Shown here piece by piece: positions 1-32,318 of a stretch of DNA of 32,318 nt. The notes under the pieces are model-generated. The model was not told where the DNA came from and made no database searches. It saw only the letters and a program-made list of their open reading frames with translations. This stretch comes from an uncultured archaeon (lineage in GTDB: Archaea; Asgardarchaeota; Lokiarchaeia; Sigyniarchaeales; SOKP01), in NCBI GenBank assembly GCA_964493715.1, contig CAZBPC010000032.1:1-32318 (forward strand), written 5' to 3'. Position numbers and translations under genes: made by a program. Numbering within the stretch: the stretch's first letter is position 1; each line of letters starts with the position of its first letter.

Positions 1-307
1 TTTGGGTACGATTTTTATGACCTTTTATTTCGAACAAATCATCTCTATCTTCATTTATTATATTATTTAGAGATAATTTTAAATAGAAGCTTATATTTTT
101 CAATATCTTAAAATTTTGGGAAAATTACCATATTTTAAATAAAGTTATCAAATTAAAAGTATATATAAAGAATGAAAGCTTAGATGCATTATCTATTTTA
201 TTGATTTCCAAAATTTATAAAAAAAAAATAATAAATTTTATAAGTTTACGAATTTAAGAAGATATTTAACAACAAATCTAAAAAAAATTTAAAAATTTAA
301 AAATAAA

Positions 308-2035
308 GTGATTAAAAATATGGAAATGGAAAAAAAAAATATCGCGATAATAATCTTAGCGATTGCTTTAGTAGCATCTGGTGTTGGAAACATCATTCTT
401 GCTATGTCTATAAATCCAGCTCCTCAAAGAGAACAAATTCTAGTATTCGGAACTTCTGGTGGTATTCCGGATCTGGATCCTCATTATGCGTATGATTCAG
501 CTTCAATAGACGTGATTAATCAAGTCTGTGAAGGATTGATGAAAACAAATCTGACAGATCCTCAATATGGGCCTGTACCTAGTTTAGCAACTGATTTTCC
601 AGTTGTTACTTCTGACAGTTTAAATTACACCTTTACTCTTCGACAAGGTGTTATGTTTCATGATGGAACTCCATTTAACGCTGCCGCTGTTAAATGGAAT
701 TTTGATCGATTAAATCATTTTCTTAATTATTCTGAAAATGATTATCTACCAGCTCCATTTAATGTGTCATTAGATGCGACCACACCAGTATGTCAATTTG
801 GTGGACTTATTCAAACTGCTGATGGAAGTGGAAAACCTTTAATCAATCAAACTATCGTAGTTTCGCAATATGTAGTTAAATTAGTATTGAATGAACCAAA
901 AGGACCATTTTTAGCAATTCTTGCTTATGCGGGAATGTACTTTATGTCTCCAGCATCAACACCACCTCTACGCTATCTTGAGTCAGCAAATTCAAGACTA
1001 ATCGGTACTGGACCATTTATTTATGAATCATTCACTCCCGATGTTGATATCCGATTTAGAGCCAACCCTGTATATTGGCGTGGTGCTCCAAAATTACTAT
1101 CAATGGTTTGGGTACAAATTGAAGATACTAACACTAGAAATCAAGCTTTGCTTTCAAAAGAAGTTGATATCTTGGATGCTCCGGATCCCTCATTCTTGAC
1201 TCAATTTGATTCTGATTCAGCTATTACCCTATATCGAGGTGGAGCAACAACCAATACTGAATACGTAATGTTAGATTGTCAGTTTATGAGTGTTACCTTG
1301 AGAAAAGCAGCGTCATATGCATTTGATTACAATTATGTAATTCAAGAAATTTTGCAAGGACAGGCAGTAAGATTGGAAGGTCCTATTGCTGAACCAGTAC
1401 CCTTCTTTGCTACAGATTTAGACTATCCTGTATTAAATCTTTCATATGCTCGTCAAATTCTTGTAGATGCCGCCCTCGTAAGTGGTTCTGCTCCTATAAA
1501 CGATAATCCAGCGGACACATTTTGGCAGAGTCTGGCAGCATCTGGTAGTCCAGTTGCGACGTGGAATTATACTTGGAATACCGAAACTGACAGGAGAGGA
1601 GATATAGGAAATCTGTTTAAAGCTAATATGGCTTCAATAGGAATTTTTGTAGAAGTCATTGGTGAATCATGGGGAGAAGTTATTGGTAAACAGGTATCGC
1701 ATCCTGAACAATTAATGGCTTATTCAATGGGATGGCTTCAAGATTATAATGATCCTGAAAATTATATCACTCCATTCTTCTCAAATATCTCAGTCATTAA
1801 TGGTGAACGTTATTACGAGCCTGATGTTGAATTGCTAATAAGACAAGGAGCAGCAGAACCAAACCAAACCATAAGAGAAAGTATCTATTATCAGATTCAA
1901 CATACAATGGTTGAAAGAGATTTTCCATGCCTTTGGTTGGATAGTGGTAAAAATAACGACGCTTGGTTAAATGTCCTTCATGGTTGGGTACCAAATCAAG
2001 TCTCATTCATAAATTTCTACCCCTGTTATTTCTAG
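308..2035 (+). CDS. dppA: Peptide/oligopeptide ABC transporter substrate-binding protein (family 5, DppA/OppA-like) with N-terminal membrane anchor; real start probably ATG 320 or 326
   Basis: Hydrophobic N-terminus (KKNIAIIILAIALVASG); family-5 motifs LDPHYAYD, YTFTLRQGVMFHDGTPFNAAAVKWNFDR, IGTGPF, GW..DYNDP; lies upstream of dppBCDF. Confidence 0.93.
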   Translation: MIKNMEMEKKNIAIIILAIALVASGVGNIILAMSINPAPQREQILVFGTSGGIPDLDPHYAYDSASIDVINQVCEGLMKTNLTDPQYGPVPSLATDFPVVTSDSLNYTFTLRQGVMFHDGTPFNAAAVKWNFDRLNHFLNYSENDYLPAPFNVSLDATTPVCQFGGLIQTADGSGKPLINQTIVVSQYVVKLVLNEPKGPFLAILAYAGMYFMSPASTPPLRYLESANSRLIGTGPFIYESFTPDVDIRFRANPVYWRGAPKLLSMVWVQIEDTNTRNQALLSKEVDILDAPDPSFLTQFDSDSAITLYRGGATTNTEYVMLDCQFMSVTLRKAASYAFDYNYVIQEILQGQAVRLEGPIAEPVPFFATDLDYPVLNLSYARQILVDAALVSGSAPINDNPADTFWQSLAASGSPVATWNYTWNTETDRRGDIGNLFKANMASIGIFVEVIGESWGEVIGKQVSHPEQLMAYSMGWLQDYNDPENYITPFFSNISVINGERYYEPDVELLIRQGAAEPNQTIRESIYYQIQHTMVERDFPCLWLDSGKNNDAWLNVLHGWVPNQVSFINFYPCYF

Positions 2036-2065
2036 AGATTTTAAGATATGAGTAAAAATTTATTT

Positions 2066-2125
2066 AAATCTTTTTTTTCTTATTTACTTAGTATTCAAAT
2101 ATTTCTTTCTTTTATCAAATTTTAA
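2066..2125 (+). terminator. Oligo-T tract downstream of dppA, archaeal-type terminator candidate
   Basis: T-runs (cttttttttct, tttctttcttttt) 30-90 nt after the stop; weak evidence in AT-rich DNA. Confidence 0.35.
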
Positions 2126-2520
2126 TGGTAGAAAGTTAAATATAATGCTTTTTTTCTCAACTATCCTTTTTGTGATTTTCTCTCTAATGATATTAATTTC
2201 TATCTTTATCATAATTTGAATTCCATCGCCGATTAACGCGATTTAAATCATGATTTTAGGTGTGCCATAATCGAGTACAATTTAGGAAATTGTTTCGGGA
2301 GTATTTCGCTATAATTTTATTTAAAGTTCTATAAAAGAACTTAGTATTAATTAATTGCTTTTATCATGTATACTAAATTTAATAAGATTTTTAACTAAAA
2401 AAAAAAATAATAAACATATATTATATCTCAATTAAATTAATCTATTAATCACAATATCAAAATTTTTAATATTTAAATAATTCTTCACCTTAAATTAATA
2501 ATCTATTTAGTTGATAAAAA

Positions 2521-2982
2521 ATGGAGAATATTAAATGGCTAAGGTTAAGTGCTTTGGGTTGCTTTTTGCTAATATTTGGCTCTACTATTGGAACCTATAT
2601 TTTTAACATGCTATGGATTCCTAGAGTATTTAATCTTACATCAGAAATAATACATTCATTTACTTCTATATTTGAATTAACAAGTTATTTCGTACTTGGA
2701 GGAGGTGTGATTATCCTGATAAGTCTTATTTTTATTGTATCGAACCATATTAGGATTGGAATTGCTGTTATGTTAATTGGTTTAGTAATAGCTTTATTGG
2801 CAATGCTTTTATACTTATTCGGAGCATTTGAAGCTGCCTCGGCTTATACAATGGCAAGCGAAAAATTAATAGTATTTTTACCTCTTCTAACCATAAACTT
2901 TACTTTTGAAGTAGTCGGACTCATTTTAATTTTTCTCAGTAGAATAAAACTCGCCGAACAACATATACTTCAATTTGCGTAA
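2521..2982 (+). CDS. Hypothetical membrane protein, about 4 TM helices
   Basis: 153 aa ORF with ATG start and four long hydrophobic segments; no recognised motif. Confidence 0.7.
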   Translation: MENIKWLRLSALGCFLLIFGSTIGTYIFNMLWIPRVFNLTSEIIHSFTSIFELTSYFVLGGGVIILISLIFIVSNHIRIGIAVMLIGLVIALLAMLLYLFGAFEAASAYTMASEKLIVFLPLLTINFTFEVVGLILIFLSRIKLAEQHILQFA

Positions 2983-3463
2983 ATTTTTTTATCTACTCTG
3001 ACCTTTTTTTTTAAAATTTATTTTCTTCACCAAAAAATAATAATTTGAGTAAGATATTATAATTTTAAGATTAAGTATGTGAATTATCAAAAAAATATAT
3101 TAGTATATTTTAGCTCTATTTGAAAAATTATATAAAAATTGAATTAAAAATAATCAAATTGAAATGAAATTAGATCATAAATTCATAAAAATGGGTCTTA
3201 TATGGAAAAAAGAAATAAATTATCCCAAAATTATGCATTACGATTTTTATGATAAAAAATAGATATTTTGTTGAAAAAGTTGTTTGGTCCTCTCTTAATT
3301 TACAAGGACTTTATTGAGATCTTTACTAACAACATAAAACTGTTAGCTTATTACAGAGATCGGTTAATTAAATCATTAATTAGTTAAGAAATAGTGGTAT
3401 AATTAATAAGTGATCAAATACTAAATTATTTATCTTAACTCATATTAATATAAAATTAGATTT

Positions 3464-3928
3464 ATGACTCTTAAAATTGTTATCAGTAGACAAGGTAATT
3501 TTATACTAAGTATATTGTTGATTTATTTTGTATTTTTTGGTTACATCTCTAATGTATATTATAAATTTGTCAATTTAAGACTTATATTTTTATATCAAGT
3601 ATTATTTAATCCTGCATCGTATTTTTCTATCATCATCTTAATAATAATTATATTTATTATGGCATTTAGAGAGGATTATTTTCAATATGCATTAAGAAAT
3701 GCAATATGGTTAATACCAATTATAATTGGAATCTCTTTTTTATGGTATTGGATGATATATGGATTTAATATTTTTGTCATTGGAATATTTTTTGCAACAA
3801 TAGATGGATATTTAACAATTTTAACCTTACTAGGAGTTAATTTCCTTACGGCATTATTTGCATCATATTTGAAATTAAGATATTTAGAATATACTAAAAA
3901 ATTAGAATTAGTAAAAAGTTTGGATTAG
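3464..3928 (+). CDS. Hypothetical 4-TM membrane protein leading the dppBCDF unit
   Basis: 154 aa, four hydrophobic segments, 30 nt upstream of dppB on the same strand. Confidence 0.75.
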   Translation: MTLKIVISRQGNFILSILLIYFVFFGYISNVYYKFVNLRLIFLYQVLFNPASYFSIIILIIIIFIMAFREDYFQYALRNAIWLIPIIIGISFLWYWMIYGFNIFVIGIFFATIDGYLTILTLLGVNFLTALFASYLKLRYLEYTKKLELVKSLD

Positions 3929-3958
3929 TTTAGTTAAAAGAAAAAGGGAAAATATAAT

Positions 3959-4999
3959 ATGGCAAACGTAATTAAATATATGGTTAAAAGATTGATACAG
4001 ATGATTCCAGTTTTATTTGGGGTTTTAACTTTAGTTTTTATTCTAACAAAATTTTTCCCTTATAATCCAGCAATTGCATATCTTCCCACTCAGGGTTATA
4101 CAGAAGAGCAATTACACGCAATGGAACACCAGCTTGGTCTGGATCAACCTATAATTTTACAATACTTTCTATATTTGAGAAATTTATTTACGGGAGACTG
4201 GGGGAAATCATTACAAATATCCCCGGGATCTGATGTATGGCCATTGGTGATGCAAAAGTTTCCTCGTACTATAGAGCTTACTGTCTTATCAATGATAATA
4301 GCCTCTGTAGTAGGAATTAAAGCGGGTGTAATTTCTGCAAAGCATAGAAATAAAATTCAAGATACAACAGTAAGAGGGTTTGCTCTTTTAGGAGTTTCAA
4401 TTCCTGTTTTTTGGTTAGGAATGCTTATGCAGTATTTTTTATCATATCAACTCAAGCAAATTAATTCACCTTTCTTTTTCCCGACGCAAGGATTTGCAAC
4501 TTCTTGGTATAATAAATTAGACCCTATCACTGGATTTAGATTAATTGATACATTAATCACTGGAAATTTATATTATTTTGTTGATTATGTATGGCATTTA
4601 TTTTTGCCAGTTATGGCTTTATCATTTATTACAATTGCAAGTATTACAAGACAAACTCGTTCAAGTATGTTAGAAGTCTTAGAGCAAGATTATATAAGGA
4701 CAGCTAGAGCTAAAGGGGCCAAAGAAAGAGATGTGATCCACACCCATGCTTTAAAAAATGCGTTAATACCAACAGTAACTATAATTGGATTAAATATTGG
4801 AGCATTACTTGGTGGAGCTGTATTAACTGAAACCACTTTTAATTTAGATGGAATGGGACAATTATTAGTAACAGCCTTAAATCGTTATGATTATTATGTA
4901 TTAAATGCTTGTGTATTTTTAATTGCAGTCATTTTTGTTGTGGCAAACCTTATCATGGATTTATTATATGCTTATCTTGATCCTCGCATAGCATATTAA
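3959..4999 (+). CDS. dppB: Peptide ABC transporter permease DppB/OppB
   Basis: LGLDQP..QY..YL..L.TGDWG.S, SIPVFWLG, EAA-loop region RSSMLEVLEQDYIRTARAKG, C-terminal YAYLDPRI. Confidence 0.96.
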   Translation: MANVIKYMVKRLIQMIPVLFGVLTLVFILTKFFPYNPAIAYLPTQGYTEEQLHAMEHQLGLDQPIILQYFLYLRNLFTGDWGKSLQISPGSDVWPLVMQKFPRTIELTVLSMIIASVVGIKAGVISAKHRNKIQDTTVRGFALLGVSIPVFWLGMLMQYFLSYQLKQINSPFFFPTQGFATSWYNKLDPITGFRLIDTLITGNLYYFVDYVWHLFLPVMALSFITIASITRQTRSSMLEVLEQDYIRTARAKGAKERDVIHTHALKNALIPTVTIIGLNIGALLGGAVLTETTFNLDGMGQLLVTALNRYDYYVLNACVFLIAVIFVVANLIMDLLYAYLDPRIAY

Positions 5000-5058
5000 A
5001 AAACTGATGTTAATTTAAAATAAATATATAAATTAAAAATAAATTGTGAAAAAGAAAA

Positions 5059-6084
5059 ATGGTTGAACAAAAAGCAATCCGAGAACAACCGGAAAGTAGG
5101 ATTGAACTTGAAAAAGAAGAAAAGCCAAAGAACAAAGTACTCACCGGAACACTGAATTGGATTATAAATAATATTAAATTTCTATTAATCCCTGGATACA
5201 TTTCAGAAGATTTAATGGAAAGACAAATTGAATATGAGAAAACCAAAAGCCAGAGGAAATTCATTACTCGATTTAAATCTGTTTTGACATTAATTGGTAT
5301 TACCTTGATGTTTATTATCATTTCATTTGCTGTATTTGCTCCTTGGTTATCTCCTTATACAAGGTACTTTTTGACGACACCACAATATGGAAGTTGGAGT
5401 CCTCCTTCTCCAACGCATTTACTGGGAACAGGAGATGCAGGCGCTGATGTGTTAGGGAGAATTATTTGGGGTGCGAGAACCTCATTAACTGTTGCATTAC
5501 CTGCTTTGGTTATATCTGTATTAGGAGGTTGTGTGATAGGTATCATTGCTTCTTATTACGGTGGATGGATTGATTCAGTTCTTATGAGAATTGTCGATAT
5601 TATGCTAGCATTTCCAGGACTTGTATTAGTCCTAGTTTTTATTGCAATTTGGGGACGTAGATTAGAGTATTTTATATTAGCCTATGGGATATTAGGTATG
5701 GCAGGTTATTCTCGTATTATTAGAGGATCTGTTCTTCAAACAAAGAACTTGCCATACATTGATGCTGCTAGAGTTTCAGGTGCCTCTAATGTTAGAATCA
5801 TGTTCAGACATATATTCCCTAATGTTATTCAGCCTATTATTGTTGCTTTTACATTTGATATAGGAGGTATAATCCTGAGTTTAGCGGGATTGAGTTTTCT
5901 TGGATTTGCGGATCCAACACTAATAGAATGGGGGTATGATATATCAAAAGCTAGAGTACAATTTTACACAGCACCATGGGCGGCAGTGTTTCCAGGATTG
6001 ATGATTATGATAACGGTATTAGCCTTTATGTTAGTAGGAGATGGACTTCGAGATGCTTTAGATCCAAGAATGAAAAATTTATAG
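5059..6084 (+). CDS. dppC: Peptide ABC transporter permease DppC/OppC with charged N-terminal extension
   Basis: HLLGT..G.DV..R..WGARTSL, YIDAARVSGAS..RIMFRHIFPN, GDGLRDALDPR. Confidence 0.96.
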   Translation: MVEQKAIREQPESRIELEKEEKPKNKVLTGTLNWIINNIKFLLIPGYISEDLMERQIEYEKTKSQRKFITRFKSVLTLIGITLMFIIISFAVFAPWLSPYTRYFLTTPQYGSWSPPSPTHLLGTGDAGADVLGRIIWGARTSLTVALPALVISVLGGCVIGIIASYYGGWIDSVLMRIVDIMLAFPGLVLVLVFIAIWGRRLEYFILAYGILGMAGYSRIIRGSVLQTKNLPYIDAARVSGASNVRIMFRHIFPNVIQPIIVAFTFDIGGIILSLAGLSFLGFADPTLIEWGYDISKARVQFYTAPWAAVFPGLMIMITVLAFMLVGDGLRDALDPRMKNL

Positions 6085-6122
6085 ACAAAACTAAACTAAA
6101 CTTTACGGGGTTAAAAATAAAT

Positions 6123-7382
6123 TTGAGATCAGATAGTGAAAAAGAAAATATATTTAACGCAAATTCTTTAACCAAAAGTAATAATGAATTAATTAAAATA
6201 AAAAATCTAAAAACCCAATTTTTTACAGAAGAGGGTGTTGTAAAAGCTGTAGATGGGGTCTCATTTGCTATTCTAAAAAATGAAGTACTTGGACTTGTAG
6301 GAGAGACTGGATGTGGGAAATCAGTCACAGCACTTTCAATAATTGGACTTGTAAGAGCTCCAGGAAAGATTATTGATGGAGAGATAGATTTTAACGGAAT
6401 TAATCTTTTAGATTTACCAGAAAAGGAAATGCGAGACATTAGAGGTAAGGATATCACTATGATATTCCAAGATCCCTTAAACTCATTAAATCCAGTTATG
6501 AAAGTTGGAACCCAAATTAAAGAAGTATTTTTATTACATCAAAAGGAAGAAATGAATTTACTTCTCGATGAAGAAAAATTAGAACATGGAAATAAAATCA
6601 AAAAATATGAAGAGCTAACACAAACTCTTAAAGATGAGAAAGATCAACTGACTAAAAAAGAAATAAATGACTATGAAAAAGAAATTAAAAAGTTAAAAGA
6701 AGAAACTAAGCACCAACAAACTTTGAATAACATTATTGAAAGTAAATCTATTAAAGTGATAGAAGAGGTTGGCATGCCAGACGCTCAAGGAATATTGGAA
6801 AGATATCCTCATGAATTAAGTGGTGGAATGAGACAACGTGTGATGATTGCTATGGCTCTCTCTTGTAATCCACAATTATTGATTGCAGATGAACCAACAA
6901 CAGCTTTAGATGTTACTATTCAAGCTCAGATTCTTGATCTTATGAAAGATTTAAAGAAAAAATTTAAAACATCAATTTTAATGATAACTCATGATTTAGG
7001 AATAATAGCAGATTTGTGTGATCGAGTTGCGGTTATGTATAGTGGTAATATTATAGAATATGCCACAGCAGAAAATTTATTTAAAAATCCAAGACATCCG
7101 TATACTCGGGGATTGATTTCAGCAATTCCAACTCTGGAGAAGAAGGATAAAAAACTACAGTCTATTAGAGGGTCTGTTCCAAATTTAATATATCCTCCTT
7201 CAGGATGTCGATTTCATCCAAGATGCGATGAGAGATTGGAAATTTGTGACAAAGTACGACCAACTTTTACTGAGATTGGTGACAAATATTTTGTGGCATG
7301 TCATTTATATGATCCAAAATATAATGATTCTCCAAAATATGATTGGAGTAAGGGTGAAATTGAATTATCTAAAAAAGTATAA
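6123..7382 (+). CDS. dppD: Peptide ABC transporter ATPase DppD/OppD with coiled-coil insertion; start re-called to in-frame TTG 6123 (the track start at 5976 overlaps dppC)
   Basis: Walker [10 protein letters not shown]-loop MIFQDP, signature [12 protein letters not shown], Walker [13 protein letters not shown]-loop ITHD, C-terminal GCRFHPRC...C...CH; start position uncertain. Confidence 0.93.
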
Positions 7383-7413
7383 AATTGAAATTAAAAGAAA
7401 TTATTTAAAATAA

Positions 7414-8484
7414 ATGATGACAGCAAGCGATAATAAAATAGAATTTGATAAGTATGATACGGATAATGTAGTATTATCAGTGAGAAATCTAAAGACTTAT
7501 TATCCTATCACGGCAGGATTTTTCAAGAAAATAATTGGATACGTTAAAGCCGTGGATGGGGTATCTTTTGATTTACATAAAAGAGAAACATTAGGATTAG
7601 TGGGAGAAAGTGGGTGTGGTAAAACTACAATCGCAAATACTATTCTAAATCTGGTTCGTCCAACCGAAGGAGCTATATTATTTAAGGGGAAAAAAATAAT
7701 TGAAGCACGTAAAATGGCTGAATATGAAAAAGCTGTAAGAAAAAAAATTCAAATGGTATTTCAAGATCCCGATTCCTCATTGAATCCGAGATGGAAAGTT
7801 GTTAATATTATTGGAGAACCACTTAGGTTACTTGAAGGTATAAAATCTGGAAGAAAATTAAGAACAAGAGTGCTAGAACTTTTGAAAACTGTATCCATGA
7901 AAAGAGAACATTTAGATAGATATCCCCATGAGTTTTCAGGCGGGCAAAAACAAAGAATTGTTATTGCCAGAGCATTGGCATGTAATCCTGAGTTAATTAT
8001 ATTAGATGAACCAACTTCCGCACTTGATGTCTCTGTTCAAGCTCAGATCTTGAATTTATTAAATGATCTTCAAAACCAATTTGATTTATCTTACTTGTTC
8101 ATTACCCACGATTTAAGTGTAGTACAACACATAGCGGATAGAATTGAAGTTATGTATCTTGGTAAATTTGTCGAGGGAGGAAAAATAGAAGAGGTTTTTT
8201 ATCATCCCACTCATCCTTATACGAGAGCATTATTATCCGCCAGACCCACATTTGATCCCAGTTCGAAACGAAATCGCATCATCTTGGAAGGTGATGTGCC
8301 TAGTCCAATAAATCCTCCTTTAGGATGTACATTTCACCCTCGATGCTTTGAAGTAAATAAGCATGAAGGATGCGGAATTGACGCTCCAAAAAGAGTCGAT
8401 CTTGGTGGAGATCATTATATGTATTGCAATCCCCTATCTGATAAAAAAAAATCTTATGAAGGAATGAGTTATATTTCTGATTAA
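7414..8484 (+). CDS. dppF: Peptide ABC transporter ATPase DppF/OppF
   Basis: GESGCGKT, YPHEFSGGQKQR, ILDEPTSALD, HPYTRALL, GCTFHPRC. Confidence 0.96.
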   Translation: MMTASDNKIEFDKYDTDNVVLSVRNLKTYYPITAGFFKKIIGYVKAVDGVSFDLHKRETLGLVGESGCGKTTIANTILNLVRPTEGAILFKGKKIIEARKMAEYEKAVRKKIQMVFQDPDSSLNPRWKVVNIIGEPLRLLEGIKSGRKLRTRVLELLKTVSMKREHLDRYPHEFSGGQKQRIVIARALACNPELIILDEPTSALDVSVQAQILNLLNDLQNQFDLSYLFITHDLSVVQHIADRIEVMYLGKFVEGGKIEEVFYHPTHPYTRALLSARPTFDPSSKRNRIILEGDVPSPINPPLGCTFHPRCFEVNKHEGCGIDAPKRVDLGGDHYMYCNPLSDKKKSYEGMSYISD

Positions 8485-8596
8485 TCCATTTTAAATTTTG
8501 TTTTCTCTTTTTTATTTATAATTTCTTATCATTTTAATCAATCATGTATATACATATAATGGATAAAAAAATAAAGTAGCGTACTTTCTTTTATTA

Positions 8597-9775
8597 ATGA
8601 CTCATAATAAATCTCAAATTTTTGTGATTAAAACAACCTCGAATACAATTCTTGAAGATTATAAGAGGTTAATGCATTTAGCTAGATACAAGGATTTCTT
8701 TGACATTAATGAGAAAATTATTCTCAAATTAAATCTGAGTTGGTCAAAATTCTTCCCTTCTTGCTCAAGTCCGCCATGGCAATTAGAAGGTGTATTGAAG
8801 GCGATAGTGGAGGATGGATTTGATCCTAAAAATCTTTTTACTGCTGAGAATAGAACCGTAGTCACAAACATCGCGAAAGGATTGAGAGGAAATCGCTGGG
8901 GACCTATAATTAAGAAATATGGTGTCTGGTTTGTGCCTTTAACTCGGATACCTTTCGTTTCCTATGAATCTTTGAGACCAAAGTTTATCAATTTGAAAAA
9001 TAAAAAATTACATGTATTGGATTCTAAGATATTCCCCGGTGGTTTTAAAATTCCACAGTTTTACCTTGGCAAACCTATCATACATTTACCTACTATGAAA
9101 ACGCATGGTCATACTGGAGCAATCGGTGGAGATTTGAAACAAACAAGAGATGAAATGATCCACGGAGGTATCACGTGCGCAATGAAAAATGCATTTGGGG
9201 GATTATTAACAAAAAGACGTCACTATAGTCATCAATTCATTTCAGAAGTACTAGTAGATCTATTAATCGTACAAAAACAAATTCATCCTCAAACTCTAGC
9301 GATTGTTGATGGTACTGTATGTGGTGATGGTGCAGGTCCTAGAACAATGATTCCTCGAATAAAGAATTATCTCCTTGCGGGATATGATCAAGTAGCTGTA
9401 GATACAGTTGTATCAAAAATGTTGGGATTTGATCCATTAAAATTACCCGCTATAAAATTAGCGCACGACGAGGGTTTAGGATGTGGAGACTTTGAACAAA
9501 TTGAGATAGTTGGAGAAGATATCTCATCTATAAATTGGAACTTTAAAGTTAAAAGAAGCTTAGTTATTTGGGGAGATCAAATGGTTCGGAAAGGATCACT
9601 CAAATTTTTAAATCCATTAATGAAAAATAAGTTATTTATGACCTTTCCTATATTAGCCTCATTGATATATCATGACATGCTTTGGTACCCTATAATTGGT
9701 AAAAAGCGAATAAAAGAATTCAATAAAACAGAATGGGGTAAAATGTTCCTTAATTACCCCGAAAAAGTAAATTGA
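8597..9775 (+). CDS. DUF362 family protein (putative Fe-S binding)
   Basis: LKLN motif, LPTMKTH...TCAMKN.FG, AIVDG...DG.GP, D.VAVD.V...M.GFDP..LP.I..A...GLG. Confidence 0.85.
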   Translation: MTHNKSQIFVIKTTSNTILEDYKRLMHLARYKDFFDINEKIILKLNLSWSKFFPSCSSPPWQLEGVLKAIVEDGFDPKNLFTAENRTVVTNIAKGLRGNRWGPIIKKYGVWFVPLTRIPFVSYESLRPKFINLKNKKLHVLDSKIFPGGFKIPQFYLGKPIIHLPTMKTHGHTGAIGGDLKQTRDEMIHGGITCAMKNAFGGLLTKRRHYSHQFISEVLVDLLIVQKQIHPQTLAIVDGTVCGDGAGPRTMIPRIKNYLLAGYDQVAVDTVVSKMLGFDPLKLPAIKLAHDEGLGCGDFEQIEIVGEDISSINWNFKVKRSLVIWGDQMVRKGSLKFLNPLMKNKLFMTFPILASLIYHDMLWYPIIGKKRIKEFNKTEWGKMFLNYPEKVN

Positions 9776-10538
9776 TTTTTTCAATGATTTTTTCTCTATT
9801 CATTAAATTTGTTTGCGAGATTTTCAAATGAATGAAGAATTCTATTGAACCCCCCTTTCCCGGTAAAGGAGATTTAATTATATCTAGAGGATAAAATTCA
9901 TGATTAAATGCCCATTCAGTTAATTCATATAAAATCTGTTTAAGACGGGTTTTGTCTGATATTACTTCAAAAGTATCAGAATTTACAAAATCCACTTCGA
10001 ATATAGGTTTCACCAGAACAATAATATTTCCATTTTGTTTCAAATAATATATAGTGTTTGGTAACACATCTTTCAATGATGCAAAAGTGATATCAACTAC
10101 TATAATATCTACTAAATCGTTTAGTTTATCTAATGAACGGACATCAACTCCAGATAAATCAACTACCTTATCAATTTGACACTTTAAGGATGGGTGGAGA
10201 AAATCTGAAGCGGTATCAATTGAGTAAACCTTCTTTGCTCCATATTTTAATAAACAATCTGTAAATCCCCCTACTGAGGCTCCCAAATCTGCACATATCT
10301 TCTCGTTGATTTGGATGGAGAAATTTTCTAAAGCAAATTCTAATTTCAAGCCTCCCATCCCAACATAAGGAAACTGCTTAATTAGTTCAATTTTCGCACG
10401 ATTATCTATTTTTTTTCCTGGTTTGTTTACTTTTTCATTGTTTACTAAAACATACCCTTTTTTGATTAACCATTGTCCTTTAGTCCTGCTTTCCACAAGA
10501 CGTCTTTCTACTAGCAATATATCCAATCTTTCTCTCAT
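9750..10538 (-). CDS. tlyA: TlyA family rRNA (cytidine-2'-O)-methyltransferase (S4 + FtsJ domains)
   Basis: RERLDILLVER...SR S4 domain; GGLKL, DLGASVGGFTDCLL, D.TF.SL, LVKP.FE, SPLPG..G.IEF; K-D-K-E tetrad positions retained. Confidence 0.92.
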   Translation of the reverse strand: MRERLDILLVERRLVESRTKGQWLIKKGYVLVNNEKVNKPGKKIDNRAKIELIKQFPYVGMGGLKLEFALENFSIQINEKICADLGASVGGFTDCLLKYGAKKVYSIDTASDFLHPSLKCQIDKVVDLSGVDVRSLDKLNDLVDIIVVDITFASLKDVLPNTIYYLKQNGNIIVLVKPIFEVDFVNSDTFEVISDKTRLKQILYELTEWAFNHEFYPLDIIKSPLPGKGGSIEFFIHLKISQTNLMNREKIIEKINLLFRGN

Positions 10539-10546
10539 TTTTAATC

Positions 10547-11647
10547 CTAATTTTCGATGTCTTTTCTTCTTAACTCTATTTTATCAGCGACGTAAGAACT
10601 TAATCGCCCTAACTGGATTTTAATTGAAAATAATCCCTTCCAATAGCGATATATAATTTTTAAAAGCAATCCAAATATTAAGAACGTAATTAGAATTGCA
10701 AACCAAATGCTGATATAATCCAATTGTTCTAAAAAAAGGAAGCGTAACAAACTATGAGTTAAATATACGGTGAAGGAATAATAAGAGAAATAAAACAAGA
10801 ACTTGTAACTTTTTTTAATACGATTCATAAAAAGAATCTCAAAAATGAATAGTGTCATCAATAATGTCAATTGAATCCCTAAAGAGTAGATTAACCAAGA
10901 AAGAGAGCTCCTTACTAAAAAATTAGGGATCTCAATAAAGAGACCAATAATAATCAAAATAGGACCAATAAAAAAGTATTTTTTTAAAGTACTAAGCGTT
11001 TTATTTCTATTTGGTGCTGTATTATCAAATTTGAAATTTGAGATCAAATCACCTATCACGGTTCCAAACAAAAAAAATGGAAAAAATGCTAATATAGGGT
11101 CAAGTTGAGGTTTATTGTATAACAAAAAAAAAGCCCCCCCAAAAATATTCAATTGTCCAACATAAGTTGCTAAGAATTCAAACAAAAATCGATTCAGGAT
11201 CCATATAGTAAAACCAATTCCAATCCGGATATATTTTGCTAATTTCAAAAGAGGCCACGCAAGTAATAATGAAATGGATGCCGTTAAAAGAACAAACCAT
11301 GACCAGATATAAGATAGATCGTTTATAGCCAAAGCGACAGATAGATTATAGATTATTGCTATAATTAGCAAAAATAATGCGCGTAAAAGGTAAGAATTTC
11401 TTGCTCGTATTTTTGTAAATTCCTTTAATACTTCTATCTTATAAATTCTATTACGATAAGATAGAGCTATACTTACGCCGGATATGAATAAAAACCCAGA
11501 AGCTCCTACTGAGTCCAAAATAATGTGTGTAAAATTATTTACATTGATAAATTCGGGTTTTATCCACCATTCTAATAAATGACCTAAAAACATCCAACCC
11601 ATGCAAATTCCACGAAAAATATCAATACTCTTAAATCGTATCATCAT
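10547..11647 (-). CDS. DUF1624 / heparan-alpha-glucosaminide N-acetyltransferase-like multi-pass acyltransferase (copy 1)
   Basis: RFKSIDIFRGI.M..M..GH, FLFISG.S, FFPFFL.G, YS.T.Y..H; about 10 TM segments. Confidence 0.8.
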   Translation of the reverse strand: MMIRFKSIDIFRGICMGWMFLGHLLEWWIKPEFINVNNFTHIILDSVGASGFLFISGVSIALSYRNRIYKIEVLKEFTKIRARNSYLLRALFLLIIAIIYNLSVALAINDLSYIWSWFVLLTASISLLLAWPLLKLAKYIRIGIGFTIWILNRFLFEFLATYVGQLNIFGGAFFLLYNKPQLDPILAFFPFFLFGTVIGDLISNFKFDNTAPNRNKTLSTLKKYFFIGPILIIIGLFIEIPNFLVRSSLSWLIYSLGIQLTLLMTLFIFEILFMNRIKKSYKFLFYFSYYSFTVYLTHSLLRFLFLEQLDYISIWFAILITFLIFGLLLKIIYRYWKGLFSIKIQLGRLSSYVADKIELRRKDIEN

Positions 11648-11653
11648 TATGCC

Positions 11654-12730
11654 TTAACTTATTTTCTCCGCCAAGAAAGTTGCAAATTTACTTATAAAAA
11701 ATTTGAGCGATGCATGTTTTCCGACCTTTATGTAAATATATCTGAATAAAAGAGTTATTAACACCATTGTTGGTATGATATATATCCATATTTCTAACGC
11801 ATTAAATTGGGGGGTAAAGACAAAATAGAGAAGCTGGTGGGCAAAAAAGATGGTAAATGAGTAAAATGAATAATATTTAATAACAGAATAATTTTTCTTA
11901 AATTTAATTTTACCAAAATCCTTTATGATCACTAAAAATGAAAGCAATAATAATTGCAGTCCAAAGGTGAACATGTGAGAAGAAAACGTTTCTTTCACAG
12001 TAAAATTTGGGAATTCGAAAAAGATACCAAATATTATTAATAGAGTACCCCCAATAACAGATGGTTTAATCAAATTTTTTATCAGATAGTCTTTTTGCGC
12101 TTTTTCTCCCTCTTTTAATGACGATTCATAAAATAAATCTCCAAAAATAGTTCCTGCGAGCAAATAAGGGAAATACCCTAAGATAACATTTTGTTCGGGG
12201 ATATTGTAAAGAAAATAATACAAATATCCAAGAAAATTTGATTCACCTCGAAATGGCGATAACCAGTTAATAATAAATTCATTACTAATCCAAATAAAAA
12301 AACAAAAATATAATCTAAACCGTTTTGAAGTTTTTAAAAAAGGCCAAGCTAATATTAAGGAAATGGAGATTGTTTGTATTACAAACCATGTCCATACTCC
12401 AGGAATATTGGAATATATAGTTCCAACTAAATTCCACATAACAGAGATTAAAAATATAAATAAAGCACGAAACATGTATTCATTTCTTATCAATTTTTCA
12501 CTACTAGATTCTTGTAAGGATTCAAATTTTTCTTTTCTTCTCCTATATGAGAGAGCAGCACTCATTCCAGAAACTAATAAAAAACCACCTCCTCCCACAA
12601 ATGTTCCAAAATTCCATATTATTTCATAGAGCCAGTAATCGGTACTTCTTATCCACCAATTAACCAAATGACCAAATGTCATGTAAAAGATACAAAGCCC
12701 ACGAAAAATATCTAATGCTTGTATTCTCAT
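11654..12730 (-). CDS. DUF1624 / HGSNAT-like multi-pass acyltransferase (copy 2)
   Basis: RIQALDIFRGL.I..M..GH, FLLVSG.S, YFPYLL.G, YSF..F..H; colinear with the adjacent paralog. Confidence 0.8.
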   Translation of the reverse strand: MRIQALDIFRGLCIFYMTFGHLVNWWIRSTDYWLYEIIWNFGTFVGGGGFLLVSGMSAALSYRRRKEKFESLQESSSEKLIRNEYMFRALFIFLISVMWNLVGTIYSNIPGVWTWFVIQTISISLILAWPFLKTSKRFRLYFCFFIWISNEFIINWLSPFRGESNFLGYLYYFLYNIPEQNVILGYFPYLLAGTIFGDLFYESSLKEGEKAQKDYLIKNLIKPSVIGGTLLIIFGIFFEFPNFTVKETFSSHMFTFGLQLLLLSFLVIIKDFGKIKFKKNYSVIKYYSFYSFTIFFAHQLLYFVFTPQFNALEIWIYIIPTMVLITLLFRYIYIKVGKHASLKFFISKFATFLAEKIS

Positions 12731-12790
12731 TTAATATCCCTAATTAAAGTAAATATAAAATAAAATATGAATTATTTTGGAAAAACTTTA

Positions 12791-13639
12791 CTAATTATTT
12801 TGTAAATTTTGTATCAATTTTATTGACTCTGAAAGTGATTTTTCACCCATTATTACCGCTTCTGCAATTTTAGAAAATTTTATAATATATTCCTTAGTGT
12901 AAGCCTCATTATATCTCGAAAGTAGCTCTCTATTCACTGTAATTTGCTTGTTTTTTTTGAATATCATTCTATAATTTTGACTATTAATATCTAAACCTTC
13001 TCTGAAGGATAATATCAAAGCAGCAGCTTCATGTTTTGGAAATTTTTTCCCTTGTTTAGAAATTTTAATTTTTGAAGTGTTTGATTCATCAATTAAAAAC
13101 AATTTCATATCTAAAATGTCGGAAAATGTTGATAAGGCAAGATTTACCAGATCTTGTGTCGTTTCTAGGAGACCTCTTCCAAATTTAATGTCTAAATTCA
13201 ATGGATTTGAATTATCTTGCTGGATCGAATCAACATATTTTTTTATATAGTTAATGACTTGTGAATTTTCAGTTAAAGTGCTTGAATCAAGAAAGTAATC
13301 ATCTAAGAATACGACAATACCTATATGATTCAGACCAGGATCAATTGAAAATAGTAGATTATCATAATCTTGATATCCTAACCTAAAAACTGCTAGAACC
13401 TTTAAAATATATTGATTAATGTCATCACCATCGATAAATTCTAAAAGAATAGTATCTTTGTTAACTATTTCAATTTGATGTGATTCTTTAGAAGTTGTTA
13501 GTATAACTGAAGGAATGTTAGGGATTTTATCCCAAAAAGTTAGAATTTTAAATTGAATTCTTTTGTTCTTTAAACCATTGTTTAACTTATAGAAAAAATT
13601 TAAGTTCTCTGTTAATATATAAATAGCTTTGAGTCTCAA
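12791..13639 (-). CDS. RNase H-fold (YqgF/RuvC-like) domain protein, TTG start
   Basis: Strand-1 motif FSIDPG...IGIVVF, later LIDESNTS and HEAAA.IL, matching the YqgF-like DPG / VDE..T / D..AA pattern. Confidence 0.6.
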   Translation of the reverse strand: MRLKAIYILTENLNFFYKLNNGLKNKRIQFKILTFWDKIPNIPSVILTTSKESHQIEIVNKDTILLEFIDGDDINQYILKVLAVFRLGYQDYDNLLFSIDPGLNHIGIVVFLDDYFLDSSTLTENSQVINYIKKYVDSIQQDNSNPLNLDIKFGRGLLETTQDLVNLALSTFSDILDMKLFLIDESNTSKIKISKQGKKFPKHEAAALILSFREGLDINSQNYRMIFKKNKQITVNRELLSRYNEAYTKEYIIKFSKIAEAVIMGEKSLSESIKLIQNLQNN

Positions 13640-13681
13640 ATTAATTATATAAATTACCTATAAAATTAAAAATTTCCAATT
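13640..13681. promoter_or_regulatory. 42-bp divergent promoter region with two opposed TATA-like boxes
   Basis: TTATATAA at 13645-13652 (+) and TTTTATAG at 13665-13658 (-), each about 20-37 nt upstream of the respective start. Confidence 0.4.
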
Positions 13682-14359
13682 ATGAAATTTCCTCTTAACC
13701 AACTCAACGAAGAAATAGGTCTTGAAAAGATCGTCTCAATTTGGGGTGAGATGGGAGTAGGAAAAACTACACTTGCTCTTCAAATTGCATTTAACAACAT
13801 TCAAGTTGGTGATAGTGTTTATTATTTTTATAGTAAACCAAGATTACCTTTGGAAAAGATTGAATCACTCCTTTCTACAATGGAACCTAATATATTAAAA
13901 AAACTAAAAACAATTCAACTCAAAGATTTTAATGATCTATACCGAATTATCTTAGATTTAGAGATAAATCTCCTAAAAGACAAAAAAGAAAAAAAAAGTT
14001 ATCCAAACCTAATAATTATCGACTCTCTTACTGATCTTTATAGATTAGATTTAAATCGGGATAAAAAAGACAAAAATGTAATCTTGAATTATAAATTGAA
14101 CCTTTTATTGGGTAGTTTAGCCTATATCAAAAATAAATTTTTAGTTGATATTTTAGTCGTTAATGAAATAAGTTATGCTCATTTTGAAGATCAATCTTAT
14201 GAAATTCAAAGTGGTGGAAAAGTAATGAGATATTGGATTCCATGTTCTATAAAAATCTCTCGAAGTGAGATTATGAATAAACGTATACTTCATCTTTATA
14301 AAAACTCTCAGATTCAATTCGAGTTATTAGCTACTTTGTCTGAAAAAGGTTTTATTTAA
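13682..14359 (+). CDS. RecA-superfamily ATPase, RadB / Rad51-paralog-like (core domain only)
   Basis: Walker A WGEMGVGKTT, Walker B LIIIDSLT.LYR, VVNE, GG..M.YW; no N-terminal HhH domain. Confidence 0.8.
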   Translation: MKFPLNQLNEEIGLEKIVSIWGEMGVGKTTLALQIAFNNIQVGDSVYYFYSKPRLPLEKIESLLSTMEPNILKKLKTIQLKDFNDLYRIILDLEINLLKDKKEKKSYPNLIIIDSLTDLYRLDLNRDKKDKNVILNYKLNLLLGSLAYIKNKFLVDILVVNEISYAHFEDQSYEIQSGGKVMRYWIPCSIKISRSEIMNKRILHLYKNSQIQFELLATLSEKGFI

Positions 14360-14501
14360 AATTCAATTGCATAATATTGCTTTTACTATTATCCTGAAAG
14401 TTTTAATTTATATTATTATTAATTATAGATTTTAAAAAATCAAGTAAGACATATTTTTAACCAAACATTCTTCTCATTCAGAAATAAAATATTGATAAAC
14501 A

Positions 14502-15494
14502 ATGTGCAGTAATATAACTGAAAAAATTAAACTTTCAAAATGGCTAGATAAAAATATACCGGCATATTTTCCAAATAAAGGTTTATTAATAGAAATAATA
14601 GAAAATATTGCTGAAGCAACAATACCAATAAGAGGATTATTAGAAAGAGGAATAACATCTCGTGAAATTTCATATAGAATGAATATTAAGAAACCTATAA
14701 ACAGAAGTATAAATCTCTATGACGAGGAACAAATCCATGAAGATATATTAACACATGGTATAATAATTCAAGCACTTAAAGAAAAAGATGTAAAGTATTC
14801 ATTTGTGGCTTCAGAGGAAGCAGAGCCAATTTTAGGTGATGGTGAATTTGGGATAACTATAGATCCTGTTGATGGTTCTTCTAATGTTGCTGTAAATAGA
14901 ACTGTTGGTACTATAGTTGGGATCTATAACCAACAAGGAAAAATCATTTGCGCCTTTTATGCTTTATACGGGATATTTACAAATCTTGTGATTGCAATCA
15001 ATGGAATTGTAGCAGAATTCATTTTAGATACATCTCCTTATAGCATGACATTTTATCATTACGTATTTCAAGAAATTAAGCAAATGGTTAATTATTTAGG
15101 AGGAATTAGATGTCTTGGTGGTGATCCTAAGATGTGGTCTACTAAGTGTAGGAATTACGAAAATAAGCTAATCGAACTTAAATTAAAGGATCGTTACAGT
15201 GGAAGTTTTGTTGGTGATTTTCATGCCATTCTTAACTTTGGAGGATTATATGGATACTTTCCCTCACCAAAACCAAAAATTAGACTTTATTACGAATGGT
15301 ATCCATTAGCTTTCATAATAAAGACATTAGGTGGTAATTTTGTTGCGATAGGCGATGATAAAGATGTTGATAAAATCATTTTGATGGAAGAAATTGAACC
15401 CCTTCAGAGGAATAATGTAAAAGAGATTCACGCAATGGTATGTGGAGGGATACTGGGAAGTGAAAAGATAATAGATCTTTTCTTAACTCAATAA
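14502..15494 (+). CDS. fbp: Fructose-1,6-bisphosphatase class I
   Basis: ASEE, IDPVDGSSNV.VN.TVGTI.GI, YALYG, RYSGSFVGD.H.IL..GG.Y.Y, K.RL.YE..PLAF. Confidence 0.9.
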   Translation: MCSNITEKIKLSKWLDKNIPAYFPNKGLLIEIIENIAEATIPIRGLLERGITSREISYRMNIKKPINRSINLYDEEQIHEDILTHGIIIQALKEKDVKYSFVASEEAEPILGDGEFGITIDPVDGSSNVAVNRTVGTIVGIYNQQGKIICAFYALYGIFTNLVIAINGIVAEFILDTSPYSMTFYHYVFQEIKQMVNYLGGIRCLGGDPKMWSTKCRNYENKLIELKLKDRYSGSFVGDFHAILNFGGLYGYFPSPKPKIRLYYEWYPLAFIIKTLGGNFVAIGDDKDVDKIILMEEIEPLQRNNVKEIHAMVCGGILGSEKIIDLFLTQ

Positions 15495-15510
15495 TGTAAG
15501 CACAAGAACA

Positions 15511-16731
15511 ATGAAAAATTCGAATAATCTTGTAGATCAAAATCTTGATAAACCGTTGCTGAAAAAAACCGAAGGTAACGTCCAATTTTATATATATGAG
15601 GATGATGAAAAAACAGTCCCCTCAAAAGCTATGAACGTCTTTTACAACGATAAGATGGTTATAAACAGGGATCTCTCATCTTTGGGTGTAATCGCTTATG
15701 ATAAATTGTTCAATAAAGATAATCTAAGAATAATAGATTGTATGTCTGCTTCTGGGATTGGAGCATTAAGAATTTTAAAAGAATGTGATAATATTGAAAA
15801 AATGATTATTAATGATTTAAACCCTTTAGCAGTAGCTCTTATAAAGGATAATTTGAAATTAAACGAACATGAATCTCAGAATATAATCATAACTCAAAAA
15901 GATGCAAACCAATTACTCTTAGAATTAGCAAGTGAAAATCCAAATGTAATTAATATAGATCCCTTTGGAACACCTAACTTATATGTTGATGCTGCTTTTA
16001 AAGCAATTCAGAAAAAAAACGGGCTACTATGTGTCACCGCCACTGATACAGCGGTTTTATTTGGGATCAGATCTAATGTGTGTATCAGAAAATACATGTC
16101 AAAACCCCTTCATGTGGAATATACAAAGGAGATTGGTGCCAGGATCTTATTATATTTCATTTCACGAGTTGCAAATATCAATAAACTGGGAATAATTCCC
16201 CTATTAACATTCTATTCTAATCATTTCATTAGAATATTTGCTTTAACATTTAAAAACAAAGAAAAAATAACAAATTCATTTTCGAACTACGGTCATATCA
16301 TACATTGTAAGGAATGTGGATTCCGAACGCAACATTCAGTTAGTCCAATTGAAATAATAGATAGATGTCCTTTATGCAATAATATGAAAAGTCTCGCTTA
16401 CGCAGGACCTCTTTGGGTGGGTAAAATTCATGATTCTACTTTTCTTCGTCAATTAATAACAGAAAATAATGTAAAAAATTATAAATGTAAAAAAAAAATT
16501 GATAAATTAATTAATTTTGCACTTCAAGAAAATACAATGCCTCTCTCTTATTATAATTTACATAAGCTTTGTAGAGTTTTAAAATGCTCATCTGTTCCAA
16601 ATATTGAACATGTAATTCAAACTATTAAGGAGTGTGAACATGAAGCGTCTCGAACTCATTTTGATCCCCTTTCAATTAAAACAGATCTCAATATTGAAAA
16701 CTTGAAGAAAATCATATTAAAAATAACATGA
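15511..16731 (+). CDS. trm1: tRNA (guanine26-N2)-dimethyltransferase Trm1
   Basis: VFYN..M..NRDLS, S.SGI.ALR, IND.NP, IDPFGTP, LCVTATD, E.G.R, CxxC...CxxC, GPLW.G..H, SRTHF. Confidence 0.95.
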   Translation: MKNSNNLVDQNLDKPLLKKTEGNVQFYIYEDDEKTVPSKAMNVFYNDKMVINRDLSSLGVIAYDKLFNKDNLRIIDCMSASGIGALRILKECDNIEKMIINDLNPLAVALIKDNLKLNEHESQNIIITQKDANQLLLELASENPNVINIDPFGTPNLYVDAAFKAIQKKNGLLCVTATDTAVLFGIRSNVCIRKYMSKPLHVEYTKEIGARILLYFISRVANINKLGIIPLLTFYSNHFIRIFALTFKNKEKITNSFSNYGHIIHCKECGFRTQHSVSPIEIIDRCPLCNNMKSLAYAGPLWVGKIHDSTFLRQLITENNVKNYKCKKKIDKLINFALQENTMPLSYYNLHKLCRVLKCSSVPNIEHVIQTIKECEHEASRTHFDPLSIKTDLNIENLKKIILKIT

Positions 16732-16742
16732 ATGTTTAAACA

Positions 16743-17378
16743 ATGTCAAAAAGAACAGAAGAACATAATCGTGATTCACAATATCAACAAGCAAAAAGAC
16801 AAGGTTATAGAGCTCGTTCTGCATTTAAATTATTTGAAATCGAGAAAAGATTTAACGTCTTTAAACGATCATTTTATATTTTGGATTTAGGAAGTGCCCC
16901 CGGGTCTTGGTTACAGGTTTCCAAAAAATTTGTAATAGAAAACATAGAGAAATACAAAGATGGGTTTTACCATAGAGATCATTTTAAGATCCTTGGAGTC
17001 GATATCAAAAAAATTAGTGCTTTAGATGATATTAATATCATAAAGATGGATTTTACAAAACCTGAATTTTTCGATCTTGTAAAATCATTTTTTCAAGGAT
17101 CAAAGATCGATTTAATATTATCTGATGCAAGTATTAACAAATCTGGCAACAAATTTAGTGATCAAATTAGACAAATTAAGCTCTGTAAATCAACTCTTGT
17201 ATTCTTAGATTTATTGAAAAATAAGGGAAATTTTGTCATTAAAATTTTCGAAGGAGAAGATTATCACCATTTCTTAAATCAGCTAAAGAAAAATTTCCAA
17301 AATGTCAAAGCATTTAAACCTCAAACTTCCTATAAAAAAAGTAATGAAGTCTACCTTATTGGATTAAGGAAAAAGTGA
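16743..17378 (+). CDS. rlmE: 23S rRNA 2'-O-methyltransferase RlmE/FtsJ
   Basis: GYRARSAFKL, LDLGSAPGSW.QV, GVD, ILSDA, FV.K.FEG, FKP..S...SNEVY. Confidence 0.93.
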   Translation: MSKRTEEHNRDSQYQQAKRQGYRARSAFKLFEIEKRFNVFKRSFYILDLGSAPGSWLQVSKKFVIENIEKYKDGFYHRDHFKILGVDIKKISALDDINIIKMDFTKPEFFDLVKSFFQGSKIDLILSDASINKSGNKFSDQIRQIKLCKSTLVFLDLLKNKGNFVIKIFEGEDYHHFLNQLKKNFQNVKAFKPQTSYKKSNEVYLIGLRKK

Positions 17379-17990
17379 TCAAGGAGCACTACTATCTAAA
17401 AGTTCATCTATTTTAAATTCATAAACTTGACCTGAAAGAGAAGAATATATCCATTCAGTTAACCACGGACAATGTATCGGATTGAATTGATCTAAATTAG
17501 TATCATTACATTTACTTGAAAATGGACAAATTAAACATGGTTGAAATGAGAATAAATCTAAAATGAAATCTTTTTTACTTGTATCAATTGTTTTTTCTTC
17601 AACTTCTACCCCAAGATTTTCAATGAATGTGATAATTTTTGTCCAGGATGCCTCTATCATTTCTCGCTTGATGTTGATTTTAGATTGGAGAATTAAGAGT
17701 TCAAGTATCTCATCAAGGTCATTACGTGTCATCTGCGTTAATTCTAGTAATTCTCCAAAATACATGGTTTTTTTCTTCTGAATTATGTCTAATACCACTT
17801 TTTCATCCTTTTTCAAATGACGAGTTGAATCTTTCTTCTTTTCTTCAATTCGCTCTATTCGTCTCTCTAATTGGGATTTGTCAGGTTCTTCCGGACCCTC
17901 TACTCTTTCTTTTACTTTACATTTATGACGATTAAGGTAAGCAAAAGAATTTCCGCAATATGGACATACTTCCTTTTTCTTTTTTGCCAT
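17379..17990 (-). CDS. TFEbeta / RNA polymerase III Rpc34(C39)-like protein: N-terminal C2HC zinc finger, winged helix, C-terminal Fe-S cysteine cluster
   Basis: C-terminal PCLICPFSSKC...NPIHCPWLTEW fits the Rpc34/TFEbeta PCxxCPxxxxC..P..C..L..W pattern; central wHTH-like segment (EKVVLDII...ELLELT.M...DL..IL..L...SKI); N-terminal CPYC...HKC. Confidence 0.75.
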   Translation of the reverse strand: MAKKKKEVCPYCGNSFAYLNRHKCKVKERVEGPEEPDKSQLERRIERIEEKKKDSTRHLKKDEKVVLDIIQKKKTMYFGELLELTQMTRNDLDEILELLILQSKINIKREMIEASWTKIITFIENLGVEVEEKTIDTSKKDFILDLFSFQPCLICPFSSKCNDTNLDQFNPIHCPWLTEWIYSSLSGQVYEFKIDELLDSSAP

Positions 17991-18161
17991 TGTTTTAATT
18001 TGAAAGAGTTTTTAGTTAAAAACTTAAGAAAAGTATAATGAATTGTATGATTCCTTTAAAAATAATATTTCGATTTTGCTAATTTCTCAAAAATGATTTA
18101 TTAGATTTTATTCTTATTATGTAATTATAATAACTTGAAATAGTAATTTTCAATAAACAAA

Positions 18162-18926
18162 TTGAATATGTTTTCTTCAAAAATTATTGATTTAGAAAGT
18201 ATGCTAAAAGGAATTCAAAATCGTGAAAAGTATCTTCTTCCCACCGGTTCTAATCATTTCAACACGATCTTGAAAGGAGGATTCCATCCTGGTATGTATT
18301 TGATTTTTGGGGCACATAGAACAGGAAAAACGCAAATTTGTCATCAAATGTGTTTACAAGCATATATCGCTTATTCTAATTCTATATATATTGATTCTGA
18401 GAATACGTTTCGCCCAGAAAGAATTAAAGAATTATGTAAGACTCAAGGAGTGGATGAAGAACAAGCCCTAAAAAGTATATTAGTCGCTAAAGTCTTGAGT
18501 AATTCAACATTATTATTGAAATTAAATGAAGTAGATAAGAAACTAGAAAAATCTAATACAAAACTTCTGATAATTGATTCTATAAATAATTACTTCAGAG
18601 TTGATCAAGGAGCAATAAATATAACTCATAATGATTTAAAAAAAACTTTTTTTCGTATCCTTCAAAAATTAAATGATATTACACAAAAGCACAATATTAT
18701 ATTACTAGCTACTGCACAAATTTCTCCAAATTTCATTGAAAACCCAATTATAAGAGAGAATCCAGTAGGTTTGCAATTTTTAAACCACTTTTTTTCGGAG
18801 TATTTGTATTTAATTCGAAATTCTGATAAAAATTATATACATTTAGTTAACTCAAAATCCCTGCCTGAAAATAAATTTCCCTTTATTATTACTTCAAGGG
18901 GAATTGAGGATTATATAAAATCATAA
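18162..18926 (+). CDS. RadA/Rad51 paralog lacking the N-terminal HhH domain (probable start ATG 18168)
   Basis: LPTGS..FN.IL.GG, Walker A GAHRTGKTQICHQ, YIDSENTFRPERI, Walker B LLIIDSI...FR. Confidence 0.85.
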   Translation: MNMFSSKIIDLESMLKGIQNREKYLLPTGSNHFNTILKGGFHPGMYLIFGAHRTGKTQICHQMCLQAYIAYSNSIYIDSENTFRPERIKELCKTQGVDEEQALKSILVAKVLSNSTLLLKLNEVDKKLEKSNTKLLIIDSINNYFRVDQGAINITHNDLKKTFFRILQKLNDITQKHNIILLATAQISPNFIENPIIRENPVGLQFLNHFFSEYLYLIRNSDKNYIHLVNSKSLPENKFPFIITSRGIEDYIKS

Positions 18927-19747
18927 TCTTTGATCCTCTCCAATGGAATATTTCGAAAAAAGTTAGATTTAGTGTTGCTATTTATCAAAATAATTTCACT
19001 TTCAATTTTTGTAGAGATCCACATCAAGAGATCAAACGCATATGTCAATTTCTTTATTTTGGTACTATTTCCTACAACATTCCCTTGCAAGTGAGGTTTA
19101 CTATATTTTCCAACAATACTTTCAAAATCCATACCAATTAAAAAAAGTTTTTGGGTAGATGATAGCATGGATCTCAAAAAAAATAAAATTCTATCACCAT
19201 CTGTAAAACCTCCTGGATTTAATAGGAGATCATTCGGTTTAACCTGCGTGGTTCCTATTAAATTATTAAACTTTATTATCTCTTCTTTAAAAGCAAGAAG
19301 TCTATTAATATTATCTCCATGTGCATGAACTATCATGTAAGAAGGATAATCAAACTCATTTTTTGTAATTCCATCTAAATCAGTGAATATTCCATCAATA
19401 GGAATTTGCTTCATTTTTAAATATATTGATGCTCCATCAGCAGCCAGATTTAAACTTCGGCTGAAAAATGTAATCCCTTTTATATCAATTATATGATTAA
19501 TTGTATCCTCAAGCGATGGACCGCTTCCAAAAATATAAATGGGGGATTTTTTTTTAATAGTATTACAAAAAGAAAGAAGCACTCCCACAAAATCCCAATC
19601 CTTTGATTTCATCTTGATTATGTTAGATAATATCTCTTTAGCTTCATTATCTTTCTCATAATCAAATTTGAAATCCTTAATGATTTTATCATACCAGTCT
19701 TTAAACTCTAAATAATAATTAATTTGTTTTCGAAGGTCTAACAGCAT
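18911..19747 (-). CDS. mptE: 6-hydroxymethyl-7,8-dihydropterin diphosphokinase MptE (DUF115)
   Basis: G.GPSL, AADGA, TDLDG, VHAHGDN, GTTQ, NPGGFTDGDR, GMDF, K.KKL. Confidence 0.9.
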   Translation of the reverse strand: MLLDLRKQINYYLEFKDWYDKIIKDFKFDYEKDNEAKEILSNIIKMKSKDWDFVGVLLSFCNTIKKKSPIYIFGSGPSLEDTINHIIDIKGITFFSRSLNLAADGASIYLKMKQIPIDGIFTDLDGITKNEFDYPSYMIVHAHGDNINRLLAFKEEIIKFNNLIGTTQVKPNDLLLNPGGFTDGDRILFFLRSMLSSTQKLFLIGMDFESIVGKYSKPHLQGNVVGNSTKIKKLTYAFDLLMWISTKIESEIILINSNTKSNFFRNIPLERIKDYDFI

Positions 19748-19876
19748 TTCTTAATTTTTATTTATTAAAATAATATTAGAATAAAAAAATTTTAAATCTA
19801 TTATATAATTAATTTGATCATATACTTATATTCAATATAATTATATAATTAAAATAAAATAGGAGTTTGATAAATT

Positions 19877-20278
19877 ATGGCAATTTGGTATACCAAGACC
19901 CATCAATGGTATAATGATGGAACGGGTGAAGTTGGAATTACCCCTTTTGCTGCTGAACAATTGGGCGAAATTTCATTTGTTGATGTAGAGGCACTTGAAG
20001 GATCAACTGTTGAACAAGTCAAGTTAGATGGGAATGAACCAACAAGTGATCCATTAGATTGTACTGTAGAATCAAGTAAAGCTGTTGGGGATATTTATAG
20101 CCCCGTTTCTGGAGCCGTTACTGCTGTCAATTCTGATTTAATGGATGAGCCAGAAAAAATCAACGAAGATCCTTTCTCAGCATGGCTATTTAAGGTTGAT
20201 GCTTCTAATTTTAACGCTGAAAAGGCTAATTTATTAGACAAAGATGCATATGATAAATATATAGCATCACTTTCGTAA
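19877..20278 (+). CDS. gcvH: Glycine cleavage system H protein (lipoyl carrier)
   Basis: YT..H.W, VGIT.FA..QLG, lipoyl-lysine motif VESSKAV.DIYSPVSG, N..L...PE.IN.DP...W; AGGAG at 19861-19865 upstream and a T-tract downstream. Confidence 0.92.
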   Translation: MAIWYTKTHQWYNDGTGEVGITPFAAEQLGEISFVDVEALEGSTVEQVKLDGNEPTSDPLDCTVESSKAVGDIYSPVSGAVTAVNSDLMDEPEKINEDPFSAWLFKVDASNFNAEKANLLDKDAYDKYIASLS

Positions 20279-20394
20279 GTCTACCAGAAATTATTAGCTA
20301 ATCCTTTAATTTTCTCTTTTTTTTTATTTTGAATTGAAATCCTTAATTAAATTAAGAATTACAAATAAAATCAGGATAATGAAAAACTCTTTCT

Positions 20395-20925
20395 TTAAAC
20401 ATTTCCAAAGAGTTTTTGTCCTAATTTTATGGAAATCATTGCTTGCAAAGCAGTATAAGAGATTAAAATTAACACAATCCCAATGGCAAGAATCCTAACA
20501 GCGATCTTTTTATTATATACGTGTTTAGAGGCTTGATATAAGAAGACAAAACCTATAGAACATAGAAAAATGAATATAGAAGCAACGATTGATTCTACTA
20601 TGAAAGCGTCATGAATAGAAGGATATAGAAATAAAGGATTACCTTGACTATCACCTCCCATTGCTGGAGGTTTGGTATATATAAGATACACAATTCCTGT
20701 TTGAAGGAGAAATAATATGATATATATAGATATGACTGCTATTGATTTTCCCGGTAATGGCATATCCATTTGTGGAAGTGACATATCAGGAAATCTTATT
20801 TTAGGTTTTCTTAAAGTTTTTCCGAAAACCCAAGGGGTTTTGCTCTTTACTCGTTCAAAAACCGTTTCTGATCCACTGAAGTCTTCCTTTTTTATTTTAA
20901 CTTTGTCCTGTACTTCTTTTTCCAT
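20395..20925 (-). CDS. OSTC/DC2 (OST3/OST6 membrane domain)-like oligosaccharyltransferase accessory subunit
   Basis: 3 TM segments with LP....V......F....GI.Y.I...PP.MG...G.P.F.......FI.E.I.AS......S.GF..L and terminal M..KL, resembling eukaryotic OSTC from memory. Confidence 0.7.
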   Translation of the reverse strand: MEKEVQDKVKIKKEDFSGSETVFERVKSKTPWVFGKTLRKPKIRFPDMSLPQMDMPLPGKSIAVISIYIILFLLQTGIVYLIYTKPPAMGGDSQGNPLFLYPSIHDAFIVESIVASIFIFLCSIGFVFLYQASKHVYNKKIAVRILAIGIVLILISYTALQAMISIKLGQKLFGNV

Positions 20926-21013
20926 GGTTTTATTTTAAATGTAATTACCTTCTAATTTATAAAATTTGATCAGATTAAAATATTTTTTTATCAGAAATTA
21001 AAAATCAAGATAT

Positions 21014-22519
21014 TCATTTCAATTTCTTTAATAAAATTATTAAAAATTTCCAGATTTTTTCCACAGATCGTATATTCAATCGTTCGTCAGGAGAATGTCC
21101 TCCCTTTATATTTGGGCCAATTGAAATCATTTGCATATTAGGGTAATATTTCGAGAAATAAGCACATTCCAAACCAGCATGAATTGCTTTGATATGTACT
21201 TCTTGGTCAAATAATTCTCTATATATTTCTCTTGCTTCAGAGGTTAATTTTGAACTAAAATCTGGATCCCAGCTTGGATAATCCGTTACAATTGTTAAAT
21301 CTTTGTCAAAATTAAAAATGTTGAATAATGTGATTATTTTTTCAAAAATCACTTCCTTACAATATTCAGTCAAGCTTCGAGTACTTATTTTGATTTTAAT
21401 TGAATTAGGTTTTGTTTTAACAACAGCGAAATTATCTGAAGTATGTACTAGTTCTGGAATTTTTGGATGTATAGATAAAGGACCATTAGGCATTAAGTAG
21501 AATAAATCAAGCAATTTATCTTTTAAATCATTCTCTAAAACAAGGTGGTTTAATTTCTCTGGATCTTCCTTACAAATAATCATCAAATTCGAATCAATCC
21601 CTTCATATAAGGATTTTATTTTAGGCTTGTAGAATTCAATTTTTTCCATAATTTCCCGAAATTCTTCTTTTTTAACATAAAAAATAGCATGTGCCTCTCG
21701 GGGAATTGCATTTGTTAAATTTCCTCCGGTTATAACCCCTACATATATTGTATATTCTTTATTTAGCTTCCACATTATCTCTGCGAGAATTTTATTTGCA
21801 TTCCCTCTTCTTTTAATAATGTCTGTTCCAGAATGCCCTCCTATTAAACCCATTACATCTAATCTTATTAGAATAATTTGATCCTTCATTTTCTCAACCG
21901 AAACGCGTTTGTCTTTGATTTCAACCTTGAAGACTCGCCCACCAGCACAACCAATGGTAAATTCGTCATCTTGCTCAGAATCAAGGTTTATTAAATATTT
22001 ACCTTTAATGAGATTCAAATCCATCTTTGAAGCCCCCGAAAGCCCTCTTTCTTCATCAACAGTAAATAACAAATCCAAGTGTAACGTTCCAAGGTTCAAC
22101 TGACCATTATATATTCTCTTCATGATTGCTAATTGATAAGCTATGCCTACTCCATTATCTGCTCCAAGAGTTGTACCTTCAGCGGTTAACCATTTTTCAT
22201 CGTCAATAGCTATCAAATTTAGTCTTAATGGATCTTTTGCAAAATCATGATCGATCTCATCGTTTTTTTCGCATACCATATCCATATGGCTTTGCAAGAC
22301 TACTCTTAATGGCTCACCTTCCGTCTTTGTTTGAGGAGGAACTCTTACAACAATATTTCCAATTTGATCTGTCTGATGTTCAAATTTAAACTTTAAAGCT
22401 TCTTCTTTAATAAAGGCTCTAATCAACTCTTCTTTTCTGGAACACCGAGGTATTTTAGAAATTTGAAATAAATAATCCCAAAATTCTTGGGGTTCACCTA
22501 AATCCTTCAAATTCTCCAT
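21014..22519 (-). CDS. pepD: Aminoacyl-histidine / Cys-Gly dipeptidase PepD (M20C)
   Basis: LQSHMDMVCEKN, GTTLGADNG.G, FTVDEE.GL.GA, INLDSE, GGHSG, IHAGLEC, GHSPDE. Confidence 0.95.
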   Translation of the reverse strand: MENLKDLGEPQEFWDYLFQISKIPRCSRKEELIRAFIKEEALKFKFEHQTDQIGNIVVRVPPQTKTEGEPLRVVLQSHMDMVCEKNDEIDHDFAKDPLRLNLIAIDDEKWLTAEGTTLGADNGVGIAYQLAIMKRIYNGQLNLGTLHLDLLFTVDEERGLSGASKMDLNLIKGKYLINLDSEQDDEFTIGCAGGRVFKVEIKDKRVSVEKMKDQIILIRLDVMGLIGGHSGTDIIKRRGNANKILAEIMWKLNKEYTIYVGVITGGNLTNAIPREAHAIFYVKKEEFREIMEKIEFYKPKIKSLYEGIDSNLMIICKEDPEKLNHLVLENDLKDKLLDLFYLMPNGPLSIHPKIPELVHTSDNFAVVKTKPNSIKIKISTRSLTEYCKEVIFEKIITLFNIFNFDKDLTIVTDYPSWDPDFSSKLTSEAREIYRELFDQEVHIKAIHAGLECAYFSKYYPNMQMISIGPNIKGGHSPDERLNIRSVEKIWKFLIILLKKLK

Positions 22520-22616
22520 TATAATCCCATCTATGAAAATATAAATATGAATTATGTTTTATTACTTATAAAAATAGCATCAAATTAACAAAATTTCAAA
22601 TTTAAGCGAATTTAAA

Positions 22617-23741
22617 ATGAGTAGTTGGAAAGATTTGTATTCGGAAGTTAAAAAACGCAAGATGGAAGCACTGGATAAAAAAGAAGTAGTAAATGCAGTT
22701 GAAAAATATGGAAAAATTCTTGCTATTAAGGGTCGATATGAAAAACCAGAGAAAGTTGTTGATCACATGTATGCTGCTAAACATGATACCATTAGACCAC
22801 ATGATATTATGAAATATAATCTAAATGATTATGATGTGGTACTAATTGGGTGTCCTGGTGATGAGATTCCTCATTCCGCATTTCCAAAGATAAGCGAATA
22901 CGTGAATTTAAATGGAGGATGGGTACTAACCACTGATTGGGCGATAAAGCATATTATTGAAGTAATTTTTCCAGGATTCATTAGATGGAATGGTGACAAA
23001 ACAGCGGATGCTGTGGTAAGCTGTCAAATTCTAGAACCGAATCACCCATTTCTTGAAGGGGTTTTAACAGAAATCCAACAAGACAAATGGACAGCAAAAA
23101 CAACAGGGAATACAAAGAAATCCGAGTTTCGGTGGTGGTTGGAAAACCGTAGTTTTCCCATTCAAATTCTGAACCCCACCGCAGTCACTGTTCTAATTGA
23201 CTCTTGGGAAATAAAGAAAAAGTGGGGAGAATCTCCTGTTTTATGTTATTTTGATTATGGAAAAACCGGTGGTCGTATCATTCATTTAATTTCTCACACG
23301 CATTTACAAAAAGGTGGTCAAAAAGGAAAATATGCCTCAGCTTTAATAATGACAAACATCCTTGATGAAAAAGTCTCCAGAAAAATGGGGTTATCAAAGA
23401 AACCCGTATCAGGTTATGTCTCAAATTGGGAAGAAACCCCCTCTCAATCATACGCCGATCCAAGTACACCATGGCAATCTCCTGATGAACAAAACCAATT
23501 TGTAACGCCTTCTGTTTCAGAATTTGGATTAACTGGGACAGCTCAAATTATTGAAGTCGACGTCAACGATACCAACTTTTCATATGCTAGTAAATGTACT
23601 TATTGTAATTATGATTTTACTGATTATAGCGGGAAAATATATAAATGTCAAGCTTGCGGTGCTTATTATCATGAAAATTGCATGAACATCCAAATCAATG
23701 AAGGAATATGCAAAAACTGTGGAAAAATCCTTCTTTGGTAG
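22617..23741 (+). CDS. Class I GATase-like (GIFT/DUF4159-like) domain fused via an S/P/T-rich linker to a C-terminal C4HC3 RING/PHD-like finger
   Basis: L..YDVVLIGCPG...EYV..NGG.VLTTDW flavodoxin-like pattern; C-x2-C-x13-C-x2-C-x4-H-x2-C-x9-C-x2-C starting at 23595. Confidence 0.6.
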   Translation: MSSWKDLYSEVKKRKMEALDKKEVVNAVEKYGKILAIKGRYEKPEKVVDHMYAAKHDTIRPHDIMKYNLNDYDVVLIGCPGDEIPHSAFPKISEYVNLNGGWVLTTDWAIKHIIEVIFPGFIRWNGDKTADAVVSCQILEPNHPFLEGVLTEIQQDKWTAKTTGNTKKSEFRWWLENRSFPIQILNPTAVTVLIDSWEIKKKWGESPVLCYFDYGKTGGRIIHLISHTHLQKGGQKGKYASALIMTNILDEKVSRKMGLSKKPVSGYVSNWEETPSQSYADPSTPWQSPDEQNQFVTPSVSEFGLTGTAQIIEVDVNDTNFSYASKCTYCNYDFTDYSGKIYKCQACGAYYHENCMNIQINEGICKNCGKILLW

Positions 23742-23798
23742 AATTTTAATAGTATTATCCTAATATATTTTTAGGAAATATCTGAAATTATACAAAAA

Positions 23799-23822
23799 TT
23801 CGTGAAAGGGAGGTTTCACGAA
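23799..23822 (-). terminator. Perfect 9-bp inverted repeat between convergent genes, followed by a T-run on the minus strand
   Basis: TTCGTGAAA-GGGAGG-TTTCACGAA; the minus strand continues TTTTTGTA. Confidence 0.5.
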
Positions 23823-23907
23823 CAAATTTAATTTTAAATCCTATCTTATAGTAAAAAAAAAACCGAAAAAAAAAATATAAAAGAAATAATCGTGCTTTTT
23901 GATTTAT

Positions 23908-24114
23908 TTAATCTTCCGTGATTGTAATAGCTTCTTCAGGACATTGAGTTTCACAAGCTCTACATCCTACGCAATCTTCTCTATTTTCCTCAAGCACGTT
24001 GACTTTACCGCCTTCAGGTTCTCCAAAGCATTCGCTTGGACATACTTCATAACAAGTTCCACAACCGCTACAAGCATCCTTGTCGATTTCTATTCCAAAG
24101 CTCATTTTTTTCAC
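23908..24114 (-). CDS. 2x[4Fe-4S] ferredoxin
   Basis: CSGCGTC...CP and CVGCRAC...CP; small and acidic. Confidence 0.93.
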   Translation of the reverse strand: MKKMSFGIEIDKDACSGCGTCYEVCPSECFGEPEGGKVNVLEENREDCVGCRACETQCPEEAITITED

Positions 24115-24284
24115 TTATCACATTCTGTTTATTTTCATTACTAGAATGATTAGTAATATTCAGAATTATGTAAAAGATTTAAATTTCTTTCTTATTATGA
24201 TTTGAATTAATCGATATTTTGCTTAATGAGTAAAATTTTAATAATAATATTAATAATAAAGAAAAAAAATAAAATTTTGAATTG

Positions 24285-24785
24285 CTATTTTTTTAATACT
24301 TTGGAAAATGGTTTGAAATTAGGATCTTGATTTTTAATAGCTATAAACAATAAAATAGCTGTTAATAAACCACCAATCACGCCTCCATAAAATCCTGAGT
24401 CAAACCACCACCAAGCTTCTTCAATTTCTAAAGAAATACCAAAAATCAAACCTTCTAGAATTGAAAGGATTAAAACAATAAAAGAAGCATAAAATGCATA
24501 ATTTAGATATTTATTAGATGATATTTTATCGGGGAATCTTAAAGCTTGAATGCAGATAAAGGTACAAAAGAGTAGGAGAAATCCAGATATTGTTATTGGT
24601 ATACTATAAATGCTATTCCATGCATCTAGACCACCATAAATATACACTCCAAGATAATAATTTGACCCATTCCACCCACCAAAATCCAAAGCAAGAAGTA
24701 ATATTCCACCAACCGCGCTAGTTATTAAAGATCCAACAAAATAGATTGATAAATTATCATTTCTTTCTGATGACATTGTTATCAC
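24285..24785 (-). CDS. Hypothetical 4-TM membrane protein
   Basis: Four hydrophobic helices, G/W/Y-rich first loop, WWWFDSGFYGG before TM4. Confidence 0.7.
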   Translation of the reverse strand: MITMSSERNDNLSIYFVGSLITSAVGGILLLALDFGGWNGSNYYLGVYIYGGLDAWNSIYSIPITISGFLLLFCTFICIQALRFPDKISSNKYLNYAFYASFIVLILSILEGLIFGISLEIEEAWWWFDSGFYGGVIGGLLTAILLFIAIKNQDPNFKPFSKVLKK

Positions 24786-24895
24786 TATATATTTTTAAAT
24801 TATAGTTAGGTTTTAAAGGTAAATAAATTGTTTTCTTTTTAATTATTATTGCAAATAGTATTTATAAATATACAATAAAGGTCAATTGATTTATA

Positions 24896-26014
24896 TTGAG
24901 AATTCGAAAGATTTGGGATTATAAAATTATAGGTCAATTTTTAGGATTAGAAATCGGAGATTACACCTTTAATAATAAACAAGAAATTATGGCTTTTAGC
25001 AAATCAGGTAAAATCTACACATTCTCTTTAGATGGTAAATTATTGTTCGATGTTGAAATAACTGAAAATTCTCCTATTTGGAAAATTATAATTGATGAAG
25101 TAGATGAAAATTGTGTTCAAAAAGTAATAATTGGTGGATTAGATGGATTGTTAAGAATCTTTGATCTAAATGCCTCTTTAACGTTAGATCCAATATGGAT
25201 CCATAAATTTGGATCTTCAATCAGTGGTATATTACTAAAAGATATAAATGGAAATGGAAAAAAGGAAATTGTTGCTTATTCATTAGACAAGAGTCTAAGA
25301 GTTTTATCTTTACTTGATGGAGCATTGATTTGGGGTCAATTATTTGAGGATGGGATTAGTGATGCTATTTTTATCAAAGATGAGGATAATCAAGATGACA
25401 ATGTCATAGTTGCCGTGGGAAATGATGGAACAATTCGATCCTTTAATTGTATAAACGGAAATCTTCGTGGTTTTATGAAATTTACTGATAAGGTGAGGAC
25501 TCTAACATTATTTAACATTTCAGATAAACAAGTGATTGTATGTGGCGGAGATGATAAAACGGCACATTTTCTTGATAAGAATTTGAAACTTGAAATTGAC
25601 ACCTTGAAATTTAACGATCTTGTATGGAAATTGAAATTAATAAGATATATGAATGATAATTTTTTACTAATTTCAACCTATTCATTCGATTTTCTAGATA
25701 ACTCGATTCCTATTAATGAACGACAGTTTTCTTCAAAACTCACCTGTCTTGATAAAAATTTAGATGTTAAATGGGAATTAATTGACACTAACGTCGAAGT
25801 TATTGCTCCATACTTTTCTGAATCAATGAATTTCATCATCACGGGTACTACAAAAGGCGAGATTATCTTTTTAGATATCATTGAAGGCAAAATCTTAGCT
25901 ACTTATAATACAAATTCATGTGTTAATGATATAAAAACTGATTCCCACTCAAATTTTTTCGTTTCATGTCATGATGATGGGTCAATAAACGCGTATTTTA
26001 TTGATGATCTTTAA
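24896..26014 (+). CDS. Beta-propeller protein with FG-GAP/WD40-like blades (ITFG2/BBS2-like pattern), no signal peptide
   Basis: Repeats of about 45 aa: GDYTFNNKQEIMAFSKSGKIY, DEVDENCVQKVIIGGLDGLLRIF, DINGNGKKEIVAYSLDKSLRVL, DEDNQDDNVIVAVGNDGTIRSF, IVCGGDDKTAHF, FVSCHDDGSINAY. Confidence 0.8.
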   Translation: MRIRKIWDYKIIGQFLGLEIGDYTFNNKQEIMAFSKSGKIYTFSLDGKLLFDVEITENSPIWKIIIDEVDENCVQKVIIGGLDGLLRIFDLNASLTLDPIWIHKFGSSISGILLKDINGNGKKEIVAYSLDKSLRVLSLLDGALIWGQLFEDGISDAIFIKDEDNQDDNVIVAVGNDGTIRSFNCINGNLRGFMKFTDKVRTLTLFNISDKQVIVCGGDDKTAHFLDKNLKLEIDTLKFNDLVWKLKLIRYMNDNFLLISTYSFDFLDNSIPINERQFSSKLTCLDKNLDVKWELIDTNVEVIAPYFSESMNFIITGTTKGEIIFLDIIEGKILATYNTNSCVNDIKTDSHSNFFVSCHDDGSINAYFIDDL

Positions 26015-26048
26015 TTATTTCATGCAATTACCTAATTGAGGAAGACTC

Positions 26049-26798
26049 ATGTGTCGAATGTTTTTTCAATGTTCACCAGAACCTTTTCAGATTGACCTAG
26101 TATTCTTAAAAAAATTTGTAGCATCATGTCATCTGCACTACTTAAGGAGATATAATATCTATGGACGTCATAGATTGGGGTGGGGTTTTGCATACGTTCC
26201 TGAAAATAATGATAAAACCTTGATAATAAAAAGAGATATAACTCCAATTTACCATTCAGACTGGAAAAATCTATCAACCATCAAAACTAGATTTCTACTA
26301 GTTCACGCAAGAAAAACAAAACCATGGCATAAAAATTTTAAGAACATACATCCCATTAATATAGGCGAAAACTACTTAATTGTTCATAATGGCATCATTA
26401 AAAAATTCCCTTCAAGAAAATTAAGCGATACAAAACTTGAAAATATTATAAAATCGACTCAGCTTGATACAAGAATTTATTTATGTCATATAATTGATAG
26501 ACTTAAAACTGGTTATGATTTAAAGAGTGTTTTAGAATCTCTATTTCAAGAAATTAGTATAGGATCAAGCGCAAATGCTTTTCTCTTTAATTCACAAGAA
26601 TGTCATGTGATAACTCACCACAAAAACAATTATAAGGGCAGAAATCACACGCTTTTCATAAAAAAAGAAAATAACATCTTAAATGTTTGCACTACACCTA
26701 GTTTAAAATATGCCAGAGAAATTGAGAACAATTCCTTGATTAGTATAAATATAAATAATCTGAAATTAAAATTCGACAATTTAAATGCTCCGTATTAG
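26049..26798 (+). CDS. Class II (Ntn) glutamine amidotransferase-like protein (YafJ/EgtC/Dug3 type)
   Basis: N-terminal M-C-R-M-F with nucleophile Cys, H..GWG, LVHARK, N.HP, HNG.I oxyanion motif. Confidence 0.85.
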   Translation: MCRMFFQCSPEPFQIDLVFLKKFVASCHLHYLRRYNIYGRHRLGWGFAYVPENNDKTLIIKRDITPIYHSDWKNLSTIKTRFLLVHARKTKPWHKNFKNIHPINIGENYLIVHNGIIKKFPSRKLSDTKLENIIKSTQLDTRIYLCHIIDRLKTGYDLKSVLESLFQEISIGSSANAFLFNSQECHVITHHKNNYKGRNHTLFIKKENNILNVCTTPSLKYAREIENNSLISININNLKLKFDNLNAPY

Positions 26799-26868
26799 AT
26801 TCAATAATTTCAGAATAATATCGGGGTATAAATAATTCAATCAATAAAAATGGTGACTGATGCATTGA

Positions 26869-27843
26869 ATGAGAAAAATGAAGTCAATTTCATGGTTTTT
26901 AGTAATCTCTTATTTTGATCAAGTAATAGGTCCCTCAATTCTCTATTGTAATAAAGAACTTAATGAAATTAAGCATATCGAATTAAATAAACTCCTAGAT
27001 TTTAATTCCCGGGAAAATTGTATCATTTTAGCTAATGATAAATATCAAACAATTAATTACAGCTTTTTAATTAAATCAGAGGAAGCCAGGGGAGGTTTTG
27101 AACAAATACTCCTCTCTTACATCATTAAGGAGGAGGATATCAAAGTCGAATATCTTGATATCTTTAAATTTTTAAAATCAAAACAGCCTATCCTCCAAAA
27201 TCTAGCTAATGAGCTAAAAAAATTGAGATGGTTGCCAAAACTATTAACTATAAAAAATAAACCGTCTGACACAAGTATTATAAAGATGACCTCCCAAAGA
27301 GATCAATATAACTTTCTGGGATTATATAATAAGTATTGCAACTTATTGTTTCCAGAAGTTACTCGATTTGAAAATGAAGAATGGCAAGGGATAATGGTCG
27401 AATGTCCCTATTGCAATAAACAAAGGAAAATCAAAATCCCTCTTAGCAAAATAAATAAAAATTCTGAATTAACAAGCATATTAATACCAAAATTTAAAGT
27501 GTGTGAACATTCCTTTCTATTTTTAGTAAATAGTGCATTAACTCCGATAAAATATGAATACATCGATATTATCGTTTCTGACATTGAAACAGAGGATTTG
27601 GATATACAAGAGATTGATTTACTACTAGCTGAAAATATTCATGAATATTTGAAAAAGATAGGAATAAATACACCACTAATTCCAAGAAAATTAATTAAAT
27701 ATCTTTATAATATATTGAATTTAAAAGTTAACAAGAGTTACCTATACTATTTATGTGAGATTGTCAAAGAATATTTTAATATAGAGATCATTTGGACAAA
27801 AACACAAGTTTTAGACGAATTAGAGGAATTATGGGGCTATTAA
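26869..27843 (+). CDS. Longin/uDENN-like domain + CxxC...CxH zinc domain + helical tail
   Basis: N-terminal ISYFDQVIGP (uDENN F-D-x-x-x-G-P), beta-beta-alpha-beta-beta-beta-alpha-alpha pattern, loop FLIKSEEARGG; later CPYC...IP...CEHSF. Confidence 0.7.
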   Translation: MRKMKSISWFLVISYFDQVIGPSILYCNKELNEIKHIELNKLLDFNSRENCIILANDKYQTINYSFLIKSEEARGGFEQILLSYIIKEEDIKVEYLDIFKFLKSKQPILQNLANELKKLRWLPKLLTIKNKPSDTSIIKMTSQRDQYNFLGLYNKYCNLLFPEVTRFENEEWQGIMVECPYCNKQRKIKIPLSKINKNSELTSILIPKFKVCEHSFLFLVNSALTPIKYEYIDIIVSDIETEDLDIQEIDLLLAENIHEYLKKIGINTPLIPRKLIKYLYNILNLKVNKSYLYYLCEIVKEYFNIEIIWTKTQVLDELEELWGY

Positions 27844-27848
27844 AAAAG

Positions 27849-28472
27849 TTAGATAATAATATTTTTCTTTTCTTGTTTGAGAATAGGTGGATTTAATAAG
27901 GTATTATTTTCTAAAATCAATTTCAACATCGTTCGAAAAGAGAGAACAACACCTTCTCCTTCGGTTGCTACAGATTCAGTAATTTCCAAATTATAATATT
28001 TGGAAGCTCTTATTGCTGCTAGGAAACTATTCTTTTCTATTTTTGGAGATATATCTTGTTTATTAAAAACAATTACTTTAGGGATGAACAGAAAATCTTT
28101 ACTCAAATAACCCTCTAATTCTTTCCAAGAAATAATATTACGCATGAATGCATCTTTCTCAGAATCAACAATAAAAATAATGCCATCAAGATTTCGTATT
28201 GTATCTGGTCTTGTAATGGCGTAAAAATCTTGTCCTGTTGTAGAATAAACATGGGTTTTTAGAGAGTACCTGCGATTTTTGAAAAACAATAATAAATAAT
28301 CAAAATACAAAGTTCTACCTGAAGTCGTCTCAATACTTAAAAATTCATTCACAACCTTTTCCTTATAATAATCTGACAAGTATTTCATCGTTGTAGTCTT
28401 ACCTGACAACGCTGGACCGGCATACACGATTTTACTATGAATAGTTGCCTCGACATTATTAATAATCATCAA
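27849..28472 (-). CDS. mglA: MglA-type small GTPase (start TTG 28472 or ATG 28469)
   Basis: KIVYAGPALSGKTT (G1), SIETTSGRTLYFD (switch I with MglA R-T), YSTTGQ.FY (G3 lacking Asp as in MglA), DGIIF.VDS, NKQD (G4), SVA..G.GV (G5). Confidence 0.88.
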   Translation of the reverse strand: MMIINNVEATIHSKIVYAGPALSGKTTTMKYLSDYYKEKVVNEFLSIETTSGRTLYFDYLLLFFKNRRYSLKTHVYSTTGQDFYAITRPDTIRNLDGIIFIVDSEKDAFMRNIISWKELEGYLSKDFLFIPKVIVFNKQDISPKIEKNSFLAAIRASKYYNLEITESVATEGEGVVLSFRTMLKLILENNTLLNPPILKQEKKNIII

Positions 28473-28500
28473 ATGTATTTCTTCATTTGAGTATAAAAAG

Positions 28501-28550
28501 TCAAATTTTTATCCCCAACCATCCCAATTCTCTATGAAGGGGAAATTTGA
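28501..28550. promoter_or_regulatory. Bulged inverted repeat immediately upstream of the GTPase TATA-like box
   Basis: TCAAATTT(TTAT)CCCC ... GGGG-AAATTTGA; the minus strand continues CTTTTTATAC about 20-30 nt before the start. Confidence 0.35.
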
Positions 28551-28624
28551 GGCTTAAGCTAAATAACATTCTTAAATACAGATATTAAAAAAGGAGAAAA
28601 AAAATTAAATTGATTATAGATTCT

Positions 28625-28936
28625 CTATTCACTTGATTCAGCAGCCAATTCCTCTTCTAATTCTTCTAGAGGGACTGGTGCAGGGGTTGTTAGCATGCTG
28701 TATCCGATCCAAATTGCAATTACAGCAATTAAGATAACAATTATCCATAATGGTAACACTACGAATAGTCTCCAATCAAGCCAATCAACACCAAATAATC
28801 GGAAAGCAATATCCCAATTTGGATTACCACCAAGAGTAGTGAACCATAAATCGACTACGCTTCCCATCGTGTAAACAATTAGGATTAAAATTCCTATGAT
28901 CATTACTATTAATCCTATAATTTTGTCTTTAGCCAT
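28625..28936 (-). CDS. 2-TM membrane protein, DPM2/PIG-P-like, with acidic tail
   Basis: DKIIGL..MII.ILI..VYT ... W...VVLPL.I.......IWIGYSMLTTP.P.P.EE. Confidence 0.55.
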   Translation of the reverse strand: MAKDKIIGLIVMIIGILILIVYTMGSVVDLWFTTLGGNPNWDIAFRLFGVDWLDWRLFVVLPLWIIVILIAVIAIWIGYSMLTTPAPVPLEELEEELAAESSE

Positions 28937-29031
28937 GATAAATACCTTTATCTATATGTTTTATTTGATTAGGGTTATTATTCTATAAAAAAACTTTAAA
29001 TTAAAACCATTCGGATTGAATCAAAGAGTTT

Positions 29032-29053
29032 TATTTGTGATGTTCCACAAATA
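29032..29053. promoter_or_regulatory. Operator-like palindrome upstream of ribokinase
   Basis: TATTTGTG-N6-CACAAATA abutting TTTATTATA (29054-29062), about 30 nt before ATG 29092. Confidence 0.45.
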
Positions 29054-29091
29054 TTTATTATACAAGTTGTTTAATTCGACATGAATATCTC

Positions 29092-30078
29092 ATGAAATAC
29101 GAAAATTATGGTAATTATGTTTTAGTTATTGGATCTAGCAATATCGATCTGACTATCTACACAAAGAAGCTTCCAACTCCTGGAGAAACAGTTACAGGAG
29201 GAAAATTTCGACAAAACTTAGGAGGAAAGGGAGCCAACCAATCAGTGGCTTCCATGCGATCTGGTTCAAAAACGGTATTTATTGCGAAGGTTGGGACTGA
29301 TACATATGGGGAACAAATGATTTCTCAATTAGCCAAGGAAGGAATTATCACCAATTACATGTATCATGATATAGCAGAATATAGTGGCATTGCTTTTATC
29401 ATGGTCGATGAAAAGGGAGAAAATATGATAAGTGTTGCTCCCGGAGCAAATGCTAGATTAACCCCTCAAGAAATTAGGAATTGCTCAGACCTTATTAAAA
29501 ATGCCGCTTCAATTGTTGTTCAAATGGAGATTCCAGTAAATACAATAATAGAAATCTTCGATATCGCTTCTCAAGGTAGTGCCATTAAAATTTTGAATCC
29601 CGCTCCACTGAAATATCTATCACCTGACATTTTAAAGAATGTTGATATTATAGTTCCTAATAAAGGAGAATTATACGGATTACATTCTTTATTAAATTTA
29701 GGCGATTTACCCTTGGATTTAAACGAAAAACTTAAGCAAGCTTCTCGAGATATTTCAAAAACTGGAATTAATATCATCATCACAACCTTAGGTTCAAAAG
29801 GATCAATGATATTTCAAGCAGACACGGATAAGTTTATTTATGTCCCCACGCTATCTGTAAACGCAATTGATACTGTTGGAGCGGGTGATTGTTTTATTGG
29901 AGTATTCGCGAGTATGTTAAATCAAGGAGAGGATATAATAAACGCCGTTAAATATGCTTCTGCAGCAGCTTCGATCGCGGTAACAAGGGAAGGCGCTCAA
30001 GAATCCATGCCATTTAAAGAAGAAATTAGTGCAAAATATAAAATATTAGAAAAATTAGGACTCAATGGTGAACTATGA
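29092..30078 (+). CDS. rbsK: Ribokinase (PfkB family)
   Basis: GSSNID, P.PGET, GGKGANQ, KVG.D.YG, Q.E, NPAP, NxxE, TLG.KG, DTVGAGDCF.G. Confidence 0.94.
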   Translation: MKYENYGNYVLVIGSSNIDLTIYTKKLPTPGETVTGGKFRQNLGGKGANQSVASMRSGSKTVFIAKVGTDTYGEQMISQLAKEGIITNYMYHDIAEYSGIAFIMVDEKGENMISVAPGANARLTPQEIRNCSDLIKNAASIVVQMEIPVNTIIEIFDIASQGSAIKILNPAPLKYLSPDILKNVDIIVPNKGELYGLHSLLNLGDLPLDLNEKLKQASRDISKTGINIIITTLGSKGSMIFQADTDKFIYVPTLSVNAIDTVGAGDCFIGVFASMLNQGEDIINAVKYASAAASIAVTREGAQESMPFKEEISAKYKILEKLGLNGEL

Positions 30079-30756
30079 ATGTTCTCACAATATTTAAAAC
30101 CACAAAGAGGAACTCAGCTAAGAAAGACTAGCTCAGCTGAACTTTTTATTAATATCGAACCTTTTCATCCTGATAGGCTTTTTCTTATTAATGGATATGA
30201 TTTTATCTCTGACACAATAACACAGACAGATTTAATTATAAAACCAAATTCCTATTTTATGATAATTAATATTGGTAATGAAGAAATTAATGTGAGGTAT
30301 AATCTGGATGTTTCTCATCTTAAAGTTATTTATGATCCATATAAATATGAAAATATTAAAAAAATTGAAATCGATCCAGACAAAATCATTAGATTACAAT
30401 CTGTTCCTGATGGATATACTGAAATTCTATCTAAATGGTATAGTATAAAGTTTTCATATCCCGATCACAATCTAATCTATCTCAAACCAGAAATGGGTAT
30501 TTCAATTCAATTACATAAAGAACGTAATGAATATTGGGAAATAATCAAAGGATATCCAATTATAGTTAATGGAAACAAGGTTCATTATTATGCTAAAGGT
30601 GGGTCCTGCTTTTCATCCCCAAAAAATAGTTATCACGCTGTGATTAATCCAAATAAGAAAGAGGATGATTTTGTAGTGATTCGAGAGGAATGGGTCGGTA
30701 ATTTTGATGAAAATGATATTGTTCGTGTTTTTAATCCCAATCATTACTTCTCATAA
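30079..30756 (+). CDS. Cupin protein, mannose-6-phosphate isomerase type 2 C-terminal-like
   Basis: SIQLH.ERNEYW.II.G, YH.VIN, E...G.FDE.DIVR. Confidence 0.7.
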   Translation: MFSQYLKPQRGTQLRKTSSAELFINIEPFHPDRLFLINGYDFISDTITQTDLIIKPNSYFMIINIGNEEINVRYNLDVSHLKVIYDPYKYENIKKIEIDPDKIIRLQSVPDGYTEILSKWYSIKFSYPDHNLIYLKPEMGISIQLHKERNEYWEIIKGYPIIVNGNKVHYYAKGGSCFSSPKNSYHAVINPNKKEDDFVVIREEWVGNFDENDIVRVFNPNHYFS

Positions 30757-30983
30757 ATAAAAAATTATAAAATAGCTATATAGTGAATCGATAAAATTCA
30801 ATAATTAAAGATTTGATGGGATCACATCGATTTCTTAAACCAGACTTTTAAAGTTTATTCTTTTTCCTCCTCGTGTTTTGATAAAATTAAAATTCAATAA
30901 ACAACTAAAAAGCTTACCCGTTGTAAAAATTATCAAAAAATTTTTCAAAAATTACTGAATGGAACAAACAGATTGATGGAAAT

Positions 30984-31517
30984 ATGACTCCGAATGAAGA
31001 CCCTATTGAAGAAGAACCAGAAGAATTGGAAGAAGAGAGTTTAGAAGAAGAAACTGAAGATTCCACTGAAGAAGAAGAGAGCACAGAAGAGTTGGATACG
31101 CAAAAAGAATTAGACAGATTACGATTTCATTTTCGTGGCTACAGTCTTGAAGAACTAAAGAAAATGAATATGGATCAGTTTATCCAATTATTACCCGCAA
31201 GAGCTCGGCGAAGTCTAAAAAGAGGGTTACCATCAAGACAAAAGAAATTGCTTGAACGTCTTAGAAGGGCCTACAGAGCTAAGAAGAGAGGAAAAGATCT
31301 TCTAACTAGAACCCATATAAGAGATATGATCATTTTCCCTGAAATGGTTGGTTTGAAAATCGGAGTGTATAATGGTAAATCATTTGAAGTTGTGGAAGTT
31401 AAACCAGAAATGATTGGTCATTATTTAGGAGAGTTTTCTTTAACTCGTAGATATGTACAACATGGTTCACCCGGTATTGGTGCAACACGATCAAGCAAAT
31501 ATGTTCCATTAAAATAA
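30984..31517 (+). CDS. rps19p: 30S ribosomal protein uS19 (archaeal S19P / eukaryotic S15 type) with acidic N-terminal extension
   Basis: [33 protein letters not shown]...[33 protein letters not shown]. Confidence 0.98.
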
Positions 31518-31544
31518 TAATAATTAAATTGGAGATGAAAAAAT

Positions 31545-32024
31545 ATGCCTCACTGGGGTTATTCATTCGCAGAACAAAAATATGATGCAGAAAGAATAGC
31601 GAAAGCCGCTGGACGAGATTTGAGAATTAAACCAAAAAATGCGCGAGAAGTATGTGCTGTAATCAAAGGAATGAAAGTTGATTCTGCAAAGAGATTTTTA
31701 GAGAAAGTCATACAGCTAAAACAATCAGTGCCATATAGAAGACATAAGAAGAAACAAGCTCATCGGCATGATTTAAAACAATTCAAATGGTACGCTGGAA
31801 GATATCCTCAGAAAACCGCTGCAAGGATTTATGAAATATTAACCGCTGCTGAATCTAATGCAGAATACAAAGGTTTGGATATCGAATCTTGTCGAATTAT
31901 TCACGCCGCAACTCATCATGCTAGGATAATAAAACGTTATATCCCCCGAGCACATGGTCGATCATCTCCCAAAGACAAGCATCTAAGTCATGTGGAAATT
32001 GTAATTTATGAATTTCCAAATTAA
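31545..32024 (+). CDS. rpl22p: 50S ribosomal protein uL22 (archaeal type)
   Basis: AKA.GRDLRI.PK.ARE.C..I.GM, VP.RRH, GRYP.K.A, AESNAEYKGL, PRAHGR. Confidence 0.97.
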   Translation: MPHWGYSFAEQKYDAERIAKAAGRDLRIKPKNAREVCAVIKGMKVDSAKRFLEKVIQLKQSVPYRRHKKKQAHRHDLKQFKWYAGRYPQKTAARIYEILTAAESNAEYKGLDIESCRIIHAATHHARIIKRYIPRAHGRSSPKDKHLSHVEIVIYEFPN

Positions 32025-32065
32025 TTAATTCAAAATTAAGATTAAATAAAAAGAGATAAAGGAAT

Positions 32066-32318
32066 ATGAGCCCATTAGCGAAACACTTCATTGAAAATGG
32101 CATCAAACTAATGCAGATAAATGAATACTTGCGCTCAGAGTTAGTAAGAGCAGGATTTGCAGGTGTAGATATTCAAAAAACCCCTCTTGGGGTACGAATA
32201 ACTCTCAAAACAAGTAGACCTGGATTGGTAATTGGAAAAGGCGGAAAAAGGATACAGGAGATTACTGACGTCCTTCAAGAACGATTTGGGCTTGAAATGC
32301 CCCAGATAGAGGTTGAAG
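32066..32318 (+). CDS. rps3p: 30S ribosomal protein uS3, 5' part (truncated by window end; absent from ORF track)
   Basis: Hand translation from ATG 32066: MSPLAKHFIENGIKLMQINEYLRSELVRAGFAGVDIQKTPLGVRITLKTSRPGLVIGKGGKRIQEITDVLQERFGLEMPQIEVE (KH domain); follows uL22. Confidence 0.96.
   Translation, partial: MSPLAKHFIENGIKLMQINEYLRSELVRAGFAGVDIQKTPLGVRITLKTSRPGLVIGKGGKRIQEITDVLQERFGLEMPQIEVE

Follow-up and report, generated by a model that had tools for sequence, protein, structure and literature searches.

A 32,318-nt stretch of DNA from a Loki-type Asgard archaeon (Lokiarchaeial lineage; hereafter the window) holds a run of four genes that we read as three independent modules in a conserved neighbourhood of one genus, the last two genes forming a predicted regulator-switch pair; we give this reading a slightly better than even chance. 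The first module would be a widely conserved soluble eight-bladed propeller, the second an ordinary metabolic Ntn amidohydrolase that has ended up downstream of the propeller in this genus, and the third the longin protein LONG324 with a convergent MglA-family GTPase, which would have their own promoter and occupy a variable slot. The reading builds on gene content, fold class, motifs, and phyletic and positional patterns, all observed directly. In the ORF list, the four genes lie where the original prediction had placed them; two further features of the window bear on the argument:

24896-26014, + strand: propeller, 372 aa, TTG start
26049-26798, + strand: amidohydrolase (class-II Ntn glutamine-amidotransferase-like), 249 aa
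26869-27843, + strand: LONG324, 324 aa (321 aa from the conserved ATG at 26878)
27849-28472, - strand: MglA-family small GTPase, 207 aa from TTG (206 aa from the ATG at 28469)
308-8484: Opp/Dpp-type ABC transporter
21014-22519: M20 peptidase

The intergenic gaps of 34 nt (propeller to amidohydrolase) and 70 nt (amidohydrolase to LONG324) are also as first given; the second becomes 79 nt because the LONG324 start kept among relatives is the second ATG, at 26878. LONG324 and the GTPase are convergent, and thus not co-transcribed, a point against the pair. Their stop codons are 5 nt apart in the window; intact relatives have 11-26 nt there. The original prediction had joined a scaffold propeller, a glutamine-binding amidohydrolase, a longin GAP and a GTPase into a single unit for sensing amino acids, a proto KICSTOR-GATOR1-Rag system. 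Three tightly spaced co-directional genes do converge on the GTPase, and the claim that genes for peptide uptake and hydrolysis abound in the window holds loosely for the transporter and the peptidase, but unrelated housekeeping genes lie between. The nutrient-sensing four-gene unit was not supported, and we regard it as very improbable.

Properties of the propeller and the amidohydrolase

As predicted, the propeller has no signal peptide; it also has no membrane segment (top 19-residue Kyte-Doolittle mean, 1.28). Judged by its AlphaFold2 model (pLDDT 91.8), which has 32 strands and hence eight blades, it is a soluble, generic propeller of the WD40/PQQ-like type. The blade motif ascribed to it (D-x7-E-I-V-x3-D-G/K-x-L-R) has no exact match in the protein; a relaxed version fits two blades (residues 67-87 and 116-135), and three copies of a D-G/K-x-L/I-R-like pentad are present, plus two degenerate ones. 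Like ITFG2 of KICSTOR and BBS2 and BBS7 of the BBSome, to which it had been likened as an FG-GAP-type scaffold, it is a soluble beta-propeller, and its Foldseek list has a BBSome chain (6voa_B) at rank 30. Unlike them, it has an eight-bladed model, generic propellers as best matches, and scores below every curated Pfam cut-off for these families: FG-GAP_3 reached 14.3 bits (cut-off 26.9), Itfg2 18.4, BBS7 22.2 and BBS2_Mid 16.2 (cut-off 27 for each), the last three as weak matches over residues 16-136. We therefore rejected the FG-GAP, ITFG2 and BBS assignments; the families passed were Beta-prop_CGLA (43.1 bits, cut-off 26.8) and WD40 (33.6, cut-off 27). These missed thresholds and the eight blades count against a sensing unit. 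The closest folds are Cake8/Tako8, Rsa4/NLE1, Sqt1, YxaL, Cdc4/Fbw7 and BamB (Z 31-35). The fold matches also include WDR41 (Z 31.9), which serves as propeller in the C9orf72-SMCR8 longin GAP complex; this would favour a sensing unit, but WDR41 holds only rank 39 among tied eight-bladed propellers.

The amidotransferase identity of the second gene held up (Pfam GATase_4, 31.4 bits; cut-off 23). All 20 orthologues examined keep the N-terminal Met-Cys, with His-Asn-Gly and Asp-Thr-Arg motifs alongside, and Cys2 is intact in the window; by these sequence features the protein is a class-II Ntn amidotransferase-like enzyme. It has the N-terminal Cys and His-Asn-Gly in common with stand-alone class-II amidotransferase-like proteins (GATase_4), and its score with the NCBIfam family EgtC (18.6 bits) is far under the cut-off of 218.65. 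The gene is probably co-transcribed with the propeller; the spacers between the two are 30-46 nt long, often purine-rich ahead of the ATG, and contain no conserved TATA-like element.

We compared a genus sample of 25 genomes with a family sample of 108 other genomes, 72 of which have single-copy propeller orthologues. The amidohydrolase adjoins the propeller solely in this genus. Outside it, the two genes lie on separate contigs in all four genomes having both, and none of 10 amidohydrolase loci had a propeller. Elsewhere the amidohydrolase mostly lies behind MFS transporter genes (four scanned loci and one more, unscanned, arranged alike), or near S33, dienelactone-hydrolase, M20-peptidase or FAD-oxidoreductase genes. 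Both the separate contigs and these other neighbours argue against a sensing unit. One genus of the family sample (g12) has the propeller in 23/34 genomes and the amidohydrolase in none of the 34. Within the genus of the window, the amidohydrolase-less state takes at least two changes on the tree of flanking genes, this state differs between the sister genomes G021 and G013, and the gene has been lost at least twice.

Distribution and setting of the LONG324-GTPase cassette

The cassette occurs in five of the 25 genus genomes (G000, G001, G006, G022 and G023, the last with LONG324 broken) and in a sixth genome, G083, outside the 25. In 13 genomes the propeller and amidohydrolase are present without it, followed by TM103 in 12 and by a different 6-kb insert in G014; in five the propeller is directly followed by TM103, and two were unassigned. 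The cassette slot, flanked by the amidohydrolase and a gene for a small membrane protein, is thus variable, and the gene-neighbourhood conservation expected of a four-gene unit is lacking. The 13 genomes without the cassette, the five with the propeller alone and the unrelated insert of G014 all weigh against joint sensing. On the other side, the amidohydrolase lies upstream of LONG324 at all genome loci and at 7/7 metagenome loci reaching upstream, and a mosaic contig (L070) has one clade's amidohydrolase and LONG324 behind another clade's propeller, so that these two genes can travel together.

The spacer between the amidohydrolase and LONG324, the one in which the original prediction had considered a promoter, contains one further feature:

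26827-26834, + strand: TATA-like element TATAAATA, with GG before it, 51 nt upstream of the conserved ATG of LONG324

The element is kept in 7/7 aligned orthologous spacers, including that of L071, in which the protein is 60% identical and the remaining spacer has diverged. It is a candidate promoter of the cassette. Its conservation points to a separate LONG324 transcript, and argues against the sensing unit.

Several observations support LONG324 and the GTPase behaving as a unit. At the whole-genome level, GTPase orthologues (at least 70% identity) are confined to the five cassette genomes among the 25, so the phyletic patterns of the two genes are identical; cassette-less genomes have only paralogues of 45-51% identity, which G000 has too. 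The GTPase follows LONG324 in 7/7 metagenome loci reaching past its 3' end, at LONG324 identities down to 60%, and the pair is retained down to 51-60%. Compared with G001, G022 and G006, the window shows 88-92% conservation in LONG324 and the GTPase alike, against 62-85% in the flanks. Moreover, 14 of 41 cluster representatives with a LONG324-type longin have an Arf/Ras Pfam domain behind it (5/17 and 9/24). Most cassette-less genus genomes encode such a longin-GTPase fusion of 346-376 aa, whose best match in G000, G001, G006 and G022 is LONG324. A point against the pair is that the cassette GTPase shares only 23% identity with the GTPase domain of this paralogue.

Identical patterns, retention at low identity, tight spacing, joint conservation and fusions all speak against an accidental adjacency, in which LONG324 and the GTPase would have arrived or arisen together once in one lineage without acting on each other, LONG324 serving other GTPases or a non-GTPase role. 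We consider this unlikely, though it has points in its favour. All LONG324 loci found share one syntenic slot; a single event, followed by inheritance alone, may thus explain the pairing, and on the tree the starred branches require just one change. No GTPase gene was found within 1.5 kb of longer LONG324 relatives in other genera (0/4). G023 has an intact GTPase beside a decayed LONG324, which indicates that the GTPase can persist without it; this case comes from a single assembly, L074 and L044 being identical. Finally, in a cultured Loki strain, GTPase genes are generally not in operons with longin/roadblock genes, according to the parts of Tran et al. 2024 (PMC10933270) used here.

Domains and predicted roles of LONG324 and the GTPase

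The regulator-switch reading requires LONG324 to act on its neighbour, and its domains are as follows:

26890-27363, + strand: longin domain (residues 8-165), from the model, structural matches and invariant residues
27376-27564, + strand: beta-rich CCCH module (residues 170-232), with invariant C179, C182, C212 and H214
27604-27837, + strand: C-terminal four-helix part (residues 246-323), from the model helices

LONG324 orthologues (50-90% identity) come from Lokiarchaeota/Promethearchaeota records only. We found no Pfam or NCBIfam family for LONG324, nor a sequence-level match to the folliculin or NPR2 families. In its AlphaFold2 model (pLDDT 72.2), the longin has the order b-b-a-b-b-b-a-a. 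Foldseek matched it to NPRL2-like GATOR1 chains (E 2.7e-5), a Loki longin (8yqg_B, TM 0.57) and the Lst4 longin (TM 0.60), and the VIA fold list is headed by FLCN (8dhb_J; Z 11.7, rmsd 3.2, 137 aligned), Lst4, NPRL2/3 (NPRL2-like chain 9o5a_H, Z 10.4) and a Loki longin (8yqg_B, Z 11.1). A GP motif ahead of strand 2 (G21-P22) and R74 are invariant in 15/15 orthologues, the latter as part of an R74-G75-G76 stretch, likewise invariant, in the loop that joins strands 4 and 5; in a wider longin-domain alignment, GP is found in 25/25 sequences and the arginine is retained in at least 90%. The sections of PMC12290439 used here describe both motifs as a feature of GAP longins that non-GAP longins lack, and as also marking one class of Asgard longins, the partner GTPase being left open. 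LONG324 most likely falls in this Folliculin/SMCR8-type class, with R74 as the putative counterpart of the conserved folliculin/NPRL2 arginine. The longin GAP-like label of the original prediction thus stands, in the form of a folliculin/NPRL2-type longin by fold and motifs.

The CCCH columns are invariant in 15/15 LONG324 sequences and the module has five strands in the model; it is likely a zinc ribbon, zinc binding being predicted from the conserved residues. Many Lokiarchaeial paralogues match LONG324 only over residues ~167-250, and a module of this type opens many other Lokiarchaeial proteins. The tail (helices 246-264, 272-283, 289-303 and 310-323 in the model) is matched over residues 252-322 in other proteins, is shared with P0026-type proteins, and is also found in longer relatives of 441-477 aa. 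The CCCH module and tail may serve localisation or partner binding.

The fourth gene is, as predicted, a small GTPase, of MglA type: in phmmer searches against PDB, Thermus and Myxococcus MglA came first (E 2.4e-24 to 1.8e-23), followed by Rab18 (3.9e-4). We rejected a Rag type on these matches, which also counts against the sensing unit. Pfam scores are 28.8 bits for Ras and 28.1 for Arf. The P-loop and NKxD are conserved, the switch-I arginine R52 is invariant, and Thr-Thr-Gly-Gln replaces Asp-x-x-Gly-Gln. Robl_LC7 has no match on this contig, all 16 genome matches lying on others. The genome encodes dozens of GTPases.

In the mechanism we propose, the longin of LONG324 would bind the GTPase and control its nucleotide state, most likely by activation (probably as a GAP). 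The GP loop and R74 would sit at the nucleotide pocket, where R74 would supply an arginine or LONG324 would position the GTPase's own R52 and glutamine, in MglB-MglA style. Most longin/roadblock proteins act as an exchange factor, platform or effector (TRAPP, Mon1-Ccz1, DENN, Ragulator), and LONG324 could partner the GTPase in one of these ways, which we judge improbable. TRAPP, SNARE, DENN and Mon1-Ccz1 longins do match LONG324 at Z 7.8-9.9, the GAP longins scoring only ~2 Z units above those of TRAPP and SNARE (11.7 vs 9-9.9). The GTPase keeps the intrinsic arginine of MglA besides its glutamine, which leaves no obvious need for a GAP to provide an arginine finger. Longin GAPs of eukaryotes work as heterodimers (PMC12290439), whereas no second longin subunit is encoded near LONG324. 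Against a non-GAP role stand the GP motif and arginine, and the GAP and Loki longins at the head of the fold list.

Comparison with known systems

MglA-MglB is a small GTPase with a Roadblock-dimer GAP. The GTPase of the window belongs to the same family as Myxococcus and Thermus MglA, with the intrinsic arginine and Thr-x-x-Gly-Gln in common; LONG324 has a fold related to that of MglB but is a longin rather than a Roadblock protein. FLCN (with FNIP), NPRL2 (in GATOR1, with NPRL3) and SMCR8 (with C9orf72) are the best structural matches to its longin and have in common with it the GP motif before strand 2, the conserved arginine and an association with a small GTPase, in LONG324 a genomic one. 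Unlike them, LONG324 has no sequence-level family match and no partner longin gene nearby, carries the CCCH module and short helical tail instead of a DENN or NPRL2 C-terminal part, and neighbours an MglA-type GTPase, versus Rag or Arf for eukaryotic longin GAPs.

The GP-motif Asgard longins of PMC12290439 (section 2.6) have the same motifs as LONG324; the possible partners proposed there are ArfR and Rag/Gtr GTPases, with no matched partner given, whereas the neighbour of LONG324 is of the MglA family. Asgard longin-GTPase fusions are covered by Tran et al. 2024 (PMC10933270), and in the 14 relatives and the 346-376-aa paralogue described above a LONG324-type longin is likewise joined to GTPase domains; LONG324 and its GTPase, in contrast, are separate convergent genes. 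As a folliculin-like longin with an MglA-type GTPase, the predicted pair would be a regulator-switch of a kind already described.

Organization of the locus across the genus

All four genes are present exactly at the positions originally predicted, and the 34- and 70-nt gaps reported for them were measured at the same values:

24896-26014, + strand: propeller, 372 aa
26049-26798, + strand: amidotransferase-like gene (hereafter the amidohydrolase), 249 aa
26869-27843, + strand: LONG324, a longin-domain protein of 324 aa
27849-28472, - strand: small GTPase, 206-207 aa

The convergent stops of LONG324 and the GTPase are 5 nt apart. Since the orthologues of LONG324 begin at its second ATG (position 26878), the spacer between the amidohydrolase and LONG324 is 79 nt. 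The window is low in GC (~30%), and its proteins have their relatives in Lokiarchaeota/Promethearchaeota records only.

For the synteny survey, the locus was taken from the genomes of the genus and from metagenomes, and eleven window proteins were mapped onto it. The genus-wide order is M20 peptidase, zinc-finger protein, TM166, propeller, amidohydrolase, (LONG324, GTPase), TM103, PfkB kinase, cupin and ribosomal protein S19. LONG324 and the GTPase form a cassette, in a slot that has the amidohydrolase on one side and TM103, a small membrane-protein gene, on the other.

Locus states among the 25 genomes of the genus (G000, the genome of the window, to G024)
Cassette present: 5 genomes (G000, G001, G006, G022, G023; the longin gene is broken in G023)
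Amidohydrolase then TM103, no cassette: 12 genomes (G002, G004, G005, G007, G008, G011, G012, G015, G016, G020, G021, G024)
Unrelated 6-kb insert in the slot: 1 genome (G014)
Propeller then TM103, no amidohydrolase: 5 genomes (G010, G013, G017, G018, G019)
Undecided, incomplete genomes: 2 genomes (G003, G009)

The original prediction took the four genes for one nutrient-sensing unit. All four occur together in only 5 of the 25 genus genomes; 13 have the propeller and the amidohydrolase only, and 5 the propeller only. Beyond the genus, the propeller and the amidohydrolase are on different contigs in all four genomes that have both, and in another genus of the same family (g12) the propeller is found in 23 of 34 genomes and the amidohydrolase in none of the 34. 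On a tree of flanking genes (24 rows, leaving out G014, whose PfkB is partial, and rows without all three genes), amidohydrolase loss takes at least two changes, and the cassette one or two.

A TATA-like element precedes LONG324 in all seven orthologous loci (7/7). In the window it is at 26827-26834 and so lies within 26800-26868, the interval where a promoter was to indicate separate transcripts, and its putative promoter role speaks against co-transcription of LONG324 with the upstream genes. The spacer between propeller and amidohydrolase (30-46 nt) has no conserved TATA-like element, and is often purine-rich before the ATG. Scans with bacterial-type models, which do not cover archaeal promoters, returned 34 promoter-like sites (32.9 expected) and one terminator-like site (1.3 expected), and are uninformative here. 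Unlinked genes and a promoter between 26800 and 26868 were the observations named beforehand as telling against the four-gene model, and this is largely what was found. The four genes are not a single unit. With genes unlinked in relatives and a GTPase of MglA type, a cluster resembling KICSTOR, GATOR1 and Rag has no support here, nor is the identification of the cassette locus with the proposed proto nutrient-sensing complex supported.

The neighbourhood has other features of its own. In G014 (locus L053, G014:C131, 1109-6764) the slot is filled by a different 6-kb insert, with ORFs of 752, 1006 and 110 aa, so the slot is a hotspot for variable cargo. The metagenome contig L070, compared with window positions 24285-27843, is a mosaic: its propeller is 80-81% identical to those of a cassette-less clade (G002, G004, G008, G011), and identities of 84-89% for the amidohydrolase and 83-89% for LONG324 tie these two genes to the cassette clade (G001, G006, G022 and the locus L067). 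The clade matches thus change between propeller and amidohydrolase, which places a recombination joint there. The amidohydrolase of the window is 58-65% identical to every other copy in the genus, reaching 92% only with the locus L066; by contrast, its LONG324 and GTPase are 88-92% identical to those of G001, G006 and G022. These identities suggest that the window's amidohydrolase allele has evolved fast or that another joint separates it from the cassette. Further upstream, the gene at 22617-23741 (69-95% identity across the genus) is more conserved than any other non-ribosomal gene around it. Its 374-aa product has at the C-terminus a cysteine-rich finger of C1/PHD-like type, whose C1_1 score is just below the cut-off (24.9 bits, cut-off 26.5). 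A 176-aa ORF at 20395-20925 matches the OST3/OST6 family, a family of eukaryote-type oligosaccharyltransferase subunits (38.5 bits, cut-off 27).

The propeller and the amidohydrolase

The propeller has no hydrophobic segment and is soluble. Its AlphaFold2 model (pLDDT 91.8) has 32 strands, and hence eight blades. FG-GAP propellers of the integrin-alpha type are seven-bladed, and the eight blades of the model do not fit this type. The originally proposed kinship with FG-GAP, ITFG2 or BBS propellers did not hold at the sequence level either: all profiles scored below their cut-offs (FG-GAP_3 14.3 against 26.9, Itfg2 18.4 against 27, BBS7 22.2 against 27, BBS2_Mid 16.2 against 27), and the blade motif described for the protein had no exact match and two loose ones. 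The only Pfam families passed were Beta-prop_CGLA and WD40. Generic eight-bladed propellers head both the Foldseek and the VIA-align lists: the designer proteins Cake8/Tako8, then Rsa4/NLE1, Sqt1, YxaL, Cdc4/Fbw7 and BamB, all with Z 31-35. A BBSome chain (6voa_B) is found at rank 30 (E 4.9e-14, TM 0.59), and no KICSTOR or ITFG2 chain is among the best 50 matches listed in either fold list, though deeper ranks may hold them. The gene is single-copy in 72 of 108 other genomes of the family.

The assignment of the 249-aa protein as an Ntn amidotransferase was borne out by a GATase_4 match (31.4 bits, cut-off 23) and by an N-terminal Met-Cys in 20/20 orthologues. The motifs His-Asn-Gly and Asp-Thr-Arg are kept in the same 20/20, and together with the Met-Cys start they indicate that the protein is probably an active Ntn amidohydrolase. 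In GlmS, an Asn-Gly pair contributes to the oxyanion hole and an Asp binds the substrate; His-Asn-Gly and Asp-Thr align with the GlmS glutaminase domain, in a weak alignment only (E 0.61). In ten amidohydrolase loci from other genera or of a divergent type, no propeller was found. Five of the loci from other genera (L110-L113, L116) have an MFS transporter gene (425-427 aa) directly upstream on the same strand, identified by domain scan in four and assigned by equal layout in the fifth, which hints at an imported small-molecule substrate. The remaining loci of the ten have an S33 hydrolase, a dienelactone hydrolase or an FAD oxidoreductase upstream, with M20 peptidase genes further upstream in two of them.

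A folliculin-like longin and an MglA-type GTPase

The model of LONG324 (pLDDT 72) has three parts:

Residues 8-165: longin domain
Between longin domain and helices: five-stranded module with invariant C179, C182, C212 and H214
C-terminal: four helices

The longin order of secondary structure, b-b-a-b-b-b-a-a, is present in the model. Foldseek placed the longin domain with NPRL2-like, Npr2, FLCN, Lst4 and Lokiarchaeial longin chains (E 2.7e-5 to 7.8e-4), and VIA ranked FLCN highest (Z 11.7 for 8dhb_J, rmsd 3.2 over 137 aligned residues, and 11.5), with the solved Lokiarchaeial longin 8yqg (11.1), Lst4 (10.8) and NPRL2/NPRL3-like chains (10.4, 10.3); TRAPP and SNARE longins come next (Z 9-9.9). 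A GP motif, G21-P22, lies between strands 9-17 and 21-27, just before strand 2, and is invariant in 15/15 orthologues and 25/25 wider domain sequences. In PMC12290439 such a motif (defined in its section 2.4 as lying where strand 2 starts or directly ahead of it), beside a catalytic arginine, is given as specific to the GAP longins FLCN, NPRL2, SMCR8 and C9orf72 and a class of Asgard longins. R74, invariant in 15/15 orthologues and kept in at least 90% of the 25 domain sequences, is in an invariant Arg-Gly-Gly loop, which the model places between strands 59-69 and 77-87; it may be the counterpart of that arginine. The longin GAP-like protein of the original prediction is thus a folliculin/NPRL2-type longin by fold and GP motif, with a predicted GAP activity.

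At the sequence level LONG324 matched no family in Pfam or NCBIfam, so that curated folliculin/NPR2 membership was not obtained. A Pfam scan of 25 longin-domain relatives gave nothing significant (Folliculin matched 1/25, at E 0.12), and PDB searches with the LONG324 and longin-domain profiles returned chance-level matches only. A protein atlas search with residues 166-324 reached at best 0.76, under the meaningful level. No second longin gene was found in the cassette. Relatives of 441-477 aa have an extra middle domain of ~130 aa that may resemble a DENN core; Pfam gave no match on these proteins. In the relative P0028 and the locus L092 (184-630 and 1483-1959), the GP-type longin domain is doubled in tandem, and the first copy of L092 is without the conserved arginine.

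The best PDB matches of the GTPase are MglA chains (E 2.4e-24, Thermus MglA, to 1.8e-23), followed by Rab18 (3.9e-4). The prediction of a small GTPase was confirmed. No Gtr1_RagA match, as a Rag type would give, appeared at E up to 0.1; judged by its sequence, the protein is of the MglA family. Members of this family have an intrinsic switch-I arginine and a Thr replacing the G3 aspartate. The P-loop, the switch-I arginine R52, Thr-Thr-Gly-Gln and NKxD are all conserved, with R52, G79 and Q80 invariant in 25 sequences; R52 aligns with the MglA switch-I arginine (an arginine also described in PMC10933270), and Thr-Thr-Gly-Gln with Thr-Val-Pro-Gly-Gln. No MglB-like (Roadblock/LC7) gene neighbours the GTPase: the 16 Robl_LC7 matches of the genome include none on the window's contig. 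Within G000:C11:64607-68290 there is a paralogous MglA-like GTPase (45% identity), less than 2 kb from a 339-aa ORF with a Roadblock/LC7 match and another GTPase-like ORF; here too, a GTPase of this genome may neighbour a regulator.

LONG324 and the GTPase as a candidate pair

LONG324 and the GTPase are probably a unit. Of the 25 genomes, the five with the cassette and no others have a GTPase orthologue (at least 70% identity); the other genus genomes have only paralogues of 45-51%, which G000 has too. A sixth genome, G083, has both genes. Among metagenome contigs, the GTPase follows LONG324 in all seven loci that extend past its end (7/7), down to 60% LONG324 identity, and protein records from equally long contigs suggest the pairing at 51% as well. 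Moreover, 14 of 41 cluster representatives carry the longin type of LONG324 and an Arf/Ras-like domain in one fused protein. Against the pair, the two genes are convergent, the fused GTPase domain is only 23% identical to the cassette GTPase, none of four longer LONG324 relatives in other genera has a GTPase neighbour, and in G023 (one assembly) frameshifts, a stop and a deletion have disrupted LONG324, with the GTPase still intact. Further, all pair loci are in one slot, so a single origin suffices.

The LONG324 pseudogene of G023 (locus L044, G023:C35, 5890-7730, identical to L074) is split among three frames; it contains a single in-frame stop and has lost an internal stretch. Between the pseudogene and the intact GTPase lies a further small ORF, a candidate helix-turn-helix repressor.

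Also in favour of the pair, most cassette-less genus genomes encode a longin-GTPase fusion of 346-376 aa, whose best match in G000, G001, G006 and G022 is LONG324. In the fusion at L029:6861-7901 and its counterparts (L031, L035-L043), the same GP/Arg longin domain is joined to a GTPase-like domain. The latter has a P-loop and N-K-F-x-D and, by eye, no clear Asp-x-x-Gly-Gln switch-II motif; this G domain may be unusual or may not hydrolyse GTP. The cassette genomes are without the fusion, G023 having the fusion and a decayed LONG324, and this complementary distribution is suggestive. Replacement of one by the other was nevertheless discounted: the states follow clades, G003 and G010 have neither, and the GTPase domains share the low identity already mentioned.

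In the favoured reading, LONG324 would dock onto the MglA-type GTPase via its longin domain, with R74 and the GP loop placed at the nucleotide pocket, and would most likely stimulate GTP hydrolysis. An arginine is already present in the GTPase itself, so LONG324 may work like MglB, positioning the catalytic residues of the GTPase. It may also be an exchange factor or a platform rather than a stimulator of hydrolysis. A further-reaching form of the GAP reading, that LONG324 is a minimal single-chain folliculin-type GAP with an MglA-family GTPase as its natural substrate, is unlikely.

GP-motif Asgard longins (PMC12290439) and Lokiarchaeial longin-GTPase fusions and MglA-like GTPases (PMC10933270; 10.1101/2024.02.28.582541) have already been published. 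Our literature search, which is not proof of absence, found no paper in which a folliculin-type longin is matched with an MglA-type GTPase from Asgard archaea. PMC10933270 describes for a cultured Lokiarchaeial strain that GTPase genes are generally outside operons with longin or roadblock genes and that regulators can seldom be assigned to GTPases by gene order, which gives a matched pair some value. PMC12290439 leaves as a question which GTPases the Asgard GP-motif longins act on, and the cassette offers one concrete matched candidate, made of two small soluble proteins with clear point mutants (R74, G21/P22 and GTPase R52) and with two MglA-like paralogues of the GTPase, on contigs C7 and C11 of G000, as natural controls. 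Should LONG324 be such a minimal GAP, the cassette would be the simplest natural pair for dissecting the mechanism of GP loop and arginine. The eukaryotic GAP longins of nutrient signalling (FLCN, GATOR1, C9orf72-SMCR8) would then descend from archaeal regulators of MglA-like switches, with action on MglA-like GTPases first and Rag and Arf specificity later.
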